From a virus: DNA of 25,976 bases. The notes under the pieces are model-generated. The model had not been told where the DNA came from. It did not search any database and worked only from the letters and a program-made list of their open reading frames with translations. Shown in pieces: positions 1 through 25,976 of this stretch. The stretch lies in UHGV virus genome UHGV-1612078; one strand, written 5' to 3'. The position numbers and the translations under genes were made by a program. Within the stretch, counting starts at the first letter, position 1; each line of letters begins with the position of its first letter.

Positions 1-60
1 AGGTAGAGCAACTCACTTGTAATGAGAAGGTCGGCGGTTCGATTCCGTCAATCAGCACCA
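1..60 (+). tRNA. tRNA-Thr (anticodon UGU), 5' end truncated by window edge
   Basis: Anticodon arm actca-cTTGTaa-tgaga (UGU), T-arm ggcgg-ttcgatt-ccgtc, acceptor 3' strand then encoded CCA ending at 60. Window starts in the D-loop. Confidence 0.65.
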
Positions 61-61
61 A

Positions 62-136
62 GGCCCTGTAGCTGGAAGGTTCAAGCAAGCGACTCATAAT
101 CGCCAGATGGTGGTTCAATTCCACCCAGGGCCACCA
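62..136 (+). tRNA. tRNA-Ile (anticodon CAU, lysidine type; AUA-reading)
   Basis: Acceptor ggccctg/cagggcc, anticodon stem-loop gcgaCTCATAAtcgc as I recall for E. coli ileX and T4 tRNA-Ile, T-loop ttcaatt, encoded CCA. Confidence 0.8.
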
Positions 137-145
137 AATTAATTT

Positions 146-232
146 GGGGAGTTATCCCGTAGAGGTAGCGGTGTGGACTGTAAATCCATTGTCATTGCGA
201 CTCGGGTGGTTCGACTCCACCACTCCCCACCA
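146..232 (+). tRNA. tRNA-Tyr (anticodon GUA), class II with long variable arm
   Basis: Acceptor ggggagt/actcccc, anticodon arm gtgga-cTGTAaa-tccat (loop as I recall for E. coli tRNA-Tyr), about 15-nt variable arm, T-arm ggtgg-ttcgact-ccacc, encoded CCA. D-arm pairing is imperfect. Confidence 0.6.
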
Positions 233-236
233 ATTT

Positions 237-311
237 GGATGTGTAGCTCAATGGCAGAGCGATCGCCTGTTAAGCGATTGGTTATAGGTTCGAATCCTAT
301 CACGTCCGCCA
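237..311 (+). tRNA. tRNA-Asn (anticodon GUU)
   Basis: Full cloverleaf: acceptor ggatgtg/cacgtcc (one G-U), D-arm gctc/gagc, anticodon arm atcgc-cTGTTaa-gcgat, T-arm atagg-ttcgaat-cctat, encoded CCA. Confidence 0.8.
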
Positions 312-425
312 AATTTGTGACAACTGTCACATTAATATCTACTTGACGCGATTATAGGGGTTGAACTGATCACTCTTCTCTTAATTTCGTGTGAAGACAT
401 CTTGATTGTTGGAGTAGGTATTAAT

Positions 426-501
426 GTGGCCGTAGTTCAGTTGGTAGAACTCGAGATTGTGATTCTCGTAGTCATGGGTTCGACTCCCATCGGTCACCCC
501 A
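426..501 (+). tRNA. tRNA-His (anticodon GUG)
   Basis: Acceptor gtggccg/cggtcac, D-arm gttc/gaac, anticodon arm cgaga-ttGTGat-tctcg, T-arm atggg-ttcgact-cccat, discriminator C plus CCA. No encoded G-1 is seen. Confidence 0.7.
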
Positions 502-505
502 ATTA

Positions 506-581
506 CGGGGCATAGCTCAGAAGGAAGAGCAAGGACCTTCTAAGTCCTAGGTCGTAGGTTCGATCCCTACTGCCTCGACCA
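506..581 (+). tRNA. tRNA-Arg (anticodon UCU)
   Basis: Acceptor cggggca/tgcctcg, D-arm gctc/gagc, anticodon arm aggac-cTTCTaa-gtcct, T-arm gtagg-ttcgatc-cctac, encoded CCA. T4 tRNA-Arg also has UCU. Confidence 0.8.
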
Positions 582-599
582 ATTATAAGTGAGGAAAAT

Positions 600-950
600 A
601 TGAAAGGTAATGTTTATTTAGTAGTTCATGATTTAACATTCTATTTTAATCATAATGATACTGTTATTTCTGAACGTGTAATTAATTTGCTTTATCAGCA
701 TGCAGATTATGTTTATGTCGAAAACGAATATGGTCATTGGCAATTTCTCAAAAATCGTTCATTTGGTTTAGATGGTTACGAATATTTTGATCGTAAAGAC
801 CTTTTAGATACAATTCCGTTATCTACACAATATCAAAATCATAAGTCTTTACATAAATGCCGGCTAATTCGAAATGCTGAATCCGCGTATGAAGCAATTG
901 ATTTGTGGCGTAAACGCCGTGAATATATTGATTCTTTAAAAGAATATTAA
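600..950 (+). CDS. hypothetical protein (116 aa), first gene after the tRNA cluster
   Basis: Open frame with SD gagg about 8 nt upstream of ATG 600. No motif recognised. Confidence 0.6.
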   Translation: MKGNVYLVVHDLTFYFNHNDTVISERVINLLYQHADYVYVENEYGHWQFLKNRSFGLDGYEYFDRKDLLDTIPLSTQYQNHKSLHKCRLIRNAESAYEAIDLWRKRREYIDSLKEY

Positions 951-954
951 GAAA

Positions 955-1290
955 CCGGGTCGCTACCGGTAAGTCGTCGGACTGATGTTCCCTGGAGTAT
1001 AGTTTCCTCCCACAGTTTTACTGTGTTCTGGCTCTTTACTATCACAGCAGAAACGGCGCACCGAATTATCGATTCGAGGAAATATCTTTGCCGTAAGCCG
1101 AGTAGCGTTTTTGACGGAACGTTCGGATATGGTCGAGATATGGCCTTTTAAAAATATTGAGTAGCGTCAACTACTTAATAACCGGGTTCGAATCCCGGCG
1201 TTTCGTACAAACACTTGCCTTAGCAGGTGGAACCCCGACAAGGTTGCCGCAAGGCTTAGCCCCGACCGAAAGGTTGGGGCTTTTTAGTTT
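955..1290 (+). ncRNA. candidate structured noncoding RNA / tRNA-like element (GC-rich intergenic block)
   Basis: About 420 bp without a convincing ORF in a gene-dense genome. GC looks clearly higher than flanking sequence. Multiple hairpins (accgg-gtcgcta-ccggt; 10-bp stem tattgagtag/ctacttaata). Canonical T-arm ccggg-TTCGAAT-cccgg directly followed by cgtttcg, which can pair with cggaacg at 1113-1119 as an acceptor stem. Ends in a terminator hairpin. Confidence 0.3.
1259..1286 (+). terminator. rho-independent terminator
   Basis: Hairpin gccccgacc-gaaa-ggttggggc followed by a TTTTT run. Confidence 0.6.
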
Positions 1291-1375
1291 GAATCACTCG
1301 GATAACGCTGTTACGGATAGTAACAAAGTAATAAATAATTAATAACCAACCGATAAATTATTTCAAGGATTTTAA

Positions 1376-1939
1376 ATGAAAACCTATGCCGAATTTTTAA
1401 CCGAAGCAGCAAAATTACCATCTGAAGCAGATCTTACTAAAGTATTCTTCCAATTGGACCCAAAAGACCGCGGCGATTTTCTTAAGTGGAAAGCTAAAGC
1501 TATTGAAATGTACAACATCGATAATAGTTCTTTTACAATGAGTCAAGAAAATAAATTCAATAAAGCATTTTTCAAAATTTCTAAGAAATTGGCATCTGGC
1601 GCTCAGGTTCCTAAATCTGTGTTAGCTACTCCTGAACGCGCACCTGTTAAAATTTCTAAGAATATGTTCGACACTAAAAAATACGTTAATGCTTTGAATA
1701 AAGCTCTTGATGCATTGGATGATGCAAAGAAGGCAGCCCGCGATCTTCAAGACGTGTACACCGATTTTGACCGCAAAACTAAAGGTTCTATTTCAAATAG
1801 CGAACGCAATAGTGTAAGTGTTTATTCTGATAGCCTTGATGTTCTTGGCGATGCGTATACTGAAATTAAAAATCGTATTAACACTGCATCTAAGCTAAAA
1901 GCTGCTGCAGAAGCTATAATAAGTAAACTAGGTAAATAA
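1376..1939 (+). CDS. internal-protein-like packaged protein with N-terminal capsid-targeting sequence
   Basis: N-terminus MKTYAEFLTEAA matches the T4 internal-protein capsid-targeting/prohead-protease leader MKTYQEFI(A/T)E. Lys/Ala-rich body. Terminator immediately downstream. Confidence 0.65.
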   Translation: MKTYAEFLTEAAKLPSEADLTKVFFQLDPKDRGDFLKWKAKAIEMYNIDNSSFTMSQENKFNKAFFKISKKLASGAQVPKSVLATPERAPVKISKNMFDTKKYVNALNKALDALDDAKKAARDLQDVYTDFDRKTKGSISNSERNSVSVYSDSLDVLGDAYTEIKNRINTASKLKAAAEAIISKLGK

Positions 1940-1947
1940 TTTTAAAT

Positions 1948-1973
1948 CCCTATCTAAATGATAGGGCTTTTTG
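1948..1973 (+). terminator. rho-independent terminator
   Basis: Hairpin ccctatc-taaat-gataggg followed by cttttt. Confidence 0.6.
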
Positions 1974-2095
1974 GTATCTAGGCCTTTCTGGACCTCTCTA
2001 GGCATCATTTAGTTTATACCCTTTATAATATATTATCCTATCCTTTAATTGCCCATCCCTGCCCTAGAATTCCCTAAAAATTTTTTCACAAAACT

Positions 2096-2125
2096 GTTTA
2101 CATCTCTGTTCTTCCATGGTACTAT
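2096..2125 (+). promoter_or_regulatory. T4-type early promoter
   Basis: -35 GTTTAC at 2096-2101, 18-bp spacer, TGn-TACTAT. Same promoter and leader recur at 16925 and 19060. Confidence 0.5.
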
Positions 2126-2168
2126 ACAACTATCAACTACTGATACAGAAAACAACTTGGAGAATGAA

Positions 2169-2432
2169 ATGGATAATTACGGCGAACTGTTCAACTTCTT
2201 TATGAAATGCGTTTCAGAAGATTTCGGTCGTACAGTGAATGATATTAAAGTTATCGGTCCTGATCATCCGATGTTTGAAACTTACGCAGTAATGGGTAAT
2301 GAAGACGGTCAGTGGTATACTGTAAAAGTTGTGATTAATATGTTCACAGCAGAAGGTTATGTTAAACTGTCTTCTAAAGTTTACCATGATAACGACGAAA
2401 TCGCAGAAGAATATTTCAATAATATGAAATAA
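2169..2432 (+). CDS. hypothetical small protein (87 aa)
   Basis: ATG 2169 preceded by SD ggag. The upstream part of the track ORF 2049..2432 is translated promoter/leader (GTIQLST artifact). Confidence 0.55.
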   Translation: MDNYGELFNFFMKCVSEDFGRTVNDIKVIGPDHPMFETYAVMGNEDGQWYTVKVVINMFTAEGYVKLSSKVYHDNDEIAEEYFNNMK

Positions 2433-2533
2433 GTTTACGCAGGCTCATGATTGAGATATTATGAGCCTATAATTTGACGATAGAGTATTATACTCCTACG
2501 GATTTTAAATCTCAATTAACCTAAGGAAATACT

Positions 2534-3127
2534 ATGAACACACTGAAGAAAATTGTTGAGTTTATTCGCACTAAACTTGGTTCTGCTATGGCTAAAAATC
2601 TATCTGTCGAAGAACAGTATACTGCTGCAGCAGCAAAACTACTTGATAAAATTAAAGATCTAAAAACTGCTTCTGTTAAATCTATTAACGAAGAAAAACG
2701 TATTCGTGAACTTGTTATCGAAAAGAATCGACAGGCCGAATCAAAAGAGCGTGAAATTCGTAAACTTCTTTCCGAAGGCCAAGATGTAACAATGCATGCT
2801 AAACTCGGTTTACTATATCGTCGAACAGCTGAGCAGTTGACTACTAAGGCTGACGGTTATGCTGAAATGCGAATTGAAATCGCCAAGAAAGTAGTTGAGT
2901 TAGATGATGCTCGTCAAGAACTTGCGGTTAAATTGGAATATATCCGTGAAACTCGTGCAGCAAATGCCCTTGGAATTAGTACTGCTGATGATGTAGTTGA
3001 AATTGCAGCACTGACTAAGGTTGATATTGAAGATACCCTTACTCGAGTTGAAACCTTTAACGGTAATATTTCTGGGGTTGAAACTACCTCTGCCGATGTT
3101 CAGGAATACATTAATTCTCTGAAATAA
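2534..3127 (+). CDS. coiled-coil protein, possible PspA/IM30-like
   Basis: SD aagga then ATG. 197-aa helical, charge-rich sequence whose residue pattern resembles the PspA/Vipp1 helical core (e.g. [16 protein letters not shown] against recalled PspA LSETRARQQAL). Judged by eye only. Confidence 0.55.
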
Positions 3128-3129
3128 TG

Positions 3130-3152
3130 ATAAGGGGCTTCGGCCCCTTATA
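3130..3152 (+). terminator. stem-loop, possible terminator or stabiliser
   Basis: aaggggc-TTCG-gcccctt hairpin with UUCG tetraloop. The downstream T-run is weak. Confidence 0.4.
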
Positions 3153-3168
3153 CTTGGAGTAAATAGGA

Positions 3169-3783
3169 ATGAAAATGAAAATGCAAAGTGATTTCAATTC
3201 AATGTTTGAAGAGTTCCAAAGACAGGTTGATGTTCCAGACCAATTACTAAATGCTCTTAAACGCATGGCAGAAGGACGTAATTACTATTGGGGGTCTTCA
3301 TATGAAACTGATGAAAGCCTTTCCGGAAGATTTTCTAGAGGTAAAAAGTCTTTAATACGTCCTGGAATACTCATTAACAGTATTGAATCAATTCATTCAT
3401 TGACGTGTGATTTTGATGTTGAATTTACTGATTTCATTTCTCCTGAATGGACGGTTTGTTATTTAAACGACGATTTTGATTATCTCGGTGTTTATAGTTT
3501 AAGTGACGCATGGTTTAAACGTAATTTACAAAAGTCAAATTTATTTTATATTGATACTACTGTAAAATTTCAGGGCAAGAAATATTTCTTTACTCTTATA
3601 GTTGATTCTGAAACGAAGCATGAAAATAAACGTATTCTTAGTAAAAAGAATATCTTAACTATTGTTGATGATCTTTTTGATAAATTTGTAGAAAATCCCA
3701 ATTTTGAAAGTGATTTATTACTAGAAAAATTTGTTAAGGAATGTAGAGAATATGTCAAAACCATCACTATACCTTCCAAGTAA
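3169..3783 (+). CDS. hypothetical protein (204 aa)
   Basis: ORF with SD ggag upstream. C-terminus EKFVKECREYVK shares the junction motif seen in the following tandem genes. Confidence 0.6.
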   Translation: MKMKMQSDFNSMFEEFQRQVDVPDQLLNALKRMAEGRNYYWGSSYETDESLSGRFSRGKKSLIRPGILINSIESIHSLTCDFDVEFTDFISPEWTVCYLNDDFDYLGVYSLSDAWFKRNLQKSNLFYIDTTVKFQGKKYFFTLIVDSETKHENKRILSKKNILTIVDDLFDKFVENPNFESDLLLEKFVKECREYVKTITIPSK

Positions 3784-4144
3784 ACCTGTGAAGTATGAAC
3801 CAAAGCGTCAGCTAATTCCTACTGATATATTAATAGGTCCTGTGACAGCTATATCATTTGTAATTCTATTGATTATTGGAGGTGTTTTAGATGTTATGAC
3901 TGATATTGATTCTGGCGTAATATTTCTGTTAGTATTAATTCTTCCATTAGTAGTTCCATTTTTATTAGTACCTATAAATTGGGTAGGATACTGGTATCAA
4001 GGAAGACACTATCGTAAACGTGTACGTGATTGGAAAGCCCAGTGCAAAAAGATTAAAAAAGAACATCAGCTTAAACTTGATATGTATGAATTTAATGAAA
4101 TTATGAAATTTGTTAAGGAATCACGATGCAAAAGCCAAAATTAA
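3752..4144 (+). CDS. small membrane protein, paralog 1 of tandem array
   Basis: Two hydrophobic segments (AISFVILLIIGGVL; FLLVLILPLVVPFLLV). Start ATG 3752 after aagga. C-terminal motif FVKESRCK. Confidence 0.55.
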   Translation: MSKPSLYLPSKPVKYEPKRQLIPTDILIGPVTAISFVILLIIGGVLDVMTDIDSGVIFLLVLILPLVVPFLLVPINWVGYWYQGRHYRKRVRDWKAQCKKIKKEHQLKLDMYEFNEIMKFVKESRCKSQN

Positions 4145-4488
4145 ATAAAGTCAAATATTCGTTTCCTGAGGCACTATTAATTCTTGCTGTATCAGTATTT
4201 GCAGCTCTTGCGGGTAGTCTTATTGGATTGTTAATTGACTGTTTTATTTTAAACATTGACGGCACAGTAATTATAACAGAGGTTTGGAGTGAACTTCGTT
4301 ATACTATAGCGATTTCATTATTTTCATTCTTTGGTACTATGTTATATTTTCATTATGATAATTTTAAAATAAATTGGCAAAGAAAAAAAGATTACAAAAT
4401 ACAATTAAAAGAATATAATAGCTACATGTCTTATATTGAAAAAGAATCAATGGAAGAGTTTGTGAGTAATTGTAGGAAAATCAAATGA
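4126..4488 (+). CDS. small membrane protein, paralog 2
   Basis: Hydrophobic segments (LLILAVSVFAALAGSLIGLLI; ISLFSFFGTMLYF). C-terminal EFVSNCRKIK. SD aagga. Confidence 0.6.
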   Translation: MQKPKLNKVKYSFPEALLILAVSVFAALAGSLIGLLIDCFILNIDGTVIITEVWSELRYTIAISLFSFFGTMLYFHYDNFKINWQRKKDYKIQLKEYNSYMSYIEKESMEEFVSNCRKIK

Positions 4489-4969
4489 TTTTAAAAACTC
4501 GCTGGTATGATTTAGATGATGGGGACGATGGCATTTCAGTTGATAGAGTTGACTGGAATGGTTGTTCCGAAGATATGAAAAATTTGTTGATTAGGGAGTT
4601 TAGAATGGGATATCAAGCAGCTAAGCCATCTACTATAACAGACGATAAATTCGTGTGTATTCAAAACGGTCGTGCTAAGTTAACGAACGCTGAATGGTTT
4701 ACGGATAAGAATATGCTTCTGTGGTATATCATTAGTCTTCCTGTGTCATCATTCGTATTTTACTTCTTTGGAAAAAATCCAATGGACAGAATAGGAGATT
4801 GGGTTCTTTGTACTATATTTGTTAATATTTTGACAGCAGCAATATTATCTGGGATATGGTGTGTGTTCATTGAAATGCCATGGCGTTTACGCAGACAACA
4901 AAAGATTTTTGATGAAAAGAAATATACTCAAAATTTAAATAACTTTATCACTGAATGCAGGAAATTAAA

Positions 4970-4973
<4 letters not shown>
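4485..4973 (+). CDS. small membrane protein, paralog 3
   Basis: N-terminal soluble region then hydrophobic segments. C-terminal NFITECRKLK. ATGA overlap with the preceding gene. Confidence 0.6.
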
Positions 4974-5942
<969 letters not shown>

Positions 5943-5946
5943 AGTT

Positions 5947-5976
5947 GTTTACTTTCTCCTAGAATTGTGATAGTAT
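5947..5976 (+). promoter_or_regulatory. T4-type early promoter
   Basis: GTTTAC at 5947-5952 and a downstream tgtgaTAGTAT -10-like element. Confidence 0.4.
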
Positions 5977-6036
5977 ATTCACAGTTACTTGAAGAGCCAA
6001 ATTATTAATTAAAATATTTACATTTAAAGGATACAC

Positions 6037-6510
6037 ATGAAAACATATCAAGAATTTATTACTGAAGCAGCTATTAATTCTCAAATTATTGCTGAATCTT
6101 TTACTGATCTTTTGAAATTTAAAAAAGGACAGAAAATCACTGCTGTACTGGATGATGGTACAGAAGTTGAGATGGATGTACAAGGATATAATTATGCAGT
6201 AGATGGAAAACTGTATAATAAATCTCATGCTAAATTTGATTCATTTGACGACTTTGTTAATACAGTTGAAGATGAAAAAACTCGTCGATCCATTGCAACA
6301 GGTGATGCTAAGGTTCTTATGGCACATAGCCATGAACGCATTCGCGCTAAACAGAATAAAATGGGTGAAGATAATTTCGCATTAGTTGGTTATCAATCTG
6401 GTAAACAAACTTATGGCTATCAACGTACTGCTACCATGTATAATAAAAATGGTAAAATTGCCTTTGTAAATAGTAAAGGTTCTATTCAGTACGTTAAATC
6501 GTTCAAATAA
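6037..6510 (+). CDS. internal protein (IPIII/IPII-like) with capsid-targeting sequence
   Basis: N-terminus MKTYQEFITEAA is the T4 internal-protein leader. Position directly after e matches ipIII in T4 synteny. Confidence 0.75.
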   Translation: MKTYQEFITEAAINSQIIAESFTDLLKFKKGQKITAVLDDGTEVEMDVQGYNYAVDGKLYNKSHAKFDSFDDFVNTVEDEKTRRSIATGDAKVLMAHSHERIRAKQNKMGEDNFALVGYQSGKQTYGYQRTATMYNKNGKIAFVNSKGSIQYVKSFK

Positions 6511-6651
6511 TATGGGAACAACCTGGACCTTATGATTCTATAAGGGATTCCCGCCAACCTGTAATAAGGTCGAGCCCAAGTGCGGTAATGGGTAAATACA
6601 GAAATGGACAATTCATGCGCCATGGAATGGCCCAAACCTAGAGAGAACAAA

Positions 6652-7191
6652 ATGAGAACATTTTTAACTGGTCCTTATCTATCCCTGATGAATGCTTTTA
6701 CACACCATTCTGATGCTAGAGTAGAAGAAATTTGTAAAAACGAATATATCCCGCCATTTGAAGACTTACTTAAACAGTATTGCACACTTCGACTAGATGG
6801 TGGACGTCAATCCGGTAAATCAATTGCTGTGACTAACTTCGCTGCTAATTGGTTGTATGATGGCGGAACAGTTATTGTTCTTTCTAATACTTCAGCTTAT
6901 GCTAAAATTTCTGCAGATAACATCAAAAAGGAATTTTCGCGTTATTCTAATGATGATATACGTTTTCGTTTATTTACTGATTCTGTACGCAGTTTTATTG
7001 GTAATAAAGGAAGCAAGTTCAGAGGTTTATCGCTTTCGCGAATTTTGTATATAATTGATGAGCCTGTCAAATCTCCTGATATGGATAAGATTTATAGTGT
7101 CCATATTGACACTGTACACTGCTGCTGTAATATTAAATGTTGTATTGGTGGTATTACTCGTCCACAGTTTTTCGTAATTGGAATGCAATGA
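6652..7191 (+). CDS. small P-loop NTPase-like protein (Walker A GRQSGKS, Walker B LYIIDEP)
   Basis: SD agagag then ATG 6652 (MRTFLTG...). Walker A resembles terminase-type RQxGK(S/T). Cys-rich C-terminus. ATGA overlap with the next gene. Confidence 0.5.
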   Translation: MRTFLTGPYLSLMNAFTHHSDARVEEICKNEYIPPFEDLLKQYCTLRLDGGRQSGKSIAVTNFAANWLYDGGTVIVLSNTSAYAKISADNIKKEFSRYSNDDIRFRLFTDSVRSFIGNKGSKFRGLSLSRILYIIDEPVKSPDMDKIYSVHIDTVHCCCNIKCCIGGITRPQFFVIGMQ

Positions 7192-7517
7192 TGACAGACA
7201 CTCAGCTTTTCGAATATCTTTATTTTTCGCCAAAAACTATTAAAAATAAATTGGTGAATCATTTTGAAATTTTGGCAAATAACAACATTTTAAGCGAATT
7301 TTATCCCAAGCAATACAAATTACAAAAAGGTGTATTCAAAGGATGCAGAGTTTTGTGCACTGCTCCTAATGCACGGCTAATGAATAAAATTCCATATTTT
7401 ACCATGGAATTTATTGATGGACCTTTTAAAGGATTAATTACCCAAAGTTTAATGGCATATGATTCTGAGCCGTTTTTAATTAAAGAACAATCCTGGATAA
7501 ATTTATTTTCTAATTGA
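7188..7517 (+). CDS. hypothetical protein (109 aa)
   Basis: ATG-ATG start overlapping the upstream stop (translational coupling). No motif recognised. Confidence 0.5.
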
Positions 7518-7524
7518 GGTTTAT

Positions 7525-7887
7525 ATGAAAGCATATCAAATTCTTGAAGGCACACATAAAGGTACTATTTATTTTGAAGATGGTATTCAAGCACGAATTA
7601 TCGTTTCTAAAACCTTTAAAGAGGACTCTTTTGTAGACCCAGAAATTTTCTATGGTTTGCATGCCCGTGAAATTGAAATTGAGCAACAGCCTACAGTTAA
7701 AATTGAAGGTGGTCAACACCTGAACGTTAACGTTCTGCGTCGTGAAACTCTGGAAGATGCAGTTAAGCATCCGGAAAAATATCCGCAGCTGACCATCCGT
7801 GTATCCGGTTATGCAGTTCGCTTTAACTCTCTGACTCCGGAACAGCAGCGCGACGTTATCGCTCGTACCTTTACTGAGAGTCTGTAA
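7525..7887 (+). CDS. autonomous glycyl-radical cofactor (GrcA/YfiD-like)
   Basis: C-terminal about 60 aa ([60 protein letters not shown]) matches my recollection of E. coli GrcA, including the RVSGY glycyl-radical motif. SD gagg. Confidence 0.85.
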
Positions 7888-8108
7888 TGGCAAAGATAAT
7901 TATTGAAGGTTCTAAAGATGTGCTAAATGCTTTCGCAGAATGGTTTAGTAATTCAGGCGAACAGCAATTTAATGAAGCGTGGAATATGGGTGATATTAGT
8001 GGAATTTATCCTACGACAGAAATTTCTGTTCAGGGATATGGCATTCATGAACCTATTCGTTTAGTTGAATATGATTTATGTACTGGTGAGGAAGTCAAAT
8101 ATGATTGA
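7887..8108 (+). CDS. hypothetical protein (73 aa)
   Basis: Start overlaps the upstream stop (taATG). Confidence 0.5.
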   Translation: MAKIIIEGSKDVLNAFAEWFSNSGEQQFNEAWNMGDISGIYPTTEISVQGYGIHEPIRLVEYDLCTGEEVKYD

Positions 8109-8367
8109 AGACATTAAGGGTTATAAGCCACATACTGAAGAGAAAATCGGTAAAGTGAATGCTATCAAAGATGCTGAAGTTCGTTTAGGACTTATCTTTG
8201 ACGCTTTATATGACGAATTCTGGGAAGCACTAGATAATTGTGAAGACTATGAATTCGCGAAGAATTATGCCGAAAGCCTCGATCAGTTAACTATTGCTAA
8301 AACGAAACTCAAAGAAGCCAGTATGTGGGCTTGTCGTGCAGTGTTCCAACCAGAGGAAAAATACTAA
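8101..8367 (+). CDS. hypothetical small acidic protein (88 aa); sits where T4 has vs.3/vs.4
   Basis: SD gaggaag then ATG 8101. Lies two genes upstream of regB. The positional equivalence to T4 vs.4 is inference only. Confidence 0.5.
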
Positions 8368-8645
8368 TGGCTCAATTAAGCGCAGGGTTTGGTTATGAGT
8401 ATTATACTGCCCCTCGTCGTGTATCTGTTGCTCCTAAGAAAATTCAAAGTCTTGATGACTTCCAGGAAGTAGTTCGTAACGCTTTCCAGGACTATGCACG
8501 TTATCTTAAAGAAGATTCACAGGACTGTCTCGAAGAAGATGAAATTGCTTACTATGAGCAACGTCTTGAACAGCTCAAAAATCTACATGAGGTTCGTGCA
8601 GAAGTTTCAAAGTCTATGAATAAATTGATTAGATTTAAAGAATAA
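8367..8645 (+). CDS. hypothetical protein (92 aa)
   Basis: SD gagg then ATG 8367. Immediately upstream of the regB promoter. Confidence 0.5.
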
Positions 8646-8647
8646 CT

Positions 8648-8677
8648 GTTTACTTTTCCTCTTGACTGTGGTATAAT
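8648..8677 (+). promoter_or_regulatory. early promoter for regB
   Basis: GTTTAC at 8648-8653, 18-bp spacer, extended -10 TGgTATAAT at 8669-8677. Confidence 0.6.
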
Positions 8678-8704
8678 TTTTCTATCAGTTAAGAGGAGAA
8701 CAAC

Positions 8705-9166
8705 ATGACTATCAATACAGAAGTTTTTATCCGTCGAAATAAGCTTCGTCGTCACTTTGAGTCGGAGTTTCGTCAAATTAACAATGAGATTCGTGAGGCA
8801 TCAAAAGCAGCAGGGGTCTCATCGTTTCATCTAAAATATTCTCAACATCTTCTTGATCGCGCAATTCAACGGGAGATTGATGAGACATATGTTTTTGAAT
8901 TATTCCATAAAATAAAAGACCATGTTTTAGAAGTTAATGAATTCCTGAGTATGCCTCCGCGTCCTGACATTGACGAGGATTTTATTGATGGGGTTGAATA
9001 TCGTCCTGGACGTTTAGAAATCACAGATGGAAATCTTTGGCTTGGATTTACAGTTTGTAAACCTAATGCGAAGTTCAAAGACCCGTCGCTTCAATGCAGG
9101 ATGGCAATTATTAACAGTCGTCGTTTACCAGGAAAGGCTTCTAAAGCAGTAATTAAAACTCAATGA
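8705..9166 (+). CDS. regB: RegB endoribonuclease (cleaves GGAG in early mRNAs)
   Basis: 153-aa protein beginning MTINTEVFIRRNKLRRHFESEFRQ, matching my recollection of T4 RegB. SD gaggag. Confidence 0.9.
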   Translation: MTINTEVFIRRNKLRRHFESEFRQINNEIREASKAAGVSSFHLKYSQHLLDRAIQREIDETYVFELFHKIKDHVLEVNEFLSMPPRPDIDEDFIDGVEYRPGRLEITDGNLWLGFTVCKPNAKFKDPSLQCRMAIINSRRLPGKASKAVIKTQ

Positions 9167-9173
9167 GGTAAGC

Positions 9174-9719
9174 ATGAGAAAAGCACTACTCGCTGGTCTA
9201 TTGGCCATTTCAATGATGGCACATAGCTCCGAGCATACTTTCAGTAATGTCCAACTCGATAACATGCGTTACGCGTATCAATTCGGGGAACAATTTTCTA
9301 AGGATGGAAAATATAAAACACACAAAAATATCCACAAGAGTGGATTAGGTCATATAATGGCAGCTATTTTATGGCAAGAAAGCTCTGGCGGAGTTAATTT
9401 AAAATCTAAACCAAAGCATCACGCCTACGGAATGTTCCAAAATTATTTGCCTACCATGCGAGCGAGAGTTAAGGAACTTGGTTATAATATGACCGATGCT
9501 GAAATAAAAAGAATGTTGAATAAACGATCCAATTCAGCTTCCTGGGCGTACATTGAACTTTCTTATTGGTTAAATATACATAAGGGCGATATAAGAAAAG
9601 CAATATCCTCTTATAATTCGGGATGGAATGTTAAAGCTGGTTCTAAATATGCTTCTGAAGTCCTAGAAAAGGCTAATTACCTTAAAAATAATAAACTTTT
9701 GGAAATAGTAAATGACTAA
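9174..9719 (+). CDS. secreted protein, vs.1-like, possibly lytic-transglycosylase-related
   Basis: N-terminal signal peptide MRKALLAGLLAISMMAHS. Motif LWQESSGG. Position after regB matches T4 vs.1. Confidence 0.55.
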   Translation: MRKALLAGLLAISMMAHSSEHTFSNVQLDNMRYAYQFGEQFSKDGKYKTHKNIHKSGLGHIMAAILWQESSGGVNLKSKPKHHAYGMFQNYLPTMRARVKELGYNMTDAEIKRMLNKRSNSASWAYIELSYWLNIHKGDIRKAISSYNSGWNVKAGSKYASEVLEKANYLKNNKLLEIVND

Positions 9720-10059
9720 AATTTTGGTTTTATGTATAGGATTAATTTCATTTTCTGCTTCTGCGTCAGCAGATACATCATATACTGAAATTAGAGAATA
9801 TGTAAACCGCACTGCGGCAGATTATTGTGGGAAAAATAAAGCATGCCAAGCTGAATTTGCACAGAAATTAATATATGCATATAAAGACGGAGAAAGAGAT
9901 AAATCAAGCAGATACAAAAACGATACATTGTTAAAACGATATGCTAAAAAGTGGAATACCTTAGAATGCTCAGTTGCGGAGGAGAAAGATAAAGCCGCTT
10001 GTCATTCAATGGTTGACCGTTTGGTAGATTCTTATAATCGAGGATTGAGTACTAGATGA
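9712..10059 (+). CDS. Vs-like protein (valyl-tRNA synthetase modifier position), signal-peptide bearing
   Basis: 115 aa with hydrophobic N-terminus. Assigned by synteny (regB, vs.1, vs, tk.x, tk). Sequence identity to T4 Vs was not verified. Confidence 0.45.
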   Translation: MTKILVLCIGLISFSASASADTSYTEIREYVNRTAADYCGKNKACQAEFAQKLIYAYKDGERDKSSRYKNDTLLKRYAKKWNTLECSVAEEKDKAACHSMVDRLVDSYNRGLSTR

Positions 10060-10523
10060 TTGTAAAATATATCAAGGGCGATGTTGTCGCCCTTTTCGCT
10101 GAAGGTAAAAATATTGCACATGGATGTAATTGTTTTCACACGATGAAAGCTGGAGTCGCAGGTCAATTAACTAAAGCTTTCCCTAAAATTCTAGAAGCTG
10201 ATAAATTACAGACTGAATGGGGTGATGTAACTAAACTTGGTTCTTACTCAGTTTATGAAAAATACTTTAGGACTCATAAAGCTTACTGCTTTAATCTTTA
10301 TACTCAATTTCAACCAGGGCCAAATTTTGAGTATTCCGCTTTAATGAATTGTATGTTAGAATTAAATGAGTTTGGTGAAAATAAACTAATTAAACCTACA
10401 ATCTATATGCCTAGGATTGGTGCAGGCATAGGTAAAGGGAACTGGGATATTATTGAGGGGATTTTAGATACGTATTCCTCTAAATTAGAAATTGTGATTG
10501 TTGATTGGGAACCGTTATTATGA
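10056..10523 (+). CDS. macrodomain-like (ADP-ribose binding/processing) protein
   Basis: IKGDVV...IAHGCNCFHTMKAGVAGQL parallels macro motif GDIT...VNAANxxLxGGGGVxGAI. IYMPRIGAGIGKGNW parallels the second macro motif (FPAISTGIYGYP). Confidence 0.5.
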   Translation: MIVKYIKGDVVALFAEGKNIAHGCNCFHTMKAGVAGQLTKAFPKILEADKLQTEWGDVTKLGSYSVYEKYFRTHKAYCFNLYTQFQPGPNFEYSALMNCMLELNEFGENKLIKPTIYMPRIGAGIGKGNWDIIEGILDTYSSKLEIVIVDWEPLL

Positions 10524-10732
10524 ATATACATTATCCACATCCATATGACCCAAAGAATAAGGCAGTAATTATTCGTCAATGGGAACGCATTTGTCGTACT
10601 AAATGCCCAATTAATAGTCCACATGATGTAGATAAAGACTACATTGGAACATTCGTTGAATATACCTTTATTGATAAGAAAGGTCGTAAACAGCATGTAG
10701 AAGAATACTGCTTAAAGGTGACATGGTTATGA
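10520..10732 (+). CDS. hypothetical protein (70 aa)
   Basis: ATGA start/stop overlap with the upstream gene. Confidence 0.45.
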   Translation: MNIHYPHPYDPKNKAVIIRQWERICRTKCPINSPHDVDKDYIGTFVEYTFIDKKGRKQHVEEYCLKVTWL

Positions 10733-10935
10733 GCCAAACTAGTATTCTTAAAAATGCCCACTGCGAAAAGTGTAAATGGCCGGTTGTTTTTGCTTTATGC
10801 AACGATGAAATGGTTTGTGATTTCGATTATTGGTGCTATTGTTCTAATAAAGGATGCATCAATCATAAAGGTGAAGGATTTTATTCGGGATTTTATCCTT
10901 ATCCAGATTTCGTTAAAGAAGGTAAACCGAAATGA
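10729..10935 (+). CDS. Cys-rich small protein (probable Zn-binding)
   Basis: CEKC...CNDEMVCDFDYWCYCSNKGC cysteine pattern. ATGA overlap. Confidence 0.45.
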   Translation: MSQTSILKNAHCEKCKWPVVFALCNDEMVCDFDYWCYCSNKGCINHKGEGFYSGFYPYPDFVKEGKPK

Positions 10936-11105
10936 ATAGTTCTGAGTTACAATATGAAGTGTTACGTGAACTTGATAATTTAATTGAACTCGCTGTTAAT
11001 AAAGGTTTTGCCATTGGAATTGGTCAAAAAGATACTGATCATTTAACTGTGGAAATATTTAAGCAAAAGCGAATTATTTTAAAACTTCTGGAAATTAATA
11101 TATGA
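10932..11105 (+). CDS. hypothetical small protein (57 aa)
   Basis: ATGA-coupled ORF found by manual translation (MNSSELQYEVLRELDNLIELAVNKG...). Below the track length cutoff. Confidence 0.4.
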   Translation: MNSSELQYEVLRELDNLIELAVNKGFAIGIGQKDTDHLTVEIFKQKRIILKLLEINI

Positions 11106-11287
11106 GCCTAAGCAAAGAACAAAAAGACAAACTCTTTTCTCTTATCCACGAAGTTATGGATAAAAATAGTGAATTGGAAAAAGTTTGTAATGAATGCGGT
11201 CCTTTTAGTGCAAACGAGTACGAAGAACTTTCTAAAGAATTCGATAATAAAGAACAAGAACTTATTAATTATATAAATTCCTTATGA
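11102..11287 (+). CDS. small helical protein, paralog family A
   Basis: MSLSKEQKDKLFSLIHEV... paralogous to the next gene. Confidence 0.5.
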   Translation: MSLSKEQKDKLFSLIHEVMDKNSELEKVCNECGPFSANEYEELSKEFDNKEQELINYINSL

Positions 11288-11472
11288 TTACTCGCGAACA
11301 AAAGAACGAAATATTATTTTTAGTTGGTGAAATTATTAGTTTAGAAAAGGATTTGTCTTTTGAAATATCTTCTGAATATGGAGATGCCGAAACATATTAC
11401 GAATTAGTAAAATCTATCGATAAAGCTGAAAATGATTTAGAAACATATTTAGAAAATTTAACTAAGGACTAA
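11284..11472 (+). CDS. small helical protein, paralog family A
   Basis: MITREQKNEILFLVGEI... shares the EQK..LF.L..E pattern with the preceding ORF. Confidence 0.5.
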   Translation: MITREQKNEILFLVGEIISLEKDLSFEISSEYGDAETYYELVKSIDKAENDLETYLENLTKD

Positions 11473-11473
11473 A

Positions 11474-12055
11474 ATGGCGAGTTTAATTTTTACTTATGCA
11501 GCAATGAATGCTGGAAAATCTGCTTCTCTTTTGACTGCTGCACATAATTATAAAGAACGCGGAATGAGTGTATTAGTTCTTAAGCCTGCTATTGATACTC
11601 GTGATTCTGTCTGTGAAGTCGTTTCTCGCATTGGAATTAAGCAGGAAGCGAATATTATTACGGATGATATGGATATTTTCGAGTTCTATAAATGGGCTGA
11701 AGCACAAAAAGATATTCATTGCGTATTTGTAGATGAAGCTCAGTTTTTAAAAACTGAACAGGTGCATCAATTAAGCCGAATTGTTGATACATATAATGTT
11801 CCTGTTATGGCTTATGGGCTAAGGACTGATTTCGCTGGAAAATTATTTGAAGGTTCTAAAGAACTTTTAGCGATTGCAGATAAACTTATTGAACTAAAGG
11901 CAGTTTGTCATTGCGGCAAAAAAGCGATTATGACAGCTCGATTAATGGAAGATGGAACACCAGTTAAAGAAGGTAATCAAATCTGTATTGGTGATGAAAT
12001 TTATGTTTCTTTGTGTAGAAAACATTGGAATGAATTAACTAAAAAGCTCGGTTAG
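11474..12055 (+). CDS. tk: thymidine kinase
   Basis: 193 aa. P-loop AMNAGKSASLL, Walker B VFVDEAQF, C-terminal Zn motif CHCGKK...C. Matches my recollection of T4 Tk. Confidence 0.9.
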   Translation: MASLIFTYAAMNAGKSASLLTAAHNYKERGMSVLVLKPAIDTRDSVCEVVSRIGIKQEANIITDDMDIFEFYKWAEAQKDIHCVFVDEAQFLKTEQVHQLSRIVDTYNVPVMAYGLRTDFAGKLFEGSKELLAIADKLIELKAVCHCGKKAIMTARLMEDGTPVKEGNQICIGDEIYVSLCRKHWNELTKKLG

Positions 12056-12064
12056 TGCAAAAGT

Positions 12065-12072
12065 TATAAATA
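12065..12072 (+). promoter_or_regulatory. possible T4 late promoter (TATAAATA)
   Basis: Exact TATAAATA octamer upstream of the rI.1-like/rI genes. Confidence 0.35.
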
Positions 12073-12097
12073 GGTTTATCTAACTAAAGGGGTATAT

Positions 12098-12310
12098 ATG
12101 CTACAATTAACTGAAAAGCAACTTCGCAATCTTACTGTGCTTCAATTAGATGAAATTCGTAGGGAAGTTGGAAATATCATTTCAGCTTTGCGTCGAGAAG
12201 TATCACTCAACCAATCTCCGGCAGACTATACTAGATTGCGAAATTTTGAAAAATACCTTGATAAAGTTAAGGCCGTGCATCGGCATAAAGTAAATACAGG
12301 ACAAAAATGA
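12098..12310 (+). CDS. hypothetical protein (rI.1 position)
   Basis: SD aagggg then ATG. Lies between tk and rI. Confidence 0.5.
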
Positions 12311-12322
12311 TAGGAGGCCTTT

Positions 12323-12616
12323 ATGGCCTTAAAAGCAACGGCACTATTTGCCATGCTAGGATTAGCGTTTGCTTTATCTCCACCAATTGAAGCGAATGTC
12401 GATCCTCATTTTGATAAATTTATGGAATCTGGTATTAGACACGTTTATATGCTTTTTGAAAACAAAAGCGTAGAATCATCTGAACAGTTCTATAGTTTTA
12501 TGCGAACGACTTATAAAAATGACCCATGCTCTTCCGATTTTGAATGTATAGAGCGAGGCGCGGAGATGGCACAATCATACGCTAGAATTATGAACATTAA
12601 ATTGGAGACTGAATGA
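12323..12616 (+). CDS. rI: lysis inhibition regulator RI
   Basis: 97 aa, MALKATALFAMLGLAFALSPPIEANVDPHFDKF..., signal-anchor N-terminus. Matches my recollection of T4 RI. Confidence 0.9.
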   Translation: MALKATALFAMLGLAFALSPPIEANVDPHFDKFMESGIRHVYMLFENKSVESSEQFYSFMRTTYKNDPCSSDFECIERGAEMAQSYARIMNIKLETE

Positions 12617-12999
12617 AATTCAGCGACTTTTCACAAAGTGGAAAACCTTCAAAGGCAGATGAATACTTAGGTTTATTAATGGCTGCACAAGCTTATTTTC
12701 ATTCTGCGCATTTTGAAACTAAAAGTTATGCTAGACACAAAGCATACGATTTTATTTTCTCTGAGTTGCCAGATTTGATTGATAAATTTGGTGAGCAATA
12801 TTTGGGGTATTCTGGTAGAAAATACACGCCTTCTATTCCAGATGCCAGTAAACTTCCTACCGACACAATTAAAATGATTGATCGCATACTAGACCAATCT
12901 AACAGCATTTATAAAGAAATGCCTCCAGCCATTCAAAGCACGATAGATGATATTACTGGGATGTTTTACCAGAGTAAGTATCTTCTTTCCCTCGAATAA
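12613..12999 (+). CDS. rI.-1-like protein
   Basis: ATGA-coupled to rI. Position as in T4. Confidence 0.7.
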
Positions 13000-13003
13000 C
13001 ATT

Positions 13004-13027
13004 AGTCTCCTTCGGGAGACTTTTTTC
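13004..13027 (+). terminator. rho-independent terminator
   Basis: agtctcc-TTCG-ggagact hairpin followed by TTTTTT. Confidence 0.7.
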
Positions 13028-13037
13028 ATTTTACCAG

Positions 13038-13066
13038 TTTACTTTCCGTTTGAGCTGTGATACTAT
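13038..13066 (+). promoter_or_regulatory. T4-type early promoter
   Basis: GTTTAC at 13038-13043, 17-bp spacer, TGa-TACTAT. Strong SD aagaggag downstream. Confidence 0.55.
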
Positions 13067-13094
13067 ACAACCATCGGATAAAGAGGAGAACATC

Positions 13095-13283
13095 ATGAAA
13101 ATTGAAGCACTCAATCAAGAAGGAAATATCTACGTCATCATTAATGGTGATTTTTTCGTCGACATGGATGAAGTTACTAGTGAAGAACTTGTAGAACTTC
13201 TTAAGAAACGTTATGATATGTGTGATGAAGCTGCAACTCATATGGCGTGTGCAATATTCTCTCTTTCATATGTGGTGGAATAA
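13095..13283 (+). CDS. hypothetical small acidic protein (62 aa)
   Basis: ATG 13095 after SD gaggag. The track ORF start at 13050 is translated leader. Confidence 0.55.
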
Positions 13284-13486
13284 TGACTAGCATTGAACAA
13301 GCAGATAAAATTAAAGAATTGGTAGCTTTAATTCGCAAAGCAGATGAGGAACTTAGTGACTTTGCTTGGTTTTCGTCAGGCATTGCAAATAAAGGCATTG
13401 ATGAACTTGAAGCTAAAGTTGATAATGCTTTAGAAGCGTTAGATATGTTTCTTGATGAAATTATCGATCATAATACGAGAGTTTAA
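13283..13486 (+). CDS. small helical protein, paralog family A-like
   Basis: taATG coupling. [27 protein letters not shown]... Confidence 0.5.
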   Translation: MTSIEQADKIKELVALIRKADEELSDFAWFSSGIANKGIDELEAKVDNALEALDMFLDEIIDHNTRV

Positions 13487-13488
13487 TT

Positions 13489-13683
13489 ATGCTAACACGC
13501 GAACAGTTTGAAAAAATCATTAAATTAGCGCATGATATTGAAATAGATTCATACCAATTAGCAGTTGAGCATTGTGAAGGATATTCATACGACGGTATAG
13601 AAGCAGCTAAAAAGGATTTGGATAAATCTAAAGCTAAATTAGTTCAATATCTTGAAATGATTAGGTGGAATAATGAAAACTGA
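13489..13683 (+). CDS. small helical protein, paralog family A-like
   Basis: MLTREQFEKIIKLAHDIEI... similar to the 11284 ORF. Confidence 0.5.
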   Translation: MLTREQFEKIIKLAHDIEIDSYQLAVEHCEGYSYDGIEAAKKDLDKSKAKLVQYLEMIRWNNEN

Positions 13684-13846
13684 AAAGCAGATGTTTTTAA
13701 TGAAGCTAATTGAAGAATATGCTAATGCAGTTTCTGACTATGAGTATTCTGCTCGGGAAAGAGGTACAGCTTTCGCTAAAGAAGAAATGAAAATCATGGT
13801 TGATGCTCATACAAAGCTTCAGAATTTTATCGAAAACGTCATTTAA
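13673..13846 (+). CDS. hypothetical small protein (57 aa)
   Basis: Manual translation MKTEKQMFLMKLIEEYANAV..., overlaps the upstream gene end. Below the track cutoff. Confidence 0.35.
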   Translation: MKTEKQMFLMKLIEEYANAVSDYEYSARERGTAFAKEEMKIMVDAHTKLQNFIENVI

Positions 13847-13848
13847 TG

Positions 13849-13878
13849 GTTTACAAGTTGGCAAGGTTATGGTATAGT
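13849..13878 (+). promoter_or_regulatory. T4-type early promoter
   Basis: GTTTAC at 13849-13854, 18-bp spacer, TGg-TATAGT. SD aaggagaag downstream. Confidence 0.5.
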
Positions 13879-14059
13879 AATCTTGTCAACTGCCAAGGAG
13901 AAGAGAATGAAAGTTTTGTTTGTTGTGTATGTGATGATTCAATATAATTACCCAATGTTTACTTATAATCTGGTGAACAACATTATTGATATTATTCAAA
14001 GGAGTATGTAATGACAAGTGAGCAGGCTTTTAAATTACGAGAATTAATTGAAACTTTAA

Positions 14060-14338
14060 TTGGTGAATAATGTGAGCTTTCCGAAATTAGAAGTAGGTGA
14101 TTTAGTCTTAACAAAATTGTGGAATGATGCTCAATCAGTAGAAATCTGCCAATATCGTGGAGCAACAGGTAATTTGATGTACACGATTTATAATCCAGAA
14201 ATTTTGTTAGAGTGTCATTTGGAACGCTTTATAAAAGACACTGATAGTATGCCTTATAGTGTATCGATTGTGCGTAAATCTGATACAAAGGAATATTCTA
14301 AAATTTTAGAACAAATTCATGCCAATAAAAAGGATTAA
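14060..14338 (+). CDS. hypothetical protein; start codon uncertain (TTG/GTG)
   Basis: Open frame with no clean ATG plus SD at the 5' end. Confidence 0.4.
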   Translation: MVNNVSFPKLEVGDLVLTKLWNDAQSVEICQYRGATGNLMYTIYNPEILLECHLERFIKDTDSMPYSVSIVRKSDTKEYSKILEQIHANKKD

Positions 14339-14339
14339 T

Positions 14340-14873
14340 ATGAAACGATTAGTATTAGAAGTTAGTTCACTTTTTGGTGAATTGGCTATAGAAAAAGTAA
14401 ATAATATGTATCGTTTGACACAAGAAGACGATATGCTATATTTTACGCCTAATGAAATTATTCATTTAACACAAATTGAAAATTCTTATACTGATAAAAT
14501 TGTAAGCATTAATGATGAGCATAAAATTCATTTTTATTCTTTATGTCCAGGATTTAATATTGAAAGCGAGTCAATATGCTTATCAATTAATAATTGGGAT
14601 AATTTTATAACTAAGATTAAATATTTTTATTATTCTAATGAAAGAAAACATAGTTTAAAATGGTTTAAAAAATGTAATGCTATTATTACTAACTCCTGTA
14701 ATCATAATGATGAAACTATTTTAAATGTGTCAAAATGCTATGAAGAGGGAGATGTAGTATCTATTCGTCAAATTGACGATTTTCGATCACATATCATTAC
14801 ATTAAACAAAGACGAAGCTATTGCACTAAAAACTTATCTTGATTCTGTTATTCCAACTATGATTTCAAAGTGA
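14340..14873 (+). CDS. hypothetical protein, paralog pair B (1 of 2)
   Basis: SD aagga then ATG 14340. C-terminal ...IRQIDDFRSHIITLNKDEAIALKTYLDSVIPTM shared with the next gene. Confidence 0.6.
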   Translation: MKRLVLEVSSLFGELAIEKVNNMYRLTQEDDMLYFTPNEIIHLTQIENSYTDKIVSINDEHKIHFYSLCPGFNIESESICLSINNWDNFITKIKYFYYSNERKHSLKWFKKCNAIITNSCNHNDETILNVSKCYEEGDVVSIRQIDDFRSHIITLNKDEAIALKTYLDSVIPTMISK

Positions 14874-14879
14874 GGAAAT

Positions 14880-15401
14880 ATGTTTATTTCAAGTGGAAGC
14901 GGTTTAATTCGTGTTGAATTTAAAAATGACATCTTTCTTAGTCAAGGAGATGATATTATTAAAATGAGTTATGACGAAATCAAGAAAATTTGTCATGCTC
15001 TTGAAAGCCGTGGAAAAGTAAATGCTGTTATTGACATTGGTGATTTATGGGTAACACTTTATGAAGTATCCGAAGGATTTAACATTGAAGATGAAAATAA
15101 CATTTTAGCTATTGATAAAAGAACTGATTTGCTTGATGTATTAAAAGCCTATGAGCAGTCAAATGGCGGAAGAAAAGCTGTATTGATTTATCAAAAACCG
15201 CATTCATGTGGAACTGCTTCAATCATTTCAAATATTGAAGGTGAAACTGATACTTATATGTGTGTTTTAAAAGCTGGTGGTGACCGTCATCCGGATTTTA
15301 TTTCTATTCGTCAAAACAATGGAGAAATTTCATTATCAAAATCAGAAGCTGAAGCTATGATTAAGTATTTAACAACTGTTACACCTTCAATGAAAGGATA
15401 A
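14880..15401 (+). CDS. hypothetical protein, paralog pair B (2 of 2)
   Basis: SD gagg. C-terminal ...IRQNNGEISLSKSEAEAMIKYLTTVTPSM. Confidence 0.6.
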   Translation: MFISSGSGLIRVEFKNDIFLSQGDDIIKMSYDEIKKICHALESRGKVNAVIDIGDLWVTLYEVSEGFNIEDENNILAIDKRTDLLDVLKAYEQSNGGRKAVLIYQKPHSCGTASIISNIEGETDTYMCVLKAGGDRHPDFISIRQNNGEISLSKSEAEAMIKYLTTVTPSMKG

Positions 15402-15403
15402 TT

Positions 15404-15865
15404 ATGATTATTAATGAAAACTCTTGGCACTATAAATTATTCAAACTGTTTAACGATGAATGGCAACGACCTAAGACACTATGCGCATATTTTTGGTCTA
15501 TTGCCATTCCTACATTTTTCGTTTCTATTTTTGGGTGTGCTATACTCGTAGGGCTAACAATTATTTGTGCAGAAAGCCTACAACGTTGGCTTATTTTCGG
15601 TAGTTTATGGACTCTTCTTCCATCAGCATTTATACTTGCGCTTTTGGTTGTTTTACTTATTATCGGTTCATTTGTTATTCCTGCACATTTGCATGAAAAA
15701 TATAAAGATTATAAATGGAAAAAGGATTATGCTTTACACGTAGAAAATATTGATAGGGCGTATAAAGGTTTACCTCCTATTCAACCCAAGAAATCGATTA
15801 TCGTTGAATTTTTAAAAGCTCGTAAAGCTAAAGTATGTCCTGTTATTGAATATAAGGCTGAATGA
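15404..15865 (+). CDS. membrane protein (2 predicted TM segments)
   Basis: Hydrophobic stretches FWSIAIPTFFVSIFGCAILVGLTIICA and LWTLLPSAFILALLVVLLIIGSFVI. Confidence 0.6.
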   Translation: MIINENSWHYKLFKLFNDEWQRPKTLCAYFWSIAIPTFFVSIFGCAILVGLTIICAESLQRWLIFGSLWTLLPSAFILALLVVLLIIGSFVIPAHLHEKYKDYKWKKDYALHVENIDRAYKGLPPIQPKKSIIVEFLKARKAKVCPVIEYKAE

Positions 15866-16875
15866 TGAAAACAGTAATGAAAAGCTATTTTGGTAGTCAT
15901 CTTTATGGAACTTCTACCCCAGAATCTGATGTAGATTTTAAAGAAATCTTTGTTCCTTCTGCTCGCGATATTCTTATCGGAAATGTTAAAGAGCATATGA
16001 GTAAAAACACTAACAACACATCATCTAAAAACACTAAAGATGATATTGACCATGAACTATACAGTCTTAAATATTTCTTTAAATTAGCAGCAGATGGTGA
16101 AACTGTAGCATTAGATATGCTTCACACTCCACCTGAACTAGTGGTTAAATCTGATTTGCCTGATGTGTGGAAGTTTATTCAAGACAACCGTTCTCGTTTT
16201 TATACGACTAACATGAAATCATATTTAGGATATGTCCGTAAGCAAGCTTCTAAATACGGTGTCAAGGGTTCTCGTTTGGCTGCATTACGTGATGTATTGA
16301 AAGTAGTTAATCAAATCCCTGAGCAATGGGTTGATTACCAAGAAGATGGTTCTATTAAGCAGCGTCGCACTAAAGTTGAAGATATTAAGCATCGTCTTCC
16401 AGAAAACGAATTCTGTGAATGGGTGTTCCATAATCATGAGAAAACAGGCCCACAAACGTTCTACACTGTGTTGGGTCGTAAATATCAGACAACGCTTTCT
16501 CTTATTGAGCTTAAGCAGTCACTGAACAAATTAGATGCTGAATATGGTGAACGTGCTCGTAAGGCTGAAGCCAATGAAGGTATTGACTGGAAAGCTCTGA
16601 GCCATGCTTGTCGTGGTGGACTTCAACTATTGGAAATTTACAAAACTGGCGACTTGATTTATCCACTCCAAGATGCTCCATTTATTCTCGACGTGAAGTT
16701 GGGTAAACATCCATTTAAAACAGTCCAAGAGTTTTTGGAAGATGTGGTCGATCAAGTAGAAGCAGCATCTACTGAAGCTTCTAAGAACGGTATGCAACAA
16801 AAAGTAGACATGAGTTTCTGGGATGACTTCCTTGAGAAGGTCTATCTTGAAAACCATCGAAGTTATTATAAATGA
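15862..16875 (+). CDS. Pol-beta-superfamily nucleotidyltransferase (predicted)
   Basis: N-terminal motif YFGSHLYGTSTPESDVDF fits hG[GS]x3Gx5SDhD. ATGA coupling to the upstream membrane-protein gene. Strong terminator immediately downstream. Confidence 0.65.
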   Translation: MMKTVMKSYFGSHLYGTSTPESDVDFKEIFVPSARDILIGNVKEHMSKNTNNTSSKNTKDDIDHELYSLKYFFKLAADGETVALDMLHTPPELVVKSDLPDVWKFIQDNRSRFYTTNMKSYLGYVRKQASKYGVKGSRLAALRDVLKVVNQIPEQWVDYQEDGSIKQRRTKVEDIKHRLPENEFCEWVFHNHEKTGPQTFYTVLGRKYQTTLSLIELKQSLNKLDAEYGERARKAEANEGIDWKALSHACRGGLQLLEIYKTGDLIYPLQDAPFILDVKLGKHPFKTVQEFLEDVVDQVEAASTEASKNGMQQKVDMSFWDDFLEKVYLENHRSYYK

Positions 16876-16877
16876 TA

Positions 16878-16901
16878 GGGAGCCTTCGGGCTCCCTTTTT
16901 A
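16878..16901 (+). terminator. rho-independent terminator
   Basis: gggagcc-TTCG-ggctccc followed by TTTTT. Confidence 0.7.
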
Positions 16902-16924
16902 TTTCAAAAATTTTTCACAAAGTT

Positions 16925-16954
16925 GTTTACAAGCATAAAGCTTTATGGTACTAT
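16925..16954 (+). promoter_or_regulatory. T4-type early promoter
   Basis: GTTTAC at 16925-16930, 18-bp spacer, TGg-TACTAT. Leader ggtactatacaactatcaact as at 2118 and 19082. Confidence 0.55.
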
Positions 16955-16988
16955 ACAACTATCAACTGATACGGATTTGGAGAATAAA

Positions 16989-17957
16989 ATGAAAACTGTA
17001 ACTATCAATAAGGGTATTTACTTCGGTAAAGAAATCTCTGGAACTTTTGAGCTCTTAGGCGAATGGTTCCCAGATAATGCTCCGGTAGATGCGCAAGGAG
17101 ATGGTAAAGTTTTTGTTGAAATTGACGGTAAGCGTCGCGGTGTTTGGGTTTACAAATCAGACATTTCATATGATGGTGTAAAAGTTGAAGAAGTTAAAGA
17201 ATCATATGAAGATATGAAAACCCGCATTAATAAAAGATTTAATGTTATGGGAATGATGACGAATGGTATTATTAACGGAAACATTCGTTCATTAATTATC
17301 TCAGGAGCAGCAGGCATTGGTAAAACGTATTCTTTAGATAAAGCTTTAAATAAAGCAAATGATATTGGATACATTGAGTATAAAAGCATTAATGGTAAAA
17401 TCTCTGGTATCGGTCTTTATGAGCAGCTTTGGAATAATCGTGAAGAGAATTCTGTCCTTTTGATTGATGATGTGGATGTTTTCTCTGATATGGACATTCT
17501 TAATCTTCTGAAAGCTGCTCTGGACACTGGAGAGACCCGTAAAGTCTGCTGGAGCACTGCATCTTCTTACTTAGAAGAAAAAGGCATTGAGCGTGAGTTT
17601 GAATTTAAAGGAACGATTGTTTTTATCACAAACGTTGACATTGACCGCGAATTAGACCGTGGTACTAAACTTGCTCCACATTTACAAGCATTAGTGTCCC
17701 GCTCAGTTTATTTGGATTTGGGTGTTCACACTAATGAAGAAATTATGGTCAGGGTTGAAGATGTTATTCTTTCAACTGACATGATGCAAAAGCGCGGTCT
17801 TTCTGATGAAGAAACTTATAAAGCATTATCATGGATGAAAGTCAATGTTAATCGTTTACGCAATGTTTCACTGCGTACTGCGCTTTATCTTGCTGACTTT
17901 ATTATGACCGACAAAAACGGTTGGGAAGAAATTGCTGAAACGGTATTATTAAAATGA
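16989..17957 (+). CDS. P-loop ATPase, AAA-like (Walker A SGAAGIGKT, Walker B LLIDDVD)
   Basis: ATG 16989 after SD ggag. Walker A/B and a candidate sensor-1 (IVFITN). The upstream track extension is translated leader. Confidence 0.7.
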   Translation: MKTVTINKGIYFGKEISGTFELLGEWFPDNAPVDAQGDGKVFVEIDGKRRGVWVYKSDISYDGVKVEEVKESYEDMKTRINKRFNVMGMMTNGIINGNIRSLIISGAAGIGKTYSLDKALNKANDIGYIEYKSINGKISGIGLYEQLWNNREENSVLLIDDVDVFSDMDILNLLKAALDTGETRKVCWSTASSYLEEKGIEREFEFKGTIVFITNVDIDRELDRGTKLAPHLQALVSRSVYLDLGVHTNEEIMVRVEDVILSTDMMQKRGLSDEETYKALSWMKVNVNRLRNVSLRTALYLADFIMTDKNGWEEIAETVLLK

Positions 17958-18672
17958 AAAATATTTTACTATCTATAAAACTGAAATATTAAATTTAAAG
18001 ACAGGTATTAAGAAATACTATTATGGTCGACATATAACTAATAACATCAATGATTCGTATGTTGGTAGTGGAAATTATATAGAACGTGTAAAAGTGTCAA
18101 ATGACCACATATTATCAAAAACGGTTTTAGAAGTTTTTGATAATTATGATAAAATGGTACAAGCTGAAATATTATATATCATGGCAGGTAAATTGAAATA
18201 TGGAAAAAACTGTGTTAACCTGTCATACGGGGGTGAAGGAGGAAAGGTTGCAGATGAAACTAGGATAAAATGCAAAAAGCATTCTATAAATTTATGGAAA
18301 AATCCTAATCATATACAACATATGAAGAAAAAGATGAAAGAGGTCACATCCACGCCGGAAGCTAAATTAAACACTTCAATAAAAACTTCGCAACGATATA
18401 AGGACCCAGTTTTTGTTAGAAAAGTTAGTAATATTATTAAAAAGAAACTAAGTAATCCTACAGTAAAAGAAAAGCATATTAATGGAATTAAAGCTGCAAA
18501 GCGTTCTCATTTAACTATATGGCAGTATGAAGATGAATTATTCGAGCTTTGGAAAGAAACTAAATATGGATGGAGAAAATTTACAAAGGAAGCTATAAAA
18601 CACGGATATCCAAATGAACCGTATCGTAGTATGGTATCAACTTTTCAGAAAAGACATTTAGAAGAATCCTAA
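17954..18672 (+). pseudogene. GIY-YIG homing endonuclease (Seg-like), N-terminal frame disrupted
   Basis: Frame of the track ORF 18094..18672 extends upstream through ...GIKKYYYGRHITNNINDSYVGSGNYIERVK (GIY-x10-YIG-like plus downstream R/H). The only ATG (17954, ATGA-overlapping the ATPase stop) is in another frame and stops after 12 codons. Confidence 0.45.
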
Positions 18673-18754
18673 GACAAAAAGGAAGTTCAGAAATAGATTA
18701 TATGGACTGCCATTAAAAAGATGACTAGAATTAAACCGGTAAATGGAGGTAGTG

Positions 18755-19057
18755 ATGTTATACTCAAAGGCTCGTGAAATTTACGAAACTAAGATTAAAG
18801 AAGCTGTACTTCAATTCGCAACAACGATGCGATGGACAAATGATTGGGAATATTCAAAAAATCATAAAAAGCCCCTGGTGACAAGAAAGGCTCATATGTT
18901 AGTGTTAATAGACCGTGAGCAGATTAAAGCCCGAGAAGCCCTCCAGAATCATAAAAAGGCTGCCTTTGAATGGTTTATGGATAACACTGCTCCTGAGACT
19001 AAGAAAGCAGTGAGCGCCTGGTTCAGTGGAAAAAATTGTGAAAGAAGTTTCTTTTAG
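18755..19057 (+). CDS. hypothetical protein (100 aa)
   Basis: SD ggagg then ATG 18755. Confidence 0.5.
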   Translation: MLYSKAREIYETKIKEAVLQFATTMRWTNDWEYSKNHKKPLVTRKAHMLVLIDREQIKAREALQNHKKAAFEWFMDNTAPETKKAVSAWFSGKNCERSFF

Positions 19058-19059
19058 TT

Positions 19060-19089
19060 GTTTACAAGACCGTTCCTCTGTGGTACTAT
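19060..19089 (+). promoter_or_regulatory. T4-type early promoter
   Basis: GTTTAC at 19060-19065, 18-bp spacer, TGg-TACTAT. Conserved leader. Confidence 0.55.
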
Positions 19090-19117
19090 ACAACTATCAA
19101 CTACGGAGGAATACAAA

Positions 19118-19645
19118 ATGAACGCTAAAGATATTTTCAACCTGGTAAATTACAATGATGGTAAATTTAAATCTGAAGCGCAAAGCAAGTTCTTTAATGA
19201 CATCTCAATCGGAGGTGAAATCACTGTTGATGGAGGACAAATTTACAAATCCCGTTGGAATTGGATCGTTATTATTGATGAGATCGGTATTGTAGAAATT
19301 TACAAGAATACGAATAAAAATCGTACATTACACTGGTCTCGTGATACTAACGAACAGTACAAAAAGGATAAAGCATCTAAATTATCTCGTGTAACTCAAG
19401 AAGATATTGAGTTCATCAAGAAAGATATTTTAATGTATGATAACTTAATTGCTGAAGAGCAAGCTGTTATTGATAAATTTGATGAGATTAAAGCTTCTCG
19501 TGAAATTCCTGATTTTATGAAAGAATCAGTAAATGAACGATACACTCTCATTTCAGAGCGTATTGAAACTTACAAAAAGCAAAGAGCTGAACGCCAAAAT
19601 ACTCTTCGGAAGTTTGAAGAACGGTTAAAGACGGTACTCGCATAA
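19118..19645 (+). CDS. hypothetical protein (175 aa)
   Basis: ATG 19118 after SD ggagg. The track start at 19058 is translated leader. Confidence 0.6.
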   Translation: MNAKDIFNLVNYNDGKFKSEAQSKFFNDISIGGEITVDGGQIYKSRWNWIVIIDEIGIVEIYKNTNKNRTLHWSRDTNEQYKKDKASKLSRVTQEDIEFIKKDILMYDNLIAEEQAVIDKFDEIKASREIPDFMKESVNERYTLISERIETYKKQRAERQNTLRKFEERLKTVLA

Positions 19646-19700
19646 CCGCTTTATACCAAGGATGGTATAATGGTTCTAAGCCCTTTTAATTGAGATTATT

Positions 19701-20108
19701 ATGAAACAGTTGATAATTAAAAGATTGAATTTATTGATATGTTGTTTATGCGTAGTAGTTGCATATGGTTATTACGCAATTAATGATTATATGCATTATA
19801 AAGATTATGATGTTACTGTAGTTAATACCCTTACAGGAACTCAAGGAAAGGGGTCTAGTTTATCGTTTATTGCTGTATATGAACTCAAAGACGGTTATAG
19901 ATTTAGCGAATATATTTCACCAGAGATGTATTCATCAATAGAAAAAGGCGATAATATTACTGTAAGTTTACGTCCTTTCGACGTAAAACAGACATTGTTT
20001 GATAATATTGTTTGGTTCTTTGGAATGGTATTAGTTCAATCTGTGTGTGGTGCTTATATAGTCTGTTCCATCTTATTCTGTATATTTAGTAAAATTGAAA
20101 TTGAGTGA
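19701..20108 (+). CDS. membrane protein (N- and C-terminal hydrophobic segments)
   Basis: LNLLICCLCVVVAYGYYAI and VWFFGMVLVQSVCGAYIVCSILFCIF. Confidence 0.55.
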   Translation: MKQLIIKRLNLLICCLCVVVAYGYYAINDYMHYKDYDVTVVNTLTGTQGKGSSLSFIAVYELKDGYRFSEYISPEMYSSIEKGDNITVSLRPFDVKQTLFDNIVWFFGMVLVQSVCGAYIVCSILFCIFSKIEIE

Positions 20109-20115
20109 GGAAAAT

Positions 20116-21003
20116 ATGTCAGTAGTAATTAATAATGTCAATGCAGTAATTAAATCTTTAGTTAATAAAAAATTGAATGAATGGACTGTACTTCGTCGTG
20201 GAGAGCCAGATAAATTTTTTCATAGATTTAACCCAACTTTGGATTTGAATGTTATTGACAGAGATGTTCATGCTGAAATATTAGATAAGTTTAAAGTTGA
20301 TATTGGATTTGGATTAGATAAACATTTACAACGAACAAACGGGTCTGGAATGGGTTTATCTAATCGCATCATGAAAGCCCTTAATAAAATTGGAGCGTTG
20401 TCTCGTATTAACGCGAGTGAAATTCTTCGCAATTATAATAAAGGATATGACCTTTATGGTAGACTAATGCCGAAATTGTCATTCGATCAAATGATTGCTG
20501 ATTTGTGGGAAAATCAACGACGATTATTAGCATTAGGCGCTCGATTAGCTAAAGGTCTAGATAAACAAATGATTTTTAAGACCAATAATACAGAAGACCT
20601 TAAATGCTTTAAATTTAGTATTCGTGGAGATGATTATTACGTCAGAGCTCACTCTACAGATTATGCCAATATGGGTCATCATCTTTGTTTAGCTTTTGAA
20701 ATTTTAAAAGAAGCTGGAACATTAGAATATGTGTCTGGTGCTAAATGTCCGATTGGTTCAAGTTGTATTTTAATTTATCGCCCGGATGAATCCAGTTCAA
20801 CTAAATTGCCTACAAAACCTGTACCAGTTCGTAGTAATGAAAAACATTCTGAACAAATTGCTTATTTTAATAAGCAGATTGAAGAGCTAAATATTTCTAT
20901 TCAGCAATATGATGATGAAATTTTCAGACTATCTGGATTGAGTAGTAAAGCTAAATCTGAGCGTGAAAAATTAATTAAAATCGTTGATTTACTTAAATCT
21001 TAA
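20116..21003 (+). CDS. hypothetical protein with C-terminal coiled coil (295 aa)
   Basis: SD gagg then ATG 20116. Confidence 0.55.
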   Translation: MSVVINNVNAVIKSLVNKKLNEWTVLRRGEPDKFFHRFNPTLDLNVIDRDVHAEILDKFKVDIGFGLDKHLQRTNGSGMGLSNRIMKALNKIGALSRINASEILRNYNKGYDLYGRLMPKLSFDQMIADLWENQRRLLALGARLAKGLDKQMIFKTNNTEDLKCFKFSIRGDDYYVRAHSTDYANMGHHLCLAFEILKEAGTLEYVSGAKCPIGSSCILIYRPDESSSTKLPTKPVPVRSNEKHSEQIAYFNKQIEELNISIQQYDDEIFRLSGLSSKAKSEREKLIKIVDLLKS

Positions 21004-21011
21004 GGAACACC

Positions 21012-22034
21012 ATGAAAACTCGTTCTCAAATTGAAGATATGGTTCGTAATGCCAGCTATACTCGTGATGTTATGACATTTTTGTGTGAAAATAATTTAGA
21101 CCCTGATAAAGTTAATCGTGTTATTCATCACTTTAAGTATACGAATAGCAGTGAATGGGTGCGTAATTTTAGTAAAGCAGGGTATATTACACAAATGACT
21201 GCTCGTGAACAGCTCACCGATTTCTGTAAAACTATTGATTATAAAAATCCTTTGATTGTTCAAGGCGTTGGTCAAAGTAAGGTCGATTTATCATCTGGAT
21301 TTTTCAATCCAAATCATTATCGTATTGAATGGAGATTTATTGCTCTATTCCGTAAACAATTAAAGCAAATTTTGTCTACTGCTAGTCGATTAAAAGGCTC
21401 TGATATTAACTTAAAGAACCTGAAATTTGATGGTTATACTCTTCAGATGGAAGTAAGACCGTTAAAAGAAAATAATAGAACTGCACGAATTAGCTTTAAG
21501 CCTAATACTAAAAATTCTCTTTCAATTTGTGAATGTCTTAAATCACAGCTGACAGAAGCATTTAAGTATATGGATGTTGTTGCTGCTGTTCAATCTAAGA
21601 TTTTACCTCGTTTTGAACGATTTAAGTTAGATACAACATCATATGAACTTGATATGATCGTTTCATTTAAATACGATTTTTTGAGAAAGGACGAAGTCCC
21701 GCGAGAGAAAAAGCAGGAATTGCAAGATAACTTAAATTTATCTAATTACTTATCAAACGATCCTAAATTTTGGATGTATAGCTCAAGCAATATAGATGCA
21801 TGTAAACTTAATAAAGTGAGTTTTCTTCCTACTGAAAATTCAAATTTTAAACCTGTAGAAAAATGGCACGCTGACGCGATTGAGAAGTCTCTTAAGGCAG
21901 TAGATGATGAACTCGTTAAAGCGACCAATGAAGTGCTAGAAGCTGAAAAGGCGTTAGAACAAGCTCAGTCAAGGGTTCAAAATCTGACAAAGCAACGTTC
22001 TAAACTGAACAATGCACTAAATGCACTGAACTAG
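21012..22034 (+). CDS. hypothetical protein with C-terminal coiled coil (340 aa)
   Basis: Long ORF. C-terminal heptad-like region EAEKALEQAQSRVQNLTKQRSKLNNALNALN. Confidence 0.6.
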   Translation: MKTRSQIEDMVRNASYTRDVMTFLCENNLDPDKVNRVIHHFKYTNSSEWVRNFSKAGYITQMTAREQLTDFCKTIDYKNPLIVQGVGQSKVDLSSGFFNPNHYRIEWRFIALFRKQLKQILSTASRLKGSDINLKNLKFDGYTLQMEVRPLKENNRTARISFKPNTKNSLSICECLKSQLTEAFKYMDVVAAVQSKILPRFERFKLDTTSYELDMIVSFKYDFLRKDEVPREKKQELQDNLNLSNYLSNDPKFWMYSSSNIDACKLNKVSFLPTENSNFKPVEKWHADAIEKSLKAVDDELVKATNEVLEAEKALEQAQSRVQNLTKQRSKLNNALNALN

Positions 22035-22063
22035 TTTACTTTGCCACAAGGATGTGGTATAAT
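22034..22063 (+). promoter_or_regulatory. T4-type early promoter
   Basis: GTTTAC at 22034-22039, 18-bp spacer, TGg-TATAAT at 22055-22063. Confidence 0.55.
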
Positions 22064-22091
22064 GTTCTTACTTTCTACTGAGGAGATTAAT

Positions 22092-23018
22092 ATGACTCGT
22101 AAACATTATATTGATTATTTTGACAGTCTTATTACTAAACACCGCAATTATCAGATCGGACACAGAGCAGTAATTAATAATATTCTTCGTGATTTCCTTC
22201 AATATGTTGGCCAGGAAAATCATATCTGTAAAGATACTCAAAACGCTTATTCTCATTCGTTGGGCAATTTGCTTGAATGGTTTAAACGTTCTCGTATGTT
22301 ATCTTCTACTGTAGCTCGTGATAACATTAAAAACTTTATGAAGCCGAGCTTCATTAAATCTGCGACATCTATAACTGATTTGGTTGAATTTACTATTGTT
22401 AACGATGTTAAAAAGACCCATTTGGCTGATTGGTTATCTACCATTCCTGAAACTAAATTTGCTGATAAATTCGCTTGTCAATTCAATGACCAAGTGAATA
22501 TGCTTTTTAAGCATGCTCGTAAACTATTTACCGCGGGCGATGACCGTACAAATACAGTTCATGTTAAGGATTGGGTTATTGCTGATGAAGTAACACACAA
22601 GCCAGGTGGTTCATCAGTATTAATTAATATCCAGGTTCCTTATTACTACTCACGTAATCTCGGCACCATGACAGCTAAAGAAATTAATAAGCACAACAAA
22701 ACTATTCGTTCGTTGTCTTATAAACTCCGCATGATGTTAAAAATTATGGACGTAGTGGAAATGTATGACGAAACCGAAGATAATGGTTCAATGTTATACA
22801 GTTCACGCATTCTAATTAAACTGAAGAACCCTAATACATATAAGACAGTTGTAAAAGAGCCTAAAGTAGAAAAGGTTGATAATCTGAGTGAAGAACGTGA
22901 ATATCTCAATGCCCGTTTGACTGAAGTTGAAGCCCAAATTGCAGAACACACCAAATTGTTAAAAGCTCTTAATGCAAAAGCAAATGGTTTACGTAATGCT
23001 ATTGAGGTATTGAAATGA
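22092..23018 (+). CDS. hypothetical protein with C-terminal coiled coil (308 aa)
   Basis: ATG 22092 after SD gaggag. C-terminus [37 protein letters not shown]. Confidence 0.6.
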   Translation: MTRKHYIDYFDSLITKHRNYQIGHRAVINNILRDFLQYVGQENHICKDTQNAYSHSLGNLLEWFKRSRMLSSTVARDNIKNFMKPSFIKSATSITDLVEFTIVNDVKKTHLADWLSTIPETKFADKFACQFNDQVNMLFKHARKLFTAGDDRTNTVHVKDWVIADEVTHKPGGSSVLINIQVPYYYSRNLGTMTAKEINKHNKTIRSLSYKLRMMLKIMDVVEMYDETEDNGSMLYSSRILIKLKNPNTYKTVVKEPKVEKVDNLSEEREYLNARLTEVEAQIAEHTKLLKALNAKANGLRNAIEVLK

Positions 23019-23329
23019 AAAAGCGTTTATTAGAAGACATTGCAGCTTCAAGTAATTCCAGTTTAATTAAAATTATTATGGCCGGTGAAGAAGACGATTT
23101 GGAAATGCGTAGAAAGATTCATGGTTGTGATGATTATAGCAGCCCTATTAATTGGGATTCTGTAATGGTCATGGTTGAACGCCGCGAACGTGCTTCTAAA
23201 AACGTTCCTAATTGCCCTGAATGTGGAACTGAACAGGTGCAATTGGTCCATTGGCAGACTAGTAATCTTCGTTATAAATGTCGCCATTGTAAACACCGAT
23301 TTGACCGAGAAGAAAATGACCAAGCGTAA
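23015..23329 (+). CDS. zinc-ribbon protein (CPECG...CRHCKH)
   Basis: Two CxxC pairs about 20 aa apart. ATGA coupling with the upstream gene. Confidence 0.55.
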
Positions 23330-23558
23330 AGAATATATGGAGACTGCTGAAAAGGCAGTCCGTGAATTAGCAATAGCTTATTATAATGAACATGGTAAAT
23401 TTCCTGATAGATACAGCGTGCTTAAATCTGCTTTAACTCGTTCATATAAAAATATGCTATCAGAAGTAAGTGATATTATATACAAACATAAAGAACAAAC
23501 GGGCCAAAGTCTTGATTACGACGAGACTTTTAAACAAGTATTAGGAATTAAGGAATAA
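23316..23558 (+). CDS. hypothetical protein (80 aa)
   Basis: ATG 23316 overlapping the upstream gene end. Ends 1 nt before nrdC. Confidence 0.5.
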
Positions 23559-23559
23559 T

Positions 23560-23823
23560 ATGTTTAAAGTATATGGTTATGATAGCAACATCCACAAATG
23601 CGTGTATTGCGATAATGCAAAACGTCTCTTGACTGTGAAGAAACAGCCGTTTGAATTTATCAACATTATGCCGGAAAAAGGTGTTTTTGATGATGAGAAA
23701 ATTGCTGAGCTTCTGACTAAACTAGGTCGTGATACTCAAATCGGCTTAACAATGCCTCAGGTATTTGCTCCTGATGGAAGTCATATTGGTGGATTTGACC
23801 AACTGCGAGAATATTTTAAATGA
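23560..23823 (+). CDS. nrdC: glutaredoxin/thioredoxin NrdC
   Basis: 87 aa, MFKVYGYDSNIHKCVYCDNAKRLL... with CVYC redox motif. Matches my recollection of T4 NrdC. Confidence 0.9.
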   Translation: MFKVYGYDSNIHKCVYCDNAKRLLTVKKQPFEFINIMPEKGVFDDEKIAELLTKLGRDTQIGLTMPQVFAPDGSHIGGFDQLREYFK

Positions 23824-24053
23824 TGCTCGAAGGAACTGACTATATTCATGATTACCGCGGAAGCGCGGTATATGTAGGTGATGAAGTTGCAGTTTATTAT
23901 GGGTATGGAACTTTGATGACAGCCAAGGTTATTCAAATTAAAAATAATCGTGCTAAACTCGAAGTTTATTATTCTAATGGTGAAAAGTCTATTTCTAAGT
24001 GGAAATACGGCGATTGTATGGTTAAATTGGGTAAATATGATTTACGATATTAA
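23820..24053 (+). CDS. hypothetical protein (77 aa)
   Basis: ATGA-coupled to nrdC. Confidence 0.5.
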   Translation: MMLEGTDYIHDYRGSAVYVGDEVAVYYGYGTLMTAKVIQIKNNRAKLEVYYSNGEKSISKWKYGDCMVKLGKYDLRY

Positions 24054-24207
24054 TGTATCACGAGCTCCGTCAATGGTTACTATTCCAGCCGAAGAACTAG
24101 ATCGTCTTCAGAAAATTGAAGAGCTTCTTTGGGAAATTGAATCTGATTTGCCATCAGGATTAGAATCCTGGATTGATTATGAAGAACTTAATAAGCTTCG
24201 GGGTTAA
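24037..24207 (+). CDS. hypothetical small acidic protein (56 aa)
   Basis: ATG 24037 overlapping the upstream gene. Competes with the overlapping ORF 24179..24346. Confidence 0.4.
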   Translation: MIYDINVSRAPSMVTIPAEELDRLQKIEELLWEIESDLPSGLESWIDYEELNKLRG

Positions 24208-24346
24208 ACCTTGGTGGGCGGCTAGATGGGAAACTGTAGAGCCAGAGCCGGAAGAACCGGTTTACACTGATGAAGAAACAGTATATAATGAACCAACGAT
24301 AAATGACTTAATTGATATGGAGATGGGACATGATTACAGTAGATAA
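24179..24346 (+). CDS. possible small ORF (55 aa, Pro/Glu-rich)
   Basis: Manual translation MKNLISFGVKPWWAARWETVEPEPEEPVYTDEE.... Overlaps both neighbours. Low confidence. Confidence 0.2.
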   Translation: MKNLISFGVKPWWAARWETVEPEPEEPVYTDEETVYNEPTINDLIDMEMGHDYSR

Positions 24347-24815
24347 GTGGTTTAGAATTAATCGTGCTGATACAGGGCTGTGTAATTACTGGCCGGAACT
24401 TAGTGCAGGTACTGTCTTTAAAGTTCGTGAACTTGCAAAAGAATGTGAAGATGATATAGAGCCTGACACTGGAATTATTGAAATTGAACTTTCTGATGGA
24501 AAAATTATTAACATCTATGATAAGCCAATTACGTATTGGTGTTTGTGGAATACTGAATCCGTTGAAAATGGTGAAATCGAGGAAGTTGTAGAGAGAACTA
24601 GCCAAGATGTTCAGAAGCCTAAAGCCGCTTTTCAAGGTGAACGTATTTCATATGCATTAGCTAAAGTGGCATTGAAAAAAGATATTGATGATTATGAAGG
24701 TAACCTGATGCAAGCTGCGGCAGAATATATTGAATGGCTTGAAACTCAAAATTCTTTTTCTGACCAAATGATTCGGCAATATAAGCGATTGCATCAAATG
24801 TTTTATAATACTTGA
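24330..24815 (+). CDS. hypothetical protein (161 aa) in the pin/49.x position of T4
   Basis: SD ggag then ATG 24330. Lies between nrdC and gene 49 as pin does in T4. Identity to Pin not verified. Confidence 0.5.
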   Translation: MITVDKWFRINRADTGLCNYWPELSAGTVFKVRELAKECEDDIEPDTGIIEIELSDGKIINIYDKPITYWCLWNTESVENGEIEEVVERTSQDVQKPKAAFQGERISYALAKVALKKDIDDYEGNLMQAAAEYIEWLETQNSFSDQMIRQYKRLHQMFYNT

Positions 24816-25031
24816 AAAAACTCAAAATTCTTTTTCTGACAAGGCATTTTAATGAAAACCGAATTGGTTTATACTGAAAAGTTAAATGGCGGTAAGGTTT
24901 GGAAACTTTTTATTAAAGGACATTCTACGGACCCTCATATGACCACTTGCGTAGGAACCTATTCTCGTCCTACTAAAAAGATGATTCGACAGTATAAACG
25001 ATTGCATCGAATGTTTTACAATACTTGAAAA
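24744..25031 (+). repeat. local duplication: 21-bp repeat (24744-24764 and 24820-24840) and about 51-bp repeat (24768-24818 and 24981-25031, about 90% identical)
   Basis: Direct repeats read from the sequence. The second copy is interrupted by about 140 bp that supply a new N-terminus to a 58-aa ORF. Confidence 0.7.
24852..25028 (+). CDS. small ORF (58 aa) sharing its C-terminal 15 aa (MIRQYKRLH(Q/R)MFYNT) with the upstream 161-aa protein
   Basis: Created by the duplication. Terminator immediately downstream. Confidence 0.35.
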   Translation: MKTELVYTEKLNGGKVWKLFIKGHSTDPHMTTCVGTYSRPTKKMIRQYKRLHRMFYNT

Positions 25032-25039
25032 TAATAAAT

Positions 25040-25070
25040 ACCCTTATCTATTTAAGGTAAGGGTTTTATT
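25040..25070 (+). terminator. rho-independent terminator
   Basis: accctta-(loop)-taagggt hairpin followed by TTTATT. Confidence 0.5.
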
Positions 25071-25544
25071 ATGTTATTGACTGGCAAATTATATAAAGAA
25101 GAAAAACAGAAATTTTATGATGCACAAAATGGTAAATGCTTAATTTGCCAACGAGAACTAAATCCTGACGTTCAAGCTAATCACCTCGACCATGACCATG
25201 AATTAAATGGACCAAAAGCAGGAAAGGTACGTGGATTGCTTTGTAATCTCTGCAATGCCGCAGAAGGTCAAATGAAGCATAAATTTAATCGTTCTGGCTT
25301 AAAGGGACAAGGTGTTGATTATCTTGAATGGTTAGAAAATTTACTTACTTATTTAAAATCCGATTACACCCAAAATAATATTCACCCTAACTTCGTTGGA
25401 GATAAATCAAAGGAATTTTCTCGTTTAGGAAAAGAGGAAATGATGGCCGAGATGCTTCAAAGAGGATTTGAATATAATGAATCTGACACTAAAACACAAT
25501 TAATAGCTTCATTTAAGAAGCAGCTTAGAAAGAGTTTAAAATGA
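25071..25544 (+). CDS. 49: endonuclease VII (Holliday junction resolvase, gene 49)
   Basis: 157 aa, MLLTGKLYKEEKQKFYDAQNGKCLICQRELNPD...HLDHDHELNG... Zn-binding CxxC pairs and H-N-H-like core. Matches my recollection of T4 gp49. Confidence 0.9.
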   Translation: MLLTGKLYKEEKQKFYDAQNGKCLICQRELNPDVQANHLDHDHELNGPKAGKVRGLLCNLCNAAEGQMKHKFNRSGLKGQGVDYLEWLENLLTYLKSDYTQNNIHPNFVGDKSKEFSRLGKEEMMAEMLQRGFEYNESDTKTQLIASFKKQLRKSLK

Positions 25545-25976
25545 CAATTGAAAAAGAAATTGAAGGATTGATTCATAAAACTAATAAAGACCTTTTGAAC
25601 GAGAATGCTAATAAAGATTCTCGTGTTTTTCCAACTCAACGGGACCTTATGGCTGGTATTGTGTCTAAACACATTGCCAAAAATATGGTCCCGTCTTTTA
25701 TTATGAAAGCGCATGAAAGCGGAATTATTCATTTTCATGATATTGATTATTCCCCTGCTCTTCCATTTACTAATTGCTGTTTAGTAGATTTAAAAGGAAT
25801 GCTTGAGAACGGATTTAAGCTTGGTAATGCGCAGATTGAAACTCCTAAATCAATTGGCGTTGCTACTGCAATTATGGCACAAATTACCGCACAGGTTGCT
25901 TCTCACCAATACGGCGGAACGACTTTTGCTAATGTAGATAAAGTACTTTCTCCTTATGTTAAACGCACCTATGCAA
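25541..25976 (+). CDS. nrdD: anaerobic ribonucleotide reductase NrdD, N-terminal part (runs off window)
   Basis: ATGA-coupled to gene 49. MTIEKEIEGLIHKTNKDLLNENANKDSRVFPTQRDLMAGIVSKH... matches my recollection of the T4 NrdD N-terminus. No stop before the window end. Confidence 0.8.
   Translation, partial: MTIEKEIEGLIHKTNKDLLNENANKDSRVFPTQRDLMAGIVSKHIAKNMVPSFIMKAHESGIIHFHDIDYSPALPFTNCCLVDLKGMLENGFKLGNAQIETPKSIGVATAIMAQITAQVASHQYGGTTFANVDKVLSPYVKRTYA

Follow-up and report, generated by a model that had tools for sequence, protein, structure and literature searches.

The tRNA region of bacteriophage T4 (NC_000866) is an operon in which the upstream genes, from Gln to Thr, are followed by tRNA-Ile, the GIY-YIG homing endonuclease gene segB and tRNA-Arg, with the stable RNAs rnaD and rnaC and a terminator further downstream, and the region is non-essential for phage development (PMC2330249). 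A segB-less allele of this region was described in 2008 by Brok-Volchanskaya et al., who mapped the preferred SegB site (27 bp) to the tRNA-Asn gene of the segB-less phages T2L, RB1 and RB3; SegB cuts in tRNA-Asn, and segB replaces the block (PMC2330249). The segB-less region of T2 (AP018813) and RB7 (KM606997) has the order Ile2/Met(CAU)-Tyr-Asn-Arg, with rnaD and rnaC downstream. In the tRNA cluster of phage T5 (NC_005859, Demerecviridae), RNA III (30284-30389, ~106 nt), which its record calls a 'stable RNA with unknown functions', lies directly 5' of tRNA-His. Here we analysed a window of 25,976 nt, the whole of the available stretch of virus genome UHGV-1612078, with emphasis on positions 1-581. 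These positions very probably represent the distal half of a Tequatrovirus tRNA operon in its segB-less, T2/RB3-type allele, to which a module of a structured leader RNA and tRNA-His is added; no observation contradicts the tRNA and cassette parts of this reading.

Five complete tRNA genes and one truncated gene were identified, all on the + strand. ARAGORN read the anticodons CAT, GTA, GTT, GTG and TCT for, respectively, a tRNA-Ile2-type gene (62-136; 59.9 bits with Rfam), tRNA-Tyr(GUA) with a long variable arm (146-232; 30.3 bits), tRNA-Asn(GUU) (237-311; 74.1 bits), tRNA-His(GUG) (426-501; 65.1 bits) and tRNA-Arg(UCU) of the T2/RB3 allele (506-581; 66.1 bits). The 3' part of tRNA-Thr(UGU), clipped by the window start (1-57), was recognised by Rfam at 40.3 bits as a 5'-truncated match to model positions 16-71; it is near-identical to T4 tRNA-Thr by alignment, and is annotated as tRNA-Thr in the related phages YUEEL01 and fPS-65. 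All six RF00005 scores (30.3-74.1 bits) exceeded the gathering score of 29, tRNA-Tyr scoring lowest because of its long variable arm, as is expected. CCA, which E. coli tRNA genes usually encode and those of T4 only in part, is encoded in all five complete genes. The cloverleaves which an earlier note had parsed for Tyr(GUA), Asn(GUU) and His(GUG) between Ile(CAU) and Arg(UCU) were thus recovered by both programs, with agreement in coordinates and anticodons, and its view that the repertoire is unlike that of T4 was borne out, the added genes being genuine tRNAs.

The tRNA with the CAU anticodon is, as judged from its sequence, of the Ile2 type and not a tRNA-Met. When 5,426 E. coli genomes were searched, the best matches were all annotated as tRNA-Ile (81.6% over 75/75 nt), and its acceptor stem carries both C4-G69 and C5-G68, which we take to be TilS determinants. 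Members of the Ile2(CAU) class have C34 modified to lysidine, decode AUA and accept Ile, and the tRNA of the window would be predicted to do likewise.

The gene order in the window is Thr, Ile2(CAU), Tyr, Asn, leader plus tRNA-His, Arg(UCU), the trna.2 ORF, rnaD and rnaC. The Met/Ile2(CAU)-Tyr-Asn-Arg set of isoacceptors is present and segB is not present in the window, thereby identifying the allele as segB-less. As compared to T4, which has segB in place of Tyr-Asn-leader-His and other alleles of tRNA-Ile and tRNA-Arg, homology stops ~20 nt into tRNA-Ile (window position ~81) and restarts at ~950 (blastn and alignment). The swapped block therefore exceeds the Ile-Arg interval, and the two tRNA genes that bound this interval also differ in allele from those of T4: tRNA-Ile is identical to that of RB7 at 75/75 positions but to that of T4 at only 47/77, and tRNA-Arg at 74/76 positions to RB7 but at 48/79 to T4 and T6. 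The T4 allele of tRNA-Ile is without an encoded CCA, whereas that of the window has one. tRNA-Asn is identical to that of RB7 (species RB3) at 75/75 positions, its last 20 bases being those of T2, and tRNA-Tyr matches those of T6 and RB7 at 86/87 positions each. In contrast to the window, T2 and RB7 do not have the 194-bp module of the ~95-nt leader RNA and tRNA-His between Asn and Arg; in addition, the window differs from T2 in retaining tRNA-Thr and in being without the trna.1 ORF.

Within the swapped block, tRNA-Arg is followed by an ORF of 116 aa (600-950, + strand), the equivalent of T2 'trna.2', which has the same length and the same junctions in T2 and is absent from T4 and RB7. It had no Pfam match, and its sole PHROG match was phrog_3355, a family of unknown function (E = 8e-53). 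Beyond it, homology to T4 restarts at rnaD (blastn, 950-1288, 91%). The homologue of rnaD (species 2 stable RNA; 950-1062, + strand) is identical to T4 rnaD at 97/121 positions and that of rnaC (species 1 stable RNA; 1069-1207, + strand) to T4 rnaC at 138/139, and a terminator of the cluster (1258-1290, + strand) is formed by a terminator-like site at 1258-1281 and a following T run. The earlier note had mentioned stable RNAs in the tRNA region of T4 and had described tRNAs of other identity as occupying the Ile-Arg interval of the window. No stable RNAs are replaced there, as the T4 interval holds segB, and rnaD and rnaC lie 3' of tRNA-Arg in T4 and also here (950-1207). Alignment of the Ile-Arg interval with T4 showed, as that note had required, that the two are not identical, and its proposal of cassette exchange is correct and already published as segB homing (PMC2330249).

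The window is almost identical (99.7-100% over 1-1400) to the Tequatrovirus genomes YUEEL01 (KY290975), HP3, MLP2 and fPS-65, which have 11 annotated tRNAs including Tyr, Asn and His; the annotation of YUEEL01 and fPS-65 reads Gln-Leu-Gly-Pro-Ser-Thr-Met-Tyr-Asn-His-Arg. These genomes differ from the window by an additional 557 bp after position ~1294, where a second paralogous ORF lies between 40-bp direct repeats, and the RNA at 331-425 is annotated in none of them. Positions 1-1400 were matched by 1122 records, 244 of which hold at least 80% in one place, and the whole Tyr-Asn-spacer-His-Arg block is carried by ~190 phage records (187 cover at least 80% of 137-600). The five-tRNA set is therefore an ordinary variant of the T4-family cluster which has already been annotated, and not a discovery.

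From its sequence, the tRNA-Asn of the window is predicted to carry the preferred SegB site at its 3' end. The segB cassette of T4 is a homing element: where a genome has no segB, SegB cuts tRNA-Asn at the 3' end, and repair of the break copies segB along with its flanking tRNA-Ile and tRNA-Arg alleles, leading to deletion of Tyr, Asn and, where present, His. These steps have been published for T4 x T2L, and for the genome of the window we infer them from identity of the target sequence. Since segB homing would explain the difference from T4, the tRNA set would be a polymorphism kept by recombination at tRNA 3' ends and not a lineage-specific invention.

The extra tRNAs probably supplement those of the host. 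Relative to E. coli, codons UAU and AAU are about 2.3-2.5 times as frequent, and His codons stand at 0.9 times the host level. Adaptation to codon usage, as the earlier note had suggested, is thus a plausible explanation of Tyr and Asn and a weak one of His; with His codons not enriched, codon supply does not explain tRNA-His. It is possible, though short of probable, that the extra tRNAs are mainly an anti-defence cargo, which replenishes the host tRNAs that toxins or immune systems directed at tRNA cleave, or acts as a decoy for them. The tRNA-Tyr of T6, which is near-identical to that of the window, has been detected and found functional by experiment, and it rescues T6 from Septu; deletion of the T6 tRNA region leads to Septu sensitivity (PMC13096335). 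As T6 tRNA-Tyr does not itself escape cleavage by Septu, the rescue is a matter of dosage, and SegB-driven amplification is treated in the same work (PMC13096335). The tRNA-Tyr of the window would buffer tRNA-cleaving defences in the way demonstrated in T6. tRNA-Tyr is a target of both Septu and retron-Eco7, and the unraised demand for His codons also fits an anti-defence role. Tyr(GUA), Asn(GUU) and His(GUG) make up three of the four GUN, or queuosine-family, tRNAs, and the clusters of Karamvirus and Jiaodavirus hold all four (Tyr, Asn, Asp and His). This set comprises the substrates of colicin E5-type anticodon nucleases. However, the experimental support concerns tRNA-Tyr only, and the enrichment of UAU and AAU fits plain codon supply; the two roles are not mutually exclusive.

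We consider it unlikely that the difference in repertoire is near-neutral, the tRNAs being dispensable passengers shaped by the spread of selfish segB-type homing endonuclease genes and by recombination at conserved tRNA ends. The non-essential nature of the T4 tRNA region (PMC2330249) would agree with this, as would the variation among close relatives, in which the number of annotated tRNAs ranges from 7 in the T6 record up to 11. Homing endonuclease genes also adjoin tRNAs in T4, T6, Karamvirus CW742 and T5, and the indel junctions share short homologies of the form CCA-AAT. Yet the tRNAs are intact, with full cloverleaves and compensatory changes, as in the variant tRNA-His of L061, and a phenotype of tRNA-Tyr has been demonstrated in T6. 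The module of leader and tRNA-His, moreover, shows 88-92% identity to its Karamvirus and Jiaodavirus copies, which lie in clusters that differ in the remainder and thus in the DNA flanking the module.

The only fresh item of the locus is the leader itself, a conserved, covarying and unannotated structured RNA. This 'His-leader' of ~95 nt (331-425, + strand) was delimited by fold, covariation and covariance-model search, and ends at -1 of tRNA-His. RNAalifold and pair counts define its closing helix P2 of 14 bp (331-344/412-425), within which the fold places P3 (346-351/387-392), P4 (355-360/378-383) and P5 (396-399/407-410), all on the + strand; the minimum free energy of the leader is -32.7 kcal/mol (z = -4.4). 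Covariation was determined by RNAalifold and pair counts on 8 and then on 14 variant sequences from several Tevenvirinae genera. With 14 sequences, P2 was 99.5% paired and 7 pairs of the leader showed compensatory changes, values that none of 500 shuffles reached. For the leader overall, 97.6% of cells were paired, and this fell to 33-49% when the partners were slid by 1-3 columns. Pairing in P2 and P5 is preserved by compensatory changes as the sequence varies. The interior, comprising P3 and P4, occurs in at least 4 unrelated versions across the copies; this speaks against a core that binds a ligand or acts in catalysis, and leaves P2, P5 and the junction as the only constrained parts. A ribozyme, a riboswitch and a decayed tRNA in the spacer were ruled out, there being no ARAGORN or Rfam signal: Rfam 15 gave no family for the spacer, but only chance-level miRNA and lncRNA matches (6-13 bits, E ~4-7).

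The leader was found in 356 phage records. Nearly all of the matches listed carry no feature at that place; in the rest, the annotation is limited to an adjacent tRNA-Gln or to a hypothetical protein. A 15-mer of the leader retrieved 52 loci from IMG/VR, of which 4 were true matches and the others were due to chance, and no second copy of the leader was found elsewhere in the window. In 15 copies the 3' end of the leader lies at -1 of tRNA-His, and in Jiaodavirus and Moonvirus its 5' end lies 1 nt past the CCA of the preceding tRNA. The leader is thus encoded inside the tRNA operon, on the tRNA strand and flush with the tRNA processing sites, as a stable RNA of such a cluster would be. A search of the open-access literature returned nothing on the leader or on phage tRNA-His lacking G-1.

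The closest analogue of the leader is T5 RNA III. Besides its place before tRNA-His, RNA III has a 12-bp closing helix that joins both ends and a small hairpin right before the 3' strand of that helix. No sequence or covariance-model similarity between the two was detected, however, the likeness being one of position and topology only; and the stability of RNA III is taken from the annotation of its record, whereas that of the T4-like leader is a prediction. The T4 RNAs rnaC and rnaD resemble the leader in being structured non-tRNA RNAs of the same operon which are flush with tRNA genes, but differ from it in sequence and in position, as they follow tRNA-Arg; the window contains both of them besides the leader. 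Searches of the T4 and T5 loci with nhmmer and the covariance model found no relative of the leader, neither in T4 rnaC/rnaD nor in T5 RNA I/III. On grounds of arrangement, the leader may be a further member of the phage tRNA-cluster stable RNAs exemplified by T4 rnaC/rnaD and T5 RNA III.

The 114-bp spacer between Asn and His (312-425) also contains gtgacaactgtcac at 317-330 (+ strand), a perfect inverted repeat of 6+2+6 (GTGACA and TGTCAC separated by AC) which as RNA folds into a stem of ~5 bp with a 4-nt loop (minimum free energy fold). About 0.1 perfect inverted repeats of 6 bp are expected by chance in 114 bp by a rough estimate, so this hairpin, P1, is only weakly improbable by itself. 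It is lineage-specific: both arms occur in Gelderlandvirus STP4-a, with a different loop, and the 5' arm is missing from the copies of Karamvirus, Jiaodavirus and Moonvirus. The perfect hairpin to which the earlier note had drawn attention does exist, but it is absent from these three genera, and the conserved feature of the spacer is the ~95-nt structured RNA at 331-425 and not P1. The 3' arm of P1 (GUCAC, 326-330) can alternatively pair with nucleotides 1-5 of tRNA-His (GUGGC, 426-430).

Bacterial tRNA-His has an encoded G-1 which pairs with C73 and is the major identity element for HisRS (PMC9976931). The tRNA-His of the window has C73 along with the GUG anticodon, but its position -1 (425) is T, whereas E. 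coli hisR has G. G426 was taken as +1 because the conserved U then falls at position 8; its assignment as G-1 was ruled out, as this would put A at the position of U8, create a U7-U66 mismatch and yield CCC in place of CCA. By alignment, T at -1 is also present in PX29, mycobacteriophage Alice and T5, where this tRNA-His follows RNA III. T was found at -1 in 12/12 distinct phage tRNA-His genes, most of which had been retrieved by a pattern starting with GTGGC, and no independent tRNA-His genes were found in random IMG/VR loci. C73 was retained, and the encoded G-1 on which HisRS of E. coli depends was absent, in every phage tRNA-His examined; these came from T4-like phages, T5, one Aeromonas phage and one mycobacteriophage.

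The position of the leader is constant, and this suggests a putative role in the maturation of a tRNA-His without encoded G-1. In T4-like phages, T5 and the Aeromonas phage, tRNA-His is preceded by a helix with its 3' strand ending at the 5' end of the tRNA or not more than 3 nt from it, and in Tequatro-, Karam- and Gelderlandvirus the leader helix can extend by 5 bp into the acceptor strand. A further proposal is that the leader and the T at -1 work together as a single device that produces an unconventional tRNA-His. In this proposal the helix would set the place or time of RNase P cleavage, and the resulting tRNA-His, with U(-1) or a shortened 5' end, would be charged in a non-standard way, or would serve as a nuclease-resistant species or a decoy against host defences that target tRNA. 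We regard such a device as distinctly improbable.

Very improbable, finally, is that the spacer is a feature of the DNA, be it a promoter or PeSL-type cassette, a target of recombination or of homing, or a miniature inverted-repeat element, or else a decayed tRNA gene. The spacer does begin with a stem-loop followed by a TTGACG or TTTACT-like hexamer, which recalls the T4-type PeSL cassettes in which a stem-loop precedes an early promoter, TTTACW-N17-TAYWAT (PMC4122927), and the element has 14-bp terminal inverted repeats and travels as a module between genomes. With TTGACG or TTTACT as -35, however, no -10 element was present at N16-18, a promoter scan of 300-430 (+ strand) was negative, and the region varies between copies, the -35-like hexamer being found in only some of them. 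On the + strand, 25/196 cells of P2 are G-U pairs; the opposite strand would have mismatched A-C in their place, or an inverted repeat in DNA would be interrupted by them. The covariance model scored 55-104 bits on the + strand as against 19-27 bits on the - strand. The compensatory changes in P2 and P5 likewise maintain pairing, and ARAGORN and Rfam detected no tRNA-like fold in the spacer.

The segB-less operon with its leader and tRNA-His module thus remains the preferred reading. As no + strand promoter or terminator was found within 1-600, the genes would be transcribed as one polycistronic precursor together with the upstream Gln-Leu-Gly-Pro-Ser genes. From what is known of T4 biology, the tRNAs would be excised by host RNase P and 3' trimming. 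RNase P cleavage at +1 of tRNA-His would most likely free the leader as a blunt-ended, exonuclease-resistant small RNA.

Phages with the allele of the window carry the preferred SegB target, so that mixed infection with T4 or T6 should cost them the block. They also carry tRNA-Tyr, which bears on escape from Septu and from retron-type nucleases that target tRNA-Tyr. The tRNA block, one among a number of well-documented T-even alleles, shows how SegB homing and recombination at tRNA ends reshuffle the tRNA sets of phages, a feature which by itself has little weight. The leader represents an RNA family which always lies against tRNA-His in hundreds of genomes of therapeutic-type coliphages and Klebsiella phages and, along with the absent G-1, it offers a handle on the old question of the purpose of the non-tRNA 'stable RNAs' in phage tRNA clusters.

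ARAGORN and the Rfam tRNA model identified five complete tRNA genes on the + strand, namely tRNA-Ile2-type(CAT) (62-136), tRNA-Tyr(GTA) (146-232), tRNA-Asn(GTT) (237-311), tRNA-His(GTG) (426-501) and tRNA-Arg(TCT) (506-581), all of which scored 30.3-74.1 bits with the Rfam model (gathering score 29). ARAGORN returned exactly the coordinates and anticodons given in the earlier note, and the sequence also has the gap of 114 bp (312-425) that it described, with the repeat gtgacaactgtcac inverted within it at 317-330; the note's observation is correct and non-random. A 5'-truncated tRNA-Thr (1-57, + strand), detected by the Rfam model, aligned with T4 tRNA-Thr. The CAU tRNA was assigned to the Ile2 kind because its top matches in 5,426 E. 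coli genomes are annotated tRNA-Ile (81.6% over full length).

Comparison of gene order placed this arrangement among the T-even phages. The order is Gln Leu Gly Pro Ser Thr Ile [segB] Arg rnaD rnaC in T4, Gln Leu Gly Thr Met Tyr [segB] Arg in T6, Gln Leu Gly Pro Ser [ORF] Met Tyr Asn Arg [351-nt ORF] in T2, and ... Thr Met Tyr Asn Arg rnaD rnaC in RB7 (species RB3), as against Thr Ile2 Tyr Asn [leader] His Arg [351-nt ORF] rnaD rnaC in the window. In T4, the Ile-Arg interval contains the homing endonuclease gene segB rather than stable RNAs, and the stable RNA genes rnaD and rnaC follow tRNA-Arg in both T4 and the window. Nor is the difference confined to the Ile-Arg interval, as similarity to T4 ends at ~81, about 20 nt into tRNA-Ile, and returns at ~950. 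While tRNA-Ile2 and tRNA-Arg share only 47/77 and 48/79 positions with T4, they share 75/75 and 74/76 with RB7, as does tRNA-Asn (75/75), and tRNA-Tyr shares 86/87 with T6. Window 1-1400 matched 1122 phage records and was 99.6-100% identical to many Tequatrovirus genomes, such as YUEEL01, MLP2, HP3, DCP2 and fPS-65; 187 records covered at least 80% of the Tyr-Asn-spacer-His-Arg block (137-600). The complete cluster Gln-Leu-Gly-Pro-Ser-Thr-Met(CAU)-Tyr-Asn-His-Arg is annotated in YUEEL01 and fPS-65, and the arrangement is therefore already in databases.

Downstream of tRNA-Arg and within the tRNA/stable-RNA operon, an ORF of 116 aa (600-950) with a good ribosome-binding site belongs to PHROG 3355, a family without assigned function, and gave no Pfam match. 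It resembles T2 trna.2 in length and junctions, and is absent from T4 and RB7. It is followed by homologues of rnaD (950-1062; 97/121 identical to T4) and rnaC (1069-1207; 138/139), rnaD being far more diverged, and by a terminator (1258-1290) 3' of rnaC. Rfam has no family for either RNA. At 1255-1294, the window is 557 bp shorter than all of its closest relatives (YUEEL01, HP3, MLP2 and others). Their extra DNA (3755-4351 in the compared locus L001) comprises a second ORF (157 aa, PHROG 2280) which is a paralogue of window ORF 1376-1939 and is flanked by a 40-bp direct repeat containing the terminator. Only one copy is present in the window, a deleted form that none of the best matches listed shares.

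As shown by Brok-Volchanskaya et al. 2008 (PMC2330249), phages T2L, RB1 and RB3 have no segB; they have tRNA-Met(CAU), Tyr, Asn and an Arg isoacceptor, along with two ORFs, trna.1 and trna.2. SegB is a GIY-YIG homing endonuclease that preferentially cuts at the 3' end of the tRNA-Asn gene in these phages, and when T4 and T2L infect together, segB takes the place of ~1250 bp in this part of the T2L genome with near-100% efficiency (PMC2330249). The window tRNA-Asn is predicted to carry the SegB target, because it equals that of RB7 from end to end and matches T2 at every one of its last 20 bases. The cassette exchange suggested in the earlier note is thus real, but has already been published as SegB polymorphism (PMC2330249). 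Overall, the interpretation given in the note holds in part. The gene order is a known, annotated allele of the T-even tRNA region accounted for by SegB homing, and the finding as first stated is therefore of low interest. A homing endonuclease gene also lies ~55 nt 3' of tRNA-His in Enterobacter phage CW742 (Karamvirus; locus L060, 1300-2042), resembling segB as an endonuclease insertion at a tRNA 3' end; this tRNA-His has TTTG in place of the encoded CCA.

As compared to T2 and RB7, the single addition in the window is an exact indel of 194 bp that separates Asn from Arg. At this junction, RB7 and T2 have ...GTCCGCCA-AATA-CGAGG, and the window has ...GTCCGCCA-AATT[TGTGAC...GGTCACCCCA]ATTA-CGGGG. 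The added module, consisting of ~100 nt of upstream sequence (the leader) and tRNA-His, is therefore bounded by the CCA-AAT motif, which is found after most tRNAs in this cluster. It is 88-92% identical in Karamvirus, Jiaodavirus and related IMG/VR contigs, where it lies between tRNA-Gln and tRNA-Ser and the remaining cluster is different; thus, it transfers between genera as one unit. The leader can also persist without tRNA-His. Salmonella phage STP4-a retains the leader followed by only GTGG of tRNA-His (locus L059, 1206-1299), and Citrobacter phage Merlin has two copies, the second of which follows tRNA-Asn and is succeeded by ATGG and an ORF (locus L065, 495-600). This second copy, absent from the training set, was recovered by the covariance model at 69 bits.

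The 100 nt upstream of tRNA-His (326-425) was present in 356 phage records. Among the matches listed, nearly all were unannotated at this position, the exceptions naming the neighbouring tRNA-Gln or a hypothetical protein only, and none named an RNA element. The leader RNA folded with an MFE of -32.7 kcal/mol (z = -4.4) into five helices: hairpin P1 (317-330), a 14-bp closing helix P2 (331-344 with 412-425), P3 (346-351 with 387-392), P4 (355-360 with 378-383) and a small hairpin P5 (396-399 with 407-410). The alignment comprised 14 distinct leader sequences, drawn from Tequatro-, Karam-, Jiaoda-, Moon- and Gelderlandvirus as well as four other T4-like contigs (~170 kb). P2 pairing was retained at 99.5%, with both partners altered at three pairs and G-U gained or lost at five, and P5 showed compensatory changes in all 4 of its 4 pairs. 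None of 500 column shuffles matched the observed pairing, which fell to 33-49% when partners were slid by 1-3 columns; an 8-sequence alignment gave the same picture. On the + strand, G-U pairs make up about 13% of P2 cells; read from the complementary strand, these would become A-C mismatches. The covariance model scored 55-104 bits on the + strand versus 19-27 bits on the - strand. These two observations point to selection acting on an RNA from the tRNA strand rather than on a DNA inverted repeat. A PeSL-type promoter was searched for in the spacer and not found, nor was any promoter or terminator signature, and an Rfam search of the spacer gave no match. A ligand-binding or catalytic core was rejected, as the P3/P4 interior occurs in at least four unrelated versions. 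A first result worth recording is that the spacer represents an RNA family, conserved and covarying, that lacks annotation and is tied to tRNA-His.

P1 was confined to Tequatrovirus and Gelderlandvirus. The 3' arm of P1, GUCAC (326-330), is complementary to nt 1-5 of tRNA-His, GUGGC (426-430); by this pairing, which is in competition with P1 and with the acceptor stem, the leader helix reaches 19 bp. For the whole precursor (309-505), the MFE favours the extended helix, which is kept in Tequatro-, Karam- and Gelderlandvirus and not in Jiaoda- and Moonvirus.

G426 was taken as +1 of tRNA-His because U8, an acceptor stem of 7 bp, C73 and CCA are obtained in this register only. The gene therefore has T at -1 (425-426 boundary) and keeps C73, with no encoded G-1, whereas E. 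coli hisR has G at -1. T at -1 also occurs in tRNA-His of T5, PX29 and mycobacteriophage Alice, and in all 12 of the 12 distinct phage genes compared; the T5 record annotates tRNA-His as 78 nt, with the -1 T included. Bacterial HisRS uses G-1:C73 as the major identity element, which as a rule is encoded in the gene (PMC9976931). P2 of the leader ends at this position -1 and may be linked to the missing G-1. We found no paper on missing G-1 in tRNA-His of these phages. The lack of an encoded G-1 in phage tRNA-His, as read from 12 distinct genes, is a second result worth recording.

Codon counts from 47 window ORFs, set against E. coli values, gave 2.3x for UAU, 2.5x for AAU, 2.3x for AUA and 4.5x for AGA; total Tyr and Asn codons were 1.4-1.6x host and His 0.9x. 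Since Tyr and Asn codons are raised and His is not, codon supply is plausible for Tyr, Asn and the classic T4 set, but not for His. The four GUN-anticodon tRNAs, Tyr, Asn and His among them, constitute the substrate set of colicin E5, and all four are present in Karamvirus and Jiaodavirus clusters; a tie of the Tyr, Asn and His set to colicin E5-type substrates is a lead only. An anti-defence role for tRNA-Tyr has direct evidence in T6: Septu cleaves tRNA-Tyr, added T6 tRNA-Tyr rescues T6, and T4, without tRNA-Tyr, is unable to escape (PMC13096335).

The closest precedent for the leader is T5 RNA III (annotated as a stable RNA, NC_005859, 30284-30389), an RNA of ~106 nt that directly abuts tRNA-His on its 5' side and in which a 12-bp closing helix joins the ends and a small hairpin precedes the 3' strand. 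It showed no sequence or covariance-model similarity to T5 RNA III or T4 rnaC/rnaD; the likeness to RNA III is therefore an analogy of position and topology, homology not being demonstrated. In Aeromonas phage PX29, a 9-bp hairpin ends at -1 of tRNA-His. Jiaodavirus has a different ~120-nt spacer (L004 982-1104, L063 683-805) whose closing helix has 16 bp or more (MFE -47 kcal/mol, z = -4.6) and which stops 2-3 nt short of tRNA-Asp. Structured spacer RNAs 5' of particular tRNAs may therefore recur in these clusters. RNase P cleavage at +1 of tRNA-His, together with maturation of the upstream tRNA, would free the leader RNA with fully paired ends, and such an RNA would be expected to resist exonucleases. 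Because of this predicted release with paired, exonuclease-resistant ends, we infer that the leader may belong with the other stable RNAs encoded in phage tRNA clusters.

What the first reader, a model, noticed from the sequence alone, without database searches (positions are those of the whole stretch)
951..1375. GC-rich structured noncoding block with tRNA-like T-arm and acceptor pairing: candidate stable ncRNA
About 420 bp without a credible ORF (the track ORF 1157..1342 has no SD and unusual composition) in an otherwise tightly packed genome. GC content is visibly higher than its surroundings. It contains several perfect hairpins, a canonical T-arm (ccggg-TTCGAAT-cccgg) flanked by sequences that can form a 7-bp acceptor stem (1113-1119 with 1198-1204), a 10-bp extended stem in place of an anticodon arm, and ends in a rho-independent terminator. 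T4 is known to make two stable small RNAs of unknown function from its tRNA region, so this could be an analogous or novel tRNA-like RNA, or a degraded tRNA/host-derived fragment.
Basis: partly seen in the sequence, partly recalled or inferred. Interest (0 to 1): 0.55.

Follow-up and report, generated by a model that had tools for sequence, protein, structure and literature searches.

The report
Phage T4 stable RNAs rnaD and rnaC

Summary
Window 951-1290 is orthologous to the distal end of the phage T4 tRNA operon. It holds rnaD (species 2 RNA, about 951-1062), rnaC (species 1 RNA, 1069-1207; 143 of 144 aligned bases identical to T4), two trailer hairpins and an intrinsic terminator (1258-1281 plus a U run). 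T4's RefSeq record annotates both RNAs, and papers from 2010 to 2025 still call their function unknown.

The proposed acceptor stem (really 1114-1120 with 1200-1206) shows no covariation.

In 20-24 rnaC homologs from about ten genera of T4-like phages, a different fold covaries strongly:
- a 7-position acceptor-like stem made by the RNA's own ends (1070-1076 with 1199-1205), abutting the T-stem;
- a long irregular arm;
- a 10-bp arm;
- a 6-bp kissing interaction between the two arm loops (UUGACG with CGUCAA), kept through compensatory changes in three lineages.

In other genera rnaC sits 4-10 nt from flanking tRNAs, so it is probably cut out by the tRNA-processing machinery.

Verdict: already known element, function open, with a modest new structural lead.

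The parts
951..1062 (+). rnaD homolog (T4 species 2 RNA). It has a 5' hairpin at 954-970 (5-bp stem, loop GUCGCUA) and a closing stem 973-979 with 1054-1061. The middle (about 990-1035) differs from T4 and contains the hairpin 1011-1025.
   Evidence: It aligns to T4 rnaD (NC_000866 71053-71171) with 101 of 127 columns identical. The 5' 45 nt or so and the 3' 30 nt or so are near-identical and the middle has diverged. RNAalifold on 6 variants keeps the hairpin and the closing stem; 9 of 35 pairs show compensatory change. nhmmer found homologs only in Tequatrovirus-type loci and one Gaprivervirus-derived contig.
1069..1207 (+). rnaC homolog (T4 species 1 RNA), 139 nt. The ends are taken from the T4 annotation.
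   Evidence: 143 of 144 aligned bases are identical to T4 rnaC (NC_000866 70908-71046). The covariance model R1 scores 164.8 bits at 1068-1211 and finds no other significant match in the window.
1070..1076 (+). 5' strand (CGAUUCG) of the acceptor-like closing stem of rnaC. It pairs with 1199-1205 (CGUUUCG) and has two central U.U mismatches.
   Evidence: The four outer pairs form in every sequence. The third pair switches between A-U (6 sequences) and G-C (14). In the TG1 lineage the two U.U positions become U-A and C-G. In Jiaodavirus the stem is CGGUAUG with CAUACCG, fully Watson-Crick.
1077..1146 (+). Long irregular arm of rnaC: five short helices separated by internal loops and a 3-nt bulge. 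The apical loop UUGACG is at 1111-1116.
   Evidence: RNAalifold and pair counts: helices 3 to 6 all show compensatory changes. The base helix AGG with CCU is replaced by CAC with GUG in Jiaodavirus.
1111..1116 (+). Apical loop UUGACG. It is the exact reverse complement of the arm-2 loop CGUCAA (1165-1170), giving a proposed 6-bp kissing-loop pseudoknot.
   Evidence: All 21 distinct sequences that have letters at these positions can form all six pairs. Four pair sets are seen: UUGACG/CGUCAA, UUGAUG/CAUCAA (TG1 lineage), UUGGCG/CGCCAA (F48 / kv_tblp5 lineage) and UUGCAG/CUGCAA (Jiaodavirus). The pseudoknot was not part of the covariance model used to align A3.
1147..1154 (+). Single-stranded A-rich joiner (UUUAAAAA) between the long arm and arm 2.
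   Evidence: The AAAAU core is invariant in the 20-sequence alignment. It is looser in Jiaodavirus.
1155..1180 (+). Arm 2 of rnaC: a 10-bp stem (1155-1164 with 1171-1180) and the loop CGUCAA (1165-1170).
   Evidence: On A2, 6 of the 9 counted pairs have compensatory changes; on A3, 8 of 9.
1182..1198 (+). T-arm of rnaC: a 5-bp stem and the loop UUCGAAU. It is directly followed by the 3' strand of the acceptor-like stem (1199-1205), as in real tRNAs.
   Evidence: Two of the five stem pairs covary: CCGGG/CCCGG, CCUGG/CCAGG and CUUGG/CCAAG. The loop is not universal: it reads UGCAUGC, UGCAUUC or UGCAUCC in Kanagawavirus and Winklervirus.
1212..1255 (+). 3' trailer with two small hairpins: 1212-1229 (7 bp, loop CUUA) and 1246-1255 (GCC-GCAA-GGC).
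   Evidence: Fold of 1206-1292 gives z = -3.6. 74 of 79 bases are identical to T4. The trailer is retained in Mosigvirus AV115, which has lost most of rnaC.
1258..1286 (+). Intrinsic terminator of the tRNA / stable-RNA operon: a 10-bp stem with a GAAA loop, followed by UUUUU.
   Evidence: Terminator scan. The same hairpin is annotated as a terminator in phage D5505.
1287..1375 (+). AT-rich spacer (GC 0.28) with a Shine-Dalgarno sequence (AAGGA) ahead of the ORF at 1376-1939. It is not part of the RNAs.
   Evidence: Composition, sequence, ORF list.

Best explanation
The block is the distal end of a T2L/T4-type tRNA operon and encodes the two known T-even stable RNAs, rnaD (species 2) and rnaC (species 1). 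Behind them lie a short structured trailer and the operon's intrinsic terminator.

Shown here by comparison of phages: rnaC is a four-way-junction RNA.
- Its own 5' and 3' ends form a 7-position acceptor-like stem. This stem stacks directly on a T-arm, giving the acceptor/T 'minihelix' of a tRNA.
- In place of the D and anticodon arms it has a long bent arm and a 10-bp arm.
- The terminal loops of those two arms are exactly complementary and covary, so they most likely pair as a 6-bp kissing complex.

Inferred: the minihelix acts as a processing handle. Because of it, rnaC is excised from the polycistronic tRNA transcript like a tRNA. RNase P would cut at its 5' side, and its 3' end would come from the RNase P cut of the next unit followed by exonuclease trimming. 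It then accumulates as a nuclease-resistant compact RNA.

Speculative: the mature RNA acts in trans, most plausibly by binding or titrating a protein that recognises tRNA-shaped RNA. It does not act as an amino-acid carrier, because it has no anticodon arm and, in this phage, no encoded CCA end.

rnaD is a 5' hairpin plus a long stem with a fast-evolving tip. It is restricted to Tequatrovirus and close relatives. Its 3' end is probably set by the cut that creates the rnaC 5' end.
For: Identity:
- T4 RefSeq annotates rnaD and rnaC immediately after tRNA-Arg.
- The window is 143/144 identical to T4 in rnaC, 101/127 in rnaD and 74/79 in the trailer.
- The layout tRNA-Met, Tyr, Asn, Arg plus extra ORFs plus 'RNA species I and II' is the one described for phage T2L (PMC2330249).

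Expression:
- T4 RNAC and RNAD are real transcripts, classed as late RNAs; the late classification was checked by a Northern-blot assay for which the methods describe an RNAC probe (PMC9697503).
- Their function is stated to be unknown in 2010, 2022 and 2025.

Fold:
- RNAalifold on 20 sequences gives 40 pairs, 24 of them with compensatory changes.
- Pair counts on the same alignment: 97.7% of cells paired, 0 of 500 shuffles reach the observed values, and versions with partners slid by 1-3 columns fall to 37-50% paired.
- With the kissing helix added, on 22 distinct sequences: 45 pairs, 34 with compensatory changes, and the kissing helix 100% paired with three pair types at each of its two central positions.

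Processing context:
- In Karamvirus, Gelderlandvirus, Moonvirus, Winklervirus, Tegunavirus, Kanagawavirus, Jiaodavirus and the kv_tblp5 phage group, the rnaC model match lies 4-10 nt from a flanking tRNA, on one or both sides.
- The Jiaodavirus and F48-type (Marfavirus) copies encode U-CCA right after the acceptor stem.
Against: - Nothing here shows processing, stability or any trans-acting function in this phage. Those points are carried over from T4 or inferred from layout.
- The RNase P dependence of species 1 RNA rests on my memory of 1970s-80s work (Abelson and McClain laboratories). I could not retrieve it.
- In most lineages the acceptor-like stem has two U.U mismatches, and its first pair is C-G.
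- According to the T4 annotation, the RNA starts one base 5' of the stem and ends at ...GUA, not CCA.
- The canonical T-loop sequence is lost in Kanagawavirus and Winklervirus, so a full tRNA-like elbow is not required.
- The kissing pairs could form between molecules rather than within one. Sequence data cannot tell these apart.
- rnaD alone does not fold better than shuffled sequence (z = -0.07), and its conserved stems never vary, so they give no covariation evidence.
Confidence: 0.8

Rival explanations
1. Positions 1114-1206 form a degenerate class-II or Sec-like tRNA (or tRNA pseudogene), with an acceptor stem 1114-1120 with 1200-1206, a D-like arm, an aberrant anticodon arm and a long variable arm.
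For: The 7-bp pairing exists in this sequence, and 83.6% of cells across homologs can pair. Rfam tRNA-Sec aligns end to end over 1114-1206. The T-arm is canonical.
Against: - The helix has no compensatory change, and all 500 shuffles score at least as high.
- Its 5' strand sits in the apical loop and apical helix of the long arm, and that helix covaries in every pair that varies.
- The tRNA-Sec score is 17 bits against a cut-off of 47, E = 1.3.
- ARAGORN calls nothing here or in 11 homologous loci.
- The model puts an extra base between the T-stem and the acceptor stem. The end-to-end stem has none there.
Confidence: 0.04
2. The region encodes small proteins: the ORFs at 1157-1342 and 1023-1151, which match the PHROG families 28391 and 24262.
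For: Both ORFs hit PHROG families strongly, with E-values of 1e-29 to 1e-32. Many GenBank records annotate 'hypothetical protein' over rnaC.
Against: - Neither ORF has a Pfam hit.
- The 61-aa ORF starts with TTG and runs through the T-arm, the trailer and the terminator.
- In other genera a tRNA gene begins 1-7 nt after the rnaC match, so that frame cannot continue.
- Substitutions follow base-pairing rules, with 34 of 45 pairs compensatory, and single-base indels occur between lineages.
- The PHROG families are best explained as translations of a conserved RNA gene that automatic gene callers picked up.
Confidence: 0.02
3. The conserved structures act only in cis, as processing, stability or termination signals for the tRNA operon. 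The released RNAs are inert by-products with no function of their own.
For: rnaC always lies inside or at the end of a tRNA cluster. The tRNA region is dispensable for T4 growth on laboratory hosts (PMC2330249). Mosigvirus AV115 has lost rnaC but kept the trailer and terminator.
Against: A by-product would not need the 6-bp loop-loop complementarity, which is kept through three independent double changes. Nor would it need an invariant A-rich joiner conserved across about ten genera. In several genera rnaC sits between tRNAs rather than at the operon end, so it is not a terminator element.
Confidence: 0.12
4. The complementary loops pair between molecules, not within one. rnaC would then form head-to-tail dimers or rings, as the phi29 packaging RNA does with its two interlocking loops.
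For: The long arm is about 21-27 bp (depending on lineage) plus internal loops, against 10 bp for arm 2, so an intramolecular kiss requires the long arm to bend back. T4 RNAC is classed as a late RNA.
Against: There is no evidence of multimers. A 3-nt bulge at a conserved position and several internal loops in the long arm could provide the bend. T4 DNA packaging works in vitro without any RNA (established knowledge).
Confidence: 0.1

Closest known systems
Phage T4 rnaC (species 1 / band C RNA) and rnaD (species 2 / band D RNA)
   Same: Orthologous sequence, same order, same strand relative to the tRNA genes, and the same trailer and terminator. rnaC differs from T4 at one base.
   Different: The middle of rnaD is replaced by unrelated sequence. 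A 116-aa ORF (600-950, phrog_3355) separates tRNA-Arg from rnaD here, whereas in T4 rnaD starts two bases after tRNA-Arg. This matches the T2L-type layout.
Transfer RNA
   Same: A 7-position acceptor stem runs directly into a 5-bp T-stem with a UUCGAAU loop. The element sits in tRNA operons with tRNA-like spacing. Some lineages encode a discriminator base plus CCA.
   Different: It has no D-arm and no anticodon arm with a 7-nt loop. It is about 140 nt long. Most lineages have U.U mismatches in the acceptor stem. It carries a loop-loop pseudoknot between two non-tRNA arms. tRNA finders do not detect it.
tRNA-like domain of tmRNA; tRNA-like modules such as mascRNA and bacterial YrlA (Y-RNA-like) RNAs
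   Same: The principle is the same: an acceptor/T-arm mimic lets a non-tRNA be recognised by tRNA-processing enzymes.
   Different: There is no tag reading frame and no tmRNA pseudoknots. ARAGORN and Rfam tmRNA models do not match, and no Rfam Y-RNA or YrlA family matches. There is no G3.U70 alanine identity pair.
phi29 prohead RNA (pRNA)
   Same: A phage-encoded RNA of about 120-170 nt with two loops that complement each other and covary.
   Different: There is no sequence or fold homology. The pRNA loops pair between molecules on the portal, and nothing links rnaC to packaging. This is an analogy only, drawn from my own knowledge.

Membership tests
T4 rnaC (species 1 RNA) | Sequence homology to T4 rnaC over its full length | tested here: met
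   143 of 144 aligned bases are identical. BLAST hits to records that annotate rnaC (T4, RB68, RB6, Kha5h) are at 98.6-99.3%.
T4 rnaC (species 1 RNA) | Position at the distal end of the tRNA cluster, after rnaD and before the operon terminator | tested here: met
   The order is tRNA-Arg, (ORF), rnaD, rnaC, trailer, terminator.
T4 rnaC (species 1 RNA) | Accumulates as a discrete stable RNA of about 140 nt in infected cells | not testable with these tools
   For T4, PMC9697503 classes RNAC and RNAD as late RNAs and supports this with a Northern-blot assay using an RNAC probe. It has not been tested for this phage.
T4 rnaD (species 2 RNA) | Sequence homology to T4 rnaD | tested here: met
   101 of 127 columns are identical. 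The 5' and 3' thirds are near-identical and the middle third has diverged. nhmmer gives E = 1e-37.
tRNA | Cloverleaf with a D-arm and an anticodon arm carrying a 7-nt loop, recognised by tRNA models | tested here: not met
   ARAGORN finds none in 951-1375. Rfam RF00005 does not match at gathering score, and the best clan match is tRNA-Sec at 17 bits against 47. The same holds for the homologs.
tRNA | A 7-bp acceptor stem contiguous with a 5-bp T-stem and a 7-nt T-loop | tested here: met
   The stem 1070-1076 with 1199-1205 abuts the T-arm at 1182-1198. It covaries, but has two U.U mismatches here.
tRNA | 3' terminal CCA, encoded or added | tested here: inconclusive
   The window reads U-ACA-A after the stem. 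The Jiaodavirus and F48-type copies read U-CCA-A. Whether CCA is added cannot be tested here.
tmRNA | A tRNA-like domain plus a tag reading frame and pseudoknots | tested here: not met
   ARAGORN tmRNA search is negative. The only Rfam match is permuted tmRNA at 10 bits over the T-arm alone.
Intrinsic (rho-independent) terminator | A GC-rich hairpin followed by a U run | tested here: met
   1258-1281 forms 10 pairs (7 of them G-C) with a GAAA loop, followed by TTTTT.

The most novel reading that the evidence does not exclude
rnaC is not a relic. It would define an uncatalogued family of structured RNAs, present in at least about 900 sequenced T4-like phage genomes. It would act late in infection as a decoy or adaptor for a host or phage factor that recognises tRNA shape, for example a tRNA-targeting defence nuclease or a tRNA-processing enzyme, and so contribute to host range.
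Probability: 0.2. Interest if true: 0.7.

Novelty: already known. Interest (0 to 1): 0.3.

Why it matters
The locus itself adds nothing new: it is the textbook pair of stable RNAs from the T4 tRNA region. The comparison does add three useful points.

- rnaC reaches well beyond T4. It was found in Tequatrovirus, Gaprivervirus, Karamvirus, Kanagawavirus, Winklervirus, Tegunavirus, Gelderlandvirus, Moonvirus, Jiaodavirus and Marfavirus-type phages. It is almost never annotated and matches no Rfam family at gathering score.
- It has a well-supported fold with a covarying kissing-loop interaction. This gives precise mutants with which to attack a 50-year-old question about its function.
- Gene callers and PHROGs carry spurious 'hypothetical proteins' translated from it.

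A 2025 experimental-evolution study found one convergent SNP in the rnaD homolog when a T4-like phage adapted to a semi-permissive E. coli host (PMC12685909). This suggests that these RNAs can affect growth on particular hosts.

Tried and rejected
Ideas rejected:
- tRNA-Lys anticodon-loop mimic. I considered whether the CUUUUAA stretch at 1145-1151 copies the E. coli tRNA-Lys anticodon loop, as a decoy for the PrrC nuclease. The U run is not conserved (CCUU-NN-AAAAU across genera), and the register does not give a closed 7-nt loop.
- Kink-turn at the 3-nt bulge of the long arm. There are no tandem G.A pairs.
- A 9-nt internal repeat GAGUAGCGU in rnaC. It is not conserved outside the T4-type sequences.
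- rnaD as a paralog of rnaC. The rnaC covariance model does not hit rnaD.

Searches that did not help:
- A loose IMG/VR pattern returned mostly chance matches. nhmmer kept about 10 real ones.
- Slopekvirus KP27 and Providencia PSTCR6 loci were fetched through their NudE homologs. KP27 has no annotated tRNA cluster in the stretch fetched, and the PSTCR6 locus was cut at the start of the record; neither gave an rnaC match.

Literature:
- Searches for 'species 1 RNA' with RNase P, or with bacteriophage T4, found nothing in the held library.
- Miller et al. 2003 is not held.
- The primary papers from the 1970s and 1980s on sequence and processing could therefore not be checked.

I repeated it correctly.

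Full report
**What is in the window**

ARAGORN and Rfam find a run of tRNA genes at 1-581: a truncated tRNA, then Met, Tyr, Asn, His and Arg(UCU). A 116-aa ORF follows at 600-950. The finding region 951-1375 comes next, followed by a 187-aa ORF at 1376-1939.

Megablast places the window in Tequatrovirus. It is 100% identical to phages HP3, YUEEL01 and others over 940-1380, and 761 phage records match.

**Checking the observation**

These points hold:
- The region has no credible ORF. The two short ORFs (1023-1151 and 1157-1342) have no Pfam hit.
- GC is 0.485 for 951-1290 against 0.347 for the whole window. Only 0.3% of 340-nt windows reach that value.
- The T-arm is at 1182-1198 and the 10-bp stem at 1155-1164 with 1171-1180.
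- The terminator is at 1258-1281, followed by TTTTT.
- The 945-1292 stretch folds 4.7 standard deviations better than shuffled sequence.

The proposed 7-bp acceptor pairing is present at 1114-1120 with 1200-1206, one to two bases off the coordinates given.

**Identity**

The T4 RefSeq record annotates, right after tRNA-Arg, the misc_RNAs rnaD ('species 2 RNA', 71053-71171) and rnaC ('species 1 RNA', 70908-71046).

| Window part | Identity to T4 |
|---|---|
| 1068-1211 (rnaC) | 143 of 144 |
| 949-1067 (rnaD) | 101 of 127; ends near-identical, middle third diverged |
| 1212-1290 (trailer and terminator) | 74 of 79 |

So the block is the ortholog of the T4 rnaD-rnaC-terminator segment.

[quoted passage not shown] That layout has tRNA-Met, Tyr, Asn and Arg plus extra ORFs, and no segB.

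The literature agrees that these RNAs are real. RNAC and RNAD were classed as late RNAs in T4, and that classification was checked by a Northern-blot assay (PMC9697503). It also agrees that their function is unknown (PMC3014915, PMC9697503, PMC12685909).

**Structure of rnaC**

No Rfam family matches at gathering score. The best tRNA-type match is tRNA-Sec at 17 bits, E = 1.3.

I collected homologs in three ways:
- BLAST against phage genomes.
- Two IMG/VR pattern scans, filtered with nhmmer.
- A covariance model built from 20 sequences.

The model also recovered a divergent Jiaodavirus copy that BLAST had missed (85 bits). That type occurs in 138 Klebsiella and Raoultella phage records.

The genera represented include Tequatrovirus, Gaprivervirus, Karamvirus, Kanagawavirus, Winklervirus, Tegunavirus, Gelderlandvirus, Moonvirus, Jiaodavirus and Marfavirus.

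RNAalifold predicts 40 pairs, of which 24 show compensatory changes. Pair counting gives 97.7% of cells paired. None of 500 shuffles reaches the observed values, and versions with partners slid by 1-3 columns fall to 37-50%.

The fold is a four-way junction with these parts:
1. A 7-position stem made by the RNA's own ends, 1070-1076 with 1199-1205. It has two central U.U mismatches. These become Watson-Crick pairs in the TG1 lineage and in Jiaodavirus. The third pair switches between A-U and G-C.
2. A long irregular arm, 1077-1146.
3. An A-rich joiner, 1147-1154.
4. The 10-bp arm, 1155-1180.
5. The T-arm, whose 3' strand runs directly into the closing stem, as in a tRNA.

Its 5' strand lies in the apical loop and apical helix of the long arm, and that helix covaries.

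**The kissing loops**

The apical loop of the long arm (UUGACG, 1111-1116) is the exact reverse complement of the arm-2 loop (CGUCAA, 1165-1170). The complementarity is kept in every sequence examined.

Three lineages carry matched double changes:
- UUGAUG with CAUCAA in TG1-type phages.
- UUGGCG with CGCCAA in F48 / kv_tblp5-type phages.
- UUGCAG with CUGCAA in Jiaodavirus.

These are seen. This pseudoknot was not in the covariance model, so the alignment could not have been fitted to it.

With the kissing helix included, 45 pairs are 96.4% paired and 34 show compensatory changes.

A 3-nt bulge at a conserved position below the apical helix, together with several internal loops, could let the long arm bend back to reach arm 2. 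Intermolecular pairing cannot be excluded.

I did not find this interaction described in the searchable literature. However, the original structural papers are not held in the library.

**Genomic setting and likely processing**

Outside Tequatrovirus, rnaC sits inside tRNA clusters. Typical positions are Trp-rnaC-Gly, rnaC-Trp, Met-rnaC and Pro-rnaC. The model match begins 4-6 nt after the upstream tRNA and ends 1-7 nt before the next one.

Neither ARAGORN nor Rfam ever calls it a tRNA. The F48-type and Jiaodavirus copies encode U-CCA after the stem; this window has U-ACA.

This layout and the minihelix fit excision by the tRNA-processing machinery. I recall that species 1 RNA depends on RNase P, but I could not verify it.

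The canonical T-loop is replaced in Kanagawavirus and Winklervirus. A complete tRNA elbow is therefore not essential.

**rnaD**

rnaD homologs were detected only in Tequatrovirus-type loci and one Gaprivervirus-derived contig. Six variants share three features:
- A 5' hairpin at 954-970, with one compensatory A-U to G-C change.
- An invariant closing stem, 973-979 with 1054-1061.
- A hypervariable but still paired tip.

On its own, rnaD does not fold better than shuffled sequence.

In this lineage an ORF lies between tRNA-Arg and rnaD. The 5' end of rnaD therefore cannot be set by tRNA-Arg 3' processing, as it could be in T4.

A 2025 study reports a convergent SNP in the rnaD homolog of a T4-like phage adapting to E. 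coli ECOR34.

**Function**

Function remains unknown. The best-supported statement has three levels:
- Shown: the identity of the RNAs and the fold.
- Inferred: excision of rnaC like a tRNA, through its minihelix.
- Speculative: a trans-acting role as a tRNA-shaped decoy or adaptor.

rnaC is unlikely to carry an amino acid. It has no anticodon arm, no known identity elements and no CCA end here.

**Verdict**

But this is that precedent, not something analogous or new, and the specific cloverleaf model is wrong.

- Novelty: already known.
- Interest: low to moderate, resting only on the new comparative fold and the breadth of the family.

Noticed in passing
window 1023-1151 and 1157-1342: The two short ORFs that overlap rnaD/rnaC match PHROG families phrog_24262 and phrog_28391 (E = 1e-29 to 1e-32). 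Many GenBank records annotate 'hypothetical protein' here. These families look like translations of a conserved RNA gene, that is, annotation artefacts.
   Followed up: partly
L144 (Mosigvirus AV115, OR352945.1) 853-1000: A 'tRNA-Asn' called by ARAGORN and by the record is a chimera. Its 3' part, from the T-loop GGTTCGAATCC onward, is identical to the last 26 nt of rnaC and is followed by the rnaC trailer and terminator. This suggests a deletion or recombination at the shared T-loop sequence that removed rnaD and most of rnaC.
   Followed up: partly
window 1258-1290 versus L002 (phage D5505) 1821-2400: All the closest relatives (HP3, YUEEL01, D5505 and others) carry an extra 474-nt ORF after the terminator, flanked by a second copy of the terminator. 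The window has a single terminator and lacks the ORF. The extra ORF starts MKSYTQFLNEA..., resembling the window's ORF at 1376-1939 (MKTYAEFLTEA...), so it may be a tandem paralog gained or lost by recombination between the terminator repeats.
   Followed up: partly
window 600-950: A 116-aa ORF (phrog_3355, unknown function) lies between tRNA-Arg and rnaD. T4 has nothing there. The layout matches the T2L-type tRNA region with its 'trna.1/trna.2' ORFs described in PMC2330249. Its stop codon directly abuts the start of rnaD homology.
   Followed up: partly
window 959-966 versus 1102-1107 and 1161-1166: The invariant rnaD hairpin loop (GUCGCUA, plus the C that follows it) contains CGCUAC, which is complementary to GUAGCG. 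GUAGCG occurs twice in rnaC, next to each kissing loop. An rnaD-rnaC contact is possible, but this is seen only in Tequatrovirus-type sequences and could be chance.
   Followed up: no
window 1187-1196: The rnaC T-arm carries GGTTCGAATCC, the conserved T-psi-C motif. This motif forms the 11-bp core of the recognition site of the T4 homing endonuclease SegB (PMC2330249). rnaC may therefore be a secondary SegB target in phages such as this one that lack segB.
   Followed up: no
window 312-425: A 114-nt gap between tRNA-Asn and tRNA-His has no tRNA or Rfam match. It was not examined.
   Followed up: no
L004 617-688 and L132 446-517 (Winklervirus): A weak tRNA lies 9 nt upstream of rnaC. Rfam scores it 36 bits, ARAGORN does not call it, and one record annotates it as tRNA-Phe. 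It may be an atypical or decaying tRNA.
   Followed up: no

Follow-up and report, generated by a model that had tools for sequence, protein, structure and literature searches.

The window analyzed here (the whole 25,976-nt stretch of UHGV virus genome UHGV-1612078) belongs to a T2/RB14-like Tequatrovirus, with 97–98.5% DNA identity to phages FL08, RB27, RB14, and RB32. The interval under study (6652–7517) contains the orthologues of the T4 genes vs.8 and vs.7, which overlap by 4 nt, and the surrounding features are as follows.

6037..6510, + strand: gene for the internal virion protein Ip4 (Pfam DUF7412, 4.8e-95; phrog_3155 'internal virion protein', 4.9e-101)
6509..6635, + strand: structured leader RNA, from the Ip4 stop codon to 16 nt before the vs.8 AUG (covariance model R1)
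6641..6645, + strand: putative Shine-Dalgarno-like GAGAG, 6 nt 5′ of the vs.8 AUG (read from the sequence)
6652..7191, + strand: vs.8 orthologue, predicted 179-aa stand-alone ASCE P-loop NTPase (92% identity to T4 Vs.8; phrog_1488, 2.7e-79)
6799..6822, + strand: Walker A, G50–S57 (GGRQSGKS), read from the sequence
7042..7062, + strand: Walker B, I131–E137 (ILYIIDE, then P138), read from the sequence
7120..7143, + strand: Cys-rich stretch (C157, C158, C159, C163, C164), read from the sequence
7188..7191, + strand: ATGA overlap of the vs.8 stop (TGA, 7189–7191) with the vs.7 start (ATG, 7188–7190), read from the sequence; putative translational coupling
7188..7517, + strand: vs.7 orthologue, 109 aa (99% identity to T4 Vs.7; phrog_2049, 3e-54, residues 1–109)
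7525..7887, + strand: vs.6, a GrcA-like autonomous glycyl-radical cofactor and the next gene downstream (Pfam Gly_radical, 2.5e-18; 98% identical to T4 vs.6)

Gene content and neighborhood

The original prediction had described a 179-aa ORF with Walker A and Walker B motifs and a Cys-rich C-terminus, joined by ATGA to a 109-aa ORF. All of these were found as described, and the PHROG matches of both ORFs exclude chance reading frames. The longest frame of the first ORF spans 6604–7191 on the + strand, and its 179-aa product begins at the ATG at 6652. This ATG is assigned as the real vs.8 start because homologue alignments begin there (opening at M(R/K)TFLT) and because the ATGs at 6604 and 6622 are nonconserved and lie inside the structured leader. 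The T4 counterpart (NP_049732, T4p119; phrog_1488) shares 92% identity across the entire 179 residues and has the same neighbors (vs.7 and vs.6), strand, and leader; the phrog_1488 match of the window protein covers residues 3–179 of 179. T4 Vs.8 is annotated as 219 aa, with a 40-aa N-terminal extension, whereas the window Vs.8 has 179 aa. The extension exists only through an 8-nt duplication in the leader, and its frame is closed by a TAG at 6639–6641 in the window and broken in RB14 and RB69. The leader was rejected as a Vs.8 N-terminus on the basis of these frame breaks and of indels whose lengths are not divisible by three, and the 219-aa annotation of T4 probably over-extends into noncoding RNA. 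T4 Vs.7 (NP_049731, T4p118; phrog_2049, PF26834) is 99% identical to the window protein, with the same 109 aa and the same ATGA overlap with vs.8, and PF26834 was carried by all Vs.7 homologues.

Both genes are thus already catalogued under these two T4 accessions, and they cannot be called novel, as had been suggested. Both were classified in T4 as 'early RNA, early protein' (PMC9697503 supplements), and both are nonessential, with 59 of 59 insertion sites hit in vs.8 and 25 of 26 in vs.7 (bioRxiv 10.1101/2025.11.20.689424 supplement). No main-text paper on 'vs.8' was found in the literature; mentions were confined to supplementary tables.

The gene upstream (6037–6510), an internal-protein gene in the original prediction, is Ip4 (DUF7412), neither T4 ipIII nor ipII, and its counterparts in RB14 and RB32 are annotated Ip4. 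The comparison across T-even genomes that the original prediction had proposed placed the vs.8–vs.7 pair beside denV in T4 and showed the Ip4 arrangement to be shared with T2: the order is e-Ip4-vs.8-vs.7-vs.6 in RB14 and T2, and e-ipIII-ipII-denV-vs.8-vs.7-vs.6 in T4. Judged from gene order, the T4 cassette ipIII-ipII-denV is swapped for Ip4 alone in the window phage, in the manner of T2. The absence of a recognizable denV-like gene was borne out, because tblastn with T4 DenV over the whole window gave a best E of 8.5 (no similarity) and neither vs.8 nor vs.7 had a DenV-type Pfam match. The association of T4 DenV (endonuclease V) with the pair is positional only: vs.8 and vs.7 lie directly downstream of denV in T4, RB69, VR20, and X20, and denV precedes vs.8 in 30 of 35 T4-like loci. 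T2 is classically more UV-sensitive than T4, and a T2-like window phage that seems to lack denV fits this observation.

The junction of the two genes is conserved. Of 35 divergent T4-like loci, whose Vs.8 identity falls to 33%, 31 retain an ATGA or TAATG, and the overlap was also present in T4, RB69, VR20, X20, and Roth51. The 4-nt overlap, conserved across genera, is predicted to couple vs.8 and vs.7 translationally. The pairing is not universal, because a distant Vs.8-like gene in P0060, located between gene 39 and rIIA, has no vs.7-like neighbor.

Predicted folds of Vs.8 and Vs.7

The AlphaFold2 model of Vs.8 (pLDDT 81.5) shows five strands alternating with helices in an ASCE fold, and the protein is predicted to be a minimal but complete ASCE P-loop NTPase domain of approximately 175 aa, of the terminase/helicase type. 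It has Arg-Gln in the P-loop and a putative catalytic Glu after Walker B, and it ends at the motif-III strand. DGGRQSGK(S/T) and IIDEP were unchanged in 18 family sequences (down to 40% identity), and the invariant residues comprise DGGRQSGK, R113, R124-G125, IIDEP, and the C-terminal FFVIGMQ. The prediction of a small NTPase whose P-loop resembles that of terminases agrees with these motifs, with the model, and with the profile and structure matches described below. The Cys-rich stretch fared differently: it is present, but it is no conserved feature of the family, varying among members and falling within or beside the only low-confidence part of the model, a loop with pLDDT <50 (residues 160–168).

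Vs.8 homologues were detected by tblastn in 1010 phage records. Records of the T2 escape mutant, SV76, and Lutter seem to carry the gene in fragments, and neither the Lys of Walker A nor the catalytic Glu is present in a remote subfamily, which suggests that NTP hydrolysis may be dispensable for the role of the family.

Profile matches to large terminases (TerL) were weak (phrog_2, 9.4e-6; Pfam Terminase_6N, 0.11, at 12.5 bits, below the cutoff of 22, over only 37 residues), and Pfam AAA_14 (15.7 bits) was under its cutoff of 27. Foldseek searches with the model matched the ATPase domains of phi29 gp16 and P74-26 TerL, equally well domain 1 of helicases, and also the KaiC ATPase domain; all of these matches were weak and generic (TMq 0.39–0.53; E of 1e-3 or worse in the PDB). 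The best PDB matches were the RecA-like domain 1 of SF1/SF2 helicases (RecD, DSH9, and the SLFN11 helicase; E 1e-3 to 1e-2). Vs.8 has a single RecA-like domain and therefore cannot by itself act as a helicase. Large terminases (T4 gp17 N-domain, P74-26 TerL, phi29 gp16) share with Vs.8 the ASCE fold, the R-Q before GK(S/T), and the hhhhDE Walker B, although TM-scores between their ATPase domains and Vs.8 were only 0.45–0.48. They are two-domain proteins of 400–700 aa, with a lid-bearing ATPase and an RNase H-like nuclease, whereas Vs.8 has 179 aa and neither lid nor nuclease. TerL is also late, essential, and encoded near the packaging genes, whereas Vs.8 is early, nonessential in T4, and encoded elsewhere.

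The Vs.7 model (AlphaFold2, pLDDT 91) consists of an N-terminal helical hairpin and a predicted KOW/SH3-like barrel (residues ∼40–95, nt 7305–7472). Its top Foldseek matches were all KOW domains, led by the Kin17 KOW and Spt5 KOW5, but they were weak (E 0.02–0.3, TMq 0.3–0.38). The Vs.7 core has a conserved GPFKG motif and a predicted small β-barrel, which may correspond to the five-stranded barrel with a G-x-x-G turn of KOW/SH3-like domains (Kin17 C-terminal KOW, Spt5 KOW5, NusG, uL24). Vs.7 differs from these in its extra hairpin and in matching no Pfam family, the KOW profile included, at E ≤ 1. The hairpin is missing from Klebsiella-type and X20-type homologues.

PDB sequence searches with both proteins (single sequences and profiles) returned only insignificant matches, and NCBIfam and PADLOC gave nothing for either, except an insignificant HerA match of Vs.8 (PADLOC, E 0.032). 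The labels attached to Vs.8 and Vs.7 in GenBank ('endoribonuclease', 'terminase large subunit', 'IpIII') are unsupported.

A structured leader RNA upstream of vs.8

Covariance model R1 matched the window once (68.6 bits, E 2.4e-16), and the leader that it defines (6509–6635) is composed of the following elements.

6514..6552, + strand: helix P0, GGGAA (6514–6518) with UUCCC (6548–6552), enclosing P2 (covariation)
6523..6601, + strand: long-range helix P1, CUG (6523–6525) with CAG (6599–6601), which crosses P0 and so forms a predicted pseudoknot
6528..6545, + strand: hairpin P2, CCUUAU (6528–6533) with AUAAGG (6540–6545) (compensatory change)
6557..6593, + strand: near-invariant core, hairpin P3 (ACCU-GUAAUA-AGGU, 6557–6570) followed by CGAGCCCAAGUGCGGUAAUGGGU; pattern found once in the window, 0 expected
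6604..6633, + strand: 3′ module, AUGGAC..., then hairpin GCCA-UGGAA-UGGC (6619–6631), with GGA motifs (covariation)

The helices were preserved by compensatory changes. P0 is GGGAG/CUCCC in locus L036 and AAAGGC/GCCUUU, AAAGCU/AGCUUU, or AAAGA/UCUUU in RB69-type copies; the U6531-A6542 pair of P2 is C-G in T4 and RB14; and the hairpin of the 3′ module is GGCA/UGCC in locus L015. The middle position of P1 took all four Watson-Crick types (CG 14, UA 10, AU 7, GC 5) and the next position three (GC 26, CG 9, AU 2), and this covariation was reproduced on a structure-blind MAFFT alignment. G-U pairs occurred in the helices on the sense strand only, and reading frames across the leader were broken between phages. 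From this covariation we conclude that 6509–6635 is a conserved structured RNA with crossing helices, that is, a predicted pseudoknot. The minimum free energy of the single window copy was unremarkable and uninformative (z-score −0.17); it is covariation that supports the structure. An additional RNAalifold helix (helix 3, CCUUU with a 3′ AARGG) was 85.9% paired but showed little covariation and was weaker than P0 (5′ AAAGG with CCUUU); it is retained only as a possible alternative pairing.

The same element, approximately 125–146 nt long, precedes vs.8 in 34 of 35 T4-like loci, with its 3′ end 10–25 nt from the AUG, and purine-rich counterparts of GAGAG occurred in other phages. The core of approximately 40 nt (ACCUGUAAWAAGGUCRAGC...GCGGUAA) was more widespread, being present in T4-like myoviruses, Vequintavirus genomes, 46–70-kb siphoviruses, and other contigs. 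Outside the T4-like phages it flanks or is embedded in tRNA gene arrays, with which it shares its strand, and no Vs.8 or Vs.7 homologue was found near it in the Vequintavirus and siphovirus loci. The full element of Klebsiella phages is followed by an ip-like gene and not by vs.8. Core and element were single-copy in the 26-kb window. Matches of an 18-mer of the core in bacterial genomes (30 in 596 Gb, against approximately 70 expected by chance by our own estimate) were attributed to chance, none being accompanied by the second half.

A group I intron, ribozyme, or riboswitch was rejected after Rfam scans: with Rfam 15, the leader gave nothing at the gathering score and nothing at E ≤ 10 (window) or E ≤ 1 (four related loci). 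No conserved σ70 promoter or terminator and no PeSL-type early promoter were found in 6509–6651, and the TTTACA of RB69-type copies is not accompanied by a conserved −10 element. The leader appears to be unannotated in more than 1000 phage records, T4 included, and absent from Rfam.

A parallel within T4 is the gene 32 leader, whose pseudoknot is a translational operator; like the vs.8 leader, it forms a pseudoknot in the 5′ leader of an early gene, some tens of nucleotides before the start (PMC3014915). The two are unrelated in sequence, the vs.8 leader is larger (∼125–146 nt), and its core, unlike the gene 32 pseudoknot, also occurs away from ORFs beside tRNA genes in other phages. PeSL cassettes, which combine a simple stem-loop with an early promoter (TTTACW-N17-TAYWAT) and recur many times per genome, are likewise conserved intergenic blocks that flank variable genes in hyperplastic regions (PMC4122927), whereas the vs.8 leader is single-copy, multi-helix, and covarying, with no conserved promoter.

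Interpretation of the gene pair and its leader

We are fairly confident that the two ORFs of this T2/RB14-type Tequatrovirus are vs.8 and vs.7, orthologous to the early genes of T4, that they encode a putative accessory NTPase-adaptor pair, and that a leader RNA precedes them. Two other readings of the proteins were weighed against this one. The original prediction saw a novel or frameshift-split ATPase in place of denV, with the two ORFs as halves of one protein; the lack of denV in the window, the ATGA overlap, and the genuine P-loop motifs speak for it, yet we give it almost no credence. Its denV-replacing and split forms are already refuted by the gene maps of T4, RB69, VR20, and X20; T4 has both ORFs beside an intact denV, and most of the loci compared also carry denV upstream of vs.8. 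Nor was any fused homologue found: all homologues have at most 260 aa, with the extra length N-terminal, the overlap and frame offset are conserved across genera, and Vs.7 models with high confidence as a separate fold, predicted to be KOW-like. It is very unlikely that Vs.8 is instead a terminase-derived module for packaging or translocation (for example, a gp17 regulator or decoy) with Vs.7 as its DNA-binding partner. TerL proteins typically carry the RQxGK(S/T) P-loop of Vs.8, and the weak phrog_2 and Terminase_6N profiles, the structural matches to phi29 gp16 and P74-26 TerL, and a TraB/FtsK-like 'DNA translocase coupling protein' match (E 0.04–0.07) point the same way; against them stand early rather than late expression, dispensability, the missing nuclease and lid domains, a position among accessory early genes that is distant from those for packaging, and helicase domain 1 matches that are as good.

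The leader also admits more than one reading. We put at slightly less than even odds that the element upstream of vs.8 represents an undescribed class of pseudoknotted phage RNA, with a core common to unrelated phages. Such a leader-type RNA could be a processed stable RNA or a cis-acting element of processing, antitermination, or translation control; in T4-like phages it would have been recruited as the leader of the vs.8–vs.7 operon, where the KOW-like Vs.7 may bind it as a target. That Vs.8 and Vs.7 are an RNA-binding pair directed at their own leader, for autogenous translational control or as a ribonucleoprotein particle, seems rather unlikely. KOW folds commonly bind RNA, which would suit such a role, as would the near-constant position of the leader before vs.8 and the T4 precedent of gp32 acting at the gene 32 pseudoknot operator (PMC3014915), but the core occurs with no homologue of either protein nearby in Vequintavirus and siphovirus loci and the Klebsiella element precedes an ip-like gene. 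We consider it unlikely that the block is a DNA-level, PeSL-like recombination linker for swaps of ip/denV cassettes that makes no functional RNA, even though it starts exactly at the stop codon of whichever gene lies upstream and flanks a hypervariable region, and T4-type phages are known to carry PeSL cassettes (PMC2839356, PMC4122927). Against a linker stand the compensatory changes that preserve P0, P1, P2, and the terminal hairpin, G-U pairs restricted to the sense strand, the single copy per window, a window copy without TTTACW-N17-TAYWAT, and the same core inside tRNA arrays of unrelated phages.

Returning to the NTPase-adaptor reading, our best guess is that Vs.8 and Vs.7 are a translationally coupled pair with an accessory, host-directed role. 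Synthesized at equal levels, they would work as the two subunits of one machine, in which Vs.8 would supply NTP binding and hydrolysis and the KOW-like Vs.7 would tether the pair to nucleic acid or to a component of host transcription or translation. The role may be in host takeover or counter-defense, like that of the neighbors of vs.8 (ip genes, vs.6/GrcA, and regB). Vs.8 and Vs.7 are a widely conserved early pair of T-even phages, and their NTPase plus KOW-like architecture turns this into a concrete, testable hypothesis.

The leader RNA could matter more than the gene pair, as a covarying, pseudoknotted element in more than 1000 phage genomes, T4 among them. According to a 2010 review, regulatory or structured RNA of T4 was not yet characterized (PMC3014915), and the leader, if the new-class reading is true, is a candidate for such an RNA. 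Its 3′ part probably sets the translation or stability of the vs.8–vs.7 message. The 3′ module alone was also found 15–35 nt upstream of the start codons of other genes (loci L005, 2404–2476; L028; and L036).

Gene order and identity of the two open reading frames

The window is from a T2/RB14-type Tequatrovirus, and bases 6000-8000 shared 97-98.5% identity with Escherichia phages FL08, RB27, RB14, and RB32. Its plus strand is the equivalent of the T4 reference minus strand. The genes and features considered are as follows.

1-578, + strand: tRNA array of six genes, the first cut at the window edge, approximately 6 kb 5′ of the leader RNA and on the same strand
4955-5410: nudE
5448-5942: lysozyme gene e
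6037-6510: Ip4 internal-protein gene (Pfam DUF7412, 4.8e-95)
6604-7191, + strand: ORF whose start ATG at 6652 gives the 179-aa product (vs.8)
6799-6822: Walker A, GGRQSGKS (residues G50-S57)
7042-7062: Walker B, I131-E137, then P138
Residues 157-164 of the same product: Cys-rich stretch with five cysteines
ATGA overlap: the vs.8 stop TGA (7189-7191) shares bases with the ATG (7188-7190) of the 109-aa ORF 7188-7517 (vs.7)
7525-7887, + strand: vs.6, directly 3′ of vs.7, a GrcA/YfiD-like autonomous glycyl-radical cofactor (Pfam Gly_radical, 2.5e-18)
Between vs.6 and regB: vs.5, vs.4, and vs.3
8705-9166: regB

Both ORFs, the Walker motifs, the Cys-rich stretch, and the ATGA overlap named in the original prediction were all present. 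Both ORFs are real genes, because they matched PHROG families (first ORF, 1488, E = 2.7e-79; second ORF, 2049, E = 3e-54), 1010 phage records contained the first ORF (tblastn), and an omics time course places T4 Vs.8 and Vs.7 both in the class "early RNA, early protein" (PMC9697503 supplements). Judged by conservation, the correct vs.8 start is 6652: M(R/K)TFLT begins the homologues from many genera, and the ATGs at 6604 and 6622 are not conserved and lie within a conserved noncoding element. Identity to the T4 proteins was 92% for Vs.8 and 99% for Vs.7 (tblastn), and the same ORFs are labeled vs.8 and vs.7 in RB14 and RB32. It is nearly certain that these are the already known T4 genes vs.8 and vs.7; they are not the novelty that had been proposed. 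The gene pair itself is an ordinary finding, and the structured leader RNA alongside it is the part that deserves follow-up.

GenBank labels of the homologues vary and include "endoribonuclease," "RegB domain-containing," "terminase large subunit," and "IpIII internal head protein" (matches H30, H43, H67, H75, H107, and H177; proteins P0004, P0006, and P0029). The present analyses support none of these labels.

Split gene, denV replacement, or terminase

The reading of the two ORFs as one split ATPase was not sustained. No vs.8-vs.7 fusion was found among the homologues in 5.8 billion clustered proteins and 1.8 billion representatives; these were 130-260 aa long, and the few long ones were extended N-terminally. 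The two-gene layout, with an ATGA or TAATG overlap, was kept in 31 of 35 loci, at Vs.8 identities to the window as low as 33%, and each protein model was self-contained. The Vs.8 model (AlphaFold2, 18 sequences, pLDDT 81.5) was a complete five-stranded ASCE domain with the conserved strand FFVIGMQ at its end. In the Vs.7 model (33 sequences, pLDDT 91), a small beta-barrel comes after a helical hairpin; KOW domains (Kin17, Spt5 KOW5, ribosomal uL24-type) made up all of the best structural matches, although these were weak (E 0.02-0.3, TMq approximately 0.37), and no Pfam KOW match was obtained. One distant vs.8 relative had no vs.7 beside it.

Nor does the P-loop gene replace denV. The T4 gene order is e, ipIII, ipII, denV, vs.8, vs.7, vs.6, so vs.8 is the 3′ neighbor of denV rather than its substitute. 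RB69, Serratia phage X20, and VR20 (Gaprivervirus) likewise have vs.8 as the 3′ neighbor of denV, and a denV homologue was present within 2.5 kb 5′ of vs.8 in 30 of 35 T4-like loci (IMG/VR set). The predicted absence of a denV-like gene was confirmed, as T4 DenV had no match in the whole 26-kb window (tblastn, best E 8.5). Between e and vs.8 the window carries a lone Ip4 instead of ipIII-ipII-denV, and the cassette of phage T2 is arranged in the same way. This agrees with the classically greater UV sensitivity of T2 than of T4, which is due to the missing v (denV) function.

Residues D49-G-G-R-Q-S-G-K56, R113, R124-G125, I134-I-D-E-P138, F173, G177, and Q179 were invariant in the Vs.8 family. 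Given the invariant P-loop residues, of the R-Q-x-G-K-(S/T) type typical of large terminases, and the weak terminase profile matches (phrog_2, E 9.4e-6; Pfam Terminase_6N, sub-cutoff at E 0.11), a P-loop NTPase with a terminase-like Walker A remains a fair description. Vs.8 is not a terminase, because the lid and nuclease domains of large terminases are absent, expression is early, and the gene is nonessential in T4 (insertion sites hit: vs.8, 59 of 59; vs.7, 25 of 26; bioRxiv 10.1101/2025.11.20.689424 supplement). Foldseek comparison of the Vs.8 model with the PDB gave only generic matches (TMq 0.39-0.53), including SLFN11 helicase, DSH9, RecD, the phi29 gp16 N-domain, the P74-26 TerL ATPase, and KaiC. 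Among predicted viral structures, the model matched many uncharacterized 145-175-aa proteins of large lytic phages, such as Proteus phiP4-3, Vibrio JSF10, Aeromonas phiAS5, and the jumbo phages 201phi2-1 and PhiPA3.

A remote Vs.8-like subfamily (proteins P0065, P0067, P0069, and P0074) had GH(S/T) for the Walker A GK(S/T) and VDxA/IDCS for DE, the catalytic Glu being missing; its members may be nonhydrolyzing relatives. The Cys-rich stretch was conserved in the closest genera only, and its C-terminal end overlapped the one low-confidence region of the Vs.8 model (pLDDT <50, residues 160-168); a metal site as a family feature was unsupported. In several deposited genomes vs.8 appeared fragmented or frameshifted (T2 escape mutant PV648364, locus L106, 2487-3133; SV76, H35; Lutter, H39), which fits a dispensable gene.

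The vs.8-vs.7 pair is an early-expressed, translationally coupled, conserved gene pair, in which, according to the models, one partner is a minimal ASCE NTPase and the other a KOW/SH3-like protein. A two-subunit model is tentative, and we consider it rather less probable than its failure. Under it, Vs.8 and Vs.7 would act jointly and in equal amounts, Vs.8 providing nucleotide-dependent switching or motor activity and Vs.7 docking on nucleic acid or a host machine; the role of the pair would be accessory and host-directed, like that of its neighbors (ip genes, GrcA-like vs.6, and regB).

A structured leader RNA 5′ of vs.8

Conservation with T4 continued for approximately 140 nt 5′ of the vs.8 start, from the exact stop codon of Ip4 (window) or denV (T4). 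The annotated 219-aa T4 Vs.8 reads through this block solely because of an 8-nt duplication, CTTATAGAG; its N-terminal 40 aa (T4 NC_000866, L002, 5793-5913) correspond to window 6540-6651. Because TAG 6639-6641 closes that frame in the window and the core of RB69 carries a deletion of 1 nt, the block is noncoding. The 40-aa extension is probably an annotation artifact, MRTF being the conserved start. The block was kept where Vs.8 identity was just 37-42%, RB69, VR20, X20, and Klebsiella phages among them.

From 12 RB69-type copies, aligned structure-blind with MAFFT, RNAalifold gave a long-range helix of 3 bp (P1) that covaried fully (CCG/CGG, CAC/GUG, CGC/GCG, CCA/UGG), a long hairpin P2, an invariant P3 (ACCU-GUAAWA-AGGU), and a terminal GCCA-NGGAA-UGGC hairpin. 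The covariance model built from this alignment found exactly one copy in the window (6509-6635, +, 68.6 bits). Of 35 T4-like loci, 34 had a match 5′ of vs.8, its end 10-25 nt away from the start codon. In a 54-sequence alignment, 94.7% of cells were paired, vs. 87.7% in shuffles and 33-42% with partners slid, and both sides had changed in 15 pairs (shuffles, 5.1). A further helix, P0, covaries and crosses P1 (in the window, GGGAA 6514-6518 with UUCCC 6548-6552; in other types, AAAGGN with NCCUUU). Scored as a P0+P1 pseudoknot, the MAFFT alignment had 98.7% of its cells paired vs. 26-46% when slid, with double changes in 5 pairs vs. none. P2 in the window carries a compensatory U-A for C-G change relative to T4 and RB14. 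On this comparative evidence, window 6509-6635 is a conserved, covarying, pseudoknotted RNA element.

Two tandem leader copies were observed 5′ of vs.8 in three loci (L027, Edwardsiella phage PEi20-like, 5049-5306; L117, 2213-2470; L126, 2220-2477), and some gene callers translate through them (e.g., the 246-aa P0042).

Distribution and possible functions of the leader

The element had no match in Rfam 15, and the phage records inspected had no annotated feature at its site, or spurious ORFs only; it appears to lack annotation in more than 1000 phage records. It does not fit PeSL, a stem-loop plus early promoter present in many copies (PMC4122927). Neither a riboswitch nor a trans-acting small RNA had been characterized in T4 according to a 2010 review, in which the pseudoknot of the gene 32 leader is presented as a translational operator (PMC3014915); this pseudoknot is the nearest functional analogue. 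The element may be a leader controlling translation or stability of the vs.8-vs.7 message, a processed stable RNA, or an element for the processing or antitermination of untranslated transcripts.

The approximately 40-nt core (ACCUGUAAWAAGGUCRAGC...GCGGUAA) recurred in Vequintavirus genomes, isim and A135 among them, in siphoviruses of 46-70 kb related to KP591P1, BUCT541, and Pylas, and in further contigs. In these non-T4-like phages it shares its strand with tRNA gene arrays, lying 5′ of, within, or just past them, and no Vs.8 or Vs.7 homologue was found near it in the Vequintavirus and siphovirus types. Exact-core matches in bacterial genomes were dismissed as chance.

The leader 3′ module, (A/U)GGAC...GCCA-NGGAA-UGGC, is a hairpin with GGA in its loop (window 6604-6633), which we take to resemble CsrA-type GGA hairpin sites. 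It also occurred alone, 15-35 nt 5′ of other start codons (L005, 2404-2476; L028, 9894-9994; L036, 2168-2271).

The siphovirus type is closed by a long covarying stem. In 46-kb siphovirus contigs (L013, 5256-5452; L088, 1290-1440; L078, L084, and L102) the core lies inside the stem AGUGCUCUU..GUUGUG / CACAAC..AAGAGCAYU, and stem halves resembling these appear repeatedly between tRNA genes, which suggests units that are excised and may be RNase III substrates. In Vequintavirinae-like contigs (L038, L040, L045, L085, L090, and L103), where the element looks from its sequence context like a small RNA gene in its own right, an extended -10 promoter-like TGCTATACT lies 5′ of it and a near-consensus promoter, TTGACA-N17-TATGGTAAACT, lies 3′; two copies of CCCWUAGAGGGCUUGAWAGUGC flank it.

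Follow-up and report, generated by a model that had tools for sequence, protein, structure and literature searches.

The open reading frame at positions 7525-7887 of the window, which is the whole 25,976-nucleotide stretch of viral DNA that was analyzed (UHGV virus genome UHGV-1612078), is by sequence the known T4-type gene vs.6 encoding protein Y06I. The best reading of the data is that vs.6 is an old phage gene in which only the stretch coding for the glycyl-radical domain has apparently been overwritten, recently, with host grcA, forming a gene-conversion patch. Taken as a whole, the explanation that vs.6 encodes a spare part for pyruvate formate-lyase (PFL) and carries a recent host-to-phage grcA patch, acquired at least twice, is considered highly probable. 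The features of the locus are as follows.

7515-7517, + strand: TGA stop of the upstream gene vs.7, taken from the ORF table.
7516-7519, + strand: GAGG ribosome-binding site of vs.6, read from the sequence and overlapping the vs.7 stop.
7525-7887, + strand: vs.6 / Y06I coding sequence, an ORF of 120 amino acids encoding a putative stand-alone glycyl-radical "spare part", homologue of GrcA/YfiD.
7525-7702, + strand: phage-type 5' part of vs.6 (amino acids 1-59), AT-rich, distantly homologous to the N-terminal half of GrcA.
7703-7877, + strand: probable host-derived tract of vs.6, 175 nt identical to E. coli grcA.
7807-7809, + strand: GGT codon for Gly-95 within the RVSGYAV motif, the predicted radical-bearing glycine from alignments to 6OWR and PFL 697-759.
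7878-7887, + strand: phage-native tail G AGT CTG TAA, with the only two differences from E. coli at 7878 and 7881.
7885-7889, + strand: TAATG overlap of the vs.6 stop with the vs.5 start, the vs.5 ATG lying at 7887-7889.

On the opposite strand a reading frame of 127 amino acids at 7510-7893 is a mechanical ORF without support. A short palindrome at 7706-7720, inside the stretch common to phage and host, is probably incidental.

The gene product is a small stand-alone protein (of a class of about 14 kDa) that lacks the catalytic barrel of the glycyl-radical enzymes, and the 120-amino acid ORF is bounded by its flanking genes. Residues 60-101 match the Pfam Gly_radical domain (PF01228) with 67 bits against a cut-off of 22.2, and the whole protein (residues 1-120) matches PHROG 1209 with an E value of 5.7e-63; these matches place it fully within the phage vs.6 family (PHROG 1209). 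The neighboring genes match phrog_2049 and phrog_1986, and the gene order vs.7 - vs.6 - vs.5 - vs.4 - regB is the same in the window and in phage RB69. The closest structure in the PDB is E. coli GrcA (PDB code 6OWR, E = 9e-42), followed by PFL residues 697-759 (E = 5e-26). The window as a whole belongs to a T4-like phage. Megablast identifies 757 phage records matching the ORF, the match covering most of the ORF in 745; the records are mostly T-even phages of Escherichia, Shigella, and Yersinia, and many are annotated as vs.6 or as autonomous glycyl radical cofactor. The product scores 154.9 bits on the NCBIfam equivalog model TIGR04365, below the cut-off of 170 bits and covering profile positions 25-126 only, because its N-terminal 20-60 residues are divergent (E. 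coli GrcA scores 233.9 bits on the same model). As a small stand-alone protein with a PFL-type domain and a homologous N-terminal half, the window protein appears to meet the structural definition of GrcA.

The 3' part of the gene is almost indistinguishable from the host chromosome. Across all 5,426 complete E. coli genomes, grcA agrees with positions 7703-7887 at 183 of 185 bases (98.9%), and the longest exact match spans 175 nt, positions 7703-7877 corresponding to 1501-1675 of the E. coli sequence L001. The first 178 nt of vs.6 have no DNA match in the same 5,426 genomes, the similarity to E. coli stops at the vs.6 stop codon, and the remainder of the 26-kb window has no match to any E. 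coli chromosome. The C-terminal 60 amino acids are identical to residues 68-127 of E. coli GrcA, and the tract at 7703-7877 codes for the structured glycyl-radical domain (amino acids 60/61-118, equivalent to GrcA 67/68-125). In the alignment the GAG AGT of the tail differs from E. coli and is common to the phages RB69, EC-F1, and BL02. Among the grcA genes of the 120 bacterial species listed, the last 183 nt are identical to the window at 181 positions in E. coli, 179 in Escherichia sp., 177 in E. ruysiae, 172 in Citrobacter, 160 in K. pneumoniae, and 152 in Salmonella, a ranking that follows the host phylogeny.

The same break is seen in base composition and codon usage. The GC content in 100-nt windows rises from 0.27-0.32 at 7500-7650 to 0.47-0.50 at 7700-7850, and the GC content at third codon positions (GC3) climbs from 0.20 over the 5' half to 0.43 over the 3' half, to be compared with a mean of 0.26 (sd 0.05) for 40 long ORFs in the window; just 0.28% of all 60-codon windows have a GC3 of 0.43 or more. 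All six leucine codons in the 3' half are CTG, which makes up 6% of leucine codons in the other window genes, all three proline codons are CCG (13% elsewhere in the window), and the arginine codons are four CGT and two CGC. Identity beyond protein conservation, a sharp boundary at 7703, and a compositional shift within one gene, the features looked for in a host-to-phage patch, are therefore all present in vs.6. The original prediction had described a GrcA-like gene with an AT-rich 5' half, a 3' half in host-preferred codons starting at about 7690, and a C terminus matching E. coli GrcA/YfiD, and had suggested recent capture from the host. The family matches, the codon counts, the identical last 60 residues, and a 175-nt tract of 100% identity that resembles E. 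coli more closely than it does other Escherichia species agree with this description, with the start of identity placed at 7703 instead. Of the checks it had named, the BLASTN comparison with E. coli grcA is decisive and gives the 98.9% noted above, well above the expectation from protein conservation, and the sliding GC and codon analysis gives non-uniform usage with the break between the halves.

Just two proteins, YfiD of E. coli and Y06I of T4, have been validated as PFL spare parts, and residues 61-127 of YfiD fold like PFL 693-759 with residues 1-60 being disordered and aiding binding and activation (PMC8683613). For T4 Y06I, PMC8683613, citing Wagner et al. 2001, describes installation of the radical by PFL-AE and restoration of oxygen-cleaved PFL. 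Host PFL is the target established for T4 Y06I, and by analogy it would also be the target of the window protein, which is one residue apart. The steps of the reaction, as described in the literature for T4 Y06I and YfiD, would begin with cleavage of host PFL by oxygen at its radical glycine, Gly-734. The C-terminal domain of the spare part would then dock in the cleaved enzyme, where it takes the position of the missing C-terminal piece, the host activase PflA would put the radical on Gly-95, and PFL activity would be restored. Gly-95 is the predicted counterpart of GrcA Gly-102 and PflB Gly-734, the latter equivalence leaning on the PFL literature (PMC8683613). We infer that vs.6 may in this way sustain the fermentative metabolism of the host during infection under low or fluctuating oxygen.

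The 34 significant PDB matches of the C-terminal domain are without exception PFL-type enzymes, with E values of 2e-35 for GrcA and 4e-26 for PflB 700-759. No chain of an anaerobic ribonucleotide reductase is found among the PDB matches of this domain even at E <= 10, and structures of T4 NrdD are present in the PDB. These matches bear on the alternative in which the vs.6 product would be a spare part not for host PFL but for NrdD, the anaerobic ribonucleotide reductase that the phage itself encodes. Oxygen also cleaves NrdD at its radical glycine, and nrdD lies in the same window, starting at 25541 and running to the window end as the original prediction had stated. A weak hint in the same direction is found in the jumbo Yersinia phage fHe-Yen9-04, where a GrcA-like gene is placed two genes downstream of nrdD, and an early comparative paper guessed at a role in nucleotide metabolism (PMC1524935). 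Repair of NrdD is nevertheless unlikely because the vs.6 product appears to have no sequence similarity to NrdD, its C-terminal domain being identical to that of GrcA and strongly similar to PflB. The domain version apparently swapped in, in two phage lineages, is the one specific to host PFL, which fits a host target, and T4 Y06I itself is described as activated by PFL-AE and active on cleaved PFL in PMC8683613. Of the two substrates originally proposed, PFL is retained and NrdD is given up, and a role as an NrdD spare part is regarded as improbable, although it is the best placed of the alternatives considered here.

The 5' half of vs.6 is also related to GrcA. An hhalign comparison of the N-terminal halves of 10 phage and 10 bacterial GrcA proteins gives a probability of 98.1% and an E value of 1.4e-13 over 61 columns with 28% identity, the match covering residues 1-67 of bacterial GrcA. 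The two-part GrcA-like layout is found in addition in Karamvirus, Pseudotevenvirus, Slopekvirus, Krischvirus, the T4-like phages of Aeromonas, and T5-like and jumbo Yersinia phages. In these unpatched groups the identity of the last 183 nt to any of the 120 bacterial grcA genes listed is confined to 70-85%, the level expected from protein conservation by itself. Since the same layout occurs in distant genera with 3' halves that are not host-like, an existing phage homologue appears to have been patched and the domain would not be a new acquisition. Compared with RB69, the window has a synonymous divergence (dS) of 0.046 for the 3' half of vs.6, 0.52 for the 5' half, and 1.1-2.4 for the flanking genes vs.7, vs.5, vs.4, and regB.

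A true chimera, in which illegitimate recombination fused a 3' fragment of grcA to a phage ORF of unrelated origin, would also produce the sharp break in composition and identity at 7703 and would leave the 5' 178 nt without DNA similarity to grcA. However, the N-terminal halves align with bacterial GrcA over their full length, the phmmer match of the vs.6 product to 6OWR reaches back to residue 22, and distant phage genera have the full-length layout without a host-identical patch. Such a fusion is considered slightly less probable still than an NrdD spare part. The term chimeric used in the original prediction holds for the host DNA in the 3' half but not for a fusion with unrelated phage sequence.

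The gene-conversion reading is extended by a second type of patch in phages of Klebsiella. With K. pneumoniae grcA as the query, 106 phage records are matched at 95-99% over query positions 202-369; these belong to Jiaodavirus, and the closest, KPV15, is 98.2% identical. The alignment shows essentially all K. pneumoniae-specific sites in Jiaodavirus, including LLDAVEH compared with LEDAVKH in E. coli (two amino acid differences), and the E. coli phages have the E. coli state at every site that distinguishes K. pneumoniae. The GC3 of KPV15 is 0.25 upstream of the patch and jumps to 0.60 within it, and the Jiaodavirus 3' tail ACA GAG GCA CTA TAA is of the phage type. The dS contrast with RB69 and the K. 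pneumoniae-type patches of Jiaodavirus together give the signs sought for a young, host-specific patch. By these alignments the overwriting has happened at least twice, with the matching host as the apparent donor each time, and the count of at least two events rests solely on the E. coli-type and Klebsiella-type patches.

Within Jiaodavirus dS is 0.05-0.11 in the 5' halves and 0.17-0.42 in the 3' halves, and the 5' edge of the patch varies by 3 nt. The larger 3' divergence and the shifting edge suggest more than one event or donor, and the Jiaodavirus patches may accordingly represent several separate conversions. Some of them (AM_K2 and KP179) are just 89-92% identical to K. pneumoniae among the 120 bacterial species listed. 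Tequatrovirus and Mosigvirus have a near-identical patch, which may reflect independent conversions or one patch shared by recombination between phages. In phage EcNP1 the changes in the patch relative to E. coli are four GC-to-AT and five AT-to-GC, small and mixed counts.

With respect to the isolation host, the E. coli patch persists in Tequatroviruses isolated on Yersinia, Serratia, or Hafnia, and the Klebsiella patch is present in a Jiaodavirus whose isolation host was Salmonella.

No patch specific to Salmonella, Enterobacter, or Citrobacter was found, the best phage matches to their grcA genes being 83.8, 86.3, and 94.5%, respectively, with the Citrobacter hits corresponding to the E. 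coli-type patch. A scan of IMG/VR for the phage 5' end gives 6 loci with an exact pattern and 80 loci with a protein-guided search, and no third host-matched lineage is present among the 80. Host matching is not universal, and E. coli phages of other genera are unconverted. The more general proposal, that the domain half of vs.6 evolves in concert with the grcA of the current host through repeated overwriting, is on these comparisons evenly poised.

Composition, the species tree, the chromosomal context of grcA, and the absence of the phage 5' half from E. coli point to a direction of transfer from host to phage. The 5' boundary of the patch is identical in about 650 independently sequenced phage genomes, T4 included, and lies where the conserved EGGQHLN block begins, which is the edge of the prior phage-host homology. 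At the other end the patch stops just short of the stop codon that overlaps the start of vs.5. The stretch at 7703-7877 would have been overwritten by host grcA through homologous recombination between host DNA and replicating phage DNA, with the recombination machinery of T4 itself presumably acting on fragments of host DNA. T4 degrades host DNA and carries modified cytosines, and the host-to-phage route is therefore only inferred. The extent of the tract would be set by the available phage-host homology, and its 3' limit by selection on the vs.5 start codon, as TAATG must persist for the next gene to start. The tract edges are compatible with such homology-limited gene conversion together with selection on the neighboring start codon. 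The 5' boundary is also close to the structural boundary of YfiD (61-127 folded, 1-60 disordered; PMC8683613).

Transfer in the opposite direction, from phage to E. coli, is known to occur in general, and nothing specific favors it here; an artefact of assembly or contamination can be considered with it. Against both stand the tract GC3 of 0.43 compared with the phage mean of 0.26, the agreement of tract identity with the bacterial species tree, the position of grcA in the conserved chromosomal context ung-grcA-eamB, the lack of a match to the phage 5' half in any of the 5,426 E. coli genomes, and the shared boundary in about 650 independent phage genomes, and both are judged extremely improbable.

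Equally improbable is that there was no transfer and that extreme conservation of the domain combined with codon convergence of highly expressed genes gave the same result: the 60-amino acid domain is identical in at least 28 sampled bacterial species, and phages of E. coli and of Klebsiella also have certain 30-nt stretches in common, but in species with the identical 60-amino acid segment just 140-181 of 183 nt (median 162) agree with E. coli, with more than 172 in other Escherichia only among the matches listed, and the unconverted phage genera remain at the 70-85% given above. When synonymous codons are drawn from the usage of this phage itself, about 24 of 60 codons and about 138 of 180 bases are expected to be identical to the host, compared with 58 of 60 (P of about 3e-28) and 178 of 180 observed. 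Codon convergence is rejected on the basis of this codon-sampling test and of the distribution of bacterial identities.

The gene vs.6 and its biochemical role in T4 are already known. No description of the host patch at the nucleotide level or of its Klebsiella counterpart was found in the searchable literature, and an earlier mention in older papers, including Wagner et al. 2001, is possible. The recurrent, host-tracking conversion suggests a modestly interesting addition to a known gene, in that a strictly lytic phage that destroys host DNA has 175 bases of unaltered host chromosome in a working gene. The patch offers a natural system for the rate at which phage genes are converted by host DNA, for the question of whether an exact match to the host enzyme is required of a phage "repair part", and for reading recent host history from a phage genome. 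If vs.6 does evolve in concert with host grcA, the tract would be a built-in record of the recent hosts of a T-even phage and host-to-lytic-phage gene conversion would be measurable in nature in the best-studied phage; the patch may then persist since an exact match to host PflA/PflB is advantageous.

The closest known system is T4 vs.6 itself. The T4 and window proteins are identical at 119 of 120 amino acids, with Pro-54 in T4 and Gln-54 in the window protein, and both genes have the neighbors vs.7, vs.5, vs.4, and regB and a host-identical 3' tract. The exact match to E. coli is 178 nt in T4 compared with 175 nt in the window, the 3' edge of the tract being shifted by 3 nt, and the last codons are GAA AGT TTG in T4 and GAG AGT CTG in the window.

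E. coli GrcA/YfiD (6OWR, TIGR04365, IPR011140) shares with the window vs.6 the C-terminal 60 amino acids and 175 nt without change, the arrangement of a flexible N-terminal half followed by a folded glycyl-radical half, and the biochemical role published for the T4 orthologue. It differs in the N-terminal half, which in the window protein is about 28% identical, 7 residues shorter, and without the segments MITGIQIT...NSFWLLD, and in its location at the host ung-grcA locus, whereas vs.6 lies in a gene cluster of the phage early region. The C terminus of PflB (about 697-759) has the same fold segment and RVSGYAV radical motif and is the piece that the spare part would replace. PflB is, however, an enzyme of 759 amino acids and the vs.6 product comprises the equivalent of its last 60 or so residues with a short N-terminal region, the sequence being of the GrcA and not the PflB type (TKEQQQDVITRTFTQSM).

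A further parallel is provided by the cyanophage psbA genes, in which host and phage reportedly exchange intragenic segments by homologous recombination. In both systems the phage copy of a host metabolic gene is a mosaic with host patches that are visible by composition and identity, and the gene, the host group, and the phage family are different. vs.6 stands apart from cyanophage psbA in that its patch is one domain-sized tract with sharp edges and 100% identity, specific to the host species, E. coli or K. pneumoniae, in two sister phage genera.

The 5' half of vs.6, the gene for the GrcA/YfiD homologue, is of phage type though far less diverged from RB69 than the flanking genes are, with a dS of 0.52 between window 7525-7702 and the RB69 locus (L002 1501-1680; L-numbers denote loci fetched from other genomes, with positions given within each locus) compared with 1.1-2.4 for the flanking genes. 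Between T-even lineages the entire vs.6 may have been transferred more recently than its neighbors, or synonymous constraint may act on it. The minus-strand terminator scan picked up a palindrome at the 5' boundary of the host-identical tract.

Window 7706-7720: palindrome AGGTG-GTCAA-CACCT

It is probably incidental, as it falls within sequence common to the window and E. coli grcA.

The patch of host-type sequence in the 3' part of vs.6 varies among related phages. Within the last 183 nt of the gene, some Tequatrovirus patches have an A at position 24 (EcNP1, L224; Ozark, L225), and Ozark additionally has a G at position 12. Among the bacteria sampled, non-coli Escherichia (E. ruysiae and Escherichia sp. 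MOD1-EC7003) show these states, and the variant patches hint at distinct Escherichia donors or alleles. In Klebsiella phage KPV15 (NC_055715; L136 1322-1683) a frameshift in the 5' half splits the vs.6 annotation into two ORFs, the Klebsiella-type 3' patch being intact; the frameshift is either a sequencing error or the mark of a gene in decay. A GrcA-like gene adjoining tRNA genes is found in T5-like phages infecting E. coli and Salmonella as well (IrisVonRoten, L131 78-969). The 3' half of this gene is at most ~72-77% similar to any bacterial grcA compared, and therefore no recent host patch is present there. Among the bacterial records, a grcA copy is found on a Klebsiella plasmid of 276 kb (L038), and GrcA genes also occur in assemblies labeled Neisseria musculi (L004) and Vagococcus sp. 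(L008), the latter copy being enterobacterial in appearance and possibly a contaminant.

Apart from those in vs.6, the 60-codon windows that reach a GC3 of 0.43-0.45 lie almost all in a 104-amino acid ORF (DUF7203, window 18743-19057), with one further such window at position ~22629. The DUF7203 ORF was ruled out as a second host patch because a search against E. coli genomes gave no match.

An unlikely rival reading takes the vs.6 protein as a spare part for the phage anaerobic ribonucleotide reductase rather than for host PFL. The nrd genes and the ORF preceding nrdD are placed as follows.

Window 23560-23823: nrdC (glutaredoxin-like)
Window 25071-25544: ORF preceding nrdD, which we take to be gene 49 (endonuclease VII)
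Window 25541-25976: nrdD, first 145 codons, the gene continuing past the window end

The ORF preceding nrdD runs past the nrdD start (25544 versus 25541). The sole contextual hint of a link to NrdD comes from the Yersinia jumbo phage fHe-Yen9-04 (L128 1-957), in which the gene for the large subunit of anaerobic ribonucleotide reductase is followed, two genes downstream, by a GrcA-like gene.

The start of the window carries a tRNA cluster.

Window 62-581: five tRNA genes (Met, Tyr, Asn, His, and Arg)

No chromosomal match to the Tyr and Asn portion (window 141-297) was found in E. coli genomes; the same portion is ~83-84% identical to tRNA clusters in 213 E. coli plasmid records of ~94-110 kb, which we take to be phage-like plasmids. 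The set of five differs from that of T4, which has eight tRNAs of its own.

Follow-up and report, generated by a model that had tools for sequence, protein, structure and literature searches.

The tk.4 orthologue of an RB14-related Tequatrovirus encodes a macrodomain that probably erases DarT2 marks from DNA

DarTG systems block phages via ADP-ribosylation of DNA, and a phage gene for a putative ADP-ribose-binding protein raises the question of whether its product undoes this modification. The question arises at a 155-aa ORF (10056..10523, + strand) in the 25,976-nt stretch of phage DNA analysed here (UHGV virus genome UHGV-1612078; hereafter the window), which a sequence-only reading had described as a macrodomain-like protein of the tk-proximal region that might reverse DarT-type defence. 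We identify the ORF as an orthologue of T4 tk.4, for which an anti-DarTG2 role is already published, and consider it likely that the encoded protein is a single-domain macrodomain erasing DarT2 marks from DNA.

The tk.4 gene, its neighbourhood, and the T4 phenotype

The first 25 kb of the window are 96% identical to Escherichia phage RB14 over 97% of the query, and more than 400 other T4-like genomes match the same region over at least 80% (megablast). Since the local gene order equals that of the annotated T4 and RB14 records, the ORF is tk.4 of a Tequatrovirus related to RB14, T6, and T4. It lies within a string of same-strand genes in the order regB, vs.1, vs, tk.4, tk.3, two small ORFs, tk.2, tk.1, and tk, with 4–10 nt overlaps at most junctions. 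The features of this region are as follows, with gene names taken from the corresponding T4 and RB14 annotations.

8649..8677, + strand: sigma-70-like promoter candidate upstream of regB (TTTACT-17-TATAAT, extended -10 TG)
8705..12055, + strand: ten closely packed genes (from ORF coordinates and junction sequences)
8705..9166, + strand: regB
9174..9719, + strand: vs.1
9712..10059, + strand: vs
10056..10523, + strand: tk.4 / adfM CDS (155 aa, ATG to TGA, single macrodomain)
10113..10169, + strand: loop-1 signature IAHGCNCFHTMKAGVAGQL (residues 20–38, holding H22, G23, N25, and G33)
10293..10307, + strand: NLYTQ motif (residues 80–84, with Q84 at the catalytic position)
10401..10445, + strand: loop-2 (phosphate-binding) signature IYMPRIGAGIGKGNW (residues 116–130)
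10520..10732, + strand: tk.3
10723..10935, + strand: small ORF between tk.3 and tk.2 (RB14 RB32ORF111c; Pfam Phage_zn_bind PF23895, E = 2.4e-29)
10932..11105, + strand: small ORF between tk.3 and tk.2 (RB14 RB32ORF110c; no Pfam match)
11474..12055, + strand: tk (thymidine kinase), five small ORFs downstream of tk.4 and followed by rI.1 and rI

The tk.4 start codon and the stop codon of the preceding ORF share an ATGA (10056–10059), as do the tk.4 stop codon and the start codon of the following ORF (10520–10523). Both motifs quoted in the sequence-only reading fall inside the ORF, and the tk-proximal location that it had assigned is correct. The protein is identical to T4 Tk.4 at 152 of 155 positions (98%) and of equal length, the substitutions from window to T4 being V10I, K31G, and A32S, and the two genes differ at 13 synonymous and 3 non-synonymous codons. 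The order vs, tk.4, tk.3 is identical in the window, T4, and RB14, and a megablast search with tk.4 matched 383 phage records, 379 of them over at least 80% of the gene. Because of the Pfam and PHROG matches (below), the phage records, the synonymous excess, and the conserved motifs, a chance ORF is ruled out and tk.4 is a real gene.

The site at 8649..8677 is the top-scoring + strand site in a sigma-70-like scan of 8000..12700 and possibly serves as an early promoter for the tk.4-containing string, but we treat it as a candidate only, since the 20 sigma-70-like sites in this interval are not in excess of the 19.0 expected from shuffles. Separately, a GC-rich inverted repeat of 8 bp without mismatches (AAGGGCGA/TCGCCCTT, 10074..10094) stands 18 nt into tk.4 in an otherwise AT-rich genome and resembles a minus-strand terminator. 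As a regulatory hairpin it was rejected, because the 80 nt around it (10036..10115) do not fold better than shuffles (z = -0.77).

The function of the T4 gene was addressed in a HIDEN-SEQ preprint of November 2025, in which tk.4 was the single significant match when a T4 transposon library was grown on a DarTG2 host, and a clean tk.4 knockout made T4 DarTG2-sensitive (bioRxiv 10.1101/2025.11.20.689424). The gene was renamed adfM (anti-DarT factor Macrodomain); its authors noted a structural likeness to Mtb DarG and wrote that enzymatic removal of ADP-ribose from DNA by AdfM "seems likely", with the genetics coming from this preprint and one DarTG2 system (bioRxiv 10.1101/2025.11.20.689424). 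A further factor had been predicted by the finding that T4 without adfA and adfN remains DarTG2-resistant (PMC11825919). The main idea of the sequence-only reading, reversal of DarT-type defence by this protein, is thus supported and already known, because the T4 knockout experiment is published for an orthologue three residues away; the growth of a deletion mutant on a DarTG host, which had been proposed as a check, was carried out by others for T4. The alternative in that reading, binding of NAD-derived signals, gained no support, nor did a link to the ADP-ribosyltransferases of T4 itself. T4 is a sister phage with the same gene, but the DarTG2 phenotype comes from the T4 allele alone, and the window allele differs from it in loop-1.

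Expression of the gene has been recorded in T2, where the Tk.4 protein was seen by proteomics in infected cells and RIL-seq recovered the tk.4 transcript together with the host sRNA ArcZ, as one of five phage mRNAs (10.64898/2026.06.19.733364). The same preprint mislabels tk.4 as a "putative thymidine kinase" and reports its protein level to be unchanged in a ΔarcZ host (10.64898/2026.06.19.733364).

Macrodomain class and active site

Similarity to macrodomains, proposed earlier as a check, was found by both profile and fold searches. Pfam Macro (PF01661) matched with 25 bits vs. a gathering score of 22 (E = 1.9e-5, profile positions 2–113 of 118), PHROG 335 matched the ORF with E = 9e-64, and a single-sequence search of PDB sequences retrieved BT1257 (E = 1.7e-8), Poa1p, SCO6735, TARG1, and DarG. 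A family profile derived from alignment A1, which combines the window protein and T4 Tk.4 with 117 homologues from databases, matched BT1257 (4e-20), Poa1p (2e-16), SCO6735 (2.3e-16), TARG1 (4.5e-16), Mtb DarG (3.6e-14), and Taq DarG (7.8e-13) in the PDB; with this profile, coronavirus and alphavirus macrodomains reached ~1e-3 at best. The AlphaFold2 model was built from a second alignment (A2; 116 sequences, down to ~31% identity, with the T4 row left out of structure prediction) and has a pLDDT of 95.2, a pTM of 0.90, and the three-layer alpha/beta/alpha macro fold. The best 17 Foldseek matches of this model in the PDB were chains of TARG1, Poa1p, BT1257, and DarG, with TARG1 first, and the probability was 1.00 for all 50 best matches listed. 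Because its profile and fold neighbours are TARG1, DarG, Poa1p, SCO6735/BT1257, and ALC1, Tk.4 is a macrodomain of the ALC1/TARG1-like class.

The two signature regions named in the sequence-only reading are likewise conserved. The loop patterns N-x6-G-x-G-[VIL]-A and P-x-I-G-x-G are both present and predicted to bind ADP-ribose. Eight residues (G33, A35, N80, Y82, T83, Q84, P119, and G124) are invariant in all 116 sequences of the second alignment, and a further 16 are conserved in at least 90% of them (G8, H22, G23, C24, N25, C26, M30, D49, L61, G62, G88, I121, G122, G127, G128, and W130). Within loop-1, the counts are 111/116 for H22, 115/116 for both G23 and N25, and 116/116 for G33.

The catalytic position is where Tk.4 departs from the best-known members of its class. 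In a published structure-based alignment, Gln85 of SCO6735 corresponds to Lys84 of TARG1 and Lys80 of DarG (PMC9411070), and in our profile alignment Q84 of Tk.4 falls on TARG1 Lys84 ("ITKK") and on the Gln of SCO6735 and BT1257 ("IGQH"). Human TARG1/OARD1 uses a Lys84/Asp125 dyad, whereas Tk.4 has Q84 and, aligned with the catalytic Asp125, G126. In the same alignment, N25 of Tk.4 matches Asn27 of SCO6735, G23 matches Val25, and G124 matches Gly128. SCO6735 rescues DarT toxicity and is faster than both DarG and TARG1 at cleaving the thymidine-ADP-ribose that DarT makes on DNA; its Q85A/E mutants are inactive, N27S is nearly inactive, and G128E has reduced activity (PMC9411070). The mechanism proposed for it has Gln85, locked by Asn27, positioning the distal ribose, and the attack coming from a water bound to the backbone carbonyl of Val25 (PMC9411070).

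SCO6735 of Streptomyces coelicolor (PDB 5E3B) and BT1257 of Bacteroides (2FG1/2AFC) are thus Gln-type, TARG1-like proteins that share the Gln, Asn, and Gly of Tk.4, but they are cellular, non-phage proteins with only ~25–29% identity to it and a longer loop of their own. Characteristic of the SCO6735/BT1257 subclass is a "mobile loop" that exceeds that of TARG1 and DarG by five residues, and its Lys-rich extension has been proposed to explain the high activity of SCO6735 on DNA (PMC9411070). Compared with the Tk.4 profile, BT1257 has an insertion of 6 residues after the Gln and SCO6735 one of 5, whereas TARG1 aligns there without a gap. Full membership of Tk.4 in this subclass was rejected, since it lacks the 5–6-residue-longer loop.

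Identity with DarG was rejected as well. The macrodomain of DarTG2 (PDB 5M31/5M3E/5M3I/7OMU) has a catalytic lysine (Lys80 in Thermus aquaticus DarG) where Tk.4 has Gln84, and DarG combines a C-terminal DarT-binding domain with an adjacent darT, whereas Tk.4 has neither and is flanked by vs and tk.3. The curated NCBIfam DarG equivalog NF048014 scored 24.1 bits on Tk.4, far below its cut-off of 250, and the PADLOC DarG model scored 28.7 bits over model positions 2–145 of 329 only.

Two lysines stand out in the ligand-binding loops. Position 127 is Gly in 105 of 116 homologues and Lys in both the window protein and T4, and position 31 is Gly in 98 of 116, T4 included, whereas the window allele has Lys there, replacing the first Gly of the loop-1 pattern. 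Codons 31–32 (10146..10151) read AAA GCT (Lys-Ala) here vs. GGT TCA (Gly-Ser) in T4 and RB14, so that 5 of 6 nucleotides are changed; this is the sole clustered difference of tk.4 from T4/RB14 and has the look of a small mosaic patch, not of drift by point changes. The cluster with the K31 allele (P0001) holds 122 member sequences, and since the allele is this common, it is probably functional. We infer that the K31/A32 allele behaves like that of T4.

Proposed mechanism and alternative readings

In the mechanism that we propose, Tk.4 would be made, probably early in infection, as a free-standing single-domain ALC1/TARG1-like macrodomain. Its substrate would be single-stranded phage DNA in which the host toxin DarT2 has modified the thymidine of TNTC motifs with ADP-ribose; Tk.4 would bind this ADP-ribose between its two conserved loops and hydrolyse the ribose–thymine bond to release free ADP-ribose. 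Replicable DNA would thereby be restored, allowing the phage to escape DarTG2. In the active site, Asn25 would hold Gln84, which would orient the distal ribose so that a water activated by the protein backbone could attack it, and no catalytic lysine would be required. The chemistry of Tk.4 would thus probably follow that of SCO6735 rather than that of DarG, a lysine-independent route suggested by the match of the SCO6735 residues to Q84 (116/116), N25 (115/116), G124 (116/116), and G23 (115/116). We infer the enzymatic step, the thymidine specificity, and the Gln-based mechanism from analogy with this protein. Counting against the mechanism are the absence of both the Lys of DarG/TARG1 and the Asp of TARG1 (Q84 and G126 in Tk.4), the missing longer mobile loop of the SCO6735 type, and the presence of K31 and K127 in the ligand-binding loops.

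The alternatives differ in substrate or dispense with catalysis altogether. Tk.4 might erase ADP-ribosylation from protein or RNA, acting on Glu/Asp marks, on the marks of CmdT-type host ARTs, or on those of T4 Alt/ModA/ModB, with DarT2 reversal as one of its activities or a side activity; we judge this improbable. The marks of the Alt and Mod enzymes sit on arginine, and macrodomains are not known to cleave that linkage. TARG1, which acts on Glu/Asp-linked marks, is the top Foldseek match, but its Lys84/Asp125 dyad has no counterpart in Tk.4. With 2,737 phage records spread over many genera, the family may extend beyond the reach of DarTG2, which would agree with wider substrates, as would the fact that SCO6735 was assayed on both DNA and protein substrates (PMC9411070, figure legend). 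Yet in another paper SCO6735 is inactive on 2'-OH RNA ADP-ribosylation; on 5'-phosphate-linked RNA/DNA ADP-ribosylation it is inactive according to the results of that paper, whose discussion describes it as active on RNA phosphate ends (PMC11833690). Furthermore, HIDEN-SEQ found tk.4 with DarTG2 and not under the other conditions described (bioRxiv 10.1101/2025.11.20.689424).

Legacy annotations ("phosphatase, contains A1pp motif" and "regulator of RNase III") would instead make Tk.4 an ADP-ribose-1''-phosphate phosphatase or an O-acetyl-ADP-ribose deacetylase, acting on small NAD-derived molecules and not on DNA, but these names are homology transfers rather than the outcome of assays. The yeast phosphatase Poa1p has Ser where the family has its invariant Gln84, and neither activity would account for why T4 without tk.4 is sensitive to DarTG2 specifically. 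We know of no T4 pathway that makes Appr-1''-p and give such small-molecule activities little chance. A non-catalytic role is hardest to credit: Tk.4 would then bind DarT2 in the manner of the DarG C-terminal domain, AdfA, and AdfB, or act as a sponge for ADP-ribose-derived immune signals, whereas its 155 aa form one domain and include no DarT-binding domain, the DarG models matching over the N-terminal 145 positions only. The equivalents of the catalytic Gln, Asn, and Gly of SCO6735 are invariant or present in 115/116 of these diverse homologues, a near-complete conservation that is the pattern expected of an enzyme, and the closest characterised relatives are all hydrolases. The combination of DarTG2 phenotype, invariant catalytic-type residues, and single-domain architecture leads us to favour a DNA glycohydrolase.

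A Nudix hydrolase gene (4955..5410; Pfam NUDIX, E = 1.9e-13), which is nudE in RB14, lies ~5 kb from tk.4. T4 NudE is an enzyme reported to hydrolyse ADP-ribose; if it does, it could clear away the ADP-ribose that AdfM sets free.

Distribution, the second AdfM, and other genes of the window

A tblastn search (E ≤ 1e-5) found the tk.4 family in 2,737 of 50,697 phage records, among them T4-like phages of Escherichia, Klebsiella, Salmonella, Acinetobacter, Vibrio, and Aeromonas as well as Felixounavirus, Pseudomonas, Erwinia, and Streptomyces phages. One homologue, P0057, is labelled "Bacilli MAG" and sits in a T4-like phage block with Rnl1, a Dda-like helicase, Pnkp, and dCMP deaminase; on this one contig, no darT was found beside it, which had been sought as a sign of toxin-antitoxin capture.

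Phage T5 is DarTG2-sensitive (bioRxiv 10.1101/2025.11.20.689424; PMC11825919), and a six-frame HMM search of its whole genome detected no member of the Tk.4 family, the best match scoring 9.8 bits (E = 0.038), whereas the window ORF scores 208.9 bits. For this single phage, the result agrees with the model. The T5 region T5.102 to T5.105 (L005 6948..8595) holds two ORFs annotated as Sir2 (NAD-dependent deacetylase / ADP-ribosylase), an unrelated NAD-linked pair with no Tk.4 HMM match.

The name AdfM has been given to two distant relatives, T4 Tk.4 (Gln-type, November 2025 preprint) and PhiKZ gp104 (Lys-type, 2026). PhiKZ gp104 is a phage single macrodomain that counters DarTG2 and removes DarT2 marks in vitro, in a paper stating that no macrodomain Adf had yet been reported (Cell Rep 2026, PMC13309987). 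It is imported into the phage nucleus (PMC13309987) and is related to the Tk.4 family at ~18% identity (hhalign probability 96.8%, BLASTP E = 0.018). At the catalytic position it reads ..FPTK.. and is therefore Lys-type like DarG, which indicates that one name covers two different lineages.

A possible and more tentative extension is that T4-type AdfM forms a separate, largely phage-borne, Gln-type short-loop lineage in ~5% of sequenced phage genomes that is not a captured DarG. Its members would share lysine-independent, water-mediated hydrolysis of thymidine-ADP-ribose and maybe accept wider substrates, and variants like K31/A32 might tune specificity. T-even phages appear to hold a layered toolkit of AdfA, a toxin binder, AdfN, a NADAR protein for guanine marks, and AdfM, presumed to act on thymine marks. 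For annotation, the label adfM/tk.4, anti-DarTG2 macrodomain, would be more useful than "phosphatase" or "hypothetical protein". The remaining interest lies in a putative Gln-type mechanism without the DarG lysine in a widespread phage counter-defence protein, and in the loop variant.

Elsewhere in the window, the two small ORFs between tk.3 and tk.2 (10723..10935 and 10932..11105) are absent from T4 and present in RB14 and RB32. Three further features complete the list.

62..581: five tRNA genes, Met(CAT), Tyr, Asn, His, and Arg
15862..16875: nrdC.11 homologue (RlaP "RNA repair pathway" nucleotidyltransferase family, E = 9.3e-11)
16872..17957: nrdC.10 homologue, overlapping nrdC.11 (weak, below-threshold AAA/STAND-type NTPase matches)

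The nrdC.11 and nrdC.10 homologues may form a two-gene module. Among the tRNAs, that for Met(CAT) is probably Ile-type, as annotated in RB14, and the tRNA-His gene (426..501) is an addition to the tRNAs annotated at the matching place in RB14.

Follow-up and report, generated by a model that had tools for sequence, protein, structure and literature searches.

The window, by which we mean the whole 25,976-nucleotide stretch of viral DNA that was analysed (UHGV virus genome UHGV-1612078), carries between its homologs of nrdC.10 and nrdC.9 a segment that is absent from phage T4. This segment holds a long open frame resembling annotated phage endonuclease genes, with a start codon that lies in another frame. 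The features of the locus are as follows.

16877-16896: strong terminator-like hairpin (AGGGAGCC-TTCG-GGCTCCCT, then a T run), after nrdC.11.
16926-16954: T4-early-type promoter-like site (TTTACA-17-TACTAT with an upstream TG), ahead of nrdC.10.
16989..17957, + strand: nrdC.10 homolog, a P-loop NTPase of 322 aa, upstream of the endonuclease gene.
17937..18668, + strand: segment absent from T4 (the endonuclease cassette, ~732 bp), placed by pairwise alignments with the T4 nrdC.10/nrdC.9 junction.
17954..17992, + strand: residual ORF by translation, ATG plus 11 codons (MKNILLSIKLKY), then TAA.
17957..17961, + strand: the lesion by alignment, a run of five As (A5) where intact relatives have six (A6, encoding Lys2-Lys3).
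17962..18237, + strand: region for residues 4-95 of the intact protein, which form its GIY-YIG catalytic domain; the region is out of the ATG frame and has no start codon of its own.
18094..18672, + strand: longest ORF with a canonical start in the ORF listing, GTG, 192 aa, without the GIY and YIG motifs.
18253..18669, + strand: region encoding the all-helical C-terminal part (residues 101-239; helices 101-238 modelled with high pLDDT).
18755-19057: nrdC.9 (DUF7203, phrog_1931).
19061-19089: a similar T4-early-type promoter-like site, ahead of nrdC.8.

Megablast places the window in Tequatrovirus (the T4-like phages), and the sequence is collinear with the early region of phage RB14 at an identity of ~96%. 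The order shared with RB14 is tRNA cluster, e, regB, tk, rI, mobD.x ORFs, nrdC.11, nrdC.10, RB32ORF093c, nrdC.9 ... nrdC, pin, 49. Megablast returned no phage record identical to the window; a human-gut metagenome scaffold (ERZ28598798 LIJU14-1_SAMEA2338790 scaffold_810, 32,042 bp) matches positions 15094-21672 at 100% and with unchanged coordinates, which makes it very probable that the window consists of the first 25,976 nt of this scaffold or of an equivalent contig.

The gene upstream of the cassette matches RB14 nrdC.10 over residues 1-322 at 99.7% by tblastn, and it is annotated as nrdC.10 in T6, AR1 and RB14. Its Pfam matches to AAA_14, AAA_22 and nSTAND all fall under the curated cut-offs, and a 2006 comparative-genomics paper likewise reported the AAA match of nrdC.10 as weak. 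Mechanical ORF calls read through both promoter-like sites, giving a spurious 361-aa nrdC.10 and a spurious 195-aa nrdC.8. The stop codon of nrdC.10 (TGA, 17955-17957) shares bases with the ATG of the endonuclease gene (17954-17956), the two forming the overlap ATGA.

In pairwise alignments, T4 homology stops near 17936, within the last codons of nrdC.10, and restarts near 18669, boundaries that are accurate to within a few bases. Where the window has these ~732 bp, T4 has approximately 38 bp that take in the last codons of its nrdC.10; the C-terminus of nrdC.10 changes from ...TGYSSEINS in T4 to ...ETVLLK, and the endonuclease's own TAA sits in T4-shared sequence. The T4 annotation runs from nrdC.10 through 94 bp to nrdC.9 with no endonuclease gene between them. 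The first-pass annotation had described an insertion after the ATPase gene and asked whether related phages lack it. They do: in T4 and most relatives nrdC.10 is joined directly to nrdC.9, and only 67 of the 503 phage records that match the locus carry the endonuclease gene. By these alignments the gene is a free-standing intergenic insertion whose presence varies among close relatives. Free-standing homing endonuclease genes are typically recognised by a patchy distribution, sharp boundaries and an intergenic site beside a conserved gene (PMC2988022). The suggestion that the gene at 18755..19057 might belong to the same mobile cassette has to be dropped. That gene is nrdC.9, and its membership in the cassette is ruled out because it is present and 97-99% conserved beside nrdC.10 in T4, which has no endonuclease there; nrdC.9 is a core gene.

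Several further differences from RB14 and T4 are scattered through the window. The homologs of e.4 and e.3 (82-83% aa identity to RB14, window 3752-4485), mobD.4 (84%, 13283-13483) and nrdC.2 (78% over residues 1-99, the only part that aligns, 23015-23308) are far more divergent than their neighbours (95-100%), which indicates local mosaic exchange. The gene nrdC.4 is missing relative to both RB14 and T4, so that nrdC.3 (22095-23015) comes almost immediately after a homolog of nrdC.5 (~21012-22004, 89% aa identity). RB14 genes 49.2 and ncORF134c are absent, and of ncORF101c only the first 15 aa find a match (14011-14055). The tRNA cluster (62-581) comprises Met(CAT), which is Ile in the RB14 and T4 annotations, Tyr, Asn, His(GTG) and Arg(TCT); tRNA-His (426-501) lies within a stretch that cannot be aligned to RB14, and unlike in T4 the cluster holds no segB gene. 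At 14880-15862, homologs of RB32ORF097c and RB32ORF096c occupy the position of T4 mobD (an HNH endonuclease gene), as they do in RB14 and RB32. RB32ORF096c is annotated as 'replaces mobD', and both replacement ORFs are unrelated to mobD; the window phage is therefore without mobD. Single-base indels relative to RB14 at 20098 (nrdC.7) and 24029 (the RB32ORF082c homolog) fall a few codons before the stops and alter C-terminal residues only. Among relatives nrdC.7 is 133-135 aa long, or 104-105 aa in some annotations.

The region 17954-18672 is, by sequence comparison, a homolog of RB32ORF093c, annotated in T6 as a "site-specific intron-like DNA endonuclease" (AXN58132.1, ABI94917.1). The best 60 of the 67 matching phage records have an annotated 720-nt gene here with an identity of 98.2-99.6%, and thus the open frame of the region is not there by chance. 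The gene is present in T6, RB32, RB33, RB14, RB51, RB68, RB5-10, AR1 and others. The window shares with the RB32 and T6 genes both the nrdC.10/nrdC.9 locus and the ATGA overlap, and it differs from them in having five As rather than six after the ATG, which puts it out of frame past codon 2.

Whether the protein is recognised as a member of the GIY-YIG family depends on the depth of the search. Neither Pfam nor NCBIfam assigned a family to the window translation or to the intact T6 protein, even at E values up to 10. Deeper methods gave a different answer. The protein matches PHROG 314, 'homing endonuclease', at 5e-31; tblastn finds T4 segB (E 1e-5, 27.5% identity) and also links it to segH and to genes with a GIY-YIG or Seg-like annotation in phages of Aeromonas, Cronobacter and Vibrio. 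An exhaustive HMMER search recovered 1438 relatives. Among 70 aligned homologs, 29 match PF19835 (SegE_GIY-YIG), 20 match PF01541 (GIY-YIG) and 22 match NUMOD3, although NUMOD3 motifs were not detected in the endonuclease protein itself. The family profile aligns with T4 SegB by hhalign at a probability of 99.95% (E 1.4e-37, 195 columns), covering residues 2-219 of 221 and so reaching the SegB C-terminus. The first-pass annotation had proposed alignment to the Seg/I-TevI family; by sequence methods alone the family profile does not match I-TevI significantly (E 0.38), and phmmer against PDB sequences yielded chance matches only.

Residue conservation and predicted structure point the same way. 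In the 70-sequence alignment no substitution occurs at Y8, G25, Y36, G38, G40, E72 or N89, and conservation at Y23 is 90% or higher; the GIY Tyr, the YIG Tyr and Gly, the catalytic Glu and the metal-site Asn are all encoded in the window's shifted frame. For the equivalent of I-TevI R27, R26 and R45 are candidates, with no invariant Arg column in the same alignment. The AlphaFold model (pLDDT 95.3) has an N-terminal domain of the order strand-strand-helix-strand-helix, giving the three-stranded sheet and flanking helices of the GIY-YIG catalytic fold, and an all-helical C-terminal half, which on the model is presumably the DNA-binding or targeting part. Membership of the intact protein in the Seg-type GIY-YIG family is hence well supported. 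Since the profile-profile and fold evidence is positive, the silence of Pfam and NCBIfam is a sensitivity gap and is not evidence against membership; a rule that lack of profile similarity refutes the assignment, as first suggested, would have misfired for this gene.

A characterised counterpart is T4 SegB, a free-standing GIY-YIG homing endonuclease encoded in the tRNA gene cluster (PMC2330249). Like SegB, the intact protein combines an N-terminal Seg-type GIY-YIG domain with a C-terminal helical region, and the two share the motif YxxYK...YIGxHST.N..D.Y.GSG...E...N..GG.GG. They are only ~21-28% identical, they occupy different genomic sites and presumably have different targets, and SegB is intact and active whereas the window copy is frameshifted. 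I-TevI is encoded in the T4 td intron (catalytic domain, PDB 1LN0), while the window gene is free-standing, and its linker and DNA-binding domains differ from those of the window gene's protein. We found no paper on endonuclease activity or cleavage by the RB32ORF093c group, and the literature on RB32ORF093c, nrdC.10 and nrdC.9 came to the 2006 comparative-genomics paper alone. Judged by its homologs, the intact form is a free-standing Seg-type GIY-YIG homing endonuclease gene for a putative enzyme of 239 aa.

The window copy cannot be read in this way. The observation that the sole ATG (17954) overlaps the ATPase stop, lies in another frame and ends after 12 codons is correct, with the TAA at 17990-17992. 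This ATG aligns with the annotated gene starts of T6, AR1 and G157lw, and the 12-codon ORF is all that the ancestral start can now yield. The other 236 codons are still there, uninterrupted and undamaged, in another frame. The frame containing ...KYFTIYKTEILNLKTGIKKYYYGRHITNNINDSYVGSGNYIERVK... is open from 17953 (after TAA 17950-17952) to TAA 18670-18672, and as first described it has no in-frame ATG; the GTG at 18094 is the first ATG, GTG or TTG in it. The 192-aa product that begins there is what gene callers report for the A5 allele, and exact matches to it are recorded on 4-5 contigs. No Shine-Dalgarno-like sequence was seen 5' of this GTG or of the next in-frame ATGs.

The cause of the disrupted start is the loss of one A from the A6 run after the ATG. 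T6, AR1, G157lw and RB14 read ATG AAA AAA TAT TTT (M K K Y F), while the window reads ATG AAAAA TAT; alignment to RB14 places the 1-nt gap at 17961, and the frame shifts after codon 2. Restoring a single A gives an uninterrupted frame of 239 aa, with 2 nt of difference from the T6 gene and no other defect. Among the best 60 phage records, 58 span 736 nt against 735 in the window; the other two, AR1 and G157lw, keep A6 after the ATG and carry their deletion at another place in the gene. A6 is likewise present in one IMG/VR contig and in ten contigs recovered through the exact NTPase (nrdC.10) protein, and all ten of these are called with a 239-aa gene. In total, A5 was found in the window, in three identical contigs and in SRR23924995, and A6 in 16 other loci. 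The window genome thus lacks the intact frame from which the enzyme would be expressed, and its copy, as read from the sequence, is a pseudogene of the Seg-type family without a working frame. Across eight intact alleles and the repaired window allele, six codons vary by synonymous changes only and five non-synonymously; such polymorphic sites are too few for a selection argument.

Other copies of this gene are broken as well. AR1 has T5 reduced to T4 (five Ts to four) at gene nt 458, and G157lw has A6 reduced to A5 at gene nt 252; GCA_041007275.1 and SRR30081857 carry an additional AA near codon 20, where AAGAAA becomes AAGAAAAA. The 90% cluster includes further fragments of 102, 112, 114 and 116 aa. 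Where copies are decayed elsewhere in the gene, the lesion is always in a homopolymer run, and at least four different homopolymer frameshifts are found in this gene across wild T4-like phages, one of them on two haplotypes. Some T4-like genomes with the endonuclease gene, whole or partial, lie inside bacterial assemblies (GCA_041007275.1 contig ABTUHW010000001.1; HBK9476300/301, PJZ22013.1), certain of them labelled Escherichia coli and one protein labelled Bacillus cereus; these are probably contamination or carry-over in isolate sequencing.

Three explanations had been offered for the broken start: a decaying gene, a sequencing frameshift, and a gene needing non-canonical expression. Our results favour the first, make the second unlikely and lend no support to the third. 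The sequencing or assembly artefact, in which the true sequence is A6, the gene is intact and a homopolymer miscall lost one A, is the best of the alternatives. A 1-nt change in a homopolymer is the classic type of error, the rest of the ORF is flawless and only 2 nt from T6, and the frameshifts of AR1 and G157lw are in homopolymers too. The A5 run is agreed by three separately assembled contigs that are 100% identical to the window (UMED01029746.1, ERZ28598798 scaffold_810, and ERZ919762 k127_16470 from ERR414412, PRJEB5224), although these probably derive from one human-gut sample, are hence not independent, and may share one read set. The Logan contig SRR23924995_6900, however, comes from an unrelated run: it has A5, and its alignment with the window over 2109 nt shows 42 differences, seven of them inside the gene, so that SRR23924995 is an independent data set with a different haplotype. 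The exact A5 pattern gave no matches in IMG/VR and one in the metagenome scan.

A generally error-prone assembly is ruled out by the integrity of the window's other genes. Approximately 55 RB14 orthologs are present in a single frame at full or near-full length, no other gene in these 26 kb has a frameshift when compared with RB14, and the six remaining 1-nt indels against RB14 lie between genes or at their 3' ends. Consensus-level indel errors in Illumina metagenomes are, moreover, expected in longer runs than one of five bases. Because A5 recurs in the contigs and in SRR23924995, and because the window is not prone to frameshifts, we consider an artefact improbable, and the evidence favours a genuine 1-nt deletion at the level of the assembled sequence. 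The phage population may nevertheless be heterogeneous for A5 and A6, given that A5 is known here from assembled contigs.

Leaky or programmed recoding, in which polymerase slippage or a -1 shift at AUG-AAA-AAU restores the frame and supplies a toxic nuclease at a low level, is clearly less probable than an artefact. In its favour, the product of a -1 shift after AUG AAA would begin with MKKYFTIYK... and be the same as the intact protein, very little expression is enough for a homing endonuclease, and both A5 haplotypes are free of secondary lesions. The shifted arrangement is not conserved, however, since the 16 other loci have a plain in-frame A6, and G-AAA-AAU is not a canonical X-XXY-YYZ heptamer. 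Five As are far below the run lengths that give efficient RNA polymerase slippage, and in the RNA of 17930-18060, which is no more stable than its shuffles (-11.4 kcal/mol, z = 0.29), no stimulatory structure was found. The breakage of other copies at unrelated sites looks like decay and not like design. Nothing supports programmed frameshifting of this gene. A related proposal, that the A run at codons 2-3 is a reversible on/off switch (a contingency tract) or a low-efficiency slippage site, with A5 as its maintained off or low allele, is one to which we give slightly less credence again; if true, it would explain the occurrence of A5 on two otherwise undamaged haplotypes. Least credible of all is a neo-functionalised truncated product, a nuclease-dead DNA binder (repressor or target protector) made from GTG 18094 or another internal start. 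In its favour, the 192-aa ORF is intact and includes all of the helical C-terminal part, the A5 and +AA lesions, which are of independent types, have both spared precisely this ORF, and the I-TevI DNA-binding domain acts as an autorepressor. Against it, no Shine-Dalgarno-like sequence was seen before the candidate starts, the product would retain half a catalytic domain (residues 48-95) that is unlikely to fold alone, and the decayed copies of AR1, G157lw and FL12 lose the C-terminal region instead.

We therefore prefer the reading that the window gene is a recently inactivated homing endonuclease gene, to which we assign a probability of about 0.8. With no second lesion and only 2 nt separating it from T6, it would be a very recent null allele. 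Both the element and its state of decay are of an already known kind: frameshifts have been called a hallmark of phage homing endonuclease genes, as in the frameshifted copies of ICP1 phages (PMC10448857), and T4 carries a defunct I-TevIII (PMC2790892). The degenerate genes of this type share with the present case a small lesion in an otherwise preserved sequence, variable presence and independent lesions; the window differs from the I-TevIII and ICP1 examples in that its lesion lies at codons 2-3 and that the same lesion is found on two haplotypes. For a neutral pseudogene, the latter is a little unexpected. It is most simply accounted for by a slippage hotspot, or by recombination just downstream of codon 3.

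For the intact gene, an early transcription unit from the promoter-like site at 16926-16954 would cover both nrdC.10 and the endonuclease. No Shine-Dalgarno-like sequence is found 5' of the ATG at 17954, and the ATGA overlap suggests that translation, starting at the ATG within it, is probably coupled to that of nrdC.10. By analogy with SegA-G, the intact enzyme would break the nrdC.10/nrdC.9 junction of a co-infecting relative that lacks the endonuclease gene, and repair of the break would copy the cassette into that junction. With A5, ribosomes from the ATG would halt after 12 codons, the catalytic domain would be left without a start, and function would be lost. The window allele would then represent the degeneration stage of the homing-endonuclease life cycle, a cycle that has been reviewed (PMC2988022).

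Taken together, our results correct an annotation: the label for this locus should be a Seg-like GIY-YIG homing endonuclease pseudogene with a frameshift and not a 192-aa hypothetical protein. The gene itself is already annotated in phage T6 and its relatives, and beyond correct annotation the finding matters little. Nevertheless, it brings out a Seg subgroup that curated domain libraries miss, and in the window allele the degeneration phase of a homing endonuclease can be seen in a clear natural case. The intact T6 and RB32 orthologs would lend themselves readily to the definition of a new Seg cleavage site, at the nrdC.10/nrdC.9 junction.

Follow-up and report, generated by a model that had tools for sequence, protein, structure and literature searches.

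A tandem repeat between pin and gene 49 of T4-like phages is probably the scar of unequal recombination between two alleles

In phage T4, tandem duplications and deletions arise by recombination at short homologies, and the classical rII duplications segregate by homologous recombination. T4-type hyperplastic regions are also remodelled by PeSL-mediated modular shuffling (Arbiol et al. 2010, PMC2839356; Comeau et al. 2014, PMC4122927). PinA of T4, the inhibitor characterised in biochemical work, binds and inhibits Escherichia coli Lon (Hilliard et al. 1998, as relayed in PMC8835725, which cites UniProt P07068). Here, we analyse a 25,976-bp virus sequence (UHGV-1612078; the window, with all features discussed below on its plus strand) in which the 3′ ends of pin and of a small gene recur just upstream of gene 49. 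We find that these repeats most probably record an unequal exchange, by short-homology or illegitimate recombination, between two pin–gene 49 alleles of T4-like phages. As in the T4 rII duplications, the repeat is partial and head to tail, with one novel A-run junction beside a shared CTTGAAA, and the repeats can recombine out, alleles of the expected shorter lengths being found in nature. In contrast to those duplications, however, the units here appear to come from two alleles, one of which already had an internal 138-bp deletion, and, unlike the unstable laboratory rII segregants, this arrangement has become fixed and is widely distributed, occurring in at least 104 genomes. The locus resembles PeSL-mediated shuffling in that a small gene is present or absent between conserved T4-type genes through short-repeat recombination; the repeats, however, are coding fragments (terminal parts of pin and the small gene) rather than intergenic promoter plus stem-loop cassettes, and a promoter and terminator scan found no site inside 24742–24840 or 24981–25031. 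Nor does the locus look like a homing-endonuclease insertion, as the 213 bp of extra DNA encodes the DUF7279 protein only and matched no nuclease families.

The window holds a Tequatrovirus segment with the gene order nrdC, pin, small open reading frame (ORF), gene 49 (endonuclease VII) and nrdD, and its best relative across an 801-nt query is the Tequatrovirus Escherichia phage APTC-EC-2A (99.8% identity). The equivalent in T4 is the early region in which tRNA genes, e, regB, tk, rI and nrdC lead into pin, gene 49 and nrdD. Gene 49 (25071–25544) encodes the 157-aa recombination endonuclease VII (Pfam PF02945 and PF09124; phrog_423).

The repeats have the layout A-B-A′-X-B′. Block A (AAACTCAAAATTCTTTTTCTGAC) lies at 24742–24764, where it encodes (E)TQNSFSD of pin, and again, identical at 23 of 23 positions, at 24818–24840. 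These are the only two sites in the window, even when three mismatches are allowed, and the chance expectation is 0 (100 dinucleotide-preserving shuffles of the window). An earlier reading of this DNA, made from the sequence only, had noticed the repeat and put its length at 21 bp; it is real, and 23 bp long. Block B (24768–24818) comprises the pin tail MIRQYKRLHQMFYNT, the stop codon TGA at 24813–24815 and three more A; its counterpart B′ (24981–25031) comprises the native tail of the small gene, MIRQYKRLHRMFYNT, with its stop, and is conserved across genera. The two agree at 46 of 51 positions (90%, five mismatches) and lie 213 bp apart from start to start, so that the sequence-only reading, which gave about 51 bp at about 90% identity, had both their extent and their positions right. 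A repeat search on the pair returned 65 nt at 83%, and the first 33 nt of block B had 0 chance matches in the shuffles. A run of six A at 24815–24820 (ACTTGAAAAAACTC) forms the novel junction between B and A′ and defines the allele that we denote S3; a head-to-tail repeat with this single novel junction, as expected of a partial tandem duplication by unequal recombination, was seen in all S3 genomes read.

Between the junction and the small gene lies a 35-nt non-coding segment (24818–24852) consisting of A′ and 12 further nucleotides. From 24820 it reads TQNSFSDKAF and then stops, with its TAA (24850–24852) overlapping the ATG of the small ORF, and it carries AAGG 7 nt ahead of that ATG. The segment aligns to the true pin 3′ ends of phages NBG2 and KAW1E185 and of an IMG/VR locus (L013) and, from this comparison, represents a defunct copy of the 3′ end of an S1-type pin (S1 being the allele described below). 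We considered frameshifting or readthrough of TGAAAAAAC at the junction and ruled it out: the downstream frame gives only the 11-codon pin relic.

The pin gene (24330–24815) encodes a 161-aa protein, the T4-type fused form of the host Lon protease inhibitor PinA, ending in QMIRQYKRLHQMFYNT. The protein matches Pfam PF10465 (Inhibitor_I24; MEROPS inhibitor family I24) with E=2e-46 and 157.7 bits (cut-off 27) over aa 4–140 (profile positions 2–134 of 136), and phrog_2167 with E=1.4e-62 over aa 1–146; its last 15 aa lie outside both profiles. A PDB sequence search with Pin gave zero matches. Like T4 PinA, to which it aligns over its full length, it has the same tail at the same fusion junction; unlike in T4, where the small gene downstream of pin has been lost, that gene is kept here. 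Its close orthology to T4 PinA suggests that the window's Pin would likewise inhibit Lon.

The small gene (24852–25028) encodes 58 aa ending in KMIRQYKRLHRMFYNT and belongs to the family DUF7279/phrog_3272. It matches Pfam PF23945 with E=3e-17 and 62.7 bits (cut-off 24.5) over aa 7–56 (profile 1–53 of 53), and phrog_3272 with E=3.4e-34 over positions 1–58 of 59, tail included; positions 43–58 of phrog_3272 also match Pin aa 146–161. A comparison of the endings of the two ORFs bore out the earlier observation that they share a tail. A tblastn search with the small ORF matched 358 phage records, and query coverage was 80% or more in 353. At least four Tevenvirinae genera have the ORF directly ahead of gene 49, with the same position in Gaprivervirus VR7 (ORF082c), Dhakavirus JS98 (orf76) and Mosigvirus JK36 (gp91). 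It also precedes gene 49 in NBG2, in O157 typing phage 3 (frameshifted) and in five IMG/VR loci (L009–L013); IMG/VR scans with both proteins gave 6 and 5 loci, useful as outgroups and not for counts. As with JS98 orf76 and VR7 ORF082c, the window has a full-length DUF7279 member just upstream of gene 49; in this allele, overlap with and coupling to the pin stop have been lost, and the 35-nt pin relic precedes it. In all intact copies of the small gene the tail is MIRQ[YF]KR[LF]HR.FY or, in the longer form of the motif, MIRQ[YF]KR[LF]HR.FYN. AlphaFold2, run with a 10-sequence alignment, predicted three strands and a C-terminal helix at residues 42–56, which is the tail, although confidence was high for just one of the five models (pLDDT 81.6, against about 53 for the rest). 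An NCBIfam search gave zero matches for either Pin or the 58-aa protein, and a literature search found no paper that mentions DUF7279.

These comparisons assign the tail to the small gene: DUF7279 and phrog_3272 cover it, the Pin profiles stop short of it, and outgroup Pin proteins go without it. Tailless Pin occurs in Mosigvirus, where the protein ends EYLERRLS, in VR7 and in many Tequatroviruses, and the Pin fragments of VR7 and of the IMG/VR locus L013 end RFSDEVF and RFSDKAF, respectively; in L013 this end overlaps the small ORF through TAATG. On this evidence the tail originated in the small gene, and pin acquired it secondarily, as its last 15–16 aa. A possibly new point is that T4 PinA ends in 15 residues captured from a neighbouring gene, one that T4 itself no longer has. 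That these residues fall outside the Pin family domain is relevant to mapping the PinA–Lon interface and to construct design.

The shared tail also accounts for recurring mis-annotation. In the GenBank record of APTC-EC-2A the 58-aa ORF (UEP18349.1) is labelled 'host protease inhibitor', an unjustified label that was probably transferred through the 15 residues in common with Pin. In the same record many nearby genes are bulk-labelled 'thioredoxin'.

Pairwise Nei–Gojobori counts gave pN/pS values for the small gene of 0.26 across genera and 0.20 within Tequatrovirus, indicating purifying selection, and its tail is its most constrained part (0.13–0.18). The tail on pin gave about 0.92, based on five distinct 48-nt sequences with 4 synonymous and 18 non-synonymous pairwise differences. 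There, the tail might be a tolerated passenger rather than a functional addition.

Four alleles of the pin–gene 49 interval were distinguished, and an alignment (A1) covers S1 (NBG2), S2 (T4), S3 (the window and APTC-EC-2A) and S4 (KAW1E185). In S1 (NBG2, SfPhi01, EP01, HY01, JEP6 and LF73P3), a 148-aa pin ends SFSDRAF and overlaps the small gene through TAATG, spanning 725 bp of the 801-nt query. S2 (T4, RB18, RB9 and others) equals S1 minus 138 bp in frame, which joins pin codon 145 to the last 15 codons of the small gene; pin has 161 aa, the small gene is absent and the span is 587 bp. In S3 (the window, APTC-EC-2A, WL-3, OMNI12, UPWr_E4, SG1, BCPEco001 and L008), the fused 161-aa pin is followed by AACTCAAAATTCTTTTTCTGACAAGGCATTTTAATG and an intact small gene, and the span is 801 bp. 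In S4 (KAW1E185 and others), pin has 148 aa, a deletion between TTTTAAT and TTTTACAAT has taken out the small gene, the tail sequence is entirely absent and the span is 555 bp.

Of the 640 matching records, 40 were sampled at even spacing, and among these S3:S1:S2:S4 stood at 7:5:15:4; the frequencies of alleles other than S3 are estimates from this 40-row sample. For S3 itself, a 72-nt probe across the junction matched over its full length in at least 104 GenBank phage records; a second junction probe was SNP-sensitive under megablast and unreliable for counting S2 and S3. The junction ACTTGAAAAAACTCAAAATTC is identical in 8 of 8 distinct S3 genomes read, which argues that S3 arose once. The window thus carries a widespread allele of a four-state polymorphism, which is ordinary phage mosaicism of a sort long known from T4-type variable regions, and the locus offers a clean natural example, in four alleles, of deletion, fusion and unequal crossover remodelling a T4-type early region. 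In UPWr_E4 (PP418987.1) the pin–gene 49 query matched two places, which may reflect terminal redundancy of the assembly or a second partial copy. When L001, L019–L021, L008 and L028 were compared with the window (25026–25028), the stop codon of the small gene was TGA in the window and in SG1, and TAA in most other S3 genomes.

We favour the following origin. The ancestral arrangement would be S1, with a 148-aa pin ending SFSD[RK]AF, its TAA overlapping the ATG of the 58-aa gene, and that gene ending in the helical tail MIRQYKRLHRMFYNT just ahead of the hairpin of gene 49. A 138-bp in-frame deletion, running from the third-last pin codon through the stop to codon 43 of the small gene, would then have left pin fused to the small gene's last 15 codons, that is, the 161-aa PinA of T4 (S2). 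S3 would have formed when an S2-type left half, with its tailed pin, was joined to an S1-type right half starting inside pin codon 137/138. The join would lie in an A-run where both partners read CTTGAAA (GGCTTGAAACTC in pin; ATACTTGAAAAT past the stop of the small gene), pointing to a short-homology event; a clean CTTGAAA microhomology join would give three A, however, and the junction has six, so the microhomology actually used may have been only 1–3 nt.

Two kinds of comparison bear on this origin. First, S2 and S3 share the fusion junction of A and B, GACC[GA]A[AT][AT]GATTC, at which T4 keeps the S1 codon CGA (GACCGA|ATG) and all S3 genomes have CAA. The order S1, then S2, then S3 appears the most parsimonious, resting on parsimony and one diagnostic codon; flanking polymorphisms have been scrambled among the alleles by homologous recombination and yield no clean tree. 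Second, every pin tail is 1–2 nt (of 43) from the small-gene tails of S1 phages (NBG2 and LF73P3) and 3–5 nt from that of its own genome; in the window, the 43-nt core of block B differs by 2 nt from the NBG2/LF73P3 small-ORF tail and by 5 nt from its own B′. Because the pin tails are nearer to other phages' small-gene tails, the two copies in the window would derive from two different alleles and not from a recent duplication in situ.

Once formed, the direct repeats would remain substrates for deletion and for conversion between B and B′, and recombination at A/A′ or B/B′ would regenerate S1-like or S2-like alleles of the observed lengths. The earlier suggestion that the repeats permit further rearrangement accordingly holds up: natural alleles are shorter by 76 bp (the A/A′ spacing) or by about 213 bp (the B/B′ spacing), and in BCPEco001 the small-gene tail has a 3′ segment of the pin type (AAT CAA, encoding N-Q), found otherwise only in pin tails among the loci sampled, which indicates an ectopic B/B′ exchange.

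Could the duplication instead have come first? The 213-bp A-X-B unit of S1 would then have been duplicated head to tail in situ, the first copy would have lost X by the 138-bp deletion to give S3, and S2 and some S1 alleles would be later deletions from S3 through B/B′ or A/A′. The lengths fit, since 801−76 gives the 725 bp of S1 and 801−213 gives 588 bp against the 587 bp observed for S2, and A and A′ are 23/23 identical in the window; S2 and S3, moreover, share not only the A|B junction but also tail polymorphisms such as AAT CAA (SG1 and L015–L018). This scenario, however, takes three events where two suffice, and its A-X-B-A-X-B intermediate was absent among about 25 Tevenvirinae loci read. 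The S1 codon CGA kept at the T4 junction, found in no S3 genome, and the greater closeness of B to other phages' tails than to its neighbour B′ also speak against it, and we regard it as unlikely.

The tail could alternatively be a portable functional peptide, an amphipathic helix through which both proteins bind the same partner (Lon, say, or a factor associated with it) and which is selected on both, with the small protein acting in Pin's host-protease pathway. Such a role would suit a small gene that is translationally coupled to pin in S1 (TAATG) and adjoins Pin-family genes in several genera, a tail that is under tighter constraint than the rest of the small protein and forms its predicted helix, and a biochemically studied inhibitor, T4 PinA, that has the tail. 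Against it, the tail on pin has a pN/pS of about 0.9, many phages have a tailless Pin (S1, S4 and Mosigvirus) and S4 lacks the tail sequence altogether. A Foldseek search against the PDB with the 58-aa model, itself unstable across predictions, gave nothing better than E=0.27, and we consider the peptide reading very doubtful. A stronger version, in which the DUF7279 protein and Pin constitute a two-part module against Lon (or other host proteostasis) with the shared C-terminal helix as the partner-binding element, is a long shot; if it were true, T4 PinA would be a natural fusion merging both activities, and S3 phages would carry fused and separate versions together.

The sequence-only reading had proposed the opposite direction: that the 3′ end of the 161-aa gene was copied downstream and that about 140 bp inserted in the second copy supplied a new N-terminus, creating a novel, possibly untranslated 58-aa ORF. 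The A-B-A′-X-B′ layout, taken alone, permits this, and the 140-bp gap between A′ and B′ (24841–24980) is real, as is the recombination scar. The DNA in the gap is no insert furnishing an N-terminus, however, because the whole ORF, N-terminus included, stands at the same position in genera whose pin has no tail; in VR7, JS98, JK36 and others the small ORF and its tail are already upstream of gene 49, and the alignments leave no room for these ORFs being unrelated to the window's. Together with the end-to-end match to curated families (DUF7279/phrog_3272) and the purifying selection (pN/pS 0.2–0.26), this makes creation of the ORF by duplication scarcely credible. The 58-aa gene is, by these comparisons, old and conserved, and it is pin that holds a copied piece of its end. 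An assembly or sequencing artefact can be dismissed, as the same junction recurs in 104 phage records with different names, hosts and accession series.

The repeated unit sits in what is probably a single transcription unit. A strong sigma-70-like early promoter predicted at 24261–24289 (TTTACA-17-TATAAT, matching 11 of 12 consensus positions; NBG2 has a promoter annotated at the homologous site) lies upstream of pin, and the only terminator-like structure is a hairpin with a T-run at 25040–25064, just upstream of gene 49 and overlapping its Shine–Dalgarno sequence; a single transcript from this promoter therefore probably covers pin and the small gene. The hairpin is an annotated terminator in NBG2 and KAW1E185 and is invariant in all alleles; the T-run after it varies by one base between phages. 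RNA folding of 24800–25080 gave z = −1.76, with the gene 49 hairpin alone stable. An Rfam search of 24200–25200 gave only a match to ohsC over this hairpin, which at 25.5 bits (gathering score 50; E=0.22) fell short of the threshold and was rejected as chance. At 25033–25040, AATAAATA agrees at 7 of 8 positions with the T4 late-promoter consensus (TATAAATA). In S3 the small gene is uncoupled from the pin stop, and in both S3 sub-alleles a four-base Shine–Dalgarno core (AAGG or AGGA) stands 7 nt ahead of the ATG, at the site of GAG in S1. We infer that in S3 the small gene would be translated from its own Shine–Dalgarno sequence instead of by coupling to pin; this core may reflect selection.

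Related loci show further changes of the same genes. In Dhakavirus JS98 (L029, 529–1004) the Pin domain is split and permuted, a 57-aa ORF corresponding to Inhibitor_I24 positions 88–136 and the next ORF, of 100 aa, to positions 3–74, and the DUF7279 gene and then gene 49 lie downstream of these split ORFs. VR7 (L005, 1060–1505) has only a 57-aa C-terminal Pin fragment plus an unrelated 90-aa ORF. Pin in JS98 and VR7 looks like the residue of a tandem pin duplication, which suggests that unequal crossover recurs at this locus. The DUF7279 gene is frameshifted into ORFs of 29 and 30 aa in O157 typing phage 3 (L007, 1390–1568) and wholly lost in Mosigvirus mar005P1, where the pin stop is followed directly by the gene 49 promoter and hairpin; judged from such genomes, the gene is dispensable and has been lost repeatedly.

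Within the window, a 37-nt stretch of pin (24723–24759, encoding AAEYIEWLETQ) is 70% identical to one in gene 49 (25317–25353, encoding VDYLEWLENLL; repeat D2). The likeness between EYIEWLE of Pin and DYLEWLE of endonuclease VII was not significant in BLASTP (E=0.05, a single comparison) and is probably due to chance. The interval separating nrdC from pin (23820–24346 in the window) also differs among phages. The ORFs in it here are 77, 85 and 57 aa long, and the 57-aa one is 49.1-like and runs into the start of pin; those of T4 measure 102 and 106 aa, and still other sets are present in NBG2 and KAW1E185.
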